A stretch of DNA of 64,000 bases from Thermoplasmata archaeon. GTDB lineage: Archaea > Thermoplasmatota > Thermoplasmata > Thermoplasmatales > GCA-001856825. The position numbers and the translations under genes are program-made. The stretch lies in assembly GCA_021792255.1 (NCBI GenBank), contig JAJYUZ010000003.1, positions 128,001-192,000 on the forward strand. Reading direction: 5' to 3'. Below are positions 1 to 64,000 of the stretch, one piece after another; the first letter of the stretch is position 1; each line of letters opens with the position of its first letter. The notes under the pieces were generated by a model that worked only from the letters and a program-made list of their open reading frames with translations, was not told where the DNA came from and searched no databases.

Positions 1-212
1 AAACCTATGACTGCGCCTATCAGAATTGCTGTAAATATCAGGACGAGGTTTGAGAGACCCGGGACAAAGAGCGTGGCACCGATTGAAAATGCCATCGCTA
101 TTCCTGCCCACAGTATTCCACTTCTCGCCGTTGCAGGGTTGCCCATCCTTATCAGACCTATTACAAATGCAGCAATCGTAAGAACGTAGATTGGCTGGGT
201 TATGTCGATCAT
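1..212 (-). CDS. pntB: NAD(P) transhydrogenase subunit beta, N-terminal part (runs off the window start)
   Basis: Not in the ORF track. Manual translation from ATG 212 gives MIDITQPIYVLTIAAFVIGLIRMGNPATARSGILWAGIAMAFSIGATL..., which has the PntB N-terminal P.TAR.G motif. ATGA overlap with the upstream pntA2 stop. Confidence 0.88.
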   Translation of the reverse strand, partial: MIDITQPIYVLTIAAFVIGLIRMGNPATARSGILWAGIAMAFSIGATLFVPGLSNLVLIFTAILIGAVIG

Positions 213-502
213 TTCCCCCCTCCCTTCTTCCTGAACATAGAGAGCATCCTTTCAGTCACCACATAACCCCCTACGACGTTCAGCGTGGCCATCACAACTC
301 CTGTGAATCCTATGACTCGTTCTACATCGTTTGTCGCATATCCGAGAGCAAGAATCGCTCCCACCAAGACGATTCCGTGAATGAAATTTGAACCCGACAT
401 CAGGGGGGTGTGAAGTATCACGGGAACGTGGCTTATGACCTCATATCCGACAAATATTGCAAGTATGACTATGTAAAGCCATGCCCAGTCTGTAATGATC
501 AG
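209..502 (-). CDS. pntAB: NAD(P) transhydrogenase subunit alpha part 2 (membrane domain)
   Basis: Motifs LHTPLMSGSNFIHG and NVVGGYVVTERMLSMF. The likely start is CTG at 502, overlapping the pntA1 TGA; the ORF-track start at 565 lies inside pntA1. Confidence 0.9.
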   Translation of the reverse strand: MIITDWAWLYIVILAIFVGYEVISHVPVILHTPLMSGSNFIHGIVLVGAILALGYATNDVERVIGFTGVVMATLNVVGGYVVTERMLSMFRKKGGGK

Positions 503-1641
503 TTCCCGCCACCTTCTTTTGACATAGGTGGAAAAGTCAATTTTCCATCGGTGCATATCATGCAAGCCGCTAGGAGTTCGTCCTTCTCTGGGCCGACGAA
601 ATTTCCATCCTGTCCGATAAGTATCGATAAAAAGGACAGGACGTTCCTCGAATACATCTGGCTTGAGTTGGTCGGCACGTCCGATTGAGGATTTACTGAC
701 CCTACAATCTTCACTCCATTGTGTACTATAATTTTCCCCTGCTGAGTCAATTCACAATTTCCCCCGGACTCTGCCATTACGTCAACAATCACACTGCCAG
801 ATTTCATTTTGGAGACGACTTCAGAACTGACTATCTTGGGAGCCTTTTTGCCCGGAACCCCTGCCGTCGTAATAATGACATCAGATGAGACTATGGCAGC
901 TTCTAGAATTTCTTTTTCCTTATTCTTTTCTTCAGCTGTCAGTTCTCTCGCATAACCTCCCCCTCCTACTGCATCTAGGCCAACTTCGAGAAACTTGGCC
1001 CCTAGACTCCTGACGTCCTCACCTGCGGCTCTCCTGACGTCATATGCCGTGACAGATGCGCCTAGCCGTCTTGATGTTGCAATTGCCATTAGTCCAGCGA
1101 CCCCTGCACCTATGACGAGAACGTTGGCTGGTTTTACCGTTCCAGCTGCCGTCGTGAGCATCGGCATTAGTCTTGGCGAGTGGTAAGCTCCGATTATCGT
1201 GGCTCGATATCCTGCGACCGCAGATTGCGACGACAGGACGTCCATCGACTGTGCGCGGCTCGTTCTAGGAAGAAGTTCCAGAGAATAGACTCTCAATCCG
1301 CTTTTGGCCAATTCCTGAGCAAGTGACTGGAATCTTAGAGGATATATCTGACCAACCACTGTAGATTTTTCCTTAAAGTTCAATAGATCTTTGATTTCAG
1401 GTCTTCCTAACATTATTGTTAGGTCTGCCCTTGAGAGGATTTCGCTTCGACCATCGAGTACTATGCATCCCGCTGCGCCGTATTCTGAATCTTGGAAACC
1501 TGCTCTGATCCCCCCGCCTGACTGCACGAGCACTTCCAAGTTCTTTGAAACCAGCTTCTTTGTATCTTCTGGTACCAAAGCCACCCTGTTCTCATTCTCA
1601 GAAGTCTCGTTTAGGACTCCGATACTTATGGTCAATTTCAC
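499..1641 (-). CDS. pntAA: NAD(P) transhydrogenase subunit alpha part 1 (dI, NAD-binding)
   Basis: Motifs ENRVALVPE, RAQSMDVLSSQ, GAGVAGL, GGYARE and GGNCELT. Start is GTG 1641 or TTG 1635. Confidence 0.93.
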   Translation of the reverse strand: MKLTISIGVLNETSENENRVALVPEDTKKLVSKNLEVLVQSGGGIRAGFQDSEYGAAGCIVLDGRSEILSRADLTIMLGRPEIKDLLNFKEKSTVVGQIYPLRFQSLAQELAKSGLRVYSLELLPRTSRAQSMDVLSSQSAVAGYRATIIGAYHSPRLMPMLTTAAGTVKPANVLVIGAGVAGLMAIATSRRLGASVTAYDVRRAAGEDVRSLGAKFLEVGLDAVGGGGYARELTAEEKNKEKEILEAAIVSSDVIITTAGVPGKKAPKIVSSEVVSKMKSGSVIVDVMAESGGNCELTQQGKIIVHNGVKIVGSVNPQSDVPTNSSQMYSRNVLSFLSILIGQDGNFVGPEKDELLAACMICTDGKLTFPPMSKEGGGN

Positions 1642-1763
1642 CAACCTCTGCGCAGATAATAGATTTTCATAAGTATGTATCGTTTCACCTTGAGAGACCT
1701 GGAAATAAACAGTCATGTCATTCGACTTCGAAAGAGTTTAATCTGTTGGTGAGGTTGGCGCTT

Positions 1764-2372
1764 GTGAAATTCACTGACAGTATAGAGCTGATTGATGGAA
1801 CCATGGCAAACTGCTACGTCGTGAAAATTCAAGACAAGATAATACTGATTGATGCTGGAATGAAGAGCTCTGCGAAGAAGATAATTGATCACTTTGAAAG
1901 AACCAATACTCCCCCTGACTTGGTGCTGATTACCCATTGTCATCTTGATCACATAGGTGGATTGTCTGATCTTGACTCGAAATTCCATCCTCAAATATTT
2001 GTTCCGGACAAAGAGCTTGAGATTGCGAGAGGTAATGAGAAAATGCCATCGACGGGTGGGTTTATGTCAGCAATGGTGGGCCTCACAAGGGCAAAACCGG
2101 TCAATGGTGCAAGACCGATGAGTGAGCTGAATCAGGAAGGCTTGAGGATTGTAGACACCAACGGGCATACTCCTGGAAGCACCTCTTTCCTTTTTGAAGA
2201 ATATAAGGCCATTTTCGTTGGCGATTCGGTATCGGAGAACAAGGGAAGATATGAATTCAGCAAGTCTTTCACTCTGGATCCAAGAAACGCAGAAGTATCT
2301 CTCAGAAAAATATTGGATATGCACGGAATGACCGCATATCCAGGGCATGGCCCGGTATTCGTCGTACCGTAG
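1764..2372 (+). CDS. MBL-fold metallo-hydrolase
   Basis: Motifs THCHLDHIGG, GHTPGS, GD and PGHG. GTG start at 1764. Confidence 0.88.
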   Translation: MKFTDSIELIDGTMANCYVVKIQDKIILIDAGMKSSAKKIIDHFERTNTPPDLVLITHCHLDHIGGLSDLDSKFHPQIFVPDKELEIARGNEKMPSTGGFMSAMVGLTRAKPVNGARPMSELNQEGLRIVDTNGHTPGSTSFLFEEYKAIFVGDSVSENKGRYEFSKSFTLDPRNAEVSLRKILDMHGMTAYPGHGPVFVVP

Positions 2373-2403
2373 TTGGGTGGTGCTGTTGATCCGTCAATGG
2401 ACT

Positions 2404-3309
2404 CTAATTTGTTTCTGTCATTAGATCATTCAGTGCTTCCTCAATGTTCGGATATTTGAATTTGAAGCCCATCTCTAGCAGTCTCCTTGGCACAACTCTT
2501 TGACCGCTGAAGACAGAATATTCGCTCCCTTCTCCGAGCACCAGTTTGGCTAGAGAGGGACCCATTCTGATTCTAATCTTCTTTCCCATCTCTCCTGCTA
2601 TGAGATTCATTAGACCGTCCAATCTCAGTTGATTTGGAGAGACTGCGTTGTAAGCTCCTTCGAATCCCCCTTGCGTCATGAATATGATTGATGAAACGGC
2701 ATCGTCCACGTGAATCCAGGATTTCCACGATGCCTTTCCTTTTGTATTGAATGATATCCCTGATCTAGCTCCCCTCAGGAGCTGCGGAAAAGCTCCGCCA
2801 TCATTTCCAAGGATCACCCCAAACCTCGGGGTCAGGAGCTTGACGCTCTTGTCAACTTTCTTTGCTTCCTCCTCCCACCTTGTGCTGAGATTTGCAAGAA
2901 AATCGTCACCTGCTTTTGAATCTTCGTCCACGGTACCTTCTTCGACATTCCCGTAATATCCTATTGCAGACGCACTGACGAGGTATTTTGGCTTCGAATT
3001 TGCAGAATTTATTGCATTCACAAGAAGAGAGGTACTTCGTACCCTGGAATCCACAATTTCCTTTTTGTAAGTTTCAGTCCATTTCTTGTCTATTCCTGCA
3101 CCAGCCAGATTGATGACCACGTCGTAACCTTCGATGCTGTTTGCCTGGATTCTTTCGTCACCAGTGGGATTCCAGGTGATCTGCTTGTAAGATATGGACG
3201 GGTCAGCCTTCCGTGTCAAAATGGCCACTTCACCTCCACTTTCGATTATCTTTTTGGAAAGATGTTTTCCTATGAACCCGGAACCACCAGCTATTAAAGC
3301 TCTAACCAT
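2404..3309 (-). CDS. TIGR01777/YfcH-family NAD-dependent epimerase-like oxidoreductase
   Basis: Motifs GGSGFIG, VINLAG, SASAIGYYG, SWIHVDD and GQRVVPRRL..GFKFKYP. ATG start at 3309. Confidence 0.9.
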   Translation of the reverse strand: MVRALIAGGSGFIGKHLSKKIIESGGEVAILTRKADPSISYKQITWNPTGDERIQANSIEGYDVVINLAGAGIDKKWTETYKKEIVDSRVRSTSLLVNAINSANSKPKYLVSASAIGYYGNVEEGTVDEDSKAGDDFLANLSTRWEEEAKKVDKSVKLLTPRFGVILGNDGGAFPQLLRGARSGISFNTKGKASWKSWIHVDDAVSSIIFMTQGGFEGAYNAVSPNQLRLDGLMNLIAGEMGKKIRIRMGPSLAKLVLGEGSEYSVFSGQRVVPRRLLEMGFKFKYPNIEEALNDLMTETN

Positions 3310-3368
3310 CTGAACCTCACTCCTCGTTAAGGTACTATGCTTGACTACCCAGAATAGAGAATTAAACC

Positions 3369-3665
3369 TTACGCACTGGAAGTGACTGTGAATTTTGTCG
3401 GTGAGGTGCCTGGAGGAAGAGGTGGATCGACGATAATCCTGAAAGGAATACCGTTCTTTTGACAAAACGCATCTATCTCAAAAACTTGAACATCAACAAT
3501 CTTGTCGGCATTCTTTTTTGTTGTCGCGAAGGTATTGTAATATATGGACGATGTATCCGCAGGGGAACTCTTGCTCTCCGTATACTCCACCTTGACCTTG
3601 TAATTGTGATTCAGATCGCATATGGGGCACTTTAGCATAGATACGTTGAACTCTAATTCGGTCAT
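3369..3665 (-). CDS. small hypothetical protein, possible Zn-binding (CPIC...H...C)
   Basis: 98-aa ORF from ATG 3665 filling the gap between genes; contains CPICDLNH and a later FC. Confidence 0.6.
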   Translation of the reverse strand: MTELEFNVSMLKCPICDLNHNYKVKVEYTESKSSPADTSSIYYNTFATTKKNADKIVDVQVFEIDAFCQKNGIPFRIIVDPPLPPGTSPTKFTVTSSA

Positions 3666-3807
3666 GATTCGTGATTTGGTCGTGATATATACGAATTTGT
3701 TTGCATCCGAACCCAAATCTGTGACCAAACTATCCAGATTGCATGCGTGCCAGTGTTTTCAGACTTAATAATTACCTCGGCATAGGGATCCAATAAAGGG
3801 TACGCAA

Positions 3808-4698
3808 ATGTTTGAGCAAATAAAGAAATTGGCTGATGTATCCTCACGAGGGGGAAGAGTTCCTCCAATCTACCTTTACCTTGTTTTCATCATCCCGGGA
3901 TTTGCTTATTCTGTTACCAAAACAGGTCAGTTGAATTTCATCCCTTTCATCCTCGTCTCAACGGCCATAATGCCACTGATCGCTGCAACGAACTTGTTTG
4001 ACGATTATTTTGATTACGATTTGGGTTTTGACAAGAAAGACTCGCCCAACACGATTTATAGGCGACACCCTATCTTTCATTACAAAGTGACTCCCACCTA
4101 TCTGATTAGATGGGCAGTCGTGTTTTCAATCATCTACCTGATCTTTAGCTTCCTCATTTCTCTGAAATATGGATTGGTACTGAACCTGATAGCCATCATT
4201 GGACTCGCTCTTGGATACGGATACACCGGTCCCCCGTTTGGATACAAGTACCTTGGTTTAGGTGAAATAGGAGTGCTGCTTTCAGCGATAGCCGCAAGCG
4301 AGTTCATCTCTGTTGCTGCAATTGGACGTTTTTACCCGACTTCGGTTCTATTCTTTTTGCCATTTTCCCTTTTGATCGCCCTCGTTCTTTTTTTGGGAAA
4401 TTATCGAGATTTGGAATTTGATCAGAAATCTGGATTTAAGACCCTTGCGACAGTTCTGGGAAGAAGAAAGTCGGGACTTTTCTCGGCATTAGTATTCACC
4501 ATCTTCTATGGTACTATAGCAATCTTATACTTCATGAGAATTTATGGAGAATTTTCTTTGATAGATTTCATTACAGCTCCCTTCGCTTACTATCTTACCG
4601 TTGAGTGGTCAAAGAGGGACAGCTCGAAATTTGAAAGGTTTGCGGGACCATACCTTTTCGCTATTCTTATGCTCCTCATTTTGTTGCTGGTTCTGTAG
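3808..4698 (+). CDS. menA: UbiA/MenA-family prenyltransferase (DHNA polyprenyltransferase-like)
   Basis: Motifs NLFDDYFDYDLGFD, YTGPPFGYKYLGLGE and NYRDLEFD..SGFKTLA; multiple TM helices. Confidence 0.8.
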   Translation: MFEQIKKLADVSSRGGRVPPIYLYLVFIIPGFAYSVTKTGQLNFIPFILVSTAIMPLIAATNLFDDYFDYDLGFDKKDSPNTIYRRHPIFHYKVTPTYLIRWAVVFSIIYLIFSFLISLKYGLVLNLIAIIGLALGYGYTGPPFGYKYLGLGEIGVLLSAIAASEFISVAAIGRFYPTSVLFFLPFSLLIALVLFLGNYRDLEFDQKSGFKTLATVLGRRKSGLFSALVFTIFYGTIAILYFMRIYGEFSLIDFITAPFAYYLTVEWSKRDSSKFERFAGPYLFAILMLLILLLVL

Positions 4699-4763
4699 AG
4701 CCTTAACCGCGCATGAAAGGAAGAAACTGTTAAATCTAGAATGCGTTCTCTTTCCTGATACCC

Positions 4764-5219
4764 ATGGATGAGTTCGACAAACGCATTTTGAAAATACTAC
4801 GAGAGGATGCAACTCTGTCATTGAAGGAGATTGGAAAGAGAGTCGGACTTTACTCTCCATCTGCTATAAGCAAGAGAATCGAAGTACTCCGGATGAAGGG
4901 TTACATCAAGAAGATAACCGCAACCCTCGATTATTCAAAGATGGGTTTCTCATTTTCCACCATCACGCTGATAAGGGGCAAGTACGGCGGAAACTACAAA
5001 GAATTAATTGCTGAAAAATTGAAGAAGATACCGGGGATAGTTTCTGTTCACTTCCTGCTTGGAGACATAGACTTCATGATTCAGACTATTTCTAGAAGTA
5101 AAGACGAATATTCGAAAATTCTGGACAGGATATCATCCATAGCAGAGATAGAAAGATCCGATACTAGAACGATTTTGCAGACCTACAAGGAGATGGATTT
5201 TGGATCAGTCGAAATCTAA
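4764..5219 (+). CDS. Lrp/AsnC family regulator (BarR/Grp-like)
   Basis: N-terminal DEFDKRIL HTH; RAM domain with RGKYG...IPGIVSVHFLLGDIDF. Confidence 0.9.
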   Translation: MDEFDKRILKILREDATLSLKEIGKRVGLYSPSAISKRIEVLRMKGYIKKITATLDYSKMGFSFSTITLIRGKYGGNYKELIAEKLKKIPGIVSVHFLLGDIDFMIQTISRSKDEYSKILDRISSIAEIERSDTRTILQTYKEMDFGSVEI

Positions 5220-5255
5220 GCGGCTATCAAATTTTCTATTCCTCGCAAATTTAGT

Positions 5256-6230
5256 TTAACTTTTCTTTTCCTCGTCTTTGTACAACCAACACTTCACTGA
5301 ATCGCCCGCACGCCCGAAAGTTGGGGGAGCATTCTCGCACTCGTCGTATCGCTTGACGCAGGAATTCTTGTATATGCAACCTTCCCTGCTTGGCTCTCCA
5401 GACTCGTGAATATTAGATGAAAGGTTTGAAGAAGTGAAGGAGAAGTTCGCCTTGACGAGGTCATCGGTATAAGGGTGCTTAGGTCGCTCAAATATCCCAG
5501 ATGTACTGCCTTCTTCCAGTACTTGACCGTAATAGAGTACCGAGACCCTATCACACATGTATTTGACAACGTTGAGGTCGTGGGTTATGAAGATGTAACT
5601 TATTGAGAGTTCTTTCTTCAGGTCTCTCAGCAAGTTTAGAATTTGTGCCTGAATAGATACGTCCAAAGAACTCGTGGGTTCATCGAGGACCAATATTTTC
5701 TTTCCACCTGCGAGAGTTCTGGCAAGACTTACCCTCTGTTTTTCTCCTCCGCTCAGTTCAGGGGGATAGGACTCGAGTTTACTCTCTGGAAGCTCTACCA
5801 ACTTTGAGGCACTCTTGATCTTCTTTTGACGTTCCTCTCTTGTTAATTTTCCTTGATCTGGTAGCCCCTCTGCAATAATGTCTGAAACGGTGAGTCTCGG
5901 ATTGAGACTCCCAACGGGGTCTTGGAAAACGATACCTATGTTCCTTCTCAAGAACAGCACGTCCTCCTTTCTCCTAAAATCTATCTGTTTACCATTTATT
6001 TTGATTTTGCAATTTTTCGGCTTGTATATCCCGACGAGGGTCTTTGCCAGGGTTGTCTTTCCTGATCCTGTTTCACCGACGATTCCAAAAGTCTCTCCTT
6101 GATTAATACTGAAAGAAATCTTGTCCAGCACCCTCTTCCACTTCTCCAACTCTCTAGCCGGTTGGAACATCTTTGTCTTGGTCCTGAACTGGACCGTCAA
6201 ATTCTCCACTTCAAGTATTGGTTCATTCAT
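5256..6230 (-). CDS. peptide/nickel-type ABC transporter ATP-binding protein (OppF/DppF-like)
   Basis: Walker A GETGSGKT, signature LSGGEKQR, LDEPT, and a C-terminal Cys cluster. Confidence 0.93.
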   Translation of the reverse strand: MNEPILEVENLTVQFRTKTKMFQPARELEKWKRVLDKISFSINQGETFGIVGETGSGKTTLAKTLVGIYKPKNCKIKINGKQIDFRRKEDVLFLRRNIGIVFQDPVGSLNPRLTVSDIIAEGLPDQGKLTREERQKKIKSASKLVELPESKLESYPPELSGGEKQRVSLARTLAGGKKILVLDEPTSSLDVSIQAQILNLLRDLKKELSISYIFITHDLNVVKYMCDRVSVLYYGQVLEEGSTSGIFERPKHPYTDDLVKANFSFTSSNLSSNIHESGEPSREGCIYKNSCVKRYDECENAPPTFGRAGDSVKCWLYKDEEKKS

Positions 6231-7218
6231 AGAGCCAGCACGCGACCTCGCTTCTTCCCGTCTGTCTCTTCAGCTCGGGTACTTCTGTGAGACACTTTTC
6301 CTTGACAAACGGACACCTGGGATTAAATGCACATCCACTTGGGAGTTCTCTTAGATCCGGAGGGGTTCCTGATGATACCTTCAGTGGTCCTTCGCTTGAG
6401 TACCCTTCTGGTACGGAATTTTTTAACATCTTAGTGTAGGGGTGCAGGGGATTTCGAAGCACGTCTTTCATATTTCCGCTTTCCACTACCCTTCCTGCAT
6501 ACATCACGTATACCCTATCACACATGTTCGCAGCTACTGCCAGATCGTGCGTAATCAGAAGTATGCTGCTCGATATTTCCTCTTTCAGGCTAAGAATTAG
6601 GCCAATAATCTTCCTTTGAACTATTAAATCAAGTCCCGTTGTGGGTTCATCCAAGATCAACAGGTTTGGTCTTTGAACAAGAACCATTGCGATCGAGACC
6701 CTTTGTCTCATTCCTCCAGAAAGCTGGTGTGGGTAAACGTTCAGGACCCCCTCTACGTCCCTTATCATTACTTCTTTGAGTGTTTGCTTTATGAACTCCT
6801 CTTTCTCTTTTTTTCCCATCTTTGGTTCCCCGATATTCACAGCTTCTTCCATCTGGTCGTGTACCGAATAAACCGGGTTCAAGGAGGTCAAGGGTTCCTG
6901 AAAAATCATGTTTATTCCCTTCCCCCTGAAGTTGTTCTTCTCATCAAAGCTTGGAAAAATCTCTTTTCCGTCAAAATATATTGTACCTTTTGTTATGCGT
7001 GCCGGGGGAACGTCAAGAACTCCGATTATTGAAAGGGCCAGAGTTGATTTCCCCGACCCACTCTCTCCTACGACTCCCACTACCTCTCCTTTTTCTATTA
7101 TCACTGAAACGTCTCTGAGAACATCCACCCTTTTGTCTATTGTTTCAAAGTTGACGGTCAAGTCCTTGACATCCAGAAGGTTAGGTCTCAATTCTTCTCG
7201 AAGGGCAATAGAGGCCAT
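6223..7218 (-). CDS. peptide/nickel-type ABC transporter ATP-binding protein (OppD/DppD-like)
   Basis: Motifs GESGSGKS, PHQLSGGMRQR, HPYT and GCAFNPRC. Confidence 0.93.
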   Translation of the reverse strand: MASIALREELRPNLLDVKDLTVNFETIDKRVDVLRDVSVIIEKGEVVGVVGESGSGKSTLALSIIGVLDVPPARITKGTIYFDGKEIFPSFDEKNNFRGKGINMIFQEPLTSLNPVYSVHDQMEEAVNIGEPKMGKKEKEEFIKQTLKEVMIRDVEGVLNVYPHQLSGGMRQRVSIAMVLVQRPNLLILDEPTTGLDLIVQRKIIGLILSLKEEISSSILLITHDLAVAANMCDRVYVMYAGRVVESGNMKDVLRNPLHPYTKMLKNSVPEGYSSEGPLKVSSGTPPDLRELPSGCAFNPRCPFVKEKCLTEVPELKRQTGRSEVACWLYE

Positions 7219-7231
7219 AATATAAAATATA

Positions 7232-8383
7232 TTAGTTCGAATCGAAACTTTCTTCGGTCGTTATCTTTATGCCTCTTTTCCCGAGTTCTGCAAAAAAAGG
7301 CTTAACAGGCACAATCTGCTCTGGTGGCTTCACTCCTTTTCCCTTTATCACTCCGCTCATTATCATCTGAGCAGCAATAGATCCTGGGACTCCCACCTCC
7401 TTCTGAGATGCTGAAACCTTCCACTTGTCGTCATATCTGAAGTACGCCCTTAGTTCCACCATCTTAGGTCTCCCTTCGTCTGTGCCTTTTGCCGTTACAA
7501 CTGTCATTTCAAAGTCCATGACTTGAATATTTTCTGGTGGAGAAAACATGTTTTGCGACTTCAGAAAATCAAACAGGAATTCCCTTGGAACAATCTCTGT
7601 CCCTCCAGCTTTGACCTTGTCCGTTCTACCAAACCCAATATCTGTGAGGAATTTGAGTTTCTCGATGTCCGCACTTCCCTCTTTCCACTCTACATACTTA
7701 ATCCCCTTTTCAGCAAAACTTGAGGGTAGTGTGGCTATCTCCGAATGAATGGATCTGAAAATCTTTGCCCTGCCTATTTCCCAGCCAAAATCGTATTCTT
7801 CACTGCTACTGAATGGATCTGACTCGACTACGCTTCCGTCAAAATGGACTGCCCTGAAGGTGAGCTCATCAAACAGAGTGCTTGGGGACCAGGTGAAAAA
7901 CAACTTTGGGTAGTTTGTCTTGTCAATCCAACCGTCGCGTATCACGATCTCGTCGACCTTGTCTAGCTTGCTGACGGCGAAACTTGCCATAATGTTTGAG
8001 ATTCCTGGCTGAGCCCCCATTCCGATAATTGCAAGCAAACCTGCATCCTTGAAATCCTGGTCCAGTGCTAGTTGCTCCAGGGTCACTCTAAAGAGCCCTC
8101 CGAAATCGATGTAGTTGGTTTTTGCTTCCAGCGCTGCCTTCATGATCTTGACGTTGTGATAATATTGAACCGCGTTTATGACCACATCAGCACCTCGAAT
8201 AGATCTTATCAGAGTATCCTTATCGTTGACGTCGAGTTTTACAAATTTGACCCTCGGATCTCCAAATTCCAGATTTTTCACACGATCGCCAATTATTATT
8301 TCATCAATTTTATTATTATCCATTAAATCTAATACCGCACACCTACCTGTCAGACCCATTCCACCTAGTACTACAGCCTTCAT
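7232..8383 (-). CDS. saccharopine dehydrogenase-family oxidoreductase (LysDH / carboxynorspermidine dehydrogenase-like)
   Basis: Rossmann GGMGLTG, NYIDFGG, GMGAQPGISN, WSP.T..DE, HSEIATLP and GVKPPE. Confidence 0.85.
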   Translation of the reverse strand: MKAVVLGGMGLTGRCAVLDLMDNNKIDEIIIGDRVKNLEFGDPRVKFVKLDVNDKDTLIRSIRGADVVINAVQYYHNVKIMKAALEAKTNYIDFGGLFRVTLEQLALDQDFKDAGLLAIIGMGAQPGISNIMASFAVSKLDKVDEIVIRDGWIDKTNYPKLFFTWSPSTLFDELTFRAVHFDGSVVESDPFSSSEEYDFGWEIGRAKIFRSIHSEIATLPSSFAEKGIKYVEWKEGSADIEKLKFLTDIGFGRTDKVKAGGTEIVPREFLFDFLKSQNMFSPPENIQVMDFEMTVVTAKGTDEGRPKMVELRAYFRYDDKWKVSASQKEVGVPGSIAAQMIMSGVIKGKGVKPPEQIVPVKPFFAELGKRGIKITTEESFDSN

Positions 8384-8539
8384 ATGGCTATATTGAAATA
8401 GATAAATATAAACATTGTCCTCATTTGTAAAAAAATTGTAAAAAATCGAATTATATTTAAACGATTTTTAGCAAAATATGCCTCTGAGAAAAAATAATAT
8501 ACCCTAGAAGAATATCAATCCATATATGGTTGTGAAATT

Positions 8540-9916
8540 ATGGAATCTGAGGAAGAAACTCATGAAGATATTTTAAGAGTTCCTGAGAGAGTAAAAAATT
8601 ATGAGACAAAGAGATCACTTAATCTCTTTAAAAAGACAAAAAAGTTGATTCCTACCGGGGCGAGCTCTCTTATGAGAACTAGCTCGTGGGACGATTATCC
8701 GATTTTCATGAACAAGGCGAAAGGGACAAGAATGTGGGACGTAGACGGCAACGAATACATCGATTTCTTAATGGCATTCGGTCCTTTGATTAATGGACAC
8801 TCAAACGAGAAGATCACCGCTGCTGTTAGGAAGTACATTAAGAATGGCGATTTGTACGGAACGCCAAACGAGCTGGAGTACAAATTAGCCAGAGAATTTA
8901 AGAAATTTGTCAAGACACAAGAAATGGTGACTTTTGCGCTGAGCGGATCTGATGCGACTTTTAATGCTCTCAGAATCGCCAGAGCTGCAACTGGAAAAGA
9001 CATGATACTAAAGTTTGAAGGACACTATCACGGGCTGCACGACTACGGAGCAGTCTCAGTGGAAGCACCACCCCCGGTCGCAGGACTGAAATGGTTTCCC
9101 AAGTCTTTGCCTTATTCGGCGGGCATTCCGCAAGGCGTCATGGACACAGTGGTAGTCTCATCTTGGAATGATCTTGAGAGCCTCTCTAAGATTTTAAGAA
9201 TAAGAGGAAATGAGATTGCCGCAATAATCATGGAGCCAATAATGGCTAACTCTACTCTGGTTTCCCCGGAACCGGGTTACCTGAAGGGGGTGAGGGAGCT
9301 AGCCGATGAGTACAACATTCTACTGATCTTCGATGAGGTGATAACTGGATTCAGAGTCAGTGAAGGGGGAGCGCAGAAACTCTATGGCGTGACTCCAGAT
9401 CTCTCATCCTGGGCTAAGGCTATCAGCAACGGATACCCTATTTCGGCCATCTCGGGAAAGAAGGAGTACATGGAGCTTATTGGAAACGGAGTGGGGTACG
9501 GGGGAACTTATTTCGGCACTCCAATATCACTTGCGGCAAGCATTGCAAATCTAAAAATCCTGGAAACTAACGAGTTTGAAGGGTACAGTCACCTGGGTAG
9601 ACTTACTAGGAAAATGGCAAGAGGAATTGAAGAAACTGCTGATGACCTTGACGAACCAGTCTTCGTTAATTACGAGACAGGATTATTGACCTTCGTGTTT
9701 ACGGAGCAAAAACGGATAACCAATTACAGGGAAAGCATCATCATGGACTGGAACAAATACAAGGGAGTTCAGAAGAAAATGCTCCAGAAGGGAATCTATT
9801 ACCATCCGGATGGAGCTGAAAGAATGCCTCTCTCTATGGTCCATACGGAAGCCGATGTGGACGCATTCCTGAGTGCTCTGAGAGACTCAATTAAGGAATA
9901 TAATCGCGAGAACTGA
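8540..9916 (+). CDS. class-III PLP aminotransferase, glutamate-1-semialdehyde aminomutase-like family
   Basis: Motifs DVDGNEYID, KFEGHYHG, FDEVITGFR and the PLP lysine in WAKAISNG. Context suggests a catabolic paralog rather than hemL. Confidence 0.85.
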   Translation: MESEEETHEDILRVPERVKNYETKRSLNLFKKTKKLIPTGASSLMRTSSWDDYPIFMNKAKGTRMWDVDGNEYIDFLMAFGPLINGHSNEKITAAVRKYIKNGDLYGTPNELEYKLAREFKKFVKTQEMVTFALSGSDATFNALRIARAATGKDMILKFEGHYHGLHDYGAVSVEAPPPVAGLKWFPKSLPYSAGIPQGVMDTVVVSSWNDLESLSKILRIRGNEIAAIIMEPIMANSTLVSPEPGYLKGVRELADEYNILLIFDEVITGFRVSEGGAQKLYGVTPDLSSWAKAISNGYPISAISGKKEYMELIGNGVGYGGTYFGTPISLAASIANLKILETNEFEGYSHLGRLTRKMARGIEETADDLDEPVFVNYETGLLTFVFTEQKRITNYRESIIMDWNKYKGVQKKMLQKGIYYHPDGAERMPLSMVHTEADVDAFLSALRDSIKEYNREN

Positions 9917-10140
9917 TTAGGTGACTTAAGGAAAAATTGATGCACAGACCCAGAGTGTCTAGAGACTTTGATTGGTCGACCATGTTACTCTCAACTCGGG
10001 ATAGGATTTCACACCCTTAGAAGGAATCGGACGACCAATGGAATAAGTACTGGTTTCTTGGGCGCTATGAGGATACAGGGAAATGTTACGCTGGAGAGAT
10101 TAGTATGAATTTCACCTTTTGAACCTTAGTTTAATATAAA

Positions 10141-10157
10141 TTTCTATTCTTTAGAAA
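10141..10157. promoter_or_regulatory. inverted repeat TTTCTA-N5-TAGAAA, candidate operator
   Basis: Perfect 6-bp arms about 30 nt upstream of the aminotransferase ATG at 10189. Confidence 0.35.
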
Positions 10158-10188
10158 GAATTGAATAGTTCGTATAGTTACTCTGACT

Positions 10189-11547
10189 ATGGTTGAGAAA
10201 TATTCCGACCGTTTAAAAGAAACTGCCAAAATTTGCACAAATTTAACATATGGTACTTGGAGGAAACAAGACGGTTGGTCTCCCCTCACCATCGAGAGTG
10301 CAGACGGATCGTATTTTACTGATAATTCCAGAAAGAGATATCTCGATTTTTCGTCGCAGTTGATGTGCTCAAATTTGGGTCACGGCAACAAGAATATCAG
10401 AGAGGCGATCTCTGCCCAGTTGGACAAATTCGAATACGTTCAACCCGGGTATGCAACCGAGGTTAGGGCAAGGGTTGCATTGCTCTTAAGGGAAGTGTTG
10501 CCTTCGTCTCTTACAAAATACTTTTTCGGTTCTTCTGGTACCGAAGCCAATGAGGCCGCTATAAAGACTGTCAGAATGTTCTTTCAGAGGGAGAGGAAGA
10601 CCAAGATAATTTCTAACTACAATTCCTATCACGGATCCACGTCAGGGAGCATAAGCCTGACGGGAGATTTCAGGAGAACTCCTGTCGACACGTACTATTC
10701 AATTTCTGGAGTTGTCCATTCCATACCTCCCTACTGCTATAGGTGTCCGCTAAAACTCAAGTTCCCTGAATGCGACTTGGCTTGCGCTGACTACAACCAT
10801 TATTTGGTGAAAAACGAAGGCAACATAGGAGGAATGATCGTTGAACCGGTCACGGGAACAAATGGAGTAATCGTCCCTCCCGATGGCTACCTCCAGAGGA
10901 TAAGGGAAATTACGAAGGAAAATGACGTTCTCCTAATTGCAGACGAAGTCATGAGTGGCTGGGGTCGAACGGGGGAGTGGTTTGCGGTAGATCACTGGGG
11001 GGTGAAGCCTGACATTCTTACAACTGCAAAGGGCATAACCGGGGCCTATCTTCCGTTGTCGCTCATGGCCACAAATAAGAGAATCGCTGACTACTTTGAC
11101 GAAAACTATTTTGCCCACGGTCACACCTACGAAGCCCATCCGGTTGCACTTGCAGCTGCTAACGCCGCAATAAAAGAGTACAAAGAAATGAATCTGATAG
11201 TAAGATCGAGAGAGATGGGAAAGAAGCTAGGCAAGAGGCTGGAGGAGATCAAGGAAAGACATAAGTCTGTAGGTGATGTTAGAAGCATAGGTCTGTTTGG
11301 AGCAGTTGAGTTAGTCAAAGATAGGAATAAGAAAACTCCTTTCAACGTGTACGAAGAAAAGTTGGAAGGAAAGACCCTAATGACTGACAGAGTTTCAAGA
11401 AAAGCAATGGAGCAGGGAGTCTATATAAATAACTGGTTAAATCACTTCGTGCTCGCTCCTCCTCTGGTGATAACTGAAGAAGAGCTTTCAAAGGGGCTCG
11501 ATACTCTTGACGCATGCTTGGAAATTTCTGACAGGGAGGTTGAATAG
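10189..11547 (+). CDS. class-III omega-amino acid aminotransferase (beta-alanine/PydD-like)
   Basis: Motifs YLDFSSQL, SYHGST, DEVMSGWGRTG, TTAKGIT and HGHTY. Directly upstream of MMSDH. Confidence 0.88.
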   Translation: MVEKYSDRLKETAKICTNLTYGTWRKQDGWSPLTIESADGSYFTDNSRKRYLDFSSQLMCSNLGHGNKNIREAISAQLDKFEYVQPGYATEVRARVALLLREVLPSSLTKYFFGSSGTEANEAAIKTVRMFFQRERKTKIISNYNSYHGSTSGSISLTGDFRRTPVDTYYSISGVVHSIPPYCYRCPLKLKFPECDLACADYNHYLVKNEGNIGGMIVEPVTGTNGVIVPPDGYLQRIREITKENDVLLIADEVMSGWGRTGEWFAVDHWGVKPDILTTAKGITGAYLPLSLMATNKRIADYFDENYFAHGHTYEAHPVALAAANAAIKEYKEMNLIVRSREMGKKLGKRLEEIKERHKSVGDVRSIGLFGAVELVKDRNKKTPFNVYEEKLEGKTLMTDRVSRKAMEQGVYINNWLNHFVLAPPLVITEEELSKGLDTLDACLEISDREVE

Positions 11548-12996
11548 ATGAGAACCATAAAGAATTACGTAAACTCAAAATTCGAGGACGGCGAAGGACA
11601 GGAGATGTACGAAGTGTTCAACCCAGCTTTCGGGAAAAGGATCGCGTACGTCAGAGAGGGAAAGAGAGAAGAGACAAACAGGGCGATTGATGAAGCTCAC
11701 GATGCACAGACAAAGTGGCAGCAAGTTCCAGTATCTGACCGTATAAAATTTCTCTTCAGACTTGAGAACCTAATGTGGAACAGGTTGGATCAGATAGCTG
11801 AGGTCACGACAAATGAACACGGGAAGACATTTGAGGAGTCCAAAGGAGATGTGGTGAGAGCAATTCAGAATGTTGAGTCTGCCGCAGCGGCGAGTTATCA
11901 GCTAATGGGAAGGAACAACAGACAGATCGCTTCTGGAATTGATGAGGAACTCGTTAGGGTCCCGCTAGGCGTGTGTGCAGTGATCTCTCCCTTCAATTTT
12001 CCGGTTATGATTCCATTCTGGTTTTTTCCGTATGCAGTAACTTTGGGGAATACCGTCGTTATCAAGCCATCTGAAAAGACTCCAATGAGCATGGAAATGA
12101 TAATGGACCTGGTCAAAGACTCGGGCTACCCTGACGGAGTCATACAACTCATAAACGGAGGGAAGGAAGTTGTGGACTACATTCTCGAGAATAAGAAAAT
12201 AGCGGGAGTGAGTTTTGTCGGATCCACTCCCGTCGCAGAGTACGTCTACAAGAAGGGAACCTCAAACAGGAAGAGAGTTCAAGGAGGAGCATCCGCAAAA
12301 AACTACATTCTCGTAATGCCTGATGCTGATCTCGATGGAAGCATAGATAACATGATTGGATCCTTCTACGGTAATGCCGGGGAAAGGTGCCTCGCTGGGT
12401 CAGTACTTGTGACGTTCCCAGAAAATCATGACAGGGTCTTAGACGCATTCAAGAGAAGGGCAAAGGAACTGAAGCTGGGATACGGAATGGAAAAAACGAC
12501 AGACATGGGTCCTCTAATAAGAAGGGATCATATGGAAAGGGTTGAAAGGTACATTGATGCGGGACGCAATGAAGGGGGGAAAATCGTGCTCGATGGAAGA
12601 GACTCTAGGTGCAGCGAGTACCCAGAAGGTTTCTTCCTAGGACCATCAATCATAGACAATGTGGCGGAAGGAATGACTGTAATGAACGAAGAGATATTTG
12701 GACCGGTTGCATCAGTCCATACTTCTGATTCATTTGAACACGCTCTTGAAGTAATAAACAAAAGCAGATATGGGAATGCATCCTCGATCTATACGACCTC
12801 TGGTAAAAGCGCAAAGAGATTCTCAGAAAGGATAGAGGCAGGTAACATAGGTGTGAATGTGGGAGTAGCTGCTCCCATAGCATTCTATCCGTTCTCTGGA
12901 ATGAAAGACTCATTCTTTGGTGACCTGCACCCACAGGGTGGGGACGATGGTATCTCGTTTTTCACTGAGAGAAAGGTGATTATCTCAAAGTGGTAA
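11548..12996 (+). CDS. mmsA: CoA-acylating (methyl)malonate-semialdehyde dehydrogenase
   Basis: Motifs PFNFPVMIP, KPSE, FVGST, RVQ...AKN (no catalytic Glu), GERCLA and FSGMKDSFFGDLH. Confidence 0.9.
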   Translation: MRTIKNYVNSKFEDGEGQEMYEVFNPAFGKRIAYVREGKREETNRAIDEAHDAQTKWQQVPVSDRIKFLFRLENLMWNRLDQIAEVTTNEHGKTFEESKGDVVRAIQNVESAAAASYQLMGRNNRQIASGIDEELVRVPLGVCAVISPFNFPVMIPFWFFPYAVTLGNTVVIKPSEKTPMSMEMIMDLVKDSGYPDGVIQLINGGKEVVDYILENKKIAGVSFVGSTPVAEYVYKKGTSNRKRVQGGASAKNYILVMPDADLDGSIDNMIGSFYGNAGERCLAGSVLVTFPENHDRVLDAFKRRAKELKLGYGMEKTTDMGPLIRRDHMERVERYIDAGRNEGGKIVLDGRDSRCSEYPEGFFLGPSIIDNVAEGMTVMNEEIFGPVASVHTSDSFEHALEVINKSRYGNASSIYTTSGKSAKRFSERIEAGNIGVNVGVAAPIAFYPFSGMKDSFFGDLHPQGGDDGISFFTERKVIISKW

Positions 12997-13116
12997 AACA
13001 GTATTACCTCTAAATTTCTAATTTTATCTCATTATCTCTGGAAAATTTAGCAAAAATGCATCAAATTTTGAGAATAATAGACGGCAAACTTTAAATTAGG
13101 TGATTGTTTGTAATGG

Positions 13117-15012
13117 TTGACGGTTAAGATGAAGCGTTCTGTTATAACAATAATTGTGGTGGTAGTGGTATTAATCGTAATTGTTTCCTCATTAGGAGTC
13201 TATGAAATAAATCAAAAGAAATCTAGCACTCCGGACACACTGGTCGTCGAGGAGCCACAACCCTATGACAGTCTCGATCCTGCAGTGACTTTTGCTACGC
13301 CTGGGTGGGAAATAATGAATCAAGTCTATCAGGGATTGGTGGCACCGAATGGAACAAGCGAAACATCTTTTGTCCCAGTACTGGCACAAAACTGGTCGGT
13401 CTCTTCTGATGGAATGAGCTATACTTTCTTCCTCAGACATAACGTCACATTTTCGAATGGAGATCCCTTCAATGCGTACGTAATGTGGTTCTCTCTTTAC
13501 AGGAACATGATGGTGAATCAAGCCCCCGAATTCATTCTTGGACAGAACATGGCCACGAACAATACCGCGACTAATGACACGTTCAATATAACAACCTCAT
13601 TTCTGAATGACACTAATTACACGAGCCCTAGTCCTTCTTCGCTCAGCGTAATGAACAATCCAAATCAGTCAGTGCAAGTCATAAATGCCTATGAACTGAA
13701 AATAAACATGGGTTGGGGATACAACGGTTACCTTCCATACAATCAGTTCCTCATGACGCTTACTACTCCTATGGCAGCAGCGGTCGACCCTATCGTAGTA
13801 CATAATCACGGAGGAGTGGTGGCAGGACAGCCCAATTCCTATATGGCAGCCAACGCGAACGGAACTGGATTTTATATGATAAGATCTATTACTCCGGAAC
13901 AAAGTGTTACACTAGAGATAAACCCTAATTACTGGGGAGATAAGCTTCCTTCAAACCAGCTCAATGATGCTATCAGTCCTCCTCACATTAAATACATAGT
14001 GATAGAATACAAGCAGACATCCGCCATGATTTCTGATCTCAAGGGTGGCAAGGCTCAAATAGTCCAGCTCCCAGTCACGGATTATGCGAGTGCACAATCA
14101 ATTTCAGGAGTTAACGCGAGTCTCCTTCCCATCAAATTTGGTTCATCTGAAAATGCGTACTACGTATTCATGGATCAGAACGTAGCGCCATTTAATGGAT
14201 CCTCGGGCATCTACGTCAGAGCGGCCGTAACATACGCACTGAACTATACTGGGTTGATAAATTCCGTTTTCGGTGGCAGGGCCGTTCAATGGATTGGACC
14301 TGTGCCACCGGGATTTGAATACTACAACCGGTCGTTCTCGAGTTTGACACCGTCAGAACTCCAGTACATGCAGTCTCAGGGGTACACTTCTAATGTCACT
14401 TCTCTGAGTCCTTACCAGTACAATGCCTCTCTTGCTGCGGAATATCTCCATATGGCTGGATATCGCGCCGTTTTCCCTAACGGAACCGTACAACAGGGTC
14501 CAAATGGTAGTCTACCATCCATCAACTTCCTTTACGATTCTGAAGACCCATCGCAAGTCTTAGCTTCTCAAATTATCGTGCAATATCTCGGAGCAATAGG
14601 TATCAACGTCACCCTGAAACCACTCACAAGCACACCTTACACATCGTGGATTTACGGAATTCTTGGGAACACGTCAGACTATCCTATGGGTATCAACTTT
14701 TACACCGAAGACTATTCTGCAGCAATAGATTACGTTACAAATCTTGCAGCCGGTTACTACAACGGGACGGGTTACTGGAACAACACTGTTTTCAACTGGA
14801 CAGTAAATGCCAGTACATCCTTTAACGATAACATAGTCGCACAGAACTTAACGTACATAACTTACGCAATGTATACCAACTACACCATGGCGTGGCTCTA
14901 CGTACCATATTTCCTCCAGGTTCATACCACAGACGTCACGGGAATGATCCCCAATACCGCAGGATCTGGAGCGGGTTACTTTATGTACTATAACACTGTG
15001 CAGTTCACATAA
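13117..15012 (+). CDS. ABC transporter substrate-binding protein, family 5
   Basis: N-terminal TM anchor; LDPA, LAQNWSVS.DG.SYTF.LR.NVTFSNG, NPNYWG and VRAAV.YA; about 26 N-x-S/T sequons. Confidence 0.9.
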   Translation: MTVKMKRSVITIIVVVVVLIVIVSSLGVYEINQKKSSTPDTLVVEEPQPYDSLDPAVTFATPGWEIMNQVYQGLVAPNGTSETSFVPVLAQNWSVSSDGMSYTFFLRHNVTFSNGDPFNAYVMWFSLYRNMMVNQAPEFILGQNMATNNTATNDTFNITTSFLNDTNYTSPSPSSLSVMNNPNQSVQVINAYELKINMGWGYNGYLPYNQFLMTLTTPMAAAVDPIVVHNHGGVVAGQPNSYMAANANGTGFYMIRSITPEQSVTLEINPNYWGDKLPSNQLNDAISPPHIKYIVIEYKQTSAMISDLKGGKAQIVQLPVTDYASAQSISGVNASLLPIKFGSSENAYYVFMDQNVAPFNGSSGIYVRAAVTYALNYTGLINSVFGGRAVQWIGPVPPGFEYYNRSFSSLTPSELQYMQSQGYTSNVTSLSPYQYNASLAAEYLHMAGYRAVFPNGTVQQGPNGSLPSINFLYDSEDPSQVLASQIIVQYLGAIGINVTLKPLTSTPYTSWIYGILGNTSDYPMGINFYTEDYSAAIDYVTNLAAGYYNGTGYWNNTVFNWTVNASTSFNDNIVAQNLTYITYAMYTNYTMAWLYVPYFLQVHTTDVTGMIPNTAGSGAGYFMYYNTVQFT

Positions 15013-15021
15013 GGTGATCCA

Positions 15022-16056
15022 TTGGAGGGGAAACAGGAACTGGCGTACTTCATCCTCAGAAGAATTGGTCTGTCAGTACTCGTCATACTGGGGACAATTG
15101 TTATAATTTTTTTAATTTCTCATTATCTTAGCAAGGATCCTGCAGCTCTATGGGCAGGTCCAAAAGCTAGACCATCAACTATAGCAGCCGTCATCAGGAG
15201 GTACGACCTCAACAAGCCAATCTGGTTCCAGTTATCTCTATTCATAAAGGATTTCTTTACCGGGAACTTTGGTACCGATCCCGTCACCGGCCTCTCGATA
15301 AGCAATGAAATATTCTACTACTTCCCAAACACGCTTGAGCTGATCCTCACATCTCTTGTGATAATAGTTTTAACCGGAGTCGGTCTGGGATATATTTCCG
15401 CAATCAACTTCGGATCAAAGAAGGATGCGTTCATAAGAATTCTCTATACTGCTGCGTGGGCTTCTCCAACTTTTCTCGTTAGTATTCTTGCGATAATTTT
15501 GTTCACCTCATACATACCCCTATTCCCCTCCAGCGGGATGTATTCCGCGATCATTATTCCGCCACATCGCATTACAGGACTGTTCATACTGGACTCTCTC
15601 ATCTCTCTGAATTTCGGAGACTTTACGGACGGAATATATCACATCATTCTTCCAGCCCTATCGCTTGCGTTCCTCAATTTCGGCATAATCACGAGAATAA
15701 GCAGAAATGGAATTCTTGGAGTCAAATGGCTTCCCTACGTAAAATCTGCGAGAGCGAGAGGGCTCGATAATAGGAGTGTTAACAGGAGGCATATACTCAG
15801 AAATGGACTTGTTGAGAGTAATACCGTTATTGCAGTAATGTTTGGCTGGTTAATCACTGGCGATGTCATTGTTGAAGAAATCTTTGGCTGGCCGGGAATA
15901 GGCAGATTCGCCTATACTACTATCGCAAACGATGATTATCCCGCACTGATATTCATAGTGATTGTTTTTACAATTCTGGTCATCGTAGCCAATCTTGTCG
16001 CGGATATAATGTACGCAGCACTCGATCCAAGAATAAGGTTGGGTGGTGAGGATTGA
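15022..16056 (+). CDS. ABC transporter permease (DppB-like)
   Basis: Motifs PNTLEL, HIILPAL, ARARGL, VEEIFGWPGIG and DPRI. Confidence 0.92.
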   Translation: MEGKQELAYFILRRIGLSVLVILGTIVIIFLISHYLSKDPAALWAGPKARPSTIAAVIRRYDLNKPIWFQLSLFIKDFFTGNFGTDPVTGLSISNEIFYYFPNTLELILTSLVIIVLTGVGLGYISAINFGSKKDAFIRILYTAAWASPTFLVSILAIILFTSYIPLFPSSGMYSAIIIPPHRITGLFILDSLISLNFGDFTDGIYHIILPALSLAFLNFGIITRISRNGILGVKWLPYVKSARARGLDNRSVNRRHILRNGLVESNTVIAVMFGWLITGDVIVEEIFGWPGIGRFAYTTIANDDYPALIFIVIVFTILVIVANLVADIMYAALDPRIRLGGED

Positions 16057-16979
16057 AGCCCGTTCTGAAGAGGCCTCTAGAGATCGTGATGAGCAACAGA
16101 CTATCTGGAAGCGGTTTCATAATTATTGCGGTGTTTGTGCTAATAGGTTTGGCGTACGTCATTTTTGGAAATCATTTGGTTCCGTACAATCCGCTTAAAA
16201 TCAACCTCTCTGACGTCAATGCTCCTCCAACTTTCTCTCACGTCTTTGGAACCGATCAACTGGGGAGAGACATATTCTCCAGAGTGGTCGCCGCCATCCC
16301 GATAGACATAGGGCTATCGATTTTCATTGTCGCTGTTTCTGCCCTCGTCGGTCTATTCTTGGGTACTTTTGCGGGCTATTTCAGAGGGATAGTGGAGGAG
16401 GTGATAATGCGCCTGACGGACTTGTTCTTTGCCTTTCCACCTCTTGTCATGTCTATGGCCATTGCTGCTACTCTTGGGCCGAGCCTTATCAATGCAGCCT
16501 TCTCAATCATATTCGTGTGGTGGCCTCCGTACGTGAGACTGGTGAGAGGGAGCACACTCCAAGTCTCAGCGAGCGACTTCATAACAATGTCTAAAGTCCT
16601 CAATACAAGATTTTTCAAGATAATGTTCAAGGGCATTCTCCCAAACATTATGACAACACTCGTCGTCTACGCTACGATGGATATAGGAACTGCAATGCTG
16701 ACCCTTTCATCTCTGGGATTCTTAGGAATTGGGATACCGGTATATCAGCCCGAGCTTGGCCTAATGTCATCAATACTAACCACTAACCTGTATACGGATC
16801 CGTTAGAAGGGCTAATACCTGCGTTATTCCTGTTCATCATAGTGATGGGATTCAGTCTTATGGGAGAGGGACTGGCAGAAATAATTGACCCGAACATCAG
16901 GTCTCATCTGTTCTCTAGAAGAAGAAGATTGGAAGAAATCAAAAAGGCAAGTGAAAAGAAGGCTAAGGTAGCCGACTGA
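16053..16979 (+). CDS. ABC transporter permease (DppC-like)
   Basis: Motifs FGTDQLGRDIFSR, MRLTD...AFP and LGFLGIG; TTGA overlap with the upstream permease. Confidence 0.92.
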   Translation: MKPVLKRPLEIVMSNRLSGSGFIIIAVFVLIGLAYVIFGNHLVPYNPLKINLSDVNAPPTFSHVFGTDQLGRDIFSRVVAAIPIDIGLSIFIVAVSALVGLFLGTFAGYFRGIVEEVIMRLTDLFFAFPPLVMSMAIAATLGPSLINAAFSIIFVWWPPYVRLVRGSTLQVSASDFITMSKVLNTRFFKIMFKGILPNIMTTLVVYATMDIGTAMLTLSSLGFLGIGIPVYQPELGLMSSILTTNLYTDPLEGLIPALFLFIIVMGFSLMGEGLAEIIDPNIRSHLFSRRRRLEEIKKASEKKAKVAD

Positions 16980-16988
16980 TCATCTCTT

Positions 16989-17780
16989 TTACTTGTCAGA
17001 ATTTTTCTTGGATCTGAATGAGGGGATAGGTACGAAGATGAGAGCAATGATCACAATGATTAGTATGACCATTATCTCATTGCTGGCTTGTGGAATGTAT
17101 TCTGTCTGTCCCGTAACCCAAAGCTTGAGGACCCCAAACACTGGCAGATAGCCAACAGCATATCCGACTACCTGAGTTGTATTCACCAGACTACCGTAGT
17201 CAATGCCGGTATCCTGGTCTGCGGCAATGGTGTAATTTCCGTCAACTCCTCCAATTCTGTTGGCGAAATTGTTATCTCCCATAGTCACGAATCCTTCCTG
17301 CCCGATCACGTTCTGTAGTTTTACTTCCAGATTTTGGTGAGTGTAACCCACGTCCGTGATGTAGACGTTTGACCCCTGAATCGAGAGCCAGGATGGATTG
17401 TTGTTTCCATAGAGAATGGGAGTTGTTCCAGACCAGCCTTCTACGTAAAAGATGGCCCTGTGAATTACTAGCTCCCTAAGAACGTAATTCTTGTAAACGA
17501 TTACGTTACCGAACTCGCCGTAATTTGATGGAAACCCTCTTTCTCTCGCTAGCAGATACGTCTGCACATCAGTGAACGAACTGACTTTCTTGACCGCTAC
17601 GATATCTCCCGTATTGATCACGCCAAACACGAAATTGTTTCCATGTTGCATCGAACTTGATTCAACGATAACTGCAGGAGGCCAGTTTCCAGTGTAGATG
17701 AAGAGGGATGAGAATACTATAGCCAGTACTGCCAGCATCGTAATTATGCTAATTGTTTCCTTCTTGTACTTAAGGATCAC
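16989..17780 (-). CDS. signal peptidase I, archaeal Sec11-type (S26)
   Basis: Catalytic Ser in ESSSMQH, His in VIHRA, and GDNN; N- and C-terminal TM helices. Confidence 0.85.
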   Translation of the reverse strand: MILKYKKETISIITMLAVLAIVFSSLFIYTGNWPPAVIVESSSMQHGNNFVFGVINTGDIVAVKKVSSFTDVQTYLLARERGFPSNYGEFGNVIVYKNYVLRELVIHRAIFYVEGWSGTTPILYGNNNPSWLSIQGSNVYITDVGYTHQNLEVKLQNVIGQEGFVTMGDNNFANRIGGVDGNYTIAADQDTGIDYGSLVNTTQVVGYAVGYLPVFGVLKLWVTGQTEYIPQASNEIMVILIIVIIALIFVPIPSFRSKKNSDK

Positions 17781-17883
17781 CGCGGGTTTAGATGATTATC
17801 AATTAAAGTATTTGCTGTCGAGTCTAAGTGGAAAAAATTTATAGACACAATGTTTTATTAATCAGAACTATTTAACTGCTGAA

Positions 17884-18378
17884 ATGAAGGATGGAAAAAT
17901 TACATTAGATCAACTTAATAGCCTCGACAAGAAGATTCTACTTAGCATCTTCGAAACGAGAGAGACAAATCTGAGCGTCATTTCTAAAAAAGTTGGAGTT
18001 TCAAAATCCACAGTTCACAATAGATTGAAGAAAATGAAGAGTAGCAATTTCCTAAAGGGGGTCATACCTCTCATTAATCAAGCGAACCTCGATAGAGGTA
18101 TCACTGCAATTTCCTTGATCAGGTCAAAATATGGCCCAGAATACGGAGAAGCAATGGGAGCTAAAATTGCTAAGATCAGGGGAGTATGGGCCGTCTATTT
18201 CGTTCTAGGAAGCATAGATTTTGTCGCTATGATCCGTGCAAAGAACAAAACAGATCTTGCCGCAATAGTCAACGAACTATCGAAGACTCAGGGAATAGAG
18301 AGAAGCGAGACTATAATGGCACTAAACACTGCTAAGGAAGATTTCCCAGAGTCCCTTAAGCTCATTATAAAGGATTGA
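17884..18378 (+). CDS. Lrp/AsnC family regulator (BarR/Grp-like)
   Basis: HTH VSKSTVHNRL; RSKYG...GAKIAKIRGVWAVYFVLGSIDF. Confidence 0.9.
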   Translation: MKDGKITLDQLNSLDKKILLSIFETRETNLSVISKKVGVSKSTVHNRLKKMKSSNFLKGVIPLINQANLDRGITAISLIRSKYGPEYGEAMGAKIAKIRGVWAVYFVLGSIDFVAMIRAKNKTDLAAIVNELSKTQGIERSETIMALNTAKEDFPESLKLIIKD

Positions 18379-18392
18379 TGACGAATAAAGTA

Positions 18393-18412
18393 TCTAAATC
18401 ATCTAATTTAGA
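18393..18412. promoter_or_regulatory. inverted repeat TCTAAAT-N6-ATTTAGA, candidate operator or terminator
   Basis: Perfect 7-bp arms between the Lrp gene and the aminotransferase. Confidence 0.35.
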
Positions 18413-18495
18413 GTAATTTTTTTCCATTGTTATCACAACCGGAGAAACTTATCCACGATTAATATACTGGATTTCATTAATATCCGTGATGATAA

Positions 18496-19872
18496 ATGTC
18501 AATGCAAACACCGAGCAGATTGAGTATTGAAAACGCACCCATATTGAAGACAAAGGTTCCTGGACCAAAATCGATGGAATTTCTTGATATTCAAGACACA
18601 CTTGAGACATCTAGCAGATCTTACACTAATTTCTTCAAATTTGCCATCGATTATGGAAAGGGATCGACATTAGTGGACGTGGATGGAAATGTCTTCATTG
18701 ACTGGTTCGGAGGCGTTTCAGTTCTTAACTTGGGCCATGGACATCCCGCAGTAATGCAAGCTATAAGGACACAACTTGAGAAAATTACCCATATAACAGA
18801 AGTTCCTACCGAGGCTAGGATCAGGTATCTAAAGACCTTGAATTCTGTGTTACCGGGAAAAATGAAGGATAATTCGAAGATAATGATGACCGTCACAGGG
18901 GCGGATGCCTGTGAGGCAGCAGTATCCCTGGCAAGATTTAATTCAAAGAAACCAACCATTATCTCTTTCACGGGCTCATACCACGGCATCGCTGGCGGAA
19001 TTGTAGGAGCCACTTCTAATTATCATTATAGAGATTACGCGGGGTTCTCTTCGCAGAATTATGTGTATGCACCCTACCCGTATCCGTACAGATTTTCTAA
19101 AAAAACGAAAAAGGAAGACATCTCAAAGGAGGTCGTAGAGAGAATTGAAGACATGATTGGTGATCCGTACTCTGGTATCCCTCCTGTCGGAGGGATTATC
19201 GTTGAGCCTATTCAGGGAGAGGGTGGGTACATCGTGCCACCAGATGATTTTCTACCAATGCTTAGAGAAACTTGTGACAACCACTCCATCCCTCTCATAA
19301 TAGACGAGGTTCAGAGCGGAATAGGAAGAACAGGAAAGATGTGGGCCTCTGAATATCTCAATGTCACTCCTGATATAATGTGCATCTCAAAGAGCATTGG
19401 TGGAGGTATTCCCATTTCCTCTGTAGTCTACAGGAAGGATTTTGACCAGGTACCTAAGGCATTCCATCTGGGAACGTACAGGGGGAATCCACTGGGACTG
19501 GCCGCAGGAGCGGCAATTTTGGACGTGGTAAAGGATGAAAAATTCCTGGAAAGGGTCAGATCTAAGGGAAGATATCTGTTGGACAGATTCCAGGAAATCA
19601 AGGATCAAACTGAGATCGTTGGGGATGTGAGGGGGAGAGGTTACATGGCAGCGGCCGAGATCGTTAATAGCAGGAATGATAAGACCCCAGGAACCGAGCT
19701 TACGGGAAACATAAGAGAGGCGTTATTCAGGAAGGGACTGCTGATGCACACTTGCGGACATTACGGCAACGCAATGCGGTTCATGGCTCCTCTGACTATA
19801 GAAGATGATCTTCTCGATAAAGGATTATCTATCTTTGAAGAAACGATCAGGAAAACGGAAGTAAGATCATGA
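18496..19872 (+). CDS. gabT: 4-aminobutyrate/beta-alanine-type class-III aminotransferase
   Basis: Motifs PGPKS, EPIQGEGGY, DEVQSGIGRTG, ISKSIGGG and GTYRGNP. Confidence 0.8.
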   Translation: MSMQTPSRLSIENAPILKTKVPGPKSMEFLDIQDTLETSSRSYTNFFKFAIDYGKGSTLVDVDGNVFIDWFGGVSVLNLGHGHPAVMQAIRTQLEKITHITEVPTEARIRYLKTLNSVLPGKMKDNSKIMMTVTGADACEAAVSLARFNSKKPTIISFTGSYHGIAGGIVGATSNYHYRDYAGFSSQNYVYAPYPYPYRFSKKTKKEDISKEVVERIEDMIGDPYSGIPPVGGIIVEPIQGEGGYIVPPDDFLPMLRETCDNHSIPLIIDEVQSGIGRTGKMWASEYLNVTPDIMCISKSIGGGIPISSVVYRKDFDQVPKAFHLGTYRGNPLGLAAGAAILDVVKDEKFLERVRSKGRYLLDRFQEIKDQTEIVGDVRGRGYMAAAEIVNSRNDKTPGTELTGNIREALFRKGLLMHTCGHYGNAMRFMAPLTIEDDLLDKGLSIFEETIRKTEVRS

Positions 19873-21185
19873 ACATCGTGACCAGAGATCCCTATTCTGG
19901 AAAGGTCTTGAAAACTTTTGACGCTGACGATATGGAAACAGCAATAAACAAGATAAGTAGAACAAGGAAGGCTCAGATAGAATGGAAGAAGAGCCTTGAA
20001 CTGAGGGTGAATCATTTCAAGGAGATCATCAAACCGAATTTTGAGAAAGGAGCGGATGAGCTAGCTTCCATAATGACCGAAGAAATGGGAAAACCCATTT
20101 CACAAAGCATCGCTGAAGTGAAGAAGAGCATCAAACTTCTTGACTATCTGATAGAGAATGCACAGACTATTTTTTCTGAAGAAGAAATCAAGACCGATGC
20201 CTCTAGAAGTTACATACGATTTGATCCACTCGGAACGATAATGTGTATCGAACCGTGGAACTTTCCGGTGTGGCAGGTGGCGAGGGCGGCCTTCCCAGCA
20301 ATGATTGCAGGAAATGGAGTGGTGCTAAAACATGCAAGCCTCGTTACTGGAGTATCACTCAAACTTCAAGAGTTGATAGATTCGTCAGCCTTCAACAGTC
20401 TGATAGTAGACGGAAGAACGGCAACTTCTCTGATAAAACACGTCGATGGAATTGCATTCACGGGATCTACAGCAGTAGGGTCCGGAATTGCTGCAGAAGC
20501 TGGGAAAGAACTCAAGCACGTGGTAGCGGAGCTAGGAGGTTCTGATCCTTTCATTATCCTGGACTCGGCTGATCTGAAAGCAGCTGCAAAGGCTGCTACA
20601 ACCGGTAGACTTCAGAACAACGGTCAGAGCTGCATTGCATCAAAAAGATTCCTGGTTCAAGATCAGGTGTATGAAGAGTTCAAAGAGCTCACCGCAATTG
20701 AATTTTCCAAAGTCGTTATTGGAGATCCAAAGAAGAAAGATACCTATCTCGGTCCGCTGTCCTCGGAGGAACAGAAACGGCTGGTGGATGGACAAATAAG
20801 GTACCTTGAAGCCAAGGGAAAAGTCCAGTACCTTGGAGAGGGAGAAGGCAACATCGTACCTCCCATTCTCGCAGAACTCAACGAGAACTATCAGGACGAA
20901 ATATTCGGACCAGTAGCCGTCCTCAGAAAGTTCAAGAACAAAGGGGAAGCCATAAACATCGCAAACGAAACACCATACGGACTCGGAACTTCTATATGGG
21001 GTGAAAAAGAAGATGCAGAGAAGATGGTAGGTGATATTGAAGCAGGGATGGTTTTCATCAACAGCATCGTCTTTTCTGATCCAAGGATCCCCTTCGGTGG
21101 AGTTAAGAAGAGCGGCCTGGGAAGGGAACTTTCTAAATATGGATCTAGGGAATTCACAAACATGAAGACGGTCTGGATCAGTTAG
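19869..21185 (+). CDS. NAD(P)-dependent succinate-semialdehyde dehydrogenase (Sad/GabD1-type)
   Basis: Motifs PWNFP.WQV.R, LKHA, ELGGSDPF, GQSCIASKR and PFGGVKKSG.GRE; ATGA overlap with the aminotransferase. Confidence 0.88.
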   Translation: MNIVTRDPYSGKVLKTFDADDMETAINKISRTRKAQIEWKKSLELRVNHFKEIIKPNFEKGADELASIMTEEMGKPISQSIAEVKKSIKLLDYLIENAQTIFSEEEIKTDASRSYIRFDPLGTIMCIEPWNFPVWQVARAAFPAMIAGNGVVLKHASLVTGVSLKLQELIDSSAFNSLIVDGRTATSLIKHVDGIAFTGSTAVGSGIAAEAGKELKHVVAELGGSDPFIILDSADLKAAAKAATTGRLQNNGQSCIASKRFLVQDQVYEEFKELTAIEFSKVVIGDPKKKDTYLGPLSSEEQKRLVDGQIRYLEAKGKVQYLGEGEGNIVPPILAELNENYQDEIFGPVAVLRKFKNKGEAINIANETPYGLGTSIWGEKEDAEKMVGDIEAGMVFINSIVFSDPRIPFGGVKKSGLGRELSKYGSREFTNMKTVWIS

Positions 21186-21810
21186 TTGAAACCGTTATAG
21201 CGTAATGTCCCCTATGGAATCTTGAAATGTCCTTTACCTGCTGAACCGAGAACCTCGCCCTTATCTTCTTTATCTCGTCATTGACAGAAAAGTCGCTCCT
21301 TAGGGAGAAAGTCTTGAGCATGAGTATCCCTCTTTGGGACCCGAAATAGTCCATGTTCTTTGCGAAAATATCTATCTGGTTCGGTTGGGAAACGTCCTGA
21401 TATATTATGTCCACTTTATCTACAAACAATCCGTAAGCCTCTGGTTTCTGTGCATCAGAAAGAATGGGAAAGATGTTCTCCTTTATTCCCGAAAGAGAGG
21501 CCAATTTGATAAAAGGGACCGGCGCAAATTCGACCGCAAATATCGAACCAGTTGAAAGTGAATCGGCGAGGTGAGATGCAGTTGTGCCGGCTCCAGCGCC
21601 CAGATAAAGCATGTGATCTCCTTTCCTTATATCTGGTCTCAGACCCAGTTTCATTGAAGAGGATAACTTGCTTCGCAGCGGGGAGAAAATTCTAAAGAAT
21701 TTCCCCCCTCTGCTTGTAACCTGTTCTCCGTAGATTGAGTTTCCATCTCTTGACTGAGAAAATAGATTTCCCTTGTCTTCGTAAAAATTGGGGACCTGAA
21801 TTTCCCTCAT
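21178..21810 (-). CDS. flpA: fibrillarin-like rRNA/tRNA 2'-O-methyltransferase
   Basis: Motifs YGE, P.RSKL, LYLGA..GTT.SH, AVEF and DIIYQDVSQPNQ. Confidence 0.9.
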   Translation of the reverse strand: MREIQVPNFYEDKGNLFSQSRDGNSIYGEQVTSRGGKFFRIFSPLRSKLSSSMKLGLRPDIRKGDHMLYLGAGAGTTASHLADSLSTGSIFAVEFAPVPFIKLASLSGIKENIFPILSDAQKPEAYGLFVDKVDIIYQDVSQPNQIDIFAKNMDYFGSQRGILMLKTFSLRSDFSVNDEIKKIRARFSVQQVKDISRFHRGHYAITVSTN

Positions 21811-22970
21811 CAGACAAACATCTCTAGGTTTCCTTTTACTTGGGAAGCCTTGTTCCTCTGTACGTTCATCTTTTCGACGCCTTTCATTAGATCTGACTGG
21901 ATTATGTGGTCTCTCCCATCCCTTATCGCAAACATCCCGCTCTCTACCACCGACGCTCTTAGATCTGCGCCAGAGAAACCTTCAGTTATTTCGGTTATCT
22001 TCTCCAGGTTGACCTCTTTTAGATTCATTTTCTTTGTATGAATCTTGAGTATCTCGATTCTCCCTTTCTTGTCAGGGAGGGGAATCTCTATAATTCTGTC
22101 AAATCTTCCCGGTCTGGTAAGTGCTTCATCTAGTGTATCGGGCCTATTAGTGGCGCCTACTAACTTTATGTTCCCTAATGGTTCAAAGCCATCTATTTCT
22201 GCCAGAAGCTGCATCAATGTTCTCTGCACTTCCCTGTCCCCAGACGTTGAAGAATCGATTCTTCTTGATCCAATTGCGTCAAGCTCATCGATGAAAATGA
22301 TTGAGGGTGCCTTCTTTCTCGCAAGATCGAATAACTCTCTTACGAGCCTCGCGCCTTCTCCTATGTACTTCCTTACAAGTTCTGAAGCGACCACCCTAAT
22401 AAAAGTCGCATTCGTGTTGTGGGCTACTGCCTTTGCAAGAAGGGTTTTCCCAGTACCTGGAGCCCCCACCAGAAGTACTCCTGTTGGTGGGTCTATCCCC
22501 ACCTTCCTGAAAATTTCTGGATTAAGCAAGGGAAGTTCGACCATCTCTTTAATTTCCTTAATCTGTTGCTCTAATGCACCTATGTCGTCGAACATCACGC
22601 TCGGCTTTTCTGATATTTCTGCTGCTACCACGGTTGGATCATACGCCTCTGGAATGACCGATATTACGGAGAGAGTAGCCTTGTTTAGGGCGACCCTCGT
22701 TCCTACTGTGAGTTTAGAAGTTGGAATGTGCTCCGAAGTATAGACTAAGAAGCTCGGTCCGGTGGAACTCCTGATCACAACTCTTCTCTCATCTATGACG
22801 TCCTCTATCGAACCGATCAGAAGCGGTGGAAGCTTTAACCTGTTCATCTCCTTCTTGAGTCTCTCTATCTCATCCGTCAGCCTCTTGTTCTCAAGCTCTG
22901 CATATCTCTTCTCCTCCTCAGCCGTTCTGAGTTGCCTGAGAACTTCTTCGACATCGTTGAATTCATCCAC
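21810..22970 (-). CDS. pan: proteasome-activating nucleotidase (AAA+)
   Basis: Coiled coil plus OB domain (PPLLIG, SSTGP); GAPGTGKT, IFIDELD, REVQRTLMQLL and RPGRFDR; C-terminal MFV (HbYX-like). Confidence 0.95.
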   Translation of the reverse strand: MDEFNDVEEVLRQLRTAEEEKRYAELENKRLTDEIERLKKEMNRLKLPPLLIGSIEDVIDERRVVIRSSTGPSFLVYTSEHIPTSKLTVGTRVALNKATLSVISVIPEAYDPTVVAAEISEKPSVMFDDIGALEQQIKEIKEMVELPLLNPEIFRKVGIDPPTGVLLVGAPGTGKTLLAKAVAHNTNATFIRVVASELVRKYIGEGARLVRELFDLARKKAPSIIFIDELDAIGSRRIDSSTSGDREVQRTLMQLLAEIDGFEPLGNIKLVGATNRPDTLDEALTRPGRFDRIIEIPLPDKKGRIEILKIHTKKMNLKEVNLEKITEITEGFSGADLRASVVESGMFAIRDGRDHIIQSDLMKGVEKMNVQRNKASQVKGNLEMFV

Positions 22971-23128
22971 GTCGTCGTCTGTCTTCGTCTGCCTTCACCA
23001 GCCTCTAAAACTATCCTCATTATTTAAATGTAATGTATATTCGTTATTTCTGGACCAAATTTTTGCCGCATAATACTGGTTCCTGAAAGACTTTTTGGTT
23101 CTTCAATAACGCAGTGTCGAAGATGTAC

Positions 23129-24475
23129 TCAAGTTCCAGATTTCTTGAGCTGTGATTTTGGAAAGACTTCTCTTTTGGCTGCACTAGTGGCGTAATATAG
23201 CACTGCGGCCACTATAAATCCAATGAAGTAGCTGATATCTATTCCGCCAAGTCCCTTGGATATGAGGAAAGTGTAGTTAAAACTTCCAAGATAAACGTTC
23301 ATGAAGGGAACAGAAACTGCCAGACCCACGCAATAAGCGATTATGCCATTCCAATTCAACTTCTTTTCAAAGTTCAGTTTCTGTCTTTTTAGGACTACGA
23401 AATCAATTACTAATATCGCCACCCATGGTGATATCCAATAATCCAGTACTAGAAGGAAAGACTCAAAGAAAGTGTAGAAACCTTTGTAAAATAAAATCGA
23501 AAGAGCCGCTCCCACAACTGCAACTATTCCTACGAACCTTGTCCTGCTCATTTTAATCCCTCCGACCAGACCCGAGAGGGATGCCGAGTAGAGGTTCAGG
23601 ACGTTGGCAGCTATCCCGCCGAGTGCTATCGTCATTAGAGATATTTGATAAAAGCGACCAGAGACCGCTATTAGAGATGATGCATAAGAGCCACTGAGGG
23701 TTACAAATGAAATTACAAGAGCCACGATTTCAACAAAAGTGGTGGAAATAAAAGAGCCTGCAACTGTGCTGGAAAAAACTCTCTTGAGAGAAGTATTTTG
23801 AGGCAAGTAACGGGAATAGTCTGACGCATACGGACCCCAGCTCATCAGGTAGCTGTAAGAAAAGGCTATCATTCCAAAGAAAGAGATGTCAATTTTGGGA
23901 AAGGACAGAGAAAGTCCAGAAAAATTCTGTAACATCTGATGACTTGGGAAAAATAGGACTTCGACCAGTATTACGAGAAACAGTACCCCAAGGATGTAAG
24001 ACAGTACTCTTTCAACCTTGTGAATGAAATTGTAACCGATATATGCCACCACGTAGATGATCAAAACAAATATTGGAATAAGCAGAAGATATGATACCCC
24101 GAAAATCAAGTACAGTGCCAAAACACTGAGTATGTTGTTCACGATGAACCATCCAACCGTGTTGGATAAATTGATTATTCCAAAAACCCTCATTATGCCA
24201 TGTCCCATAGAATTGGTAGTCCCCATCATCTGAGGATAGCCAGTTTTTGGGCCCATTATTGCTGAAAGACCAACTATAATTGCACCAGCAATGTTCCCGA
24301 TGACGATTGAAATAAACGAACTTACAAAGTTCATGCCTAGCGATATCGGGATAAATCCAAGTGCAAAATCAGCAATAGTGAGGTTTGCGGCGAACCAGAG
24401 ATTAAAGAGCGAGCTCGATTTGCCGTGCCTAGATTCAGTAGGTATTCTTTGTATCCCGATACTTTCGAGAGTCAC
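23129..24475 (-). CDS. purine-cytosine permease (NCS1 family)
   Basis: Motifs E..GI..IP...R, WFAAN, GPKTG.PQM, SW.PYASDYSRY and NLYS. Confidence 0.88.
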   Translation of the reverse strand: MTLESIGIQRIPTESRHGKSSSLFNLWFAANLTIADFALGFIPISLGMNFVSSFISIVIGNIAGAIIVGLSAIMGPKTGYPQMMGTTNSMGHGIMRVFGIINLSNTVGWFIVNNILSVLALYLIFGVSYLLLIPIFVLIIYVVAYIGYNFIHKVERVLSYILGVLFLVILVEVLFFPSHQMLQNFSGLSLSFPKIDISFFGMIAFSYSYLMSWGPYASDYSRYLPQNTSLKRVFSSTVAGSFISTTFVEIVALVISFVTLSGSYASSLIAVSGRFYQISLMTIALGGIAANVLNLYSASLSGLVGGIKMSRTRFVGIVAVVGAALSILFYKGFYTFFESFLLVLDYWISPWVAILVIDFVVLKRQKLNFEKKLNWNGIIAYCVGLAVSVPFMNVYLGSFNYTFLISKGLGGIDISYFIGFIVAAVLYYATSAAKREVFPKSQLKKSGT

Positions 24476-24504
24476 TCTCGAACATATGTTCGTGCTCTAA
24501 AAAC

Positions 24505-24903
24505 TTACTCGTTGAGAATAAACCAGGAACCAGTTCCATATGAGCAAAGTTTTCCGTCACCGTCGAATACTTCAACCTTTGCGACGCAAATGTTTCTTCC
24601 CTTTCTTATGACCTGGCCTACCGCCCTTGCTGGTGATTTGACCAGTGGGGACAGGAAGTTGACGTGAAGGTCTGTAGTCACCTGATTTTTTCTAGTCGTC
24701 GATAAAACCGCACTACCTCCGGCCATGTCTATCATCGAACAAATAACACCACCGTTTGCGATATTGCCCAGTCTCATATGCCTTCCTTCCAAATCGAGCG
24801 TCGACTCTGCTTTCCCTTCTTCAAGGATTTTTGTCTTTATACCAATAGAGGTCATAAATGGGTCTCTGTTTAGCATCTGTTCCATGACTTCCTGTTCATC
24901 CAT
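24505..24903 (-). CDS. PaaI-family thioesterase (hotdog fold)
   Basis: Motifs NGGVICSMIDMAGG and TTDLHVNFLSP; ATG start at 24903. Confidence 0.88.
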   Translation of the reverse strand: MDEQEVMEQMLNRDPFMTSIGIKTKILEEGKAESTLDLEGRHMRLGNIANGGVICSMIDMAGGSAVLSTTRKNQVTTDLHVNFLSPLVKSPARAVGQVIRKGRNICVAKVEVFDGDGKLCSYGTGSWFILNE

Positions 24904-24939
24904 AAATCGAAATAGATTACTGCTATATATACAGGATTT

Positions 24940-25557
24940 ATGGGGAAGGAGCAAAAGAAATCGTGGAACAGAGAATACAGGTTGAGAGGAAGGTTGTGGA
25001 GAGGAGAACTAAAAGAAAAGGAAATTTTCGACCAGGCGCTTCTTCCTGGACGGACCCTTGACAACGGTTGCGGAAACGGGAAAGGAACTCCTTCAATAAA
25101 GAGTGTTGTTGGTCTTGACTTCTCCCCTTTTGCACTCTCCTTGTATGGACACGAGCTTAGAGTTCTGGGAGAGATAGTCTCTCTCCCTTTCAAAGACGGG
25201 GCATTTTCAAATGTACTCTTCATCCACTCTCTGGATCATCTGGACGAGAAAGAAAGGCGAATCGCGCTTGAAGAAGCATCCAGGGTCTTGAGGGAGGATG
25301 GTAGGGTCGTTGCCAGGGTATTCTCAAGGCTCGACTTCAGGTACGGAAAGGGGCGAGAAATCGAAGAAGGCACCTTTCTGCGCGGAAACAAGATCCAGAC
25401 TCACTATTTTGATAAAGAAGAGTTTCTCAATCAACGACATTTTATAATTTCCAAAATCATGGATATAGATTATGACATAATTATACAAAACAGGAAATTT
25501 TATAGGAGAGAGTTTATTATAATTTTGGTTAAATATAAATCAGAAAATATCCAATAA
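24940..25557 (+). CDS. class I SAM-dependent methyltransferase
   Basis: Motifs LDNGCGNGK, GLDFS, LPFKDGAF and DFRYGKG. Confidence 0.85.
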   Translation: MGKEQKKSWNREYRLRGRLWRGELKEKEIFDQALLPGRTLDNGCGNGKGTPSIKSVVGLDFSPFALSLYGHELRVLGEIVSLPFKDGAFSNVLFIHSLDHLDEKERRIALEEASRVLREDGRVVARVFSRLDFRYGKGREIEEGTFLRGNKIQTHYFDKEEFLNQRHFIISKIMDIDYDIIIQNRKFYRREFIIILVKYKSENIQ

Positions 25558-25634
25558 TATTGCGTCGAACAGCCTTATAAATGCATCGCCCCCAAATCAT
25601 ATATATATACGTTAAACGTATAGGTTAAGAGGTT

Positions 25635-27632
25635 ATGGAAGACTATACAGCAAAGGACATTGTAGTGCTTGAAGGACTGAAAGCGGTCAGAAAGAGACCA
25701 GCCATGTATATTGGAAGCACGGACGTACGGGGCCTGCATCAGCTTCTGTACGAGGTTATGGACAATAGTGTCGATGAAGCAATGGGTGGATATTGTAAGA
25801 ACATCTTCGTCACAGTAAAGGGAAAAACTGTCACCATTGAAGACGATGGAAGGGGGATACCTGTAGATATACACCCAAAATACAACAAGTCCGCCCTTGA
25901 GATTGTTCTAACAGAATTGCATTCTGGTGCAAAATTTGAACAAAAAGTCTACAAAGTATCCGGCGGACTCCACGGAGTCGGTGTTCACGTCGTAAATGCC
26001 TTATCGTCAAGTTTTGAGATATTTGTCAAGAGAGAAGGTTTTGTCTATCATCAGGGTTATTCGAAGGGAGAGAAACTCACCCCAGTCGAAAAAGTTGGAA
26101 AGATAGAAGACAATAAAGTCAGCTGGACCAGAGCAATAAGTACGAGTTTCCATTTCAATTCTCGAACTGGAACCCTAATAAGTTTCGAGCCCGATGAAAC
26201 AATAATGGAAACAGCTGAATATTCGCTGGAAACTGTCAGGGGAAGAATTGAGGAATTGTCCTATCTGAACAAGGGCCTTACCATCACACTGGATTGGAAC
26301 GGCGAGATTGTTACCTATCAGCATCAGGGCGGAATAGAAGAGATGGTCAGGAACATGAACAAGGGCAAGGAGACCCTGCACGATGAAGTGATCTATGGCC
26401 AGGTAAAGTTTAATGGAGAGATGAAGGACGTTTCGAAGAGCAATAAAAACGGCAGCGAGGAATCTAAAGATGGCTTCGAGCATCCCAGCACGTACATCGA
26501 GTTTGCCATTCAGTACAACGAGACCGTCAGCGAGAACCTTCTCGCTTTTGCTAATGATATCAACACCAGGGAGGGAGGAACGCACGTATCTGGATTCAAA
26601 GGCGCTCTGACTAAAGTACTAAACGACGAGGCGAAGAATCAAGAGATAATTCAATCGGATAATTTCTTTAACGGTGAGGACGTGAGGGAGGGACTCACAG
26701 CAGTTATAAGTGTCAAGATACCCGAACCTCAATTCGAAGGACAAACGAAAGAAAAACTCGGAAATAGCAATGTCAAGGGTATGGTCTTCAGTGGTGTCGT
26801 CGACCACCTGAAGAGATACTTCGAGGACCATCCAAAGGTTTCTGAGATCATCTGTAAGAAAGCCTTCCAGGCTGCAGAAGCGAGGGAAGCAGCGAGGAAT
26901 GCTAGAGAGATGGTGAGATCTAGGTCCTCCCTCAATGCCACCCTTCCGGGAAAGTTGGCAGACTGTACGCTAGAAGATCCAGAGAAGACAGAACTATACA
27001 TCGTAGAAGGAGACTCGGCTGCAGGACCTGCAAAGCAGGGCAGGGACAGATCATATCAGGCCATATTACCCCTAAGGGGAAAGATTCTGAACGTAGAGAA
27101 AGCCGGGTGGGACAAGATTCTGAAAAACAACGAAGTGAAAAACTTGTTTTCAGCAATTAATATGGGACCGAACGATCCCTATGATCCCAAAAAACTGAGG
27201 TATGGGAAAATCATTTTCATGACCGATGCCGATGTGGATGGAAGTCACATCAGGACTCTCCTGCTCACCTTGTTCTACAGGCATCTTAAGGAGCTGATAG
27301 TAAACGGTCACGTGTTCATAGCAGTTGTTCCCCTATTCAGGGTTCAAAAAGGAACCACCGTGAAGTACATCTATACGGAAAAGGAAAAAGATGCTTTAGT
27401 GAAACAGCTGTCAAACCCCATAGTGCAAAGATTCAAGGGACTTGGCGAGATGAATGCCGATCAACTCTGGGAAACGGCAATGAATCCAGAAACCAGGAAA
27501 CTGGTAAGAGTGCAGATAGAAGATGCCCAACAAGCAGATTCCCTGTTCACTCTGCTGATGGGTGAGCAAGTAGAGCCTAGAAGGGATTACATAATGGCTC
27601 ACGCAACTGAAGCTCAGAACATCGATGTGTGA
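25635..27632 (+). CDS. gyrB: DNA gyrase subunit B
   Basis: Motifs [45 protein letters not shown] and QRFKGLGEM. Confidence 0.96.
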
Positions 27633-30010
27633 TTTTCATGATTGAAAACAGAGCTATTGAAAAGGAGATGAAAGACTCCTACCTGGATTACGCGATGAGC
27701 GTGATTCTTGCCAGAGCGATACCCGATGTAAGGGACGGGCTAAAGCCCGTGCAAAGAAGAATTCTTTACTCGATGTACGAGATGGGGGTCACCTTTGACA
27801 AGCCTTACAGGAAGTCCGCAAGGATCGTTGGAGAGGTCATGGGTAAGTATCATCCTCACGGCGATTCGGCAATTTATTCTGCGCTGGCTAGAATGGCACA
27901 AGATTTCTCTCTGCGTTACACGTTAGTAGAGGGTCAAGGCAACTGGGGCTCGCGCGACGGGGATCCACCGGCCGCCATGAGGTACACCGAAGCTAGATTG
28001 AGTAAGATATCAAACGAAATGCTAGCTGATATCGAGTACGAAACCGTAGATTTCTCTTTGACCTTCGACGGAACACTCAAGGAACCGTTATGCCTCCCCT
28101 CCAAGATCCCTAACATTCTGTTGAACGGAACCTCGGGAATTGCGGTCGGTATGGCGACAAACATGCCTCCTCACAATTTAGGGGAAATAGTAGATGGATT
28201 GATACTGCTGATCAAAAACAAAGAGGCTGGGATCGAGGATCTCTTGAAGATAGTTAATGGCCCGGATTTTCCTACCGGAGGGATTATTCTAGGCAAGAAG
28301 GGAATTATCGATGCATACAGCACCGGAAGGGGCAAGTTTGACCTAAGAGCCAAGGCAGAGATAGAAAAGAACGAGATAATTTTCTCCGAAGTTCCTTACG
28401 AGGTCAACAAGTCCGAACTGCTGAGCAAGATTGCCGAACTTTCGAAGAACGACGTGATCGATGGTATATCTAACATAAAAGATGAGAGCAACAAGGATGG
28501 AATCAGGATCGTAGTAAAAGTCAAGAATGACTTCAACCCAGAGATCACTTTGAATCAGATATATGAGCATACCCAGGCTCAGGTATCGTACGGAATCATC
28601 AACCTCGTTCTCGTGAACAACGTTCCCAGAACCATGGGACTCAAGGAAATGATGGTCGAGTATCTGAACCACAGGGAGCTGGTCGTAAGAAGGAGAACCG
28701 AATTCTTTCTAAAAAAGGCCAGAGAAAGAGAGCACATCCTGGAAGCTCTTCTCAAGGCTCTGAATGCAATCGATCTTACCATAAAGATTATCAGGTCATC
28801 CAAGGAAGTGAAGGACGCGAGAGAGGGGCTGAAGAAACAGTTCTCACTGGACGATCTACAAGCAAATGCTATCCTCGACACGAAATTGCAAAAGTTGACT
28901 GGAATGGAGATTGCCGATCTCAAGAATGAGATGAAGGAGATTGAGGACAAAATAAAGCACTACATCGATCTCCTAAAGAATGAGGACAAAAGATGGGATC
29001 TGATAATCGAAGAGTTGGAAGAAGTCAAAGAAAAATATGGGGACTCCAGAAAGACAGAAATCACTGAGTCTTACGTCGAAACTACAGAAGAGGAGCTTAT
29101 TCCTCACGAAACTGATACCATCGTTCTTACCGAAGACAACAGGATAAGTCGTATTGAAGCAGATACCTTCTCCGCTCAGAAGAGGGGAGGCAAGGGTGTG
29201 TTCACTGGCTCTTCCGAGAGTGAGATCAAACAACTGATAACTTGTGACTCCCACGACAGGGTATTCTTCTTCTCTGACAACGGTAAGGTGTTCCAAATGA
29301 AAGCTTACACCATTCCCAAAGGGGAGAGAAGATCAAGGGCGAAACTGATCTCCGCCGTTTTCGATAACATGAAGGGGAGAATTGTTTTCATAATGAGTGA
29401 GAAGGGGGGAGAAGGCAAGAAATATCTTCTCTTTGTGACCGAAAGAGGGAGGGTAAAGAAGACCGAGATTTCTCAGTTTATGAACATCAGGTCAAATGGC
29501 CTGATCGCCCTGAAGCTTAGACCGGGAGATCTGCTGAAGGACGTGTTCGTCACCTCTGGCGATGAAAAAATCGCACTGCTCTCGACGGACGGAAGATTGG
29601 TCCTGGTCGAGGAGCGGGAATTCAGATCGATGGGCAGGGCAGCCTCTGGGGTCACTGGTATAAGATTCAAGGGAGAAAACAAGGTCGCAAGCGATGCAAC
29701 AATAACCACAGAAGACATGATCGTGATAGCCGAAAGAGGACTTGGAAAGAGAGTGAACGTAGGAGACTTTTCGATGAGACACCGCGGCGCTAAGGGAATG
29801 AGGGCTATCAAGATTACTGAAAGAACTGGAAGGCCAATTTATGTCTCATCCATTGAAGATACTGACGAGCTCTTGATCATTACCAGGAACGGAAAAACAA
29901 TTCGCACGGCAGTGGCTTCTATTCCACAGAAGGGAAGGAACGCCCAGGGAGTCAAGCTTATAGGTCTGGATGAGGGAGATCTGGTGGCTTCTGTCACTCG
30001 GATCTCTTGA
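27629..30010 (+). CDS. gyrA: DNA gyrase subunit A
   Basis: Motifs [21 protein letters not shown] (catalytic Tyr), GyrA-box QKRGGKG, and a pinwheel CTD. Confidence 0.96.
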
Positions 30011-30878
30011 ATATACCCGCACTAGTGGTAGAGGTATCGAATACCATTACGTTCATTTCCTTCAATTTCTTTATGAGTTTCTCCTTTTCTCTTGGAATTA
30101 TGACTACTGCTCCCCCTCCCCCTGCGCCGGTGAGCTTCGCACCATAGCCATACTCCCTTCCGACTGAAACTATTCTTTCGATTTGGTCCGTGGATATTCC
30201 GAATACCTTGAGTTCGGAGTGGTTCTCGTTCATCAATTCCCCAATATTTGCTGCATCCCCTTTCATTACCGCTTTTACCCCGTCCTCCGTTATGCTGCCT
30301 ATCCTGTTCATTATGTCCTTCGCGAACTTGCCCCGCTCGTAGAACTTTCTCACCTTAGCTACTTGCTCCTTCGTCGATCCCTTTGAACCGGAGTACACGA
30401 TCACCATTTCGGTGTTTCTCGTCGGGACACTGGAAAAATTCCAAGAAATTCCGTTCTTTTCTATCTTCCACAGTGGAACTCCCTCTTTTCCGTTTGTCAA
30501 GACAAATCCTCCGGCCGCTATTGTGGTAGTATCAATTGGGGAGCCCAGACCCTGAGTTTCGTATTCGATGTTGAATGCCTCGTTGGCCAACTTTTCCTTT
30601 GTGTAATCTCTCTCACTGAGCAGTATGCTTGTTATGATCATTGAAGAGGTTCCGAGCCCCGATCCCGAAGGAACGTTCGTTTCCACCTTAACGTAAACAT
30701 TACTCAGACCAAGATAAGACAGGGTTTTCTGAACGAATGGCGTGTACTGGAGCCCGCTCCTGCTGGGAACGAGATAGATTTTGGCGAAGAGGTCTACTGT
30801 AGCAGATAGTGCGGGGTAACCGTACACTACTGCGTGTTCACCGAATAAAATTACCTTGTGCGGCGAGTAAACTACCAT
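29994..30878 (-). CDS. mvk: mevalonate kinase (GHMP family)
   Basis: Motifs [29 protein letters not shown] and [10 protein letters not shown]. Confidence 0.85.
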
Positions 30879-30882
30879 TAGC

Positions 30883-31269
30883 TCATTTAAGAGATACTGG
30901 TTGACTTTGACTATCGTCCTTCTGGGCTACGACCGCCGTTCCATATGCTAAAACTTCTGACATCGTTTGTCCGATCTCTGATGAATCGAATCTCACTTCG
31001 ATGACCGCATTAGCACCAAGACTCTTCGCGTGTTGTTTGAGCCTTTCGAGCGCTTCGAACCTGCTCTGGTCGAGCATTTCTGTGTATTCCTTAATTTCTC
31101 CACCCGCAATCGTCCTAAGTCCAGCAATGACATTACCTCCCAGTCCTCTGGATCTGACTATCAGCCCCCATGTGAACCCTATAACGCTCGTTATTTTGTA
31201 TCCAGGTATGTAGGGAGTACTTACGACTACCAAGTCAGCTGTTGAAGGATTGTAGCTTCCACTGAACAT
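30883..31269 (-). CDS. YbjQ/UPF0145 family protein
   Basis: Motifs GGEIKEYT, LGANAVI..RFD and AYGTAV. Confidence 0.92.
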   Translation of the reverse strand: MFSGSYNPSTADLVVVSTPYIPGYKITSVIGFTWGLIVRSRGLGGNVIAGLRTIAGGEIKEYTEMLDQSRFEALERLKQHAKSLGANAVIEVRFDSSEIGQTMSEVLAYGTAVVAQKDDSQSQPVSLK

Positions 31270-31437
31270 GAAGAAGTCAGAAATAGAAGATATAAAACGG
31301 TTACGTCAGAATTGTATTTACTTGAAGAATCAGAGGAAAGGAATCCGTCGTACGCTAACGTGCTCACAGTGGATCGATGAAAGAGGAGATAAGAATATAA
31401 AAAGAAAATTAAGGAATGGAATGATGGTTACGATTGC

Positions 31438-33063
31438 TTAGTCTTCATCACCACCGGGTCTTCCTCCCGGCGGTCTTGGAGCTCCACCGCTAGTGGCTTT
31501 CGTCGCAATTACATCGTCGATCCTGAGAATCATAACCGCTGCGTCGGTAGCGCTGTCGATTGCCTGTCTTCCTACCCTGATCGGTTCAATAACTCCCAGA
31601 TTTAACATATCTATTGGTTTTCCCTTTATGACGTCTACGCCCGCATTCTTTTTTCCATCAGCGTGTTCTTTTTTCAGGGAGATTAGTATTCCTATCGAGT
31701 CGAGACCTGCATTTTCAGATAGGGTTCTCGGAACGATTTCCATTGCTTCCGCGAACTTCTCGATTGCGAGCTGTTCCCTTCCGCCAACGGATGCGCTGTA
31801 TTCCCTGAGTTTCATTGCAATTTCTACGGCTGCCGCCCCGCCACCCGGAATAATCTTTCCATCCTGCAGTGCTGCAGCGACCACGTGCAGCGAGTCGACA
31901 ATGCTTCTCTCAATTTCGTCAACAACGTGTTCCGTTCCACCCCTTACGAGTATGGAAACTGCCTTTGGATTCTTGCAACCGGTCACAAAGGTAAGATGGT
32001 CCTCTCCGATCTTGACTTCCTCAACCCTCTCTGCGTTTCCAAGGTCTTTGGCGGTCAGGTCGTCCATGTTCGTGATAATTTCTCCATCGATGGCCTTTGC
32101 GAGCTTTTCGATATCGCTCTTCTTCACTCTTCTCGCCGCATAAATTCCTTCCTTTGAGAGATATGCCATCGCTAGATCGTCAATTCCCTTCTGTGTAAGA
32201 ACAACGTTTGCTCCAGTTGCCTTAATCTTTTCTACCATTCCACGAAGAATACTCTCTTCCTGTTTCTTGAATTTAGTAATAGATTCCGGGTCCTCGATCC
32301 TTATCGAAGTGTCGAACTCCGGTTTCTTGATTTCGAGTGCTGTATTGAGCAGTGCTATCTTTGCCTTGTTGACCAAGACGGGCATTCCTGGATGGACTCT
32401 CTCCTTGTCAACTATGACTCCCTGAATCAACCGAGTGTCGTCGACAGAACCTCCCTGCTTCTTTACCAGCTGGATGTCATCGAAATCGACAAAGCTCTTG
32501 TCGCCCCTCTCTTGGGCAACCTGCAAAACGGACTTTACCGCTATATCAGCAAGCTTGGTCTTTGACGTTGAAGCTCCCTTGGAGTTAAGTGCAGTGTTGG
32601 CAATCTTTAGAAGCACTTTCTCGTCCTTCCCTACTGGTGTGGAAATGTCGTTCAGAACTTCTTTCGCTTTCTCTGCAGCCATCCTATAACCGGACGCTAT
32701 CACCGTCGGATGGACGTTCTGGTTAAGCAGATCTTCTGCCTTCCTCAGGAATTCTCCAGCAAGAATTGCGGCCGTTGTCGTACCATCTCCAACTTCCTGA
32801 TCCTGTGTCTTGGAGACTTCGACCATCATCTTTGCTGCCGGGTGATCGATATCCATTTCCTTTAGAATTGTCACACCGTCGTTCGTAATAACGATATCAC
32901 CGAGTGAATCGACAAGCATCTTGTCCATTCCTCTTGGACCCAGCGTTGTTTTTACAGCATCGGCAATCGCCTTTGCAGCACTGATATTGTTTTGCATTGC
33001 ATTCTTTCCAGATTCTCTCTTTGCTCCTTCTTTTAGAATAAATATTGGCTGTCCTGGCATCAT
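31438..33063 (-). CDS. ths: thermosome (group II chaperonin) subunit
   Basis: Motifs [24 protein letters not shown] and ILRIDD. Confidence 0.97.
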
Positions 33064-33218
33064 TTAACTGGACACCTCTGTTTCCGTATTTTATTCTTCT
33101 ATATAAATGTGTTTGAACGAAGAAATTCAACACATTCAGGAAACTTTGACACAGAGCCGTTTTCTCAGCGCTTTGCCCAATGGAAATCAAGATATATAGA
33201 ATAAAGATTAGCTGTAAC

Positions 33219-33291
33219 GCCACCGTGGCTCAGTCGGTAGAGCAGCTGATTCGTAATCAGCAGGTCGGGGGTCCGAATCCCTCCGGTGGCT
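33219..33291 (+). tRNA. tRNA-Thr(CGT)
   Basis: Acceptor stem GCCACCG/CGGTGGC, U73, anticodon arm GCTGA-TTCGTAA-TCAGC. T-loop reads TCCGAAT (C55). CCA not encoded; TATA-like ATATATA about 20-27 nt upstream. Confidence 0.95.
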
Positions 33292-33321
33292 TGACCAATC
33301 GAGTTGAAGGGCTCTTTTTCG

Positions 33322-34482
33322 TTAGACCTTTTCTAGCGCGGATGAGATGTCTTCTAGGAGATCCTCTTTATCCTCTATCCCCACCGATAACCTTACAAGA
33401 TCGTCGGTCACTCCGACCTTTTCTCTCACTTCCCTTGGAATTCCTGAGTGGGTCATAAGGGAAGGCACTTCTATTAGCGACTCCACTCCACCTAGACTCT
33501 CTGCAAGTGATATATAGCGCAGATTCCCAACAAATCTCTTGACACCATCTAGATCTGAATTCAGTCTGAACGAAAGCATTCCACCATATCCTCTCATCTG
33601 CTTACGGGCAACTTCGTGATTCTCGTGATCTTTCAGTCCGGGATAGTAGATTTTTTTTACCTTCTTGCTGTCTTTTAAAAGCGATATCACTTCACCTGCA
33701 TTTTTTTCGTGTTCTTTCATCCTTATGGCAAGAGTCTTGATTCCCCTCATCGTCAGATAGCTATCGAACGGTGAAAGTACTGCACCTATTGCATTCTGGT
33801 TGTATTTCAACGTGTGGTAATGCTCATCGTTGTTCGTGATGAGTGCTCCTCCCAGAGAGTCGCTGTGTCCGTTAATGTACTTTGTTGTGCTGTGAACCAC
33901 AACATCTGCCCCTAGGTCTAACGGGTTCTGAAAATAAGGTGACGCAAACGTGTTGTCCACAACAGCCATTAGACCGTTCTTCTTCGCCTTCATAGACACC
34001 TCCCTTATGTCTACTATCCGCAGGAGCGGATTAGAGGGGGTTTCAAAGTATATCATCTTGGTCCTATCTGGGATCGAGTCCAGCGACGATGTATCCGTAA
34101 GGTCACGAAGCTCATAGGAGATTCCCGCATTCGAAAGTACCCTGCGCAGAAGTCTTTCCGTCCCACCATACAGGTCATCCGCTGCTATTATGTGATCACC
34201 GACCTTCAGGAGCGACAGAAACATTGTAGTTTCCGCGGCAAGGCCAGATGCAAACAGGAGCCCGTACTTACCATTCTCAATTGAAGCAATCTTCTTTTCC
34301 AGAGAAAGTCTGGTGGGATTACCTGTCCTCGTGTAGTCATATCCTTTAGTAGGCTCTAGAGGATCATTTCTTGCAAATGTAGTAGTGAGATGGATTGGAG
34401 AGACCACATCACCTGTCCCCCTGTCTTTGTCAGGTTCCTCTCCTACGTGAATTGACTTTGTTGAAAATCTCATAGAAACCAC
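33322..34482 (-). CDS. cystathionine gamma-lyase/synthase (Cys/Met PLP enzyme)
   Basis: Motifs YTRTGNPT, ETPSNP, DNTFASP, HSTTKYINGHSD and AESLGGVESL. Confidence 0.92.
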   Translation of the reverse strand: MVSMRFSTKSIHVGEEPDKDRGTGDVVSPIHLTTTFARNDPLEPTKGYDYTRTGNPTRLSLEKKIASIENGKYGLLFASGLAAETTMFLSLLKVGDHIIAADDLYGGTERLLRRVLSNAGISYELRDLTDTSSLDSIPDRTKMIYFETPSNPLLRIVDIREVSMKAKKNGLMAVVDNTFASPYFQNPLDLGADVVVHSTTKYINGHSDSLGGALITNNDEHYHTLKYNQNAIGAVLSPFDSYLTMRGIKTLAIRMKEHEKNAGEVISLLKDSKKVKKIYYPGLKDHENHEVARKQMRGYGGMLSFRLNSDLDGVKRFVGNLRYISLAESLGGVESLIEVPSLMTHSGIPREVREKVGVTDDLVRLSVGIEDKEDLLEDISSALEKV

Positions 34483-35444
34483 TAGATGAATCCGTTGTCC
34501 CTCATCCAGTTATCGTTGTAAATTTTGCTCAGATATCGATAACCCGAGTCGGGAAACAGGACCACAATGTTCATCCCGTCGAATTTCTCGGCAACCCTCA
34601 TTGCGGCCACCATCGCAGCCCCAGACGATCCTCCGGCAAAGATTCCCTCCTCTCTTGCAAGTTTCCTTGTCATTAGGAAACTCTCCCTGTCGTCTACCCG
34701 TATGATGTCATCAATGATGGAGAAATCCACTGCCTTCACGAGATAGTCTTCTCCTATGCCCTCCACTTTGTACACGTGGGGTTCCTGAAGCTTTCCCGTT
34801 TTGAAATAATCGTAGAATACGGAGCCCATCGGGTCGACGCCTATGATTTTCACTTTTGAGTTCTTCTCCTTGAGAAATTTCCCTACACCAGAAATGGTCC
34901 CTCCTGTACCTATTCCTGCTACGAACACGTCTATCTGGCCATCCATCTGCTCCCATATTTCGGGACCCGTTGATATATAGTGCGCCTCAATGTTGTCAAG
35001 ATTGTTGTACTGATCCGGATAGAATGCTCCCCTCTCTCTCGCCACCCTGCTTGCGACGCTGTAATAACTTTCTGGAGAGTCGTGGGTCACATCGGTTCTC
35101 GTGACTAGCACCTCGGAGCCATAAGCCTTCATAAGGTTGATTTTTTCTTCGCTCATCTTGTCAGGTATCGTGATCAAACACGAATATCCCTTCACTGCCG
35201 AGATCATGGCTAAAGATGCTCCGGTGTTGCCCGATGAGTTCTCTACAATACTGTCTCTGAACGAGCCTGATTTCCTAGCTTTCTCAAGAATGTGTTTTGC
35301 CATTCTGTCTTTGACGCTCCCGCCTGGATTGAAAAACTCCAGTTTCCCATAGAAGCTGTTGCGTTTGTCTACGACCTTGTTTATTCTAACGATAGGGGTG
35401 TTCCCAATTGTTTCGAGAATGGTATCATAAATTTTCATTTTCAA
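34482..35444 (-). CDS. cystathionine beta-synthase / cysteine synthase family (no CBS domains)
   Basis: Motifs NPGGSVKDR, SSGNTG, GIGTGGT, YKVEGIG and DSGYRYLSKIYND.W. Coupled to the gamma-lyase, consistent with reverse transsulfuration. Confidence 0.9.
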   Translation of the reverse strand: MKMKIYDTILETIGNTPIVRINKVVDKRNSFYGKLEFFNPGGSVKDRMAKHILEKARKSGSFRDSIVENSSGNTGASLAMISAVKGYSCLITIPDKMSEEKINLMKAYGSEVLVTRTDVTHDSPESYYSVASRVARERGAFYPDQYNNLDNIEAHYISTGPEIWEQMDGQIDVFVAGIGTGGTISGVGKFLKEKNSKVKIIGVDPMGSVFYDYFKTGKLQEPHVYKVEGIGEDYLVKAVDFSIIDDIIRVDDRESFLMTRKLAREEGIFAGGSSGAAMVAAMRVAEKFDGMNIVVLFPDSGYRYLSKIYNDNWMRDNGFI

Positions 35445-35721
35445 CTTCCTGTCAACAATCCAAATCTATCTTATAATTCCTCTGCGACCTCACTAAAGAA
35501 ATATGTGGCATCACCAATTTAATTCTAGGATGTATTAGTGTGCCTCCCGTTCTCGCATTTTTTCTCGAACCTGGTGCATTCCGTAAGTCCCCGAATGAAC
35601 CCCTCGCCCTCTAAAAGAACCGTGATTTTTGCACCTGACTGCTGGAGCCTTTTCAAAATCTATAATCTTCAGTTGCCTTTTGAAATGAAATTGGAAAAAA
35701 TAAAAAAAAAGGAAAGGTAGA

Positions 35722-37260
35722 CTACTTCTTGCCACCTGCTCCGGGGGCAGTCACTTTCTGAGGCCTAGCTACGCCCACAACCGCCGAACCTACCACTGTG
35801 ACTAATAAATTCACCACTAGCGCAATGAGCCCGACATACAAGAATCCGAGAGGTGTGTTGAATTTGAAGAAAGTAGTAGCTAGTGAAGTAAATTTGAACT
35901 GCACGAAGTTTGCATAGAGAAGCATTGTCAGTCCCGTTATCATTCCTGCTGCCCATCCCACTCCAACCGACCACTTTTCTAGTTTCTTAGTGTACAATGC
36001 AAGGAATATTGCTGGAAGGGTTTGCAGGACGATGATACCTCCGACCAACTGCAGCTGCAAAGAATACGTAGCCTGAATTAAAAAGATGAATGCCAGTGCG
36101 ATGAATTTGAACATTACCGAAAAGTACTTCGACATTCTTGCTTCTGTTTTTGCTGTCATTTTTGAATAATATGGCTTTATGACGTTCCTGGTCAGCAGAT
36201 TCGCCTGAGAAATGGCCATTATCGAAGCGGGTACAAGTCCACCGATGAATATTCCCAGGAATGCAAATCCCACAAACCATGGAGGGAAATATGCATAAAT
36301 CAGTGACGGAACTGCGGTAACGACGCCATACATATGAACTAGTGCTAGAGCTTTAGAGGAGCCATATACCAGTAAACCAAACAGTGCGAGCAGTGCCAGC
36401 CCCACTCCATAGATGGGTAGAAGGGCCGTGCTCATTCTCAGTTTCTTCGTGCTGCTAGTGCTGAGAACTCCGTTGATCGCGTGCGGATACAGGTACAGCG
36501 CGAGAGCACTCATTATAGATAGACTGACGAAACCATTAAGATACAGAGGAGCAAGGGTGGCACCACCTGTAGGAAGCTTTGGTAGAGAAGAAATGGCGTG
36601 ACCAAAACCACCTATGTAAATCGGGACGAGAACTATTACGACAATGACCGTGGTAAAAATGATGACATCCTTCATGACAGCTGTTACCACCGCTCCCCTG
36701 AGCCCGCTGGTAAAAGTGAAAGCTGCAAGTATTATGAACGCTATGATCAGAGATATTTCTGTCAAAGTAGCGGCATTGCTAGTCACTAACTGACCTATCA
36801 TTACAGTAAGTACTGCCTGCATACCGTAAATCTGAAGTGCAATGTACGGCAGCTCAGCGACTATTCCCGTCAGTGCGATGATAAGTGCAAGGGTTCTGCT
36901 GTTGAACTTGTCCCTTACCATGTCGACCGCTGTTACGTAGTTGTTAGTCTTTGCCATTTTCCATAGGCGAGGCATCGTGACCATTGCAACTCCAAACGTC
37001 ATTCCAACGTAAGGAACTGCATAGTAGAAGACCGCTCCCTTTAGGAATACCGACTCTGGGATAGCTATGAAAGTATAGGCGGTATAGAGGTCAGCGCCTA
37101 TCAAGAACCAGGCGAGATAACTACCAAGTCTGCGACCGGCTAATGCCCACTCTCCAAGATCGCTCAGGTCACCTTTCCTAAATCTGGAAGACCAGAATCC
37201 AAGGGCTACGAAAAGAACGAACAGACTTACGAATACTAAAACGACCTCAATGTTGTTCAT
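35722..37260 (-). CDS. sodium:solute symporter (monocarboxylate uptake MctP-like)
   Basis: Motifs EWALAGRRLG, GADLYTAYTF, PYIALQ, YPH and NLLTRN. Confidence 0.9.
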   Translation of the reverse strand: MNNIEVVLVFVSLFVLFVALGFWSSRFRKGDLSDLGEWALAGRRLGSYLAWFLIGADLYTAYTFIAIPESVFLKGAVFYYAVPYVGMTFGVAMVTMPRLWKMAKTNNYVTAVDMVRDKFNSRTLALIIALTGIVAELPYIALQIYGMQAVLTVMIGQLVTSNAATLTEISLIIAFIILAAFTFTSGLRGAVVTAVMKDVIIFTTVIVVIVLVPIYIGGFGHAISSLPKLPTGGATLAPLYLNGFVSLSIMSALALYLYPHAINGVLSTSSTKKLRMSTALLPIYGVGLALLALFGLLVYGSSKALALVHMYGVVTAVPSLIYAYFPPWFVGFAFLGIFIGGLVPASIMAISQANLLTRNVIKPYYSKMTAKTEARMSKYFSVMFKFIALAFIFLIQATYSLQLQLVGGIIVLQTLPAIFLALYTKKLEKWSVGVGWAAGMITGLTMLLYANFVQFKFTSLATTFFKFNTPLGFLYVGLIALVVNLLVTVVGSAVVGVARPQKVTAPGAGGKK

Positions 37261-37514
37261 TTCTTTCCTGCCTCCATCTTATTCAGCATAAACGCAGCAC
37301 ACGTGTAGAAAGCAGCCGTAACAAAAAGCCAAAGGACCTCGAACCAGTAAAAGAACGTCAATCCGAACAGCCTCGGACCGGCCTGGTTGTAGAGTGGCGT
37401 CAGAGCAAAGACGACTATTGGGATAAGCAAAAGAAGCGCCACTACAGTTTTCTGTGCGGTTGTCCCTTTGACCTCAAGTGACAGTTCGTCAACACTTACT
37501 TCACTCGTTGTCAT
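37257..37514 (-). CDS. DUF3311-like small 2-TM partner of the SSS transporter
   Basis: P.YN...P.LFG..FFYW motif; ATGA overlap with the symporter; ATG start at 37514. Confidence 0.82.
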   Translation of the reverse strand: MTTSEVSVDELSLEVKGTTAQKTVVALLLLIPIVVFALTPLYNQAGPRLFGLTFFYWFEVLWLFVTAAFYTCAAFMLNKMEAGKK

Positions 37515-37639
37515 TTTTAACCGATATGTGCTATGAAGATGGTCGTATTTATATTTGTTTGAATTTAGTGTCATTGTAACTGTTTAAGTGTTCTGCAAAC
37601 GTGGGTCAAGACTGATAAATTATTAATCTCGAGACTGAC

Positions 37640-39076
37640 TTGCGTGAAGTGGAGTACAAGTGGACGGTTCTTTCCAATACCACACTCGGTACTTTGATGG
37701 CTTCTCTCGATTCAAACATAGTACTGATATCTCTTCCTACAATTGCCAGAAGCCTTCCAGACACCACAATTCTTGATCTGCTCTGGATACTCATGGGGTA
37801 CACCCTGGTCACGGCTGCTGTACTGGTGAACTTCGGTAGACTCTCAGATATGTTTGGAAGAGTCAGACTGTACACAATCGGTTTTGCAGTGTTCACGGCT
37901 GGATCAGCTCTCTGCAGCTTATCACAGATTGGACCGGAACTGATCGCATTCAGACTGGTTCAGGGAGTTGGAGCAGCATTTCTTTTTTCAAACAGCGGGG
38001 CAATTATCACGGACGCTTTTCCGGAAAAAGAGAGGGGAGAAGCGCTGGGAATCAATCAAGTTGCGATAGTTGCTGGCTCTGTCTCCGGTCTCGTGCTCGG
38101 AGGGTTGCTCACGTATACTATCGGTTGGAGGTCCATATTCTATGTTAACATCCCCATAGGAATAATCGCGACTATCTGGGCTCACCACAACCTAAAGGAA
38201 CTCGCAGTCATAAAGAGAGGTCAGAAGATCGATATCGTTGGAAATGTTTCATTTGCAGGCGGCATAGGATTGATTCTCACTGGAATCACATTTTATGCGA
38301 CCGCATCTGCCGGTCTGAAAACGGTCATTGCAATGATCGTTGGCGGAATCATCATCTTCTTATCTTTCATAGCGTTTGAGCTGAGAACAGATCATCCCAT
38401 GTTCGATCTAAAATTGTTCAGAATTCGATTGTTTGCCGCTGGTAATTTTGCTATATTTCTTAATGCCTTGGCTAGAGGAGCAGTAACTTTTGTGCTGGTA
38501 TTTTATCTCCAGGGTCCCACAATGAAATTGAATCCTTTCGCTGCAGGTCTTTTCTTGGTTCCAACTTCAATTTCACTCTCTTTCTTTGGTCCGATAAGCG
38601 GCTGGTTTTCAGATAAGTACGGCGCCAGACTCATCTCGACTATTGGGCTAATCGTTTCGGCCATAGGATTCCTGTTTCTGACTCGTTTGGGACCGATCAC
38701 CACCTTCAACAGCCTTCTATTACCACTGGTCCTGGTAGGAAGCGGGATGGGCATCTTTGCTTCTCCAAATAGGGCATCTATAATGAATTCCTGTCCCTCT
38801 CCCGAAAGAGGGATTGCTTCAGGAATGAGTTCCACGCTAGTAAATGTCGGGAGCATATTCAGTATGGGAATGGCGTTCTATGTCATGTCGTTAGCAGTAC
38901 CAATGACAAGTCTTGCGGGCATTTTTCTCGGAACCTCACGTAGTGGAATTTCTGGCCCTTTGATACAATCATTCATCGGTTCTATCCATTCTCTCTTTTT
39001 CATATCAGCCGTAATTCTGGCCATAGCAATTGCACCATCCGTCCTGAGGGGAAAGAAGAGCCTGGTCTCTCAATGA
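37640..39076 (+). CDS. MFS transporter (DHA2/EmrB-like)
   Basis: Motifs GRLSDMFGR, FRLVQGVG, ERGEALG and WRSIFYVNIPIG; 14-TM pattern. Confidence 0.9.
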   Translation: MREVEYKWTVLSNTTLGTLMASLDSNIVLISLPTIARSLPDTTILDLLWILMGYTLVTAAVLVNFGRLSDMFGRVRLYTIGFAVFTAGSALCSLSQIGPELIAFRLVQGVGAAFLFSNSGAIITDAFPEKERGEALGINQVAIVAGSVSGLVLGGLLTYTIGWRSIFYVNIPIGIIATIWAHHNLKELAVIKRGQKIDIVGNVSFAGGIGLILTGITFYATASAGLKTVIAMIVGGIIIFLSFIAFELRTDHPMFDLKLFRIRLFAAGNFAIFLNALARGAVTFVLVFYLQGPTMKLNPFAAGLFLVPTSISLSFFGPISGWFSDKYGARLISTIGLIVSAIGFLFLTRLGPITTFNSLLLPLVLVGSGMGIFASPNRASIMNSCPSPERGIASGMSSTLVNVGSIFSMGMAFYVMSLAVPMTSLAGIFLGTSRSGISGPLIQSFIGSIHSLFFISAVILAIAIAPSVLRGKKSLVSQ

Positions 39077-39155
39077 ACTGTCGAATAGAAACCCATTTGT
39101 TGATTCAAATTTAATCGTACCGAAAATTTTTAAAACTCTAATCAACTTTCAAGTA

Positions 39156-39998
39156 ATGCATCCCGATTATGCGAAGATTAAACTCCCTACTGGAGAGACT
39201 TTTTTCGACACAAAGAAGGAAGTCGATTCGCTGAATTTGCACACGGTGTGCGAGGAAGCAAGATGCCCCAATAAGGGAGAGTGCTGGAGTGATGGAACCG
39301 CGACCTTCATGGTCCTCGGTAAGAACTGCTCTAGGACATGCAGTTTCTGTTCAGTCACTCACGGTTTCGTTCAACCGCTAGATCCTCTAGAACCTCTCAA
39401 TGTTGCGACCGCCGTAAGGGAAATGGGGTTGAAGTACGTGGTGATAACTTCAGTCGATCGAGATGACCTTTCAGATCAGGGAGCGCATCATTTTGCAAAT
39501 GTCATAAGAGAAGTCAAGAAGACTGGAGCAAGCGTCGAAGTGCTAATCCCTGATTTCAGGGGAAACAAGGATTGCATTGACGAAATTTTGAACGAAACCC
39601 CCGTAGTGCTTGCCCACAACGTCGAGACGGTCAGAAGGCTCTCACCGACCGTAAGAGATCACCGTGCAAGTTACGACCAGTCTCTAGAAGTTCTCAGGCA
39701 CGCAGCATCCAAAGGCTTCGTTACGAAATCGTCAATAATGCTTGGACTCGGAGAAACTGACGAAGAAGTTACTGAAACAATGAGGGACCTGAGGAATGTT
39801 GCTGTCAGCCTCCTCACGATTGGTCAGTACCTCAGACCATCCAGGGTCCAGTTACCGGTTGTGGAGTACAGCAGACCAGGAAGATTTGAAAAATTGAAGG
39901 AAATTGGATACGAACTAGGTTTTCAGTACGTTGCTTCTGGACCCCTTGTCAGAACATCCTATAAGGCCGCAGAGGCGTGGACTATGCGGAGGCACTGA
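39156..39998 (+). CDS. lipA: lipoyl synthase
   Basis: CEEARCPNKGEC (auxiliary cluster), CSRTCSFC (radical SAM) and VRTSY. Confidence 0.95.
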   Translation: MHPDYAKIKLPTGETFFDTKKEVDSLNLHTVCEEARCPNKGECWSDGTATFMVLGKNCSRTCSFCSVTHGFVQPLDPLEPLNVATAVREMGLKYVVITSVDRDDLSDQGAHHFANVIREVKKTGASVEVLIPDFRGNKDCIDEILNETPVVLAHNVETVRRLSPTVRDHRASYDQSLEVLRHAASKGFVTKSSIMLGLGETDEEVTETMRDLRNVAVSLLTIGQYLRPSRVQLPVVEYSRPGRFEKLKEIGYELGFQYVASGPLVRTSYKAAEAWTMRRH

Positions 39999-40000
39999 AT

Positions 40001-41017
40001 ATGGGTATTGTGGGAAATCTTTCAAACGAGCAGACAATTTCGGCCTATAAGACGGCTGTCCTCGCGCGTACTCTCGACATAAAGATAATAAATGCACAGA
40101 GGCAGGGAATCATAGGATTTCACGTCCCCAATCAGGGGCAAGAAATGATACAGATTGCTATCGGAATGCTTTCTGAAAAGGACGACTTTATTTTCAATTA
40201 CTATCGTGATTTGGCCCTTTTGCTTCAGAGAGGTGTACCCCTTTCGCTCATTTTCGATCAGATGCTGTCAAACAGCAACGATCTTCAGAAAGGGCGACAG
40301 ATGCCAGACCACTTCTCGTTCAAAGAGTTCAACTTTACTACTGTGCAGAGCCCAGTTGGAGCCCACCTCCCTCTGGCAGTGGGGGCTGCATATTCAATCA
40401 AGTACACCAAGAAGAAAGGAATCGTGATTGCTACATTCGGCGATGGCGCGACATCTACCTCGGATTTCCACGCTGCGCTGAACCTCGCCTCGGTCTACAA
40501 TCTGAGCGTACTCTTTGTTTGCGAGAACAATGGCTGGGCAATATCGCTTCCATCGAGCAAACAGACAAAAGCAGAGATCTACAAGAAGGGAGCCGCGTAC
40601 AATATTCCCGGTAAGAGAGTCGATGGAAACGATCTAATCTCATCCCTCTTGGGCCTTCAAGAAGCTCTAAACTATGTCAGGGATGGAAAAGGACCGTATC
40701 TCGTTGAGGCAACGACGTATAGGATAGGACCTCATTCCACATCAGACGATCCAAAAAAGTACAGGTCAGATGAGATAACAGATGGCAGCGAAAACGATCC
40801 GATCAGGAGACTGGAGAATCTGATGCTTAAAATGGGGGTAGTTGATCCCAGTTTCATTCAATCGGTCAAGGCGCAGGCTAAAGAAGAGATCGACAAGACC
40901 ATGGACGAAAGGATGACCATTCCTCCAGTGGACCCCTCCACAATGTTCGATGATGTCTACGAGTCGCCGTCCTGGATCCAGGAAGAAGAGAGGAGGGAAA
41001 TGAATGACTCAGATTAA
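40001..41017 (+). CDS. 2-oxoacid (branched-chain/pyruvate) dehydrogenase E1 alpha
   Basis: GQE, GRQMPDH, TPP motif GDGATS...ENN, and HSTSDDP. ATG 40001 follows GGAGG. Confidence 0.92.
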   Translation: MGIVGNLSNEQTISAYKTAVLARTLDIKIINAQRQGIIGFHVPNQGQEMIQIAIGMLSEKDDFIFNYYRDLALLLQRGVPLSLIFDQMLSNSNDLQKGRQMPDHFSFKEFNFTTVQSPVGAHLPLAVGAAYSIKYTKKKGIVIATFGDGATSTSDFHAALNLASVYNLSVLFVCENNGWAISLPSSKQTKAEIYKKGAAYNIPGKRVDGNDLISSLLGLQEALNYVRDGKGPYLVEATTYRIGPHSTSDDPKKYRSDEITDGSENDPIRRLENLMLKMGVVDPSFIQSVKAQAKEEIDKTMDERMTIPPVDPSTMFDDVYESPSWIQEEERREMNDSD

Positions 41018-41969
41018 CATGGTCCAGTCGTTAAATAAGTCCCTAGACCAGCTCATGGCAGAGGACGAGAGAGTGATAGTTCTCGGTGAGGACGTAGGAA
41101 GGGATGGAGGAGTGTTCAGAGTGACTGATACTCTTTTGAACAAGTACGGTGAAGAGAGGGTGATCGATACGCCGTTGAGTGAGCTGGGCATAATTGGGAT
41201 GGCTGCAGGAATGGCAATGCACGGATTGAAACCTATTGCAGAAATCCAGTTCCAGGATTTCATCTACCCTGCATTCGATCAGATAGTCAACAACATCTCA
41301 AAGATAAGATACAGAACCGGTGGCAGATACAGCATTCCTTTGGTCATCAGAACGCCCTATGGTGGCGGAGTCAGGGGCGGTCTGTACCACTCTCAGAGTG
41401 GAGAGTCATATTTCGTGCACACCGCCGGTCTTACCGTGATCACGCCCTCAAATCCTTACGATGCAAAGGGCCTCCTGGTATCGGCCTACAAGAGGAACGA
41501 TCCAGTAATTTTTCTAGAGCCAAAAAGACTATACAGATCTGTCAAGGCCGAGGTACCGGACGGACTTTTTGAAATCGAAATCGGAAAGGCAGCCAAGTTG
41601 AAGGAAGGGGACGAAGTATCGATCATCACATATGGTAGCATGGTTCCAACCGTGATGAATACCGTTGAGAAGAATGGGATAAACGCTGATGTAATAGATC
41701 TCCGGACGCTCCTGCCTATGGACATTGATGCCATAATTAAAACAGCCAAGAAGACTGGCAGGGTCATCACCGTTCACGAAGCCCCGAGAACCCTGGGAGT
41801 CGGAGCGGAGATATCGGCCCTAATTGCTGAGAGGGCACTTGATTCCCTTCTAGCTCCAATAGTGAGGGTCGCGGGATACGACATTCCTTTTTCGTATTCT
41901 CACGAAGACCTGAACATTCCCAGTGAGAAGAGAATAATGAGTGCCATTAATAGGGTTCTAGAGTATTGA
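41004..41969 (+). CDS. 2-oxoacid dehydrogenase E1 beta
   Basis: Motifs GEDVG..GGVFR, DTPLSE, EIQFQDF and HSQS.E. Confidence 0.93.
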   Translation: MTQINMVQSLNKSLDQLMAEDERVIVLGEDVGRDGGVFRVTDTLLNKYGEERVIDTPLSELGIIGMAAGMAMHGLKPIAEIQFQDFIYPAFDQIVNNISKIRYRTGGRYSIPLVIRTPYGGGVRGGLYHSQSGESYFVHTAGLTVITPSNPYDAKGLLVSAYKRNDPVIFLEPKRLYRSVKAEVPDGLFEIEIGKAAKLKEGDEVSIITYGSMVPTVMNTVEKNGINADVIDLRTLLPMDIDAIIKTAKKTGRVITVHEAPRTLGVGAEISALIAERALDSLLAPIVRVAGYDIPFSYSHEDLNIPSEKRIMSAINRVLEY

Positions 41970-41978
41970 GGAGTTGAC

Positions 41979-43118
41979 ATGCCTACATTTAAATTGCCAG
42001 ACATAGGGGAAGGAGTTCAGGAAGGGGAGATCGTAAAATGGAATGTGAAGCAGGGAGACAAGGTACACAAGGACGACATATTAGTGGAGGTTATGACCGA
42101 CAAAGTAACCGTGCAAATACCCTCGCCCTTCGAAGGGGAAGTTACAAAGCTGTACTACAAAGAAGGAGAGATCGCGAAGGTCGGCTCTTCGCTGTTGGAC
42201 ATTGGAGGAGCAAGTGCTACTACCACTCAAGAACAGGCACCTGCAGAAACTGCAGTCAAGACTTCAATCAATGAGGAATCAGTAGAGAAACAATCAATTC
42301 TTGCACCTCCGGCTGTCAGAAAACTAGCGAAAGAAAAGGGGATAGATCTTTCGAGAATCAGGGGTTCGGGACCGGGAGGGAGAATCACCGTAAAAGACGT
42401 CGAGCTGTTTACCGTCGAACCCGAAGTGACGACGGAAACTAAACCACTTAGAAATGAGCCCGTTGAAAGGAAAGTGATAGAACTTAGAGGACTGAGAAGG
42501 CTCATTTCGGAAAAGATGACAAAGTCGAAACACAACATTCCTCACTATGCAGTTGCCGAAGAAGTAAAAATGCAGGAACTTATAGATTTCAAGGAGAAAC
42601 TCAAGAACCAGGGGGTCAACCTGAGTTTCACACCTTTCTTCGTGAAAGCTGCGGTCGCGGCCCTGAAAGAATTTCCTTATCTAAATGCACGTTCGCAGGA
42701 GGATGGAAATTTCGAGATACTCGATTACTATAATGTCGGGATAGCTGTCGACACCGTCGAGGGTCTAACTGTTGCAGTCGTGAAACACGCCGACAAGAAA
42801 ACGTTGACGGAACTTTCGGCCGAGATTGAGGATCTTGCCAAGAGGGCAAGAGAGGGCAAACTCAAGCTCGATGAGGTCAAGGATTCGACGTTTACTGTCA
42901 CAAACGTCGGGAGCATCGGTGGGATCTTTTCCACACCAATCATCAACTATCCGGAAGTTGCGATCATGGGCGTGCATAGAATAATGGAAAATCCGCTTGG
43001 CAAATTCATGTATGTGACTCTGTCTGCGGACCATCGACTGATCGATGGAGCGATGGCGGCCAGGTTCATCGCCAGGGTCAAAAGATATTTAGAGGCTCCA
43101 GCTACACTGCTGGTGTGA
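41979..43118 (+). CDS. dihydrolipoamide acyltransferase E2
   Basis: Lipoyl domain EVMTDKV, E3-binding PAVRKLA..GSGPGGRI, and catalytic DHRLIDG. Confidence 0.94.
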   Translation: MPTFKLPDIGEGVQEGEIVKWNVKQGDKVHKDDILVEVMTDKVTVQIPSPFEGEVTKLYYKEGEIAKVGSSLLDIGGASATTTQEQAPAETAVKTSINEESVEKQSILAPPAVRKLAKEKGIDLSRIRGSGPGGRITVKDVELFTVEPEVTTETKPLRNEPVERKVIELRGLRRLISEKMTKSKHNIPHYAVAEEVKMQELIDFKEKLKNQGVNLSFTPFFVKAAVAALKEFPYLNARSQEDGNFEILDYYNVGIAVDTVEGLTVAVVKHADKKTLTELSAEIEDLAKRAREGKLKLDEVKDSTFTVTNVGSIGGIFSTPIINYPEVAIMGVHRIMENPLGKFMYVTLSADHRLIDGAMAARFIARVKRYLEAPATLLV

Positions 43119-43121
43119 AAA

Positions 43122-44441
43122 ATGGAACTGGATTCCATAATTCTTGGAGGAGGACCAGGAGGTTACTCTACCGCAATCAGACTTGGTCAGAACGGAAAGA
43201 AGGCGTTGGTAATCGAGGAAAACAAGATCGGAGGAGAGTGCCTGAATTATGGGTGCATACCTAGCAAGGCCATTATTGAACTGGCGGATGCAATCTCTTA
43301 TCTGAAGGAAATGCCCGGAGTCTCTTCCTCGGTTTCTATTGATATGAAGAAATGGCAAGAGTGGAAGTGGGGAATGATAAACAAGCTCACCTCAGGAGTT
43401 GAGAAACTGGTAACATCCTATGGCGGAGAAGTTGTCAAGGGAAAGGGTATCATCGAAAACAGCAACTCCATAAGGGTGAACAACGAAACATTTGACGCAA
43501 AGAGTCTCGTAATTGCAACGGGTTCAGTCCCTTCAAAGATAAAGGGTATTGAGGACGTATTTTACAACAAGGATATCCTCGATGCTGACCACATTCCGAA
43601 ATCCCTAGTAGTAATTGGCGGAGGTTATATTGGTATCGAACTGGGTACTGCGTTTTCAAAACTGGGGAGCGAGGTGACCATAGTCGAAATGATGCCAAAT
43701 ATTCTGCCAGGTACAGATACCGACCTCAGCAAATTCGTCGAGAGAAGAATGAACACACTGGGAATAAAAACATTCGTCGGAGCCAAAGTGGAGAAGGTCA
43801 CGAAGTCGGGAGAATTCAGCGTCAGTCTCGCTGACGGAAACGTCTTGAAATCGGAGCTAGTCCTGATGACTGTTGGACGCCAACCGAACACACAGGGATT
43901 CGGCTTGGAGAACATAAACCCTGAGATGGAAGGAAAATTCATCAAGACGGACAAGAGGAAAATGACGAGCGTAAAGGGCGTCTACGCAGTAGGTGATGTG
44001 AGTGGTCAGCCGATGCTGGCTCACAAGGCTTTCTATGATGCAGAAATCGCTTCGGAAAACATATCGGGAAAGAATTCAGAAGTGGATTACAGGGCAATGC
44101 CCTTCGTCATCTATTCAGACCCTGAGATTGTGACAACGGGATCAAAGACAGACAAGTTCAACAACATACCCTTAGCGACTAACGGAAGAGCATTGGGTAT
44201 GAACTCCAACCAGGGCGTGTTCAGGATTTACGTTGACAACGATTACGTCATTAAGGGAGGGGCGTTTGTTGCCCCACGTGCTTCAGAACTAATCAGCGAA
44301 ATTTCTTTGGCGGTGGAGGCAGGGCTCACTTCAAAAGACCTGGGAATGACCGTTCATCCTCATCCCACCCTTTCAGAGGGGGCAAAGGAGGCAGCGGAGG
44401 CAACCTATGGCAAATCGTTACACTACAAATCCAGTCGCTGA
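43122..44441 (+). CDS. lpdA: dihydrolipoamide dehydrogenase E3
   Basis: Motifs GGGPGGY, GGECLNYGCIPSK, LAHKA and HPHPTLSE. Confidence 0.95.
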   Translation: MELDSIILGGGPGGYSTAIRLGQNGKKALVIEENKIGGECLNYGCIPSKAIIELADAISYLKEMPGVSSSVSIDMKKWQEWKWGMINKLTSGVEKLVTSYGGEVVKGKGIIENSNSIRVNNETFDAKSLVIATGSVPSKIKGIEDVFYNKDILDADHIPKSLVVIGGGYIGIELGTAFSKLGSEVTIVEMMPNILPGTDTDLSKFVERRMNTLGIKTFVGAKVEKVTKSGEFSVSLADGNVLKSELVLMTVGRQPNTQGFGLENINPEMEGKFIKTDKRKMTSVKGVYAVGDVSGQPMLAHKAFYDAEIASENISGKNSEVDYRAMPFVIYSDPEIVTTGSKTDKFNNIPLATNGRALGMNSNQGVFRIYVDNDYVIKGGAFVAPRASELISEISLAVEAGLTSKDLGMTVHPHPTLSEGAKEAAEATYGKSLHYKSSR

Positions 44442-45051
44442 TCTTGGAACCGTAGATTACTCGGATTCGCTTGTTCTTCAAAGGAAGTTGGTAGAACTCG
44501 TCAAGAAGGGCGAGATAGGAGACGTCCTGCTGATTCTCGATCACCCACCAGTCTTCACGGTGGGCAGAGGAAAGAAACCTGAAAATTACTCTGGAGTGGA
44601 GGTTGTGGAAACTGAGAGAGGAGGAGATGTGACATATCACGGTCCTGGGCAACTGGTTGTCTACCCTATCATCGACCTTGAGAAAAACGAGATCGGTGGT
44701 GCGAGAAAACTTGTTCGCCTGATCGAAGAAGTTGCCATCACTTCGATCGGCAAGTTCGGTTATACGGTCAGAGCGGGGGATGAGCCAGGCATATGGTTCG
44801 ACGACAAAAAAGTAGCCTCAATTGGACTGGCGATCAGGGGCAACGTATCATTTCATGGCATTTCGATCAATATATCCGAAGAAGTACTGGGCGGGTTTGC
44901 CAAGATCAATCCTTGCGGACTCGACCCCGAAAAGATAGGCTTTGTGAGGATCGATAGAAGTGCAATAAAGAGAGAACTGATAGACAATTTTGAAAAGTTG
45001 ATCCATCCGTTTGAAGAGGTGGATGCTAGTTTCTTTGACGGTATGATATGA
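44407..45051 (+). CDS. lipB: octanoyltransferase LipB
   Basis: Motifs H.PVFT.G, RGGDVTYHGPGQ, KKVASIG, FHG and INPCG; ATG follows GGAGG. Confidence 0.9.
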   Translation: MANRYTTNPVADLGTVDYSDSLVLQRKLVELVKKGEIGDVLLILDHPPVFTVGRGKKPENYSGVEVVETERGGDVTYHGPGQLVVYPIIDLEKNEIGGARKLVRLIEEVAITSIGKFGYTVRAGDEPGIWFDDKKVASIGLAIRGNVSFHGISINISEEVLGGFAKINPCGLDPEKIGFVRIDRSAIKRELIDNFEKLIHPFEEVDASFFDGMI

Positions 45052-45153
45052 CGTGGTGTCACTGAACAGCTTCACTTGCTGCTTTTCTGCTTCTCAGAAT
45101 CACATTCGTATTTTAATTCATAACTTTCAATACCTTCTCGGTGATGTTGGAAG

Positions 45154-47844
45154 GTGATAGCAAATTCGGGTATTGTGCTCAAGGACGGAAGCCTTGTCGT
45201 TGTCAGGGAATTCAACAGATCCGATCTATCCAAATTCAAGGAATTTATCTACTCCCTTTCAGATTCTGCCATTCAAGGCAGATTTATGCAAAATATTCCA
45301 AGAGATGCTGCCATCGAGCTTCTTCTAGCTAAGGGAGTGACTTCGGTGGTGGCAGTCAGAGATGATAAGATAATCGCCCACGGAGCACTTTATGAAAATG
45401 TGAAAGAGACTTCTGAAATGGGAATCCTCGTGGACGACAAGTATCAGTCTCTCGGTCTCGGGACGGCCATGCTCGGATTACTCGCAGAGCATGCGGTGAG
45501 ATCGGGTGCTGGTGAGATTAGAGCGTATGTTTCTCCAGAGAACTATAAGATGATCGCTGCGGTCAAGAATCTGGGATTTGCGGTCGAATCTTCTGCAAGA
45601 CCCGGAGCTCTGGAGGTCAGATTTTCTCCCTCCTCTCTTCCCGAGGCAATAAACAATTTCGAGAACAGAGACGCCATATCTGCGGTCAATGCAGTTAAAA
45701 TTTTCCTAGAGCCAAAGAGCGTTGCAGTCATAGGAGCTTCTTCGAACAGATCATCAATTGGTGGACAACTTTTCTTCAACCTGCTCGAGAGCAACTTCAA
45801 TGGTCAGATATTCCCTGTCAACCCTTCCCACGACTTCGTGCAGGGAATTCGGACCTACAGGTCAGTAAAGGAAATAGATTACCCCGTAGGATTGGCAATC
45901 ATAGTCGTTCCCGCAGAGCAATCCCTAAGAGTAATAGAAGAGTGCGGAGAGAAGGGAGTGAAGGGACTGGTGATAATCACATCTGGCTTCTCCGAGATAG
46001 GAGGAATCGGAAACGAGAGACAGGAACAACTCTCGAAGATCTGTGATAAGTATGGTATGAGGGTAATCGGACCTAACTGTATGGGCGTAGTGAACAATTC
46101 TGATATAGTGAACCTCAATGGCCAGTTTTCTCCGTTCAAGCCGGTGAAGGGCAGGGTGTCTTTCCTTTCTCAATCCGGAGCCCTAGGGATCGCGGTCTTT
46201 GACATTACTACAAAACTCGGACTGGGGCTGAGCTCTTTTGTTTCAGTTGGGAACAAAATGGACATTTCTAGCAACGACCTGATACAGTACTGGGAAAATG
46301 ACAAAAACACTGACGTCATCCTGCTCTATCTGGAATCCTTCGGGAATCCCATAAAATTCTCGAGACTAGCTAGAAGAGTAACGAAGAAGAAACCCATAAT
46401 AGTAGTCAAGAGCGGGAGAGGTTCTGCTGGATTCAGGGCTACCCAATCTCACACAGCTGCATTGCTTTCCACTTCCGATGTCACCGTCGATGCCCTCTTC
46501 AAGCAGAGCGGAATAATCAGGACGGATACTCTGGACCAGATGTTCGATGTCACTTCCGTGCTCGCCCATCAGCCCGTCCCAAGGGGTGACAGGGTTGCGA
46601 TACTGACAAATGCTGGTGGCGCTGGCATATTGGCAGCCGATGCTTGTGAGTCCCATGGCCTAATCGTTCCTGATCTCCCAGAAGAAGCTAAAGAAAAACT
46701 CAGGAAACTTCTTCCCGCGATTGCAAGCGTGAGGAATCCGGTAGATATGACTGCTGGAACGGGACCTGAAGCATATGAAAAAGCGCTGGAAATACTGGGT
46801 TCGGTCGATGAGATCGATTCCATAATTGTCATCTTCATCCTCCCTACCGTACTGGATCCAAACGACGTCGCGAGGAACATTATTGCTGGAACCGAGAAAA
46901 TAAACAATTCCAAGACCATAGTGTCCGTTTTCATGGGTACGAAGGGAGTTTCACAGGTATTGAAGGGAGAGAAGGTAAGTATCCCATCCTTCACTTTCCC
47001 CGAAGACGCTGCAATTTCGCTCTCAAAAGCCGTGGAGTATGGCAGATGGAAGTATGCACCTGTCAGAACTATTGGGGAAAAAGAGGACATTGACAAAGAT
47101 ATGGTCAAGGCAATCATATCAGGAACCCTGAGAGAGGGAAGAGAGTGGTTGACTTATGATGAGTGCAACGCTGTTCTTAACACGTATAAGATCCAAACCG
47201 TAAAGACTGCAACCGCTATGAACAAGGAAGAGGTCAGAATAAAGACTCAGGGATGGTTGGGAAAGGTGGCGATCAAGGCTTATGGGCCTAAGCTCATTCA
47301 CAAGAGCGACGTTGGTGCCGTAAAGTTGAATGTGCCAGTTCCTGACGCAGCGTACGAGGCAGGTCAAATGATCTCGATGCTCAGCGCTAAGGGCTTAGAA
47401 GTTGAATATCTGGCCATCCAGGAGATGGTTCCAGAGGGGATTGAGATGATAGCTGGATCAACTCACGATCCAGCATTTGGCCCGATCATAGTCGCGGGTA
47501 TGGGAGGAAAGCTCGTAGAACTCCTGAAGGATATTTCCACCAGACTTGCGCCGATCGAGAAGGAAGACGCAGACCAAATGATCGCTGAACTCAGGACCGC
47601 ACAGATATTGAGAGGTTATCGAGGCGGTATAGTCGCAGACGAGGATTCCTACAAGGATGTCATCGTGAGAGTATCCCGACTCGTCTTCGATAATCCAGAA
47701 ATATTAGAGCTAGACCTAAACCCAGTTCTGGTTCTTGAAAAGGGAAAGGGCTCGAAAACAGTCGACTTTAGGATCAGGGTTGGCAATCTCCCACAGAACA
47801 GTCTGCCTTTCGTGGCAAAGAGCATAATCAAGAGCACTCCCTGA
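45154..47844 (+). CDS. GNAT-domain / ADP-forming acyl-CoA synthetase (alpha+beta) fusion, Pat-like
   Basis: N-terminal GNAT (V.D.YQ.LGLGT), CoA-binding domain (VAVIGAS, GPNC.G, SQSG), SHT, TNAGG, NPVD, and ATP-grasp with HKSDVG, DPAFGP and DLNP. Confidence 0.88.
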   Translation: MIANSGIVLKDGSLVVVREFNRSDLSKFKEFIYSLSDSAIQGRFMQNIPRDAAIELLLAKGVTSVVAVRDDKIIAHGALYENVKETSEMGILVDDKYQSLGLGTAMLGLLAEHAVRSGAGEIRAYVSPENYKMIAAVKNLGFAVESSARPGALEVRFSPSSLPEAINNFENRDAISAVNAVKIFLEPKSVAVIGASSNRSSIGGQLFFNLLESNFNGQIFPVNPSHDFVQGIRTYRSVKEIDYPVGLAIIVVPAEQSLRVIEECGEKGVKGLVIITSGFSEIGGIGNERQEQLSKICDKYGMRVIGPNCMGVVNNSDIVNLNGQFSPFKPVKGRVSFLSQSGALGIAVFDITTKLGLGLSSFVSVGNKMDISSNDLIQYWENDKNTDVILLYLESFGNPIKFSRLARRVTKKKPIIVVKSGRGSAGFRATQSHTAALLSTSDVTVDALFKQSGIIRTDTLDQMFDVTSVLAHQPVPRGDRVAILTNAGGAGILAADACESHGLIVPDLPEEAKEKLRKLLPAIASVRNPVDMTAGTGPEAYEKALEILGSVDEIDSIIVIFILPTVLDPNDVARNIIAGTEKINNSKTIVSVFMGTKGVSQVLKGEKVSIPSFTFPEDAAISLSKAVEYGRWKYAPVRTIGEKEDIDKDMVKAIISGTLREGREWLTYDECNAVLNTYKIQTVKTATAMNKEEVRIKTQGWLGKVAIKAYGPKLIHKSDVGAVKLNVPVPDAAYEAGQMISMLSAKGLEVEYLAIQEMVPEGIEMIAGSTHDPAFGPIIVAGMGGKLVELLKDISTRLAPIEKEDADQMIAELRTAQILRGYRGGIVADEDSYKDVIVRVSRLVFDNPEILELDLNPVLVLEKGKGSKTVDFRIRVGNLPQNSLPFVAKSIIKSTP

Positions 47845-48038
47845 AGAACGGTTCGTTCAATAAATGAGCAGTTGAGAATGATCAAAGAACTCCTTCCCAG
47901 CCGTAGTGAGTTTAGGCGTCCAATGGAGTGTTTGGTTTAGTCAGCTGCACGGTCTCGACTCCGCAACTTGAACTTGCTCTCTTTCTCCTAACTTTTTTAT
48001 AAGGCGTCAAACTATCGACAATAACGGTGATATGAGTA

Positions 48039-48431
48039 ATGGTTACCATGAGGGCTGTAATCTCTACCTCTGACGGGAAGACAAGGCAACTTGAAGTACC
48101 GGAAGACAGGCAGAGTGCCCTGTACGGAAAGAAGATAGGAGAAGTGCTAGATGGCTCTCTGTTGGGGTTCAGCAACACTAAGCTCAAGATAACTGGTGGA
48201 AGCGACAAGGATGGTTTCCCGATGAGGAACGACTTCCCAGGGATGAGGAGGAAAAGAGTACTGCTGACGGGAGGAGTCGGCTTTCATCCAAAGAGGGAAG
48301 GTCTCAGAAAAAAGAAAAACATCAGGGGAAACACTGTAGGAGAGGACATTTCTCAAATCAATTTCTTTGTAGTAGAGGGAGAGATAGAAGAGACGAAAGG
48401 AGAAACGAATGAAGCTGCCAAAACCACCTGA
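48039..48431 (+). CDS. rps6e: 30S ribosomal protein S6e
   Basis: Motifs LKITGGSDKDGFPM and GLRKKKNIRGN. Confidence 0.95.
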   Translation: MVTMRAVISTSDGKTRQLEVPEDRQSALYGKKIGEVLDGSLLGFSNTKLKITGGSDKDGFPMRNDFPGMRRKRVLLTGGVGFHPKREGLRKKKNIRGNTVGEDISQINFFVVEGEIEETKGETNEAAKTT

Positions 48432-49632
48432 AGTCAACATAGGCATGGTTGGCCATGTGGATCATGGCAAGAGTACTCTGACAAAACTTCTCACTGGCGT
48501 GAAAACTGACTATTTTTCGGAGGAGATAAAGAGGGGAATTTCCATCAAACTCGGTTATGCGGATACTCCCGTCTACAGATGCCCCGAGGGATGGCCAACT
48601 AGATACTCGATAAACCCTTCGGACTGCGGAAAAGGAGGAGTTCTTGAAAGAGTGGTGAGTTTTGTGGACTCGCCCGGACACGAAAGCCTGATGGCTACTA
48701 TGCTGTCTGGTGCAGCAATCATGGATGGGGCAATAATGGTCATTGCATCAAACGAAAAATGCCCTAAGCCTCAGACGAGGGAGCACCTGATGGCTCTCAA
48801 TTTTCTTGGAATTAGAAACATAGTTATCGTTCAGAACAAGATCGATCTCGTCACGGAAGAGAGAGCTATGGAAAGCTACAACGAGATCAAGGAGTTTGTG
48901 AAAGGGACCGTCGCCGAGCACGCTCCGGTAATACCCATGAGTGCTCTCGACAACGCAAATCTAGATTCACTTCTCGACGCAATCGAGCATTCCATTCCTA
49001 CCAGGAAGTTTGAGACGAACGGCAATGCGATGATGTACATTGCGAGAAGCTTTGACGTCAACAAGCCAGGAACAATTCCAGATTCACTTCAAGGTGGGGT
49101 GGTAGGCGGATCAATTATGTCTGGAAAATTCAAAACAGATGATGAAATTGAAATTTCTCCTGGGATCGCTTTCACCAAGGGTGGAAAAAAGAGCTGGACC
49201 CCCGTTCAAACGCAAATTTCATCAATCATATCTGGCAGTATAACTCTCGACGAAAAGGGACCAGGCGGACTGGTCGGAATTGGCACCAAACTGGATCCAT
49301 TCTTGACGAAAGGGGACAGCCTAGTCGGGATGGTGGTTGGACTGAAAGGAACTCTGCCCAAACCAGTTTTCAAGATTTCACTGAAGACAAACATCCTGAG
49401 CAAAGTAGTCGGAAGCTCAGAAGAACTCAATGTTGATCGGATAATAAAGAGCGAAACTCTTCTCCTGAACGTTGCAACAGCCGTGACAGTTGCAGTCGTA
49501 ACTCAGGCAAAGGGGGACGTTATGGAAGCAGACCTGAAATATCCTATAATAGCTCTTCCTGGACAAAACGTAGCCATAAGTAGGAAGATTCAGAACAGGT
49601 GGAGACTTATAGGCAGCGGAATAGTTAGTTAG
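48409..49632 (+). CDS. eif2g: translation initiation factor 2 subunit gamma
   Basis: Motifs GHVDHGKST, RGISIKLGY, DSPGHE, NKID, RSFDVNKPG and WRLIG. Confidence 0.96.
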   Translation: MKLPKPPEVNIGMVGHVDHGKSTLTKLLTGVKTDYFSEEIKRGISIKLGYADTPVYRCPEGWPTRYSINPSDCGKGGVLERVVSFVDSPGHESLMATMLSGAAIMDGAIMVIASNEKCPKPQTREHLMALNFLGIRNIVIVQNKIDLVTEERAMESYNEIKEFVKGTVAEHAPVIPMSALDNANLDSLLDAIEHSIPTRKFETNGNAMMYIARSFDVNKPGTIPDSLQGGVVGGSIMSGKFKTDDEIEISPGIAFTKGGKKSWTPVQTQISSIISGSITLDEKGPGGLVGIGTKLDPFLTKGDSLVGMVVGLKGTLPKPVFKISLKTNILSKVVGSSEELNVDRIIKSETLLLNVATAVTVAVVTQAKGDVMEADLKYPIIALPGQNVAISRKIQNRWRLIGSGIVS

Positions 49633-49845
49633 TCTACGGTTTCTTTTTAGAACTGATTTTGCCGCGGTTTGCTCCTAGGGAGTAAGCTTTGCGATCTAGG
49701 ATCTTTCTGTACTTTTTTTGCAGTGTCGGTTTACGAATACGTGAGGCCACGTGAGTCAGATGGATGCTTCGTCATCTAGAATTAATGTTGCAGAAACGGA
49801 AGTTATTCTCTTGTTGTGTTGACCTTGTCTGAGAATCCCTTGCTC

Positions 49846-50913
49846 CTATTTCTTGGCCGAACTGGCTCTTCCCTCTCTAAGTGCCTGTTTGCCTTTCCTT
49901 ATGCTCTCTATGAATCTAGGCACTATTTCGTACGCATCGCCTATGAGGGCCACATCGGAGTACTTTACAATTGGAGCAGCCGCGTCCTTATTAATGGATA
50001 TAATGTATTCCGAAGATTTCATTCCTGCGATGTGTTGAATGGCTCCTGATACTCCGACAGCAATGTAGAGTTTTGGATGAACTGTTTTTCCGGTCTGCCC
50101 GACCTGCCTGTCCCTCGTGATCCATCCTGCGTCTACCGTTGGTCTAGAAGCCGCAACTATTCCGCCGAGTTCGTTCGCAAGATCTTCCAGAATCTTGAAC
50201 CCCTCCTTCTTTCCCAGTCCCATTCCACCGCATACAACTACATCTGCGGTAGTTATGTCGACTTCCTCTCTTGTCACGATCTGGAGTAGCTTTGTGACTA
50301 CGTCCTCTTCCTTGATGCTGTTCTCTACTCTCTCTATCTCTCCCTTTCGTCCTACTACCCTATCTACGGGCTTGAATATACCTGGTCTTGCACTTGCCAT
50401 CTGCGGTCGATGCCTGCTGCACAGTATATTTGCAAGGATTGCTCCGCCGAAAGCGGGTCTCCTCGCTTCCAGCAGTTTCTTGGATGGATCTATATCTATT
50501 TCGGTACAGTCCGCTGTTATTCCTGTGTTGACTCTGACCGCAATTCTTGACGCCAGATCACGTCCGTTGTGGGTTGCACCAATGACGAAGTAGTTTGGCT
50601 TCTTTTCCACTATTAGTGAAGCTATCGCGTCGGCATATGGCCTCGTTCTGTAGTGTCGATAGACCTGATTCTTGACAAAAATAACCCTATCTACGCCATA
50701 CTCTATCGCCTCTTGAGCCATTCTTTCTCCGTTCTCATCTGCCAGGAGAATACCGACCAATTTTTCGTTGTATTTATCGGCCAGCTTTCTGCCTATACCG
50801 GCCATCTCGAGTGAAATCCTGGACAGCTCTCCGTCGTTCTGTTCCAACCAGATCCAGAGGTCCTTGTATATCTCTACATTCGCTGGTGGGGTCGCGCATC
50901 TATTCTTTATCAT
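49846..50913 (-). CDS. fixB: electron transfer flavoprotein alpha (FixB/EtfA)
   Basis: Motifs GITADCT, RPAFGG, RQVGQTGK and GVSGAIQH. Confidence 0.92.
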   Translation of the reverse strand: MIKNRCATPPANVEIYKDLWIWLEQNDGELSRISLEMAGIGRKLADKYNEKLVGILLADENGERMAQEAIEYGVDRVIFVKNQVYRHYRTRPYADAIASLIVEKKPNYFVIGATHNGRDLASRIAVRVNTGITADCTEIDIDPSKKLLEARRPAFGGAILANILCSRHRPQMASARPGIFKPVDRVVGRKGEIERVENSIKEEDVVTKLLQIVTREEVDITTADVVVCGGMGLGKKEGFKILEDLANELGGIVAASRPTVDAGWITRDRQVGQTGKTVHPKLYIAVGVSGAIQHIAGMKSSEYIISINKDAAAPIVKYSDVALIGDAYEIVPRFIESIRKGKQALREGRASSAKK

Positions 50914-51692
50914 TTCACTATCCCCCTCTCAATCAGGACTGAAACTATCTTGTCCAATTCTTCGATGCCTGGTTTCGACGGATTCTTCACAGGGTCAGGA
51001 ACGGTCTTCATATCCTTGACGATCGTCGGTGAACCCTTCAGGCCTATGCAAGCTGGATCCAGCTGCAATTCCTTGTTTGTTACCAGCTTCACTCCCTTCT
51101 TGTAGGCCGCAATTTTTCTCTTGAGCGTTGGATTTCTGGGATCGTTGGCGTTGAGAGTTATTGTTATCACTGCTGGCTTCCCTATCTTTATAGTTTCCTC
51201 AGCTCCTTCGATGTCTCTGACCACTACGAAAAATCCGTTTTCGTACTCCACCTTGTGTACATAGGTGGCCTGTTCATAACCCATGAATTCTGCAATTCCT
51301 GGGCCAACGTGCCCCGTAGATGAGTCCGTGGTCTCCTCCCCGCAGAGTATCACGTCAAATCCCCCAAGGTAGTCCGCGACAGACGCAAGCGTGAAAGCGG
51401 TTGGCCACGTATCTGCACCGGCAAAAACTCTGTCTGTGACGAGTACTCCGTTGTCTGCCCCCATTCCCATCAACTGCAACAGAGCAGAATCTGCCATCGG
51501 TGGTCCCATCGTAATCACCGTAATCTCTCCTCCATACCTGTCTTTGAGCTGTACGGCCGCTTCAGTGGCATTGACGTCCGGGGGATTGACCACATTTCTA
51601 GCCATGCTCCTGTTCAAGGTCTTCGTGACTGGATCTATACTTATGTCCTGACTATCAGGAACTTGTTTTATCATAACTGCAATCTTCAACAT
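50910..51692 (-). CDS. fixA: electron transfer flavoprotein beta (FixA/EtfB)
   Basis: Motifs KQVPD, TMGPP, FAGADT and GLKGSPT. Confidence 0.92.
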   Translation of the reverse strand: MLKIAVMIKQVPDSQDISIDPVTKTLNRSMARNVVNPPDVNATEAAVQLKDRYGGEITVITMGPPMADSALLQLMGMGADNGVLVTDRVFAGADTWPTAFTLASVADYLGGFDVILCGEETTDSSTGHVGPGIAEFMGYEQATYVHKVEYENGFFVVVRDIEGAEETIKIGKPAVITITLNANDPRNPTLKRKIAAYKKGVKLVTNKELQLDPACIGLKGSPTIVKDMKTVPDPVKNPSKPGIEELDKIVSVLIERGIVK

Positions 51693-51698
51693 TTACCA

Positions 51699-51977
51699 TC
51701 ACCCGTACTTGTAAATGACTCCCTTACCGGCCTTTGGAAAGGTCCACTTTACAGACCCCTGATCACACGCAATGGAACACGTTCCACATTCGACACAATC
51801 TTCGTACTGGAAGTTGAGTTTTCCATCCTGAATCGTGTAACACTGTGCTGGGCACGCCATGACACAGAAATGATGCGGACACTTCTCACATATGCTTTCG
51901 TCCACAGTTATGTGAGCGTATGATTTGTCGACATCGTACTTTGTCTTTCCCAGTCGCTCCTTTATATCCACTGTCAC
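51699..51977 (-). CDS. fixX: ferredoxin-like protein FixX
   Basis: Motifs CPAQCY, CVECGTCSIAC and W.FP..GKGV.YKYG. Confidence 0.92.
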   Translation of the reverse strand: MTVDIKERLGKTKYDVDKSYAHITVDESICEKCPHHFCVMACPAQCYTIQDGKLNFQYEDCVECGTCSIACDQGSVKWTFPKAGKGVIYKYG

Positions 51978-53263
51978 ATCCTCCGGTACATGTAATAGAA
52001 ATCTGTTGCGGTCTTCAGCTTGCCCACGTTCAGATCAGCGGCGCAGGAACCAAGTATTTCCCTGATCTTCTTCTTAGGCTGACCCCTTTCCCACAGCATT
52101 TCCAAGAGGATGCTCTCTAACATTTTCGGATAAGTCGTATACATGCTCCTGTTTCCGGTGACCTTCCTGATGTCCTTGAACGTTTTCAGGTCCTTGAGCA
52201 CATAGGTCTTTTCCAGTTTCTGTCTGTAGAGTGCAAGAGAATCCGAGGAAAAATTATTCCTTCCCTTCGCTTCTGCTGCCGTTTCTCCTGCGAGTATTCC
52301 GGAGAGGAACGCGTAGTTCATTCCCTGGAGGACCAATCCATTGCTGAACCCAAAACCAGCCGCATCTCCCACTATCATGTAACCATCTCCGTAAAGTTTA
52401 GGAACCATGCCCAGTCCCCCTTCTGGAATCATGTGTGCACCATACTCCGCAACGGTTCCTCCCTCAATGAGAGGAGCGATGGATGGATGCTCTTTGAATT
52501 GTTCGATTATGTCATATGTGTGCGTAATCCCGTTTTCCCTTAGCTGCTCCATCGGGGCAACTATTCCGAGGGAAATACTGTCCTTGTTGGTATAGAAGAA
52601 TGCACCGACATTCAATTCCTCCAGATTTCCCATTATATATTCGGAAGCCATTCCAGAATTGGGGGTCAGGTTGAACCTGTCCTCTATTTTCTGTGGACTG
52701 AGTTTTATTATCTCTTTGACACCGACGGAAACTTCCCAATCCTGGAGCGGCTCCCTTAGACCGGCTTCAATCGAAAGCCTTGGGTTGATTCCCTCTGCAA
52801 GTATTACCACATCCGCTGTGATAACGTCCCCAGACTCTTCCACTCCGATAATCTTGCCATCCTTCTTTGCGAGGGATTCGACTGTTATTCCAGGTATGAC
52901 CACGGCGCCAGCTTCCTTGGCTTTCTTTGCAAGCCACGGATCGAATTTTGAACGCAAGACCGTATGCCCCACTTTGTTGTCTTCGAAAATCTTTGTTTTG
53001 AAATCAATTATGATCGAAGACTTGTCAGTTAGAAATCCTATCTTTTTGTCTTGAATAAATCGTTCGAGTGGAGCTTCATTCTGCCACTTAGGTAGTATTT
53101 GCGCCAAATCATTTCCCCAGAGAACTCCTCCGGAAAGATTCTTTGCACCTGGTGGGTCGGACCGATCTACGAGCAAGACGCTCAGCCCTTTTGAAGCCAT
53201 CGTGATTGCTGCAGCTGATCCAGCATTTCCGGCACCAACAACTATAGCGTCATAATCTGGCAT
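51974..53263 (-). CDS. fixC: ETF:quinone oxidoreductase FixC
   Basis: Motifs GAGNAG, GAKNLSGG, APLER, AHMIPEGG, VGDAAG and GMNYA. Confidence 0.92.
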   Translation of the reverse strand: MPDYDAIVVGAGNAGSAAAITMASKGLSVLLVDRSDPPGAKNLSGGVLWGNDLAQILPKWQNEAPLERFIQDKKIGFLTDKSSIIIDFKTKIFEDNKVGHTVLRSKFDPWLAKKAKEAGAVVIPGITVESLAKKDGKIIGVEESGDVITADVVILAEGINPRLSIEAGLREPLQDWEVSVGVKEIIKLSPQKIEDRFNLTPNSGMASEYIMGNLEELNVGAFFYTNKDSISLGIVAPMEQLRENGITHTYDIIEQFKEHPSIAPLIEGGTVAEYGAHMIPEGGLGMVPKLYGDGYMIVGDAAGFGFSNGLVLQGMNYAFLSGILAGETAAEAKGRNNFSSDSLALYRQKLEKTYVLKDLKTFKDIRKVTGNRSMYTTYPKMLESILLEMLWERGQPKKKIREILGSCAADLNVGKLKTATDFYYMYRRM

Positions 53264-53352
53264 CTTTTTGAGAGCACTTCAAAAGTATTTACGTTTTCGA
53301 TTATTCTGTTCATAAAAAGAATTTTAAGGACGTAGTAATCACAAGGAGAAAT

Positions 53353-53427
53353 GCCACCGTAGCACAGCCTGGTACGTGCGCGTGCTTGGTAAGCACGAGG
53401 TCGCGGGTCCAAATCCCGTCGGTGGCT
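53353..53427 (+). tRNA. tRNA-Thr(GGT)
   Basis: Acceptor stem GCCACCG/CGGTGGC, U73, anticodon arm CGTGC-TTGGTAA-GCACG. T-loop reads TCCAAAT (C55). Confidence 0.95.
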
Positions 53428-53751
53428 TCTCAAATTAGGTCAGAGCTACTACTTCATTTTTTAACCAAATAACTTTGGGTGTGGGCTATAAGAGTTCATT
53501 TCAAACATGTTGCTCGGCCGACCTTAAACATTCCTTCAAAATTGTTTCGCCGTACCGTATAATGACCCATTACAAACATCAGTATGGATTGGAAATTCAC
53601 AACCAATGACCCCTATAAGTTCAGATACCTCTTACATCTTTAGTTCCCACTTTCTCTTGGAAATAGAAGTTCTCTATCTGTTGAAATGAAGTCATCTCTC
53701 CAGAATTAGAACACCGCGAAATTAGAAGTGAATTTATTAAGTCGTTAGGAA

Positions 53752-54879
53752 TTGTCTCACGTGCGCTCTCCTGCTGAACGCATTATTCCTATCTTCTTCA
53801 TATCAGTCGGAGCGCTAGCGGTTGCTCTCTTATTTTATTATCAGATACTTGAATATGCATCTATCGGAGTAATCAATCTAGGCAGTTACTTTCTTTATGA
53901 GGGAATTTTTCTGCTGGCTCTGGTCCCAATTACGATTCCAGTACTTCATTTTTTTAGAGAACGTTCAACAGAGGATTATGACGAGCCATCACCCAGGAAA
54001 TTCTTGAGAAAGTCGTTTGGCATTTTGTGGATTTTTGATGGTATACTTCAAATGCAACTTCCCTTTCTTACTCTCTTCGTCCAATATAACTTGATCCCTC
54101 TTCTAGGATCTGAACCAATAGTGACATTCCTTACTGGACACGCAATCACTCTTTGGAACGTTAACCCCCCACTAATGGACGTTATTGCATCCCTCTTACA
54201 GGTATATCTTGGTATATTTTTCCTGACCTACAAGAGGGGGTTCGTTTTCAGGCTTGCCCAGGTATCTGCAATCTCTTGGAGTCTGGTTATTTGGATGTTC
54301 GCGGAAGGACTTGGCGGCATTCTATCTCCAAGCGCAACATTGCTCACCGGTTCCCCGGGCTCTGCTCTTTTTTACGCAATTGCTTCGTTCCTCTTGCTGA
54401 TATATGAACAAGAATCTTCATCAGGAAGGGCCCGCACAGTGACGAGGGTGACAATGAGCGTCACTTTCTTAGGATTTGCCATTTCTCAAATCTTGCCGTC
54501 CAATGGATTCTGGGCTGCTCTTCCGATTTCATCCTTTCCGTCTCCGTTTGCATTACTGAACAACCTGACATTCATCACCTTGCTCATAAGTCAGCACGCC
54601 TCCATTTTGAATGCCGTATACGTTCTTGTGATGTTCGCAATAGGCGTCTCTTGGCTTGTGCTTCCCCGGTTCGCTGGTTTTCCAACGTTGTTGTGGGGCT
54701 TCTTCACTTGGTACATTTATCAGGGATTCGGTATCTTTGGCATGACCAGTAGCACTGACCCGAACACTGGCTTGCCACTAATATTTATTTCTTTGACCTT
54801 CCTTCTAATTACCAGGTCGACTGATGTCATTCAAAATTACAAATTTGCTTTCTACCGTAGAAAAAAGAGCTTGGTGTAG
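53752..54879 (+). CDS. hypothetical polytopic membrane protein
   Basis: About 9-10 TM helices; motifs LWIFDGILQ.Q, W..AEGLGGI...TG.PG.A..Y and STDPNTG. Confidence 0.7.
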   Translation: MSHVRSPAERIIPIFFISVGALAVALLFYYQILEYASIGVINLGSYFLYEGIFLLALVPITIPVLHFFRERSTEDYDEPSPRKFLRKSFGILWIFDGILQMQLPFLTLFVQYNLIPLLGSEPIVTFLTGHAITLWNVNPPLMDVIASLLQVYLGIFFLTYKRGFVFRLAQVSAISWSLVIWMFAEGLGGILSPSATLLTGSPGSALFYAIASFLLLIYEQESSSGRARTVTRVTMSVTFLGFAISQILPSNGFWAALPISSFPSPFALLNNLTFITLLISQHASILNAVYVLVMFAIGVSWLVLPRFAGFPTLLWGFFTWYIYQGFGIFGMTSSTDPNTGLPLIFISLTFLLITRSTDVIQNYKFAFYRRKKSLV

Positions 54880-55061
54880 CACGGTAAGATCGGTTGTAGC
54901 AAAATGTTTCGTGTCTTGTGGTTGTTTCCTAATACTTGGATGTTTGCCTCTTTTGGAATAACTATTTTTAGAAATGGCGATGGACTGGAATTGTGCGAAA
55001 TTATTTTTGAAGTCTTTTTACCTCATTTTCGCCCACTATGACAAGCCGTAGATTTACCAAA

Positions 55062-55084
55062 AAATCGGCTATAGCAGCCGATTT
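55062..55084. promoter_or_regulatory. perfect palindromic operator AAATCGGCT-N5-AGCCGATTT
   Basis: 9-bp perfect arms immediately upstream of the TATA-like TTATATA (55093-55099) of the ALDH gene. Confidence 0.6.
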
Positions 55085-55130
55085 CCAAACCATTATATAG
55101 ACGAAAAAGCATTCGCATCTTAGTGATAGT

Positions 55131-56624
55131 ATGACCTATCAAATGTTTGTTAACGGGGAGTGGAAAGATTCCTCGGATGAACAGAAGATCTCGGTTATAA
55201 ATCCTGCGACTGGATCAATAATTGCTGAAGTCCCAAGCGCCAGTTCAGAGGATGTTGCACTCGCAGCTGAATCTGCGAAAGAATCTTTCTTTGAAGGTAC
55301 TTGGAGCAGAATTAGTCCTGGTGAAAGGGCGACCGTTCTCCTCAAAGTAGCACAAATAATGGAAGACAGGACGCAGGAGCTGGCGAAGCTGGAAACTCAG
55401 ATATCCGGTAAATCTATCAAACAGTCATCGGGGTACGATCTGCCATACACGGTAGACAACGTTAGATTCATCGCTGGAGCTGCGAGAATTCTCGAAGGAA
55501 AGGCGATGGGTGAATATGTACAGGATGGCACAAGTGCAATCAGGAGAGAGCCTATCGGTGTGGTAGGAGTGATAACACCATGGAACTATCCGCTGATGAT
55601 GGTCGTTTGGCGGGCATTTCCCGCTCTCGCGATGGGAAACAGCGTGGTGGTAAAACCCGCAAGCTACACTCCTTTGACGACCCTTGAACTTGCAAAAATT
55701 ATGGAAAAGGCCGGCGTTCCCAAGGGTGTTTTCAATGTTATCACAGGACCTGGGGGAAAGGTAGGAGAAGAACTAGCTGGAAACAAGAACATAGACATGA
55801 TCGCGTTTACGGGAAGCACAGAGGTTGGCAAGAGACTATCAGAACTCGGATCTTCCACTCTCAAGAAAGTTTCTCTTGAGCTTGGTGGTAAGGCTCCTTT
55901 CATCGTTTTTAGAGATGCGGACCTTGATGCTGCGACAGAGGGTGCTGTAGTCGGTGGCCTTGTCAACAATGGCCAGGATTGTGCAAACGCTACCAGATAT
56001 TATGTGCACGAATCCGTAAAGGACAAGTTTGTCGATCTTCTATTAAAAAAGCTTAAGAAAGTCAAAGTTGGAGATCCTACTGACCCCAGTACTGACATTG
56101 GACCGCTCATATCCAGCTCACACAGGGACAGAGTCGAGGGGTATATCGAGAGGGGAGTGAAACAGGGAGGAAAACTTCTGGAAGGAGGTAGTAGACCCAA
56201 ACTGAAAGGAATGGAGAATGGATTCTTCCTCAATCCGACGGTGATCTATACTGAAAACCAGAAATCTGACATTGTTCAGGAAGAAATATTCGGTCCCGTT
56301 TTCAGTGTGCTTCCGTTTTCGACGTACGATGAAGCAATCGCCAATAGCAATGACGTGGTCTATGGACTGGGTGCCTCGGTCTGGACGAAGGACGTCACAA
56401 CGTCGATGAGAGCGGTAAGGGACCTGAGATTTGGGACCGTGTGGGTCAACGAACACATTCCAGTACCATCAGAGATGCCATGGGCGGGTTATAAACAGAG
56501 TGGCCACGGTGCCTCTCTTTCGCCCTACAGCCTAGAGGAATTCACTTACATCAAGCACGTTTATTTTGATCTGACGGGCGGAGTAAGAAAGAGCTGGTAC
56601 TACCAGATTTATGGAGGGCAGTAG
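55131..56624 (+). CDS. aminoaldehyde dehydrogenase (aminobutyraldehyde/betaine-aldehyde type)
   Basis: Motifs PWNYP, FTGST, ELGGKAP, GQDC..ATR and EMP..GYKQSG. Confidence 0.88.
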   Translation: MTYQMFVNGEWKDSSDEQKISVINPATGSIIAEVPSASSEDVALAAESAKESFFEGTWSRISPGERATVLLKVAQIMEDRTQELAKLETQISGKSIKQSSGYDLPYTVDNVRFIAGAARILEGKAMGEYVQDGTSAIRREPIGVVGVITPWNYPLMMVVWRAFPALAMGNSVVVKPASYTPLTTLELAKIMEKAGVPKGVFNVITGPGGKVGEELAGNKNIDMIAFTGSTEVGKRLSELGSSTLKKVSLELGGKAPFIVFRDADLDAATEGAVVGGLVNNGQDCANATRYYVHESVKDKFVDLLLKKLKKVKVGDPTDPSTDIGPLISSSHRDRVEGYIERGVKQGGKLLEGGSRPKLKGMENGFFLNPTVIYTENQKSDIVQEEIFGPVFSVLPFSTYDEAIANSNDVVYGLGASVWTKDVTTSMRAVRDLRFGTVWVNEHIPVPSEMPWAGYKQSGHGASLSPYSLEEFTYIKHVYFDLTGGVRKSWYYQIYGGQ

Positions 56625-56633
56625 GTGATCAAA

Positions 56634-57917
56634 ATGAACTCTGATGGATATAATCCTTTGAAAGTGAATACAAACCTGGACTTCGGAAACCCATCGAGAG
56701 TAGTTTTTGGATTGGGTGCTGCGTACAACAGTTTGCCAGGACTCATAAAGGAGCTCAACCCGAAAAAAACCGTCCTGGTGAGCGATGAAATAGTTTCCAA
56801 GACAGGTGCTCTGGAAAAAATAGAATCGTCTCTCAAGGCGGCGGATTTGAAATTTGAGGAGCTGCTGATCCCGGTCGGCGAGCCGACGACAGAGATGACA
56901 AGAGACCTTGTAGATAGAGCCCGTAAAGATAGACCAGAGATGTACGTAGGGATAGGTGGAGGAAGCGTACTTGATATGACAAAGTTGATGTCGATAATGG
57001 TGACAAATCACGGAGAGCCAAAGAATTATTACGCACTACCTCCGGATCCCTGGTCCGATAAAGTTACCAACGTCGGAGTAAGGAAAATTCTAATTTCGAC
57101 TACCGCAGGTACAGGCAGTGAGACCTCTAACACTCTTGTAGTGACAGAAGGTGGTTACAAAACGTGGATAACGAGTTCAAAGGTCACTGCAAACGTATCG
57201 CTCATCGATCCATCGTTGACTTTTACCTTGCCCCCGGTCGCTACGAGAAACACTGGAATGGATGCACTAAGCCACTTGATCGAGGGAGTGCTGACAAACA
57301 TGCCAAACCCCGTATCAGATGGAATGATCCAACAGGGAGTCCATCTAGTTTCCAAGTATCTCGTTAGGGCATACAACAACGGAAATGATGAAGAAGCGAG
57401 AGTGAACATGTCTTTTGCCGCGATGATGGGAGGCTGGGTGATTGCGTTCCCATGGGTCGGTGGCCCCGCAACTATTGGGCACTGCATGTCAGAGGCTCTG
57501 GGTCCGAAATTTGGTATCCCCCATGGATTCGCGTGCGCGATAATGTTGCCTCACGCTATGGACTTTAACCTTCCACTGGTCGCGCCTAGACTCAGATCAG
57601 TCGCAGAAGCGTTTGGGGTGGATACGTACGGACTTTCTGATATAGAAGCTGCCTCCGAAGCCATAAATTCCGTAGTATCACTAATGAAGAGTCTGGAGAT
57701 GCCAGTTGCCCTGAAGAATGCTTCTAAATTCAAAAAGGACAGGCTTGCAGAGATGTTCGATTATGTGCTGAACGAAAGGCAGTACATTTACAACCTCCCT
57801 GTCTACAATCCGAGGAGACTGACCAGAGAGAATTTGTCAGAATTGTTTGATGATGTCTGGGAGGGCAAGTTCACCACGGCTTCAAAGCTGGCAGAGGGTA
57901 GCGTGAAAACTTTTTAA
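56634..57917 (+). CDS. iron-containing (type III) alcohol dehydrogenase
   Basis: Motifs GGGSVLD, TTAGTGSE, DALSH..E and GH.....LG....PHG. ATG 56634 follows GGTGA. Confidence 0.9.
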   Translation: MNSDGYNPLKVNTNLDFGNPSRVVFGLGAAYNSLPGLIKELNPKKTVLVSDEIVSKTGALEKIESSLKAADLKFEELLIPVGEPTTEMTRDLVDRARKDRPEMYVGIGGGSVLDMTKLMSIMVTNHGEPKNYYALPPDPWSDKVTNVGVRKILISTTAGTGSETSNTLVVTEGGYKTWITSSKVTANVSLIDPSLTFTLPPVATRNTGMDALSHLIEGVLTNMPNPVSDGMIQQGVHLVSKYLVRAYNNGNDEEARVNMSFAAMMGGWVIAFPWVGGPATIGHCMSEALGPKFGIPHGFACAIMLPHAMDFNLPLVAPRLRSVAEAFGVDTYGLSDIEAASEAINSVVSLMKSLEMPVALKNASKFKKDRLAEMFDYVLNERQYIYNLPVYNPRRLTRENLSELFDDVWEGKFTTASKLAEGSVKTF

Positions 57918-57968
57918 GTCCTCTCCTCACTACATCAAAACTAAATACAGAGCTTAGCTTTTACTCGA

Positions 57969-58088
57969 ATGTCACTGAAGGTCGGAGATAGAGCCCCAGA
58001 CTTTGACAGATTGACGGACGTCAGTGAAAAAATCCATGAGTGCAAAACTAAAGAACGACTCCATCTTCTATCCAAAGAACACTTCTAA
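57969..58088 (+). pseudogene. peroxiredoxin (Bcp/AhpC-TSA) fragment
   Basis: Begins MSLKVGDRAPDF; the FYPK motif follows in a different frame; early stop and no peroxidatic Cys motif. Confidence 0.7.
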
Positions 58089-58426
58089 GATGTTCTGAAG
58101 CTTATTTCTGCCTATTTTAGTCTAAATACCTCGAGCATTTGAAACGCACCTTAATATCGATACTGAAACTAATGCTAGATCAAGACAATCGGAGTACATA
58201 AAAAAAACCAATATTATTTTTTCAAGGAAATAGAGTCGTCTGTATCTTGTGCTTTTATTTGCGATCCAGTCAGTGGCTCTACAAATTGGGCTTGTGTTCC
58301 AAGACGTCACTTATCTAATTGATCGATATTCTTAGTTTGCAGTATACTTGTAGATAGCAAGAATGAAAAGTAAGAATAAGGGGTTGGTTCAATTAACATT
58401 TAATATTAAAAAATCCCTATGCTATT

Positions 58427-59770
58427 GTGTATAGAATCGGCATAGAAGAACACGATAGCACCTTCTATGCGATAGTTCTGACAAATAATGACAAAGTTCT
58501 ATGGAAGGGAAAAAACAAAGATCTGACTGAACTTCTGAACCTTCTCGACGAAAGTGAAGCGCTGAAAGGGCATGATATCGAGTATGCAGCATTTTCAACC
58601 GATATTGTAAACAGCATTTCTCCAGTTATGAAAAGAACTTCCCCCATTGTTCTGATAAAAGTGGGAGGATCCAAAGATAACTTTTCTTATGTGTCTACAG
58701 AGAGGAATTCTCGCCCCTTCAAGGGATTGGAAATTCATAATTACTTTATTAAGGGTGCAATGAAACCATATGGAGAAGAAGAATCGCCTTTAGATTCCAA
58801 GGAAATCAAAAAAATAGCCAAAATACTCAACGAAGACAAAAGTGTTAAGGGAGTTGGGATCATAGGTCAATTCTCAAACTTTTTACCTCAGCATGAAGAA
58901 AAGATCGCAAGAGAGCTGAATAAGACTATTGAGAGAAAGATTTCAATTTGTTTGTCCTCATTGGTGTCCCACAGGAGCCTGGTGTACAGGGAAAGACTCC
59001 TCGTTATGAACCTAATTTTGGCAATTTCAGCCAGTCAGCATCTGATATTCATAGCAGAAAAGTTGAAAGAGTACCTAGGGCGTTCAAGACTCTATTTCTT
59101 AGGTTCTGATGGTTCACTAGTGCCAAACGAGACGGCACTTAATTACCCAGTGCTGCTGAATGGGTCGTCATACGTGTCGAAAATTGTTGGGCTTGGTGCA
59201 ACCACTGATTTGAAAGACCTCAACTTGATTACCAAGCTCGGAAAGAAGATTGTCCTCATGTCGTCATTCGATGGCGAGCCAGTATTAAAGAGGAAGGAGG
59301 ATACCTTTAAGAAAGGAATCAACGTTTTTTCTTCTGGAGTCATGAGACCGCTGAGTGGCAGATCAGAAGAGATTGAGCTCGTAATAAGAAATCTTAAAAA
59401 GAAAGATGAAACAACTACCGTGATAGACAAGAGTATCTTTCAAGAGTACCCCAAGCTTAATACCTGCGGTGCCAGATTGCAAAAGGTAGACGGATACCTA
59501 GGGGCTATGGGAGCAGTCTCAGCACCAATAAGGTTGACAATGGATTTCCTAGGCTCTATCCAGTTCAGTGGGAGGAAAGAAATATTGGAATCCTTCAAGA
59601 ACATTGTCAGGGAAAAAATCATAGAGGTGGGAGCAAAAACTGAGTCGGTAAGAGTCGTTCAAGTGGAAGAGATCCCTCTAAGTTATTTACCATGGGATAG
59701 CCTAAGAATCAGGATTTCAGTTGAAGGAAGACCGGGAGGCAGCCCCACATCTGGAGGCAAGCGGAAGTGA
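58427..59770 (+). CDS. degenerate hydantoinase/oxoprolinase (HyuA-like) protein lacking ATP-binding motifs
   Basis: Retains RIGI, G.E..PLD..EI, FS...P.HE, S......RE....N, DGSL, P, GA.GA and the C-terminal VEEIPLSYLP. Both DxGGT motifs are absent. Confidence 0.72.
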   Translation: MYRIGIEEHDSTFYAIVLTNNDKVLWKGKNKDLTELLNLLDESEALKGHDIEYAAFSTDIVNSISPVMKRTSPIVLIKVGGSKDNFSYVSTERNSRPFKGLEIHNYFIKGAMKPYGEEESPLDSKEIKKIAKILNEDKSVKGVGIIGQFSNFLPQHEEKIARELNKTIERKISICLSSLVSHRSLVYRERLLVMNLILAISASQHLIFIAEKLKEYLGRSRLYFLGSDGSLVPNETALNYPVLLNGSSYVSKIVGLGATTDLKDLNLITKLGKKIVLMSSFDGEPVLKRKEDTFKKGINVFSSGVMRPLSGRSEEIELVIRNLKKKDETTTVIDKSIFQEYPKLNTCGARLQKVDGYLGAMGAVSAPIRLTMDFLGSIQFSGRKEILESFKNIVREKIIEVGAKTESVRVVQVEEIPLSYLPWDSLRIRISVEGRPGGSPTSGGKRK

Positions 59771-60269
59771 GTTTGATTTGATTGAAAGGGGAGAGACTAA
59801 ACAAGAAGAGCACCTGGACGAGATAGACATAGGCATAATTAATATCTTGCTGGAAGACGGAACCAAGAATTTGAGTCAAATTGCCTCTGTACTTAAAGTG
59901 GGAATAGCCACCGTTCACAGAAGGCTAAGGAAACTTAGGGATGAGGGTGTTATTGAGGGTTATACCCTTCTAGTGAACCCGAAGAAGTTGGGTCTTAATG
60001 TGATTGCAATTACTTCCCTGAAAGTCGTGTCAGGCAGAGAACAAGAGATTCTCAAAGAGGTCGAAAAGATTAGAGATGTAACTGAGATATACAAGATCTC
60101 CGGCCAATTCGAGATAATCTTGAAGATAAAGGCAGGAGATCTTGGGGAACTGAACAAGATTCTAGACAGGATCAAGATAGTAAACGGAATTCAAGAGATA
60201 AACACGAGCGTGGTTCTTGAAGTCCTTCGGGATCAACCCATACACCCTATCGGTGGTGAGACCAAATGA
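59767..60269 (+). CDS. Lrp/AsnC family regulator
   Basis: Motifs LDEIDIGI, HTH ATVHRRL..L..EGVI.GY and ISGQFE. Probable GTG start overlaps the upstream TGA (GTGA). Confidence 0.88.
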
Positions 60270-61300
60270 AGATAGGAAGGAGAGAGCTCGAATCCCTCTC
60301 TTGTGGCTCGGAGATAATTGGAGGGGGAGGAGGTGGGAATACCTTTCCTGTAAGATCTGTCCTGAATTACTATCTGAGGGAAAATCATCCTCCAGTAACC
60401 ATCGGAATTGATGACATTTCAGATTCAGCATTGGTAATGGGCGTAGCCTATCTTGGCTCTACTATGGTGATTGAAGAGAGGCTTCCGCAGGGACGGAATC
60501 TTATTTCTTCAATTAAGACTCTCGAGAATTTCATAGGAGAGAAAACATCGGCAATAATTCCAATAGAGGGGGCAGGCGTGAATGCTTTAATTCCTCTCTT
60601 GGCCTCAGTAAATTCAAAAACACCAGTGATAGATGCTGACGGCATGGGACGCGCATTCCCTGAACTTTCTATGACTACATTCTCCATAAATGGAATATCT
60701 GCTTCCCCTCTCACAATTTCAGACGATCGAGGGAATGTGGTGGTTGTAGAGGAGCTTGAAGAAAAGCTGACAGAAGAAATGGTCAGAGGGATTGCTCTTA
60801 TATATGGAGGTGGCGCATGGCTAACTGCCTTTCCCATGACCGGAGCGGAAGCAAGAAAGTTCAGCATAAAAGGGACTATTTCAAGGAACATTCGGATAGG
60901 AGACGTACTCTTGGAAAACACATCACCAAAGGAGAAAATCAAGAAGTTAGAGAGAGAATTCAACGTGAGATTGGTTGGTGAGGGCTACGTAAAAGAGATC
61001 TTTAGATACAGGGAAGGAAAGTTCTCGAAGGGTGACCTGTTCATAAAATGTTATGATGACAGATTTCTAAAGGTATCTTTTCAGAACGAATACCTGATGA
61101 TCACTGAACAAGATGAAGTAATAGCCAGTGTTCCCACCATAATCACACTAATTGACGCATATACCCTCAGACCCATAAGGACTGACGAGGTTACAACGGA
61201 AGACGAAGTATTAGCTATATGTATTCCAGAGCCTGATGAACTCAGAACCAATAAAGCTCTCAACAAGGTCGGGCCGAGAGTCTTTGGATACAAAATATGA
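60266..61300 (+). CDS. DUF917 family protein (divergent paralog)
   Basis: Gly-rich GGGGGG, PIE..G.N, DADGMGRAFPE, FQNE and VGPRVFGY; ATGA overlap with the Lrp gene. Confidence 0.85.
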   Translation: MKIGRRELESLSCGSEIIGGGGGGNTFPVRSVLNYYLRENHPPVTIGIDDISDSALVMGVAYLGSTMVIEERLPQGRNLISSIKTLENFIGEKTSAIIPIEGAGVNALIPLLASVNSKTPVIDADGMGRAFPELSMTTFSINGISASPLTISDDRGNVVVVEELEEKLTEEMVRGIALIYGGGAWLTAFPMTGAEARKFSIKGTISRNIRIGDVLLENTSPKEKIKKLEREFNVRLVGEGYVKEIFRYREGKFSKGDLFIKCYDDRFLKVSFQNEYLMITEQDEVIASVPTIITLIDAYTLRPIRTDEVTTEDEVLAICIPEPDELRTNKALNKVGPRVFGYKI

Positions 61301-61444
61301 ATAGATCCTGTTCAGTCTTTCTTTAACAACCTCTTGACACTTGCGTGCCAGAGCTCTTAAATAAGAAGCTAGGAGATAGTGGACTAATCTTGATGGCTTT
61401 CATTTCTTATGAATTAAAATACCAAAAAAAAATATATAAAATAC

Positions 61445-61846
61445 TTAGTCCAGAAAGTATATCTTCTTTCTCGCCACGTCAACAATCATAAACACTGCCA
61501 ACAGAGATATGACTGTCAGAAGTACCACCTGTATCGCTACTGTCGCCGCGTTATCTGCGAAGTACTTTCCGAACAACAACGACAACACCGCGGTGGTAAC
61601 GGAAAACGTAAGCCAAGAATGCTGTGCTCCAATCTTGCCAAATTTTTCAGAGCCCTCAGGACCATGCTCTTTCACAGTAGTCACCCGTACTAGTCCAAAT
61701 ACTGCAGACAGAACATTGACCAGTGCAAGTATCTCGAGCTCTATAGACGTAGCCTTGTTTGATGCGGTCAGTACTGCCACCAAAGTCACGAGGGACAGCA
61801 CTGCAAAGAGTGCCAGCGTTAAATTGACCGTCTTCTTTAGATCCAT
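61445..61846 (-). CDS. hypothetical 4-TM membrane protein
   Basis: 133 aa, hydrophobic, 2 nt downstream of the permease stop, with a GGAGG SD. Confidence 0.7.
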   Translation of the reverse strand: MDLKKTVNLTLALFAVLSLVTLVAVLTASNKATSIELEILALVNVLSAVFGLVRVTTVKEHGPEGSEKFGKIGAQHSWLTFSVTTAVLSLLFGKYFADNAATVAIQVVLLTVISLLAVFMIVDVARKKIYFLD

Positions 61847-61848
61847 GA

Positions 61849-63291
61849 CTATTCCTTCCCTCCTGAGGACTTGGGAGATTCTCCTATTGCGGCCAACAGT
61901 TTCCTATGTTCATACTCACCAAACTCATATCTAATATTCAGCGCCTTGCATACGTAAGCGATGATTATGTAGGCAACTATCCCCACAACGAATGCATTAA
62001 CGGCGGCAATACCGATGTGTAAAAATAGTCCAGTTGCAGCGCCTATCGCGAAACTTAATATGCCGTTTACGTTTATTTCAGGATACTTACCTTCCGTGGT
62101 AAATTTGTACCGGTCTTCAAATCTCCGTATCCCCTTGACGTATCTGTGAACTATATAGAAATCAGCAATGACAACACCAGCAGCTGCTGGCAGCAAATCT
62201 CCAAGCACGGTTATAAAATTCTCAAACGGAGCTATGGATGCACCGGAAGTGTATCCTATCCATGCAGCTATCCCAACTCCTATGACGCCGTTTATGATTG
62301 CAGCAGTTCCACGTTTCATCTTCCAGAGATTTACGAGCGAAAGAGAGCCCGAATAGAGGTTAACTGCGTTTATGCATAGTTGCCCGAGAATTATGATCAG
62401 GAGTACCGCTATCCCCATCCCAACGCTTAACATGGCTTCCGTAACGAGGTATGTACCAGTTACAAGAACAAGTGCCACGCCACCCAGTATGAGGAATGGA
62501 TAGATGGCAAACATGTGAGTAGTCCAAGAGACCCAAGCGATTGTGCCTGATTTCGAGAACCTCGCTAGGTCACCTGCAATGAGTGCACCCGCTATGTACA
62601 ATCCGACAGCAGCTGTAATTCCCTCCGCCATTGAATAGGGATGGAGCGGTCGGAGAGTCAATAGATTACCGCCCCCATGCACCAGAGAGAGGGCGATAAT
62701 AAAACCTACGCCAATCAACCATATGTGCTGCGGAAGCGCTATGTAAGTGAGGAACGATAGTGCCCTGTAACCTATGTACGTTGCAAGAACCATCAGTGCA
62801 CCCCCCCAGAGAGAATCAAAGACTATGTTGTGAAGCAGACCAGTTGCAAACATCTCAGACATGACTATTCCAAACAACCATGTTTCTACAGCGTACCATC
62901 CTATGCCTGTCGTGACCATTATGAGCACGACTCCAAATATTCCAGCCGGTATTCTACCAAAAGAATATCTCCAGTTCAGATAGGTGGAGCCTCCACTCTT
63001 GGCAGACATGAAACCGGTTAAGGAGCCAATTATGGCTAGTATGGTGCTTGCTGCAAACACAGCTATTACTGCACCTACAAAAGTCAGACCGTATCCAAGC
63101 GCTCCTCCTCCCCACACGACAGCAATCGCTGCGAACGAAGCATTCATCACCATGAACAGGTTGAAAAATCCTCTTCTGGATTTCCTTGGAACTTCTTTAA
63201 GTGAGAAGTCGTCAACTATGTCTCCAAGCTTGTTTTTAGAAGGATTTTTTGACATCTGCCCGGTCGGAGCGTTCTCTCCAGCCATGGTCAA
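61849..63291 (-). CDS. cytosine/purine/hydantoin permease (NCS1, CodB-like)
   Basis: Motifs DFSL..VP...R, FG..., GIGWYAV, D.ARF, NLYSGSL and GV..ADFY. Confidence 0.88.
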   Translation of the reverse strand: MTMAGENAPTGQMSKNPSKNKLGDIVDDFSLKEVPRKSRRGFFNLFMVMNASFAAIAVVWGGGALGYGLTFVGAVIAVFAASTILAIIGSLTGFMSAKSGGSTYLNWRYSFGRIPAGIFGVVLIMVTTGIGWYAVETWLFGIVMSEMFATGLLHNIVFDSLWGGALMVLATYIGYRALSFLTYIALPQHIWLIGVGFIIALSLVHGGGNLLTLRPLHPYSMAEGITAAVGLYIAGALIAGDLARFSKSGTIAWVSWTTHMFAIYPFLILGGVALVLVTGTYLVTEAMLSVGMGIAVLLIIILGQLCINAVNLYSGSLSLVNLWKMKRGTAAIINGVIGVGIAAWIGYTSGASIAPFENFITVLGDLLPAAAGVVIADFYIVHRYVKGIRRFEDRYKFTTEGKYPEINVNGILSFAIGAATGLFLHIGIAAVNAFVVGIVAYIIIAYVCKALNIRYEFGEYEHRKLLAAIGESPKSSGGKE

Positions 63292-63739
63292 CCCTCCTTT
63301 TTAGTCGTTAGAAAAAGTACTTCAGTAGGGTAAAAACTCACTGCTAACATGTTACTTCACATTTGTACGCATTCAAAGTATTTAATTTTTTCACAATTCT
63401 CACTTTTTACAAAAAAAAATATCATAGGCATAGGACTTGTATCCTGATAGTTCATTATGAATTATTCAATTATCTTAAGGACTATATGGACTGAGTCTGA
63501 TGTTTTCTCTTTTGTTTGTTATCAATCGAATTACTTTCGTAAAAAAAAAATTCTGAGAAATGGTGATAAAATGGAAAATAAGAATCTTTAATATGAGCAA
63601 GCTAATGAGAGTTCGATAGAATGAGTTATCGGTTGGCACTTGACGATAAGGATTTCTTGAGGAGATTTGTAAAATTTGCGGTGTCGTCTCATCATCTCGA
63701 GATTGATAGAAACACCCTTCCATTGGAGAGGGAATTGAC

Positions 63740-64000
63740 GTGAGAGATTTAAACGTCCAGGATTTGGAGAATCTCGAGGTGGGGGCTGGCATCCTTGGAA
63801 CCGGTGGAGGTGGGGACCCCTATATAGGAAAACTCCTCGCAAGGGAACAACTCCTAAGGGGGAAGAAAATCACACTCGTAGATCCAAAGGAGGTAGATTC
63901 TGAGTCCGAAATACTCCCAGTAGCGATGATGGGAGCTCCCGTGATTATGATCGAGAAAGTTCCAGGAGGCAAGGAAGTTGTAAAATCTCTAGAGTATTTC
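63740..64000 (+). CDS. DUF917 family protein, N-terminal part (runs off the window end)
   Basis: Not in the ORF track. From GTG 63740: MRDLNVQDLENLEVGAGILGTGGGGDPYIGKLLA...VAMMGAPVIMIEKVPGG, open to the window end. Confidence 0.85.
   Translation, partial: MRDLNVQDLENLEVGAGILGTGGGGDPYIGKLLAREQLLRGKKITLVDPKEVDSESEILPVAMMGAPVIMIEKVPGGKEVVKSLEYF

Follow-up and report, generated by a model that had tools for sequence, protein, structure and literature searches.

ATP-dependent enzymes of the HyuA/HyuB type strictly conserve three ATP-binding motifs, which sections of PMC5214803 define as PHOSPHATE 1 (DxGGTxxD), PHOSPHATE 2 (DxGGT), and the glycine-rich ADENOSINE motif; according to the same sections, both HyuA-like subunits of acetophenone carboxylase retain these motifs, and ADP was fitted in alpha'. 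The A subunits of this group (N-methylhydantoinase, 9h03 and 7hk5; caprolactamase, 6yra; 5-oxoprolinase; acetone carboxylase, 5svc; and acetophenone carboxylase, 5l9w) share their fold with ORF1, the protein studied here, but have about 700 residues compared with about 450 in ORF1. A second arrangement pairs a short HyuA-like protein with a DUF917 protein, the two being adjacent in prokaryotes and fused in eukaryotes. The original prediction had called this pair recurrent and, in agreement, all 12 long relatives that were tested (835–1007 aa) proved to be HyuA-like/DUF917 fusions; Ascomycota fusion clusters were among the nearest structures. DUF917 is the former name of S-Me-THD, the Pfam family that includes thiohydantoin desulfurase and S-methyl thiohydantoin desulfurase as well as ORF3 of our locus. 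Our literature search returned no paper on thiohydantoin desulfurase, none relevant for S-Me-THD by title or abstract, no mention of DUF917 in the titles or abstracts of the listed papers, and no work joining hydantoinase with pseudoenzyme.

Other ASKHA proteins act without catalysis. The ROK repressors Mlc and NagC carry an ASKHA kinase fold without kinase activity as a sugar sensor on a winged helix-turn-helix (wHTH), and TsaB/YeaZ is an ASKHA protein that serves as the noncatalytic partner of its active paralog TsaD. These belong to ASKHA families other than that of ORF1, and the likeness is one of general description; the matches of the ORF1 model to ROK kinases in Foldseek were weak (E about 5e-4). 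Archaeal Lrp/AsnC (feast/famine) regulators combine a full-length wHTH with a RAM domain, as does the middle gene of our locus which, unlike typical members, is embedded between two enzyme-type genes.

Organization of the locus

The window, a 64,000-nucleotide stretch of archaeal DNA, contains three ORFs on the forward strand: ORF1 (58427–59770, 447 aa), a short HyuA-like protein; an Lrp/AsnC-family regulator (59721 or 59778 to 60269); and ORF3 (60266–61300, 344 aa), a DUF917/S-Me-THD-like protein. The three genes named in the original prediction are real. Like the short HyuA-like/DUF917 pair, this triplet unites the same two families in tight packing with an NCS1 permease nearby. It differs from the canonical pair in that its HyuA-like protein lacks the three motifs and an insert of about 70 residues, and in that a transcription factor gene lies between the partners.

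A TATA-like box, TTTAATATTAAA (58399–58410, forward strand), is located 17 to 28 nt upstream of the GTG start of ORF1. A word comparison identified TTTAATA as the sole 7-mer common to the three ORF1-upstream regions available. From what is generally known of archaeal promoters, TTTAATATTAAA is a likely candidate for the promoter of a leaderless or nearly leaderless triplet transcript. A search for an operator found no word of 7 to 9 nt common to the three ORF1-upstream and three divergent intergenic regions.

Read from TTG 59721, where its frame opens, the Lrp would have 182 aa and overlap ORF1 by 50 nt, but the start is probably TTG 59778, which lies 7 nt past the ORF1 stop, downstream of the Shine-Dalgarno-like GGAAGTGA, and gives a protein of 163 aa that reproduces the N-terminal length of the Lrp orthologs. 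The ORF1–Lrp coupling through a GTGA overlap that had been proposed does not hold: these letters are present at 59767–59770, but their GTG is in neither the ORF1 nor the Lrp frame, and translation from 59767 meets 20 stops. The ATGA overlap between Lrp and ORF3 (60266–60269) is real and recurs in both other loci described below.

Beyond the triplet, two convergent genes occupy the reverse strand. The first encodes a small membrane protein of 133 aa (61445–61846), located 3' of the permease gene, with no Pfam family above cut-off and 50 to 55% identity between species. The second encodes an NCS1-type permease of 480 aa (61849–63291; Transp_cyt_pur, 66.6 bits), which is 81 to 84% identical between species and scores 190 bits against the NCBIfam cytosine permease model, below its cut-off of 326. 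On the forward strand, a canonical DUF917 gene (358 aa), with the GTGGGGDP and MMGAP..EK motifs, starts at 63740, and its first part fills the window up to 64000. It is the first gene of a DUF917/HyuA-like/DUF917 operon that extends past the window (L004, 5740–9430), 2.4 kb downstream of the triplet in the same genome, and whose 516-aa HyuA-like protein has intact motifs.

The triplet is co-inherited

Orthologs of ORF1, Lrp, and ORF3 occur in identical order in all three loci (the source genome, G008, and L015), and synteny across the three species extends to the small membrane protein and the NCS1 permease. The gap between ORF1 and Lrp is 3 to 16 nt across these loci. We did not find the triplet in 400 further genomes of this phylum. 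Distribution is equally narrow for all three orthologue groups, and the ORF1 orthologs, the five Lrp orthologs, and the four closest ORF3 orthologs appear to lie on common contigs. The locus was present in 10 DNA runs from three studies, comprising mine-drainage, tailings, and sediment metagenomes; no RNA run was listed among the datasets containing it. On our best reading, the three genes form an operon that is specific to one lineage, a few acid-mine Thermoplasmata, and is inherited there as a unit. The conservation that the original prediction proposed to test is seen in two other species.

ORF1 is a full-length HyuA-type protein without a recognizable nucleotide site

ORF1 matched Pfam Hydant_A_N (PF05378) with 28.5 bits (cut-off, 25.2) over residues 72 to 167 only, and its score against Hydantoinase_A (PF01968), 12.6 bits, fell below the cut-off of 22.9; the canonical 516-aa paralog scored 67.3 bits against the latter. 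The AlphaFold2 (AF2) model of ORF1 is confident (pLDDT, 90.3; pTM, 0.90), and Foldseek returned HyuA/HyuB-type enzymes with E values from 2.5e-19 to 1e-14 and TMq of 0.57 to 0.67. The best of them was the N-methylhydantoinase 9h03_A (E 2.5e-19, TMq 0.67), and further matches included caprolactamase (6yra_A), acetophenone carboxylase (Apc; 5l9w_B), and acetone carboxylase (5svc_B). A profile search with ORF1 likewise found N-methylhydantoinase (8.9e-10). The full-length HyuA-type scaffold that had been proposed is therefore supported by both the model and its structural matches.

The ATP site has been lost. In the alignment with the canonical 516-aa paralog, PHOSPHATE 1 reads IGIDVGSTNTDG in the paralog and IGIEEHDSTFYA in ORF1; PHOSPHATE 2 reads DVGGATT and TKLGKKI, respectively (aligned ORF1 segment, NLITKLGKKIVLM); and ADENOSINE reads VGGGA and VIDKS (aligned ORF1 segment, TTVIDKSIFQ). 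The letters quoted in the original prediction, including NGS and the C-terminal VEEIPLSYLP, are present, and to the loss of both phosphate motifs that it noted we can add the loss of ADENOSINE. All three motifs are absent from ORF1 and from the five orthologs examined, and the insert of about 70 residues is missing from every one of them, whereas the invariant columns beyond the ATP site (E157, R188, P241, G255, and G362) are retained. As judged from its sequence and predicted fold, ORF1 is thus related over its full length to the short HyuA-type ASKHA proteins but has no recognizable nucleotide site. A HyuB partner (PF02538) gave no match in the source genome, which is 93.55% complete; the single PF02538 match in G008 lies beside a 714-aa HyuA on another contig than the triplet.

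Conservation of the gene argues against decay. Frames of similar length are open in the source genome, G008, L015, P0003, and P0004; the five orthologs have 439 to 450 aa and 41 to 46% identity, and adding P0005 (25% identity) to the alignment still leaves 55 invariant columns. The dN of ORF1 is 0.46 to 0.56, the highest in the cluster, exceeding that of Lrp and ORF3 2-fold and that of NCS1 and M20 4-fold. Estimates of dS are at least 1.8 throughout and saturated in each of the 20 pairwise comparisons; omega therefore has only an upper bound, which places that of ORF1 below about 0.3. The dN/dS of the gene is thus below 1, the point that the original prediction asked to have checked, and we conclude from these sequence comparisons that ORF1 is under purifying selection. 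That it is a functionless relic heading for loss is hardly credible and already conflicts with these data: its rapid evolution and marginal Pfam signal (the G008 ortholog, at 18.3 bits, falls below the Hydant_A_N cut-off) would fit, but the frames stay open at the same length, the invariant columns persist, the fold prediction is confident, and dN stays far under the saturated dS. Maintained by selection without a nucleotide site, ORF1 qualifies as a pseudoenzyme under the sequence-based definition in parts of PMC10211241, namely a protein in which the catalytic motifs of the family are missing while the gene is maintained.

The original prediction had derived ORF1 and ORF3 from a duplicated enzyme pair. 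This origin is not supported, as the ORF1 clade lies far from the canonical HyuA-like gene of the genome in the tree, and the G008 and L015 clusters have no canonical short HyuA-like gene; there, the only short HyuA-like gene is the one for the degenerate protein, which is accompanied by three DUF917 genes. The tree and the identities (22%) also rule out ORF1 as a recent duplicate of the neighboring canonical HyuA-like gene.

Motif loss and domain fusion in the wider family

Among the 95 family members examined, 47 retained all three ATP motifs, while 32 had lost the ATP site, with at least five independent origins. Motif-less short HyuA-like proteins may represent an unrecognized ASKHA pseudoenzyme class with a regulatory or scaffolding role. 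When 401 genomes of the phylum were searched with a profile built from P0054, P0018, and P0040, which represent other motif-less clades, every match was a canonical or long form of HyuA.

One relative, P0052, is a fusion of a GntR domain (56.9 bits) to a HyuA-like module (Hydant_A_N, 109.5 bits; Hydantoinase_A, 57.5 bits), which demonstrates that a HyuA-like module can couple directly to a DNA-binding domain. As in the triplet, a short HyuA-like module is joined to a DNA-binding domain, but in P0052 the two are fused rather than encoded by separate genes, and the regulator is GntR rather than Lrp. The motifs of P0052 are near-canonical (DVGGSSTD, DAGGS, and VGGGA), so P0052 is not itself a pseudoenzyme; by analogy, it offers the closest parallel to a regulator with a HyuA-like sensor. 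An Atlas search with P0052 found no cluster of at least 50 members having GntR and HyuA.

ORF3 is a divergent DUF917 protein with a conserved core

ORF3 contains both domains of its family, S-Me-THD_N (159.7 bits) and S-Me-THD_C (136.7 bits; cut-off, 27), with scores inside the spread shown by the other six DUF917 proteins in these clusters, and its AF2 model (pLDDT, 93.6) has the 2o3i fold (2o3i_A; E 8.7e-24, TMq 0.84). It retains 35 of the 39 columns conserved in at least 97% of 119 other family members, including GGGGG, ExGGxN, DxDGMGRAFPE, R174, R247, and QNE; the four misses are L18I, P66T, D291T, and G312E. At the columns conserved in at least 85%, it matches 57 of 79; for the other sequences, the median is 77 and the 5th percentile 64. 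Its clade ranks with the more divergent of the sampled DUF917 proteins, with replacements at E78, K241, G252, D291, Y311, G312, and R314, and it evolves faster than its neighbors: between G008 and L015, ORF3 is 67% identical, compared with 81% and 76% for the other two DUF917 genes. The altered motifs quoted in the original prediction, GGGGGGNT and LGST..ER, are thus present, but the strong degeneration read from them is not borne out by the conserved columns or the normal Pfam scores. With nearly all of the near-invariant columns and the core motifs of the family retained, the label "dead" is unsupported for ORF3, which we predict from its sequence is most likely still an enzyme. Its scores against thiohydantoin desulfurase (NF058529; 65.4 bits, cut-off 440) and S-methyl thiohydantoin desulfurase (NF058532; 62.3 bits, cut-off 450) are so far below the cut-offs that it is not an ortholog of either.

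The middle gene encodes a complete Lrp/AsnC regulator

The Lrp has an N-terminal wHTH (HTH_24, 41.9 bits; HTH_AsnC-type, 36.1 bits) and a complete C-terminal RAM domain (AsnC_trans_reg, 49.8 bits), all over cut-off. It is one of nine AsnC_trans_reg matches in the genome and falls below every NCBIfam equivalog cut-off (best score, 84.9 bits against 190). Its only five orthologs (163–168 aa, 66–70% identity) share an invariant recognition helix, VGIATVHRRL, and the gene was encountered only together with the triplet.

Discussion

The explanation we prefer, with a probability that we judge to be about even, is that ORF1 is a noncatalytic partner of DUF917 and that the Lrp is an operon-embedded regulator. 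What the analysis establishes is the gene content, fold, motif loss, selection, synteny, and narrow distribution. The ancestor of ORF1 would have been a short HyuA-type ATPase of the kind that normally partners DUF917 proteins; nucleotide binding would since have been lost, with the fold and the family's non-ATP motifs kept. We infer that it contacts a DUF917 protein, ORF3 and perhaps the others of the cluster, on which it would most likely sit as a noncatalytic scaffold, substrate-binding, or modulating subunit. ORF3 would most likely act on a small cyclic amide or ureide imported by the neighboring NCS1 permease. The Lrp, made from the same transcript as the rest of the triplet, would act on its presumed targets as the cluster's own transcription factor, answering a small amino-acid-like ligand through its RAM domain.

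The main alternative, close to what was originally proposed, is that ORF1, with or without ORF3, is a ligand sensor that binds the pathway substrate and controls the co-expressed Lrp by protein contact. We consider this unlikely, although several features of the locus would suit it: ORF1 has lost its ATP site but conserved its fold and frame, lrp separates the two partners in every locus with the same overlap and short gaps, and the three orthologue groups are equally narrow with few Lrp orthologs. Sensing by an ASKHA kinase fold also has a textbook precedent in the ROK repressors. The placing of a regulator gene between enzyme-type genes, with a 4-nt overlap that is conserved (an arrangement unusual for a plain local regulator), the divergence and faster evolution of the ORF3 clade relative to the other two DUF917 genes, and the existence of the GntR–HyuA-like fusion P0052 also fit a sensor and pull against the explanation we prefer. 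On the other side, the Lrp, with a RAM ligand domain of its own, requires no protein sensor, ORF3 retains nearly all family-invariant residues, P0052 has near-intact motifs, and the Atlas search brought up no cluster of at least 50 members with GntR and HyuA. A complex prediction of ORF1, ORF3, and Lrp, with Lrp as the partner and run without controls, gave scores of 0.00 and 0.01 against a mark of 0.32, values that weigh neither for nor against contact. To our knowledge, no Lrp under the control of an enzyme-like partner has been described. Were the alternative correct, and we give it a small chance, the triplet would be an unfused, enzyme-derived archaeal Lrp sensor for an imported cyclic amide, the split counterpart of the rare GntR–HyuA-like fusions.

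That ORF1 is still catalytic or nucleotide-binding, through moved residues or through ATP-independent chemistry in the ASKHA cleft, seems decidedly improbable. The acidic pair of IGIEE occupies the PHOSPHATE 1 position in all five close orthologs, the RE...N, DG[ST]L, and C-terminal motifs of active family members are retained, and parts of PMC10211241 describe pseudoenzymes in which catalytic residues have migrated. Yet the EE pair is not kept in P0005, the next relative; all three loops are replaced by nonglycine, nonconserved residues that differ between orthologs; the conserved GGGS/GG..T.TD insert is deleted; and the dN of ORF1 is the highest in the cluster.

Should the Lrp prove to be controlled by the pseudoenzyme, this would be a new route by which a metabolic signal reaches a factor of the Lrp type; we found no description of such a mechanism in the literature searched, and none is known to us. 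The recurrence of motif loss in several branches means that "hydantoinase/oxoprolinase" annotations overstate the chemistry of these proteins. Pairs of a short HyuA-like protein and DUF917 occur widely, from bacteria to fungi, and are uncharacterized in substrate and mechanism, and a conserved, naturally ATP-site-less version of the HyuA-like protein provides a handle on them. That such a protein is the sole short HyuA-like partner next to the DUF917 genes in two species suggests that the HyuA-like protein has a role for DUF917 that does not involve ATP hydrolysis.

Gene layout of the triplet

ORF calling placed three ORFs on one strand within positions 58427-61300. The first, ORF1 (58427-59770, +), encodes a HyuA-like protein of 447 aa; the second (+) encodes an Lrp-type protein with HTH_24/HTH_AsnC and AsnC_trans_reg domains; and the third, ORF3 (60266-61300, +), encodes a 344-aa protein with S-Me-THD_N and S-Me-THD_C domains (formerly DUF917). 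The motif strings quoted in the original prediction were all found in the sequence, which also confirms that the Lrp stop and the ORF3 start overlap in ATGA. The GTGA at 59767-59770, which had been taken as a second coupling signal, has its GTG in the third frame, and translation from 59767 runs into 20 stops. Although the open frame of Lrp extends back to TTG 59721, translation more likely begins at TTG 59778, since this codon lies 7 nt past the ORF1 stop, is preceded by a GGAAGTGA stretch and gives a 163-aa product that matches the N-terminal length of the 163-168-aa orthologues.

Upstream, separated from ORF1 by approximately 500 nt of AT-rich noncoding DNA (GC 0.37-0.41), an aldehyde dehydrogenase gene (Aldedh 565 bits) is followed with zero spacer by an iron-containing alcohol dehydrogenase gene (Fe-ADH and ADH_Fe_C; the pair spans 55131-57917, +). 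A 375-aa ORF at 53752-54879 (+) has the appearance of a polytopic membrane protein and had no Pfam family at E ≤ 1e-4.

ORF1 has a HyuA-type scaffold without the nucleotide site

The Pfam match of ORF1 to Hydant_A_N is barely above the cut-off (28.5 versus 25.2 bits), that to Hydantoinase_A is below it (12.6 versus 22.9 bits), and an NCBIfam search returned no match. The single paralogue of ORF1 in the genome is a 516-aa short HyuA-like protein encoded just past the end of the window; homology to it spans the whole of ORF1, at 22% identity. According to PMC5214803, from which we took the definitions of the PHOSPHATE 1, PHOSPHATE 2, and ADENOSINE motifs, all three are strictly conserved in the A subunits of acetophenone carboxylase, acetone carboxylase, and hydantoinase. 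The canonical paralogue reads IGIDVGSTNTDG, VVFDVGGATTNVG, and LVTVGGGAFM at these three sites, and the aligned ORF1 residues are IGIEEHDSTFYA, NLITKLGKKIVLM, and TTVIDKSIFQ, in agreement with the predicted loss of the phosphate-binding motifs. A conserved insert of approximately 70 residues is also missing from ORF1. Its AlphaFold2 model (85-row alignment; pLDDT 90.3, pTM 0.90) best matched N-methylhydantoinase in the PDB (9h03_A, E 2.5e-19, TMq 0.67), and acetone and acetophenone carboxylase subunits and caprolactamase were the other top matches. No HyuB was found in this genome.

ORF1 is rare. In a word-indexed search covering 5.8 billion proteins, ORF1 had just three relatives other than itself (43-46% identity, 439-450 aa), and an exhaustive search of 1.84 billion representatives gave 206 matches at E ≤ 0.001, just four of them at E ≤ 1e-30. 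Among 59 related genomes, the sole carrier of an ORF1 orthologue was G008, a member of the same genus, with an open 451-aa frame at 41% identity. None was found at E ≤ 1e-15 in 400 further genomes across the phylum; a scan of genome contigs yielded nothing beyond G008, and a scan of metagenomes added one full-length locus, L015. Among the three species, ORF1 has the highest dN of the cluster (0.46-0.56), compared with 0.22-0.35 for Lrp, 0.20-0.27 for ORF3, 0.13-0.14 for an M20 amidohydrolase gene, and 0.11-0.16 for the NCS1 permease gene (ranges over methods). As dS was saturated for all genes compared, with ORF1 estimates all ≥1.8, omega for ORF1 is only bounded, at approximately 0.3 or less. 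Moreover, 55 alignment columns are invariant even when P0005, a database relative only 25% identical, is included. Selection maintains ORF1 within a very narrow group of carriers, and the gene, although the fastest-evolving of the cluster, is not neutral.

ORF3 has diverged but keeps its core motifs

ORF3 matched S-Me-THD_N with 159.7 bits and S-Me-THD_C with 136.7 bits; its summed Pfam score of 296 bits is above the scores of the G008 paralogues (262 and 289) and below those of the canonical ones in this genome (327 and 422). Against the thiohydantoin-desulfurase equivalogs of NCBIfam it scored far below the cut-off (65 versus 440 bits). The comparison set comprised 119 further members of the family, namely the best matches of the ORF3 search and the paralogues. 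ORF3 agrees at 57 of the 79 columns conserved at ≥85% (median of the others 77, 5th percentile 64), and its clade has specific replacements (E78N, K241Y/F/C, G252K, D291T/E, G312D/E, and R314E). Visible death is not apparent: 35 of the 39 columns conserved at ≥97% are kept (the misses are L18I, P66T, D291T, and G312E), as are the GGGGG loop, ExGGxN, DxDGMGRAFPE, R174, R247, and QNE. The two marker strings on which the prediction relied vary within the DUF917 family; 2o3i, the sole structure match of the ORF3 model (pLDDT 93.6), has GSGGGGTM, and the MGAP proline is present in five of the seven sequences that make up the clade, which are ORF3 itself and its six orthologue rows. Judged by sequence, ORF3 appears divergent rather than visibly dead. 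Its activity could nevertheless be altered or lost, given the clade-specific replacements and its somewhat faster evolution than other DUF917 genes. A literature search found no source for the catalytic residues of the DUF917/S-Me-THD family.

The triplet is conserved and ORF1 is an old lineage

The triplet recurs in two further loci, L013 of G008 and L015, in the same order of degenerate HyuA-like, Lrp, and 344-aa DUF917 genes, followed on the opposite strand, as here, by genes for a small membrane protein and the NCS1 permease (61849-63291, −). The Lrp/DUF917 ATGA overlap is kept across the loci, and the ORF1-Lrp gaps measure 3 to 16 nt. Database searches found only five Lrp orthologues (66-70% identity) and four close ORF3 orthologues (62-68%). 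The longest contigs listed for orthologues of ORF1, Lrp, and ORF3 coincide (6042, 2499, 5250, 5185, and 268264), from which we infer that the three are co-located.

The two enzyme-type genes of the triplet had been explained as a duplicate of an enzyme pair, an idea that gains no support here. In a FastTree phylogeny of 95 members, the ORF1 clade (support 99) joins P0005 and three other motif-less, long-branched sequences, far from the canonical paralogue of its own genome. The G008 and L015 clusters contain no canonical short HyuA-like gene; instead, each carries a further two DUF917 genes, of 376 and 349/354 aa, which are not orthologous to the 358- and 356-aa ones of this genome (25-32% identity), and the sole HyuA of G008 (714 aa) lies beside HyuB on another contig. 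The tree position therefore marks ORF1 as an old lineage of its own rather than a recent copy of the neighboring enzyme.

The canonical operon begins at window position 63740 (L004 5740-9430; G000:C7:191740-195430) and its genes, which overlap by 4 nt, encode a 358-aa DUF917 protein, a 516-aa HyuA-like protein with every ATP motif intact, and a 356-aa DUF917 protein. In its place, the G008 and L015 clusters have the two nonorthologous DUF917 genes and a nitroreductase gene. The M20 amidohydrolase gene (Peptidase_M20 and M20_dimer; 77-79% identical across species) is found immediately upstream of ORF1 in G008 (L013 5283-6473) and L015 (6698-7888). Here it is on the opposite strand (L004 11381-12571, −), approximately 10 kb downstream from the triplet, a difference that points to local rearrangement. 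A 14-mer, AATAA[GT]AATCTTTA, is shared by all three species within the divergent intergenic region (window 63577-63590, +; L013 12735-12748; L015 14685-14698), with one match in the window versus 0.01 expected. Its distance to the start of the following DUF917 gene is 150 nt here (GTG at 63740) and 22-37 nt in the other two species, these DUF917 genes not being orthologous between species. The 14-mer may be part of a promoter or operator.

Recurrent loss of the ATP site among short HyuA-like proteins

We scored the three motifs in 95 sequences: 92 of 152 collected relatives (those sampled being of 400-560 aa), the canonical paralogue, and the orthologues from G008 and L015, of which the L015 one barely differs from database relative P0002. 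All three motifs are kept in 47, two in seven, one in four, and none in 32, a share biased by the use of a motif-less query to draw the sample; five are N-terminally truncated. The clade of ORF1 accounts for seven of the 32. On the tree, the motif-less state requires eight changes, at least five of them forced by well-supported branches, although caution is needed, as FastTree is prone to joining long branches. By this tree, ATP-site loss is recurrent in the family, with at least five independent origins. Most motif-less relatives among P0005-P0152 are 430-490 aa long and also lack the ~70-aa insert. The same trend comes from a language-model search, in which the clusters nearest to ORF1 are actinobacterial, of 406-441 aa, with a Hydant_A_N match in only 26-59%.

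All 12 scanned relatives of 835-1007 aa are HyuA-like/DUF917 fusions, 11 in that order and one reversed, and Ascomycota fusion clusters are among the structures closest to ORF1. A 2715-aa relative, P0086, carries the HyuA-like module at its N-terminal start with PHOSPHATE 1 intact.

Discussion

Of the original prediction, the parts on ORF1 and on gene packing largely hold; the coupling through GTGA is wrong, and the degeneration of ORF3 was overstated. The most likely reading, which as a whole has about an even chance of being correct, is that ORF1 would serve as a noncatalytic partner of DUF917 proteins, ORF3 would still be an enzyme, acting on an imported cyclic amide, and Lrp would be the cluster's own regulator, working via its RAM domain. 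The middle gene encodes a complete Lrp/AsnC protein with a recognition helix that is invariant across orthologues; AsnC_trans_reg has nine matches in this genome, this protein included.

That ORF1 is instead a pseudoenzyme signaling to Lrp, as originally proposed, is a live alternative but an unsupported and rather improbable one. Its closest precedent is P0052 (594 aa), which joins a GntR-type HTH and an entire short HyuA-like module in one chain, the only transcription-factor fusion among 23 scanned long or odd-length relatives; however, the motifs of P0052 are nearly intact, and an Atlas search found no sizeable cluster of GntR-HyuA-like fusions. Residual catalysis by ORF1 is less likely than either reading, and plain decay is less likely still and very improbable.

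An uncharacterized HyuA-like/DUF917 pair and ASKHA pseudoenzymes in general are already known kinds, of which the triplet is a variant. Only a few acid-mine Thermoplasmata carry the system, and the mechanism put forward for it is putative; the more general lead is the recurrent loss of the ATP site across a widespread HyuA-like family.
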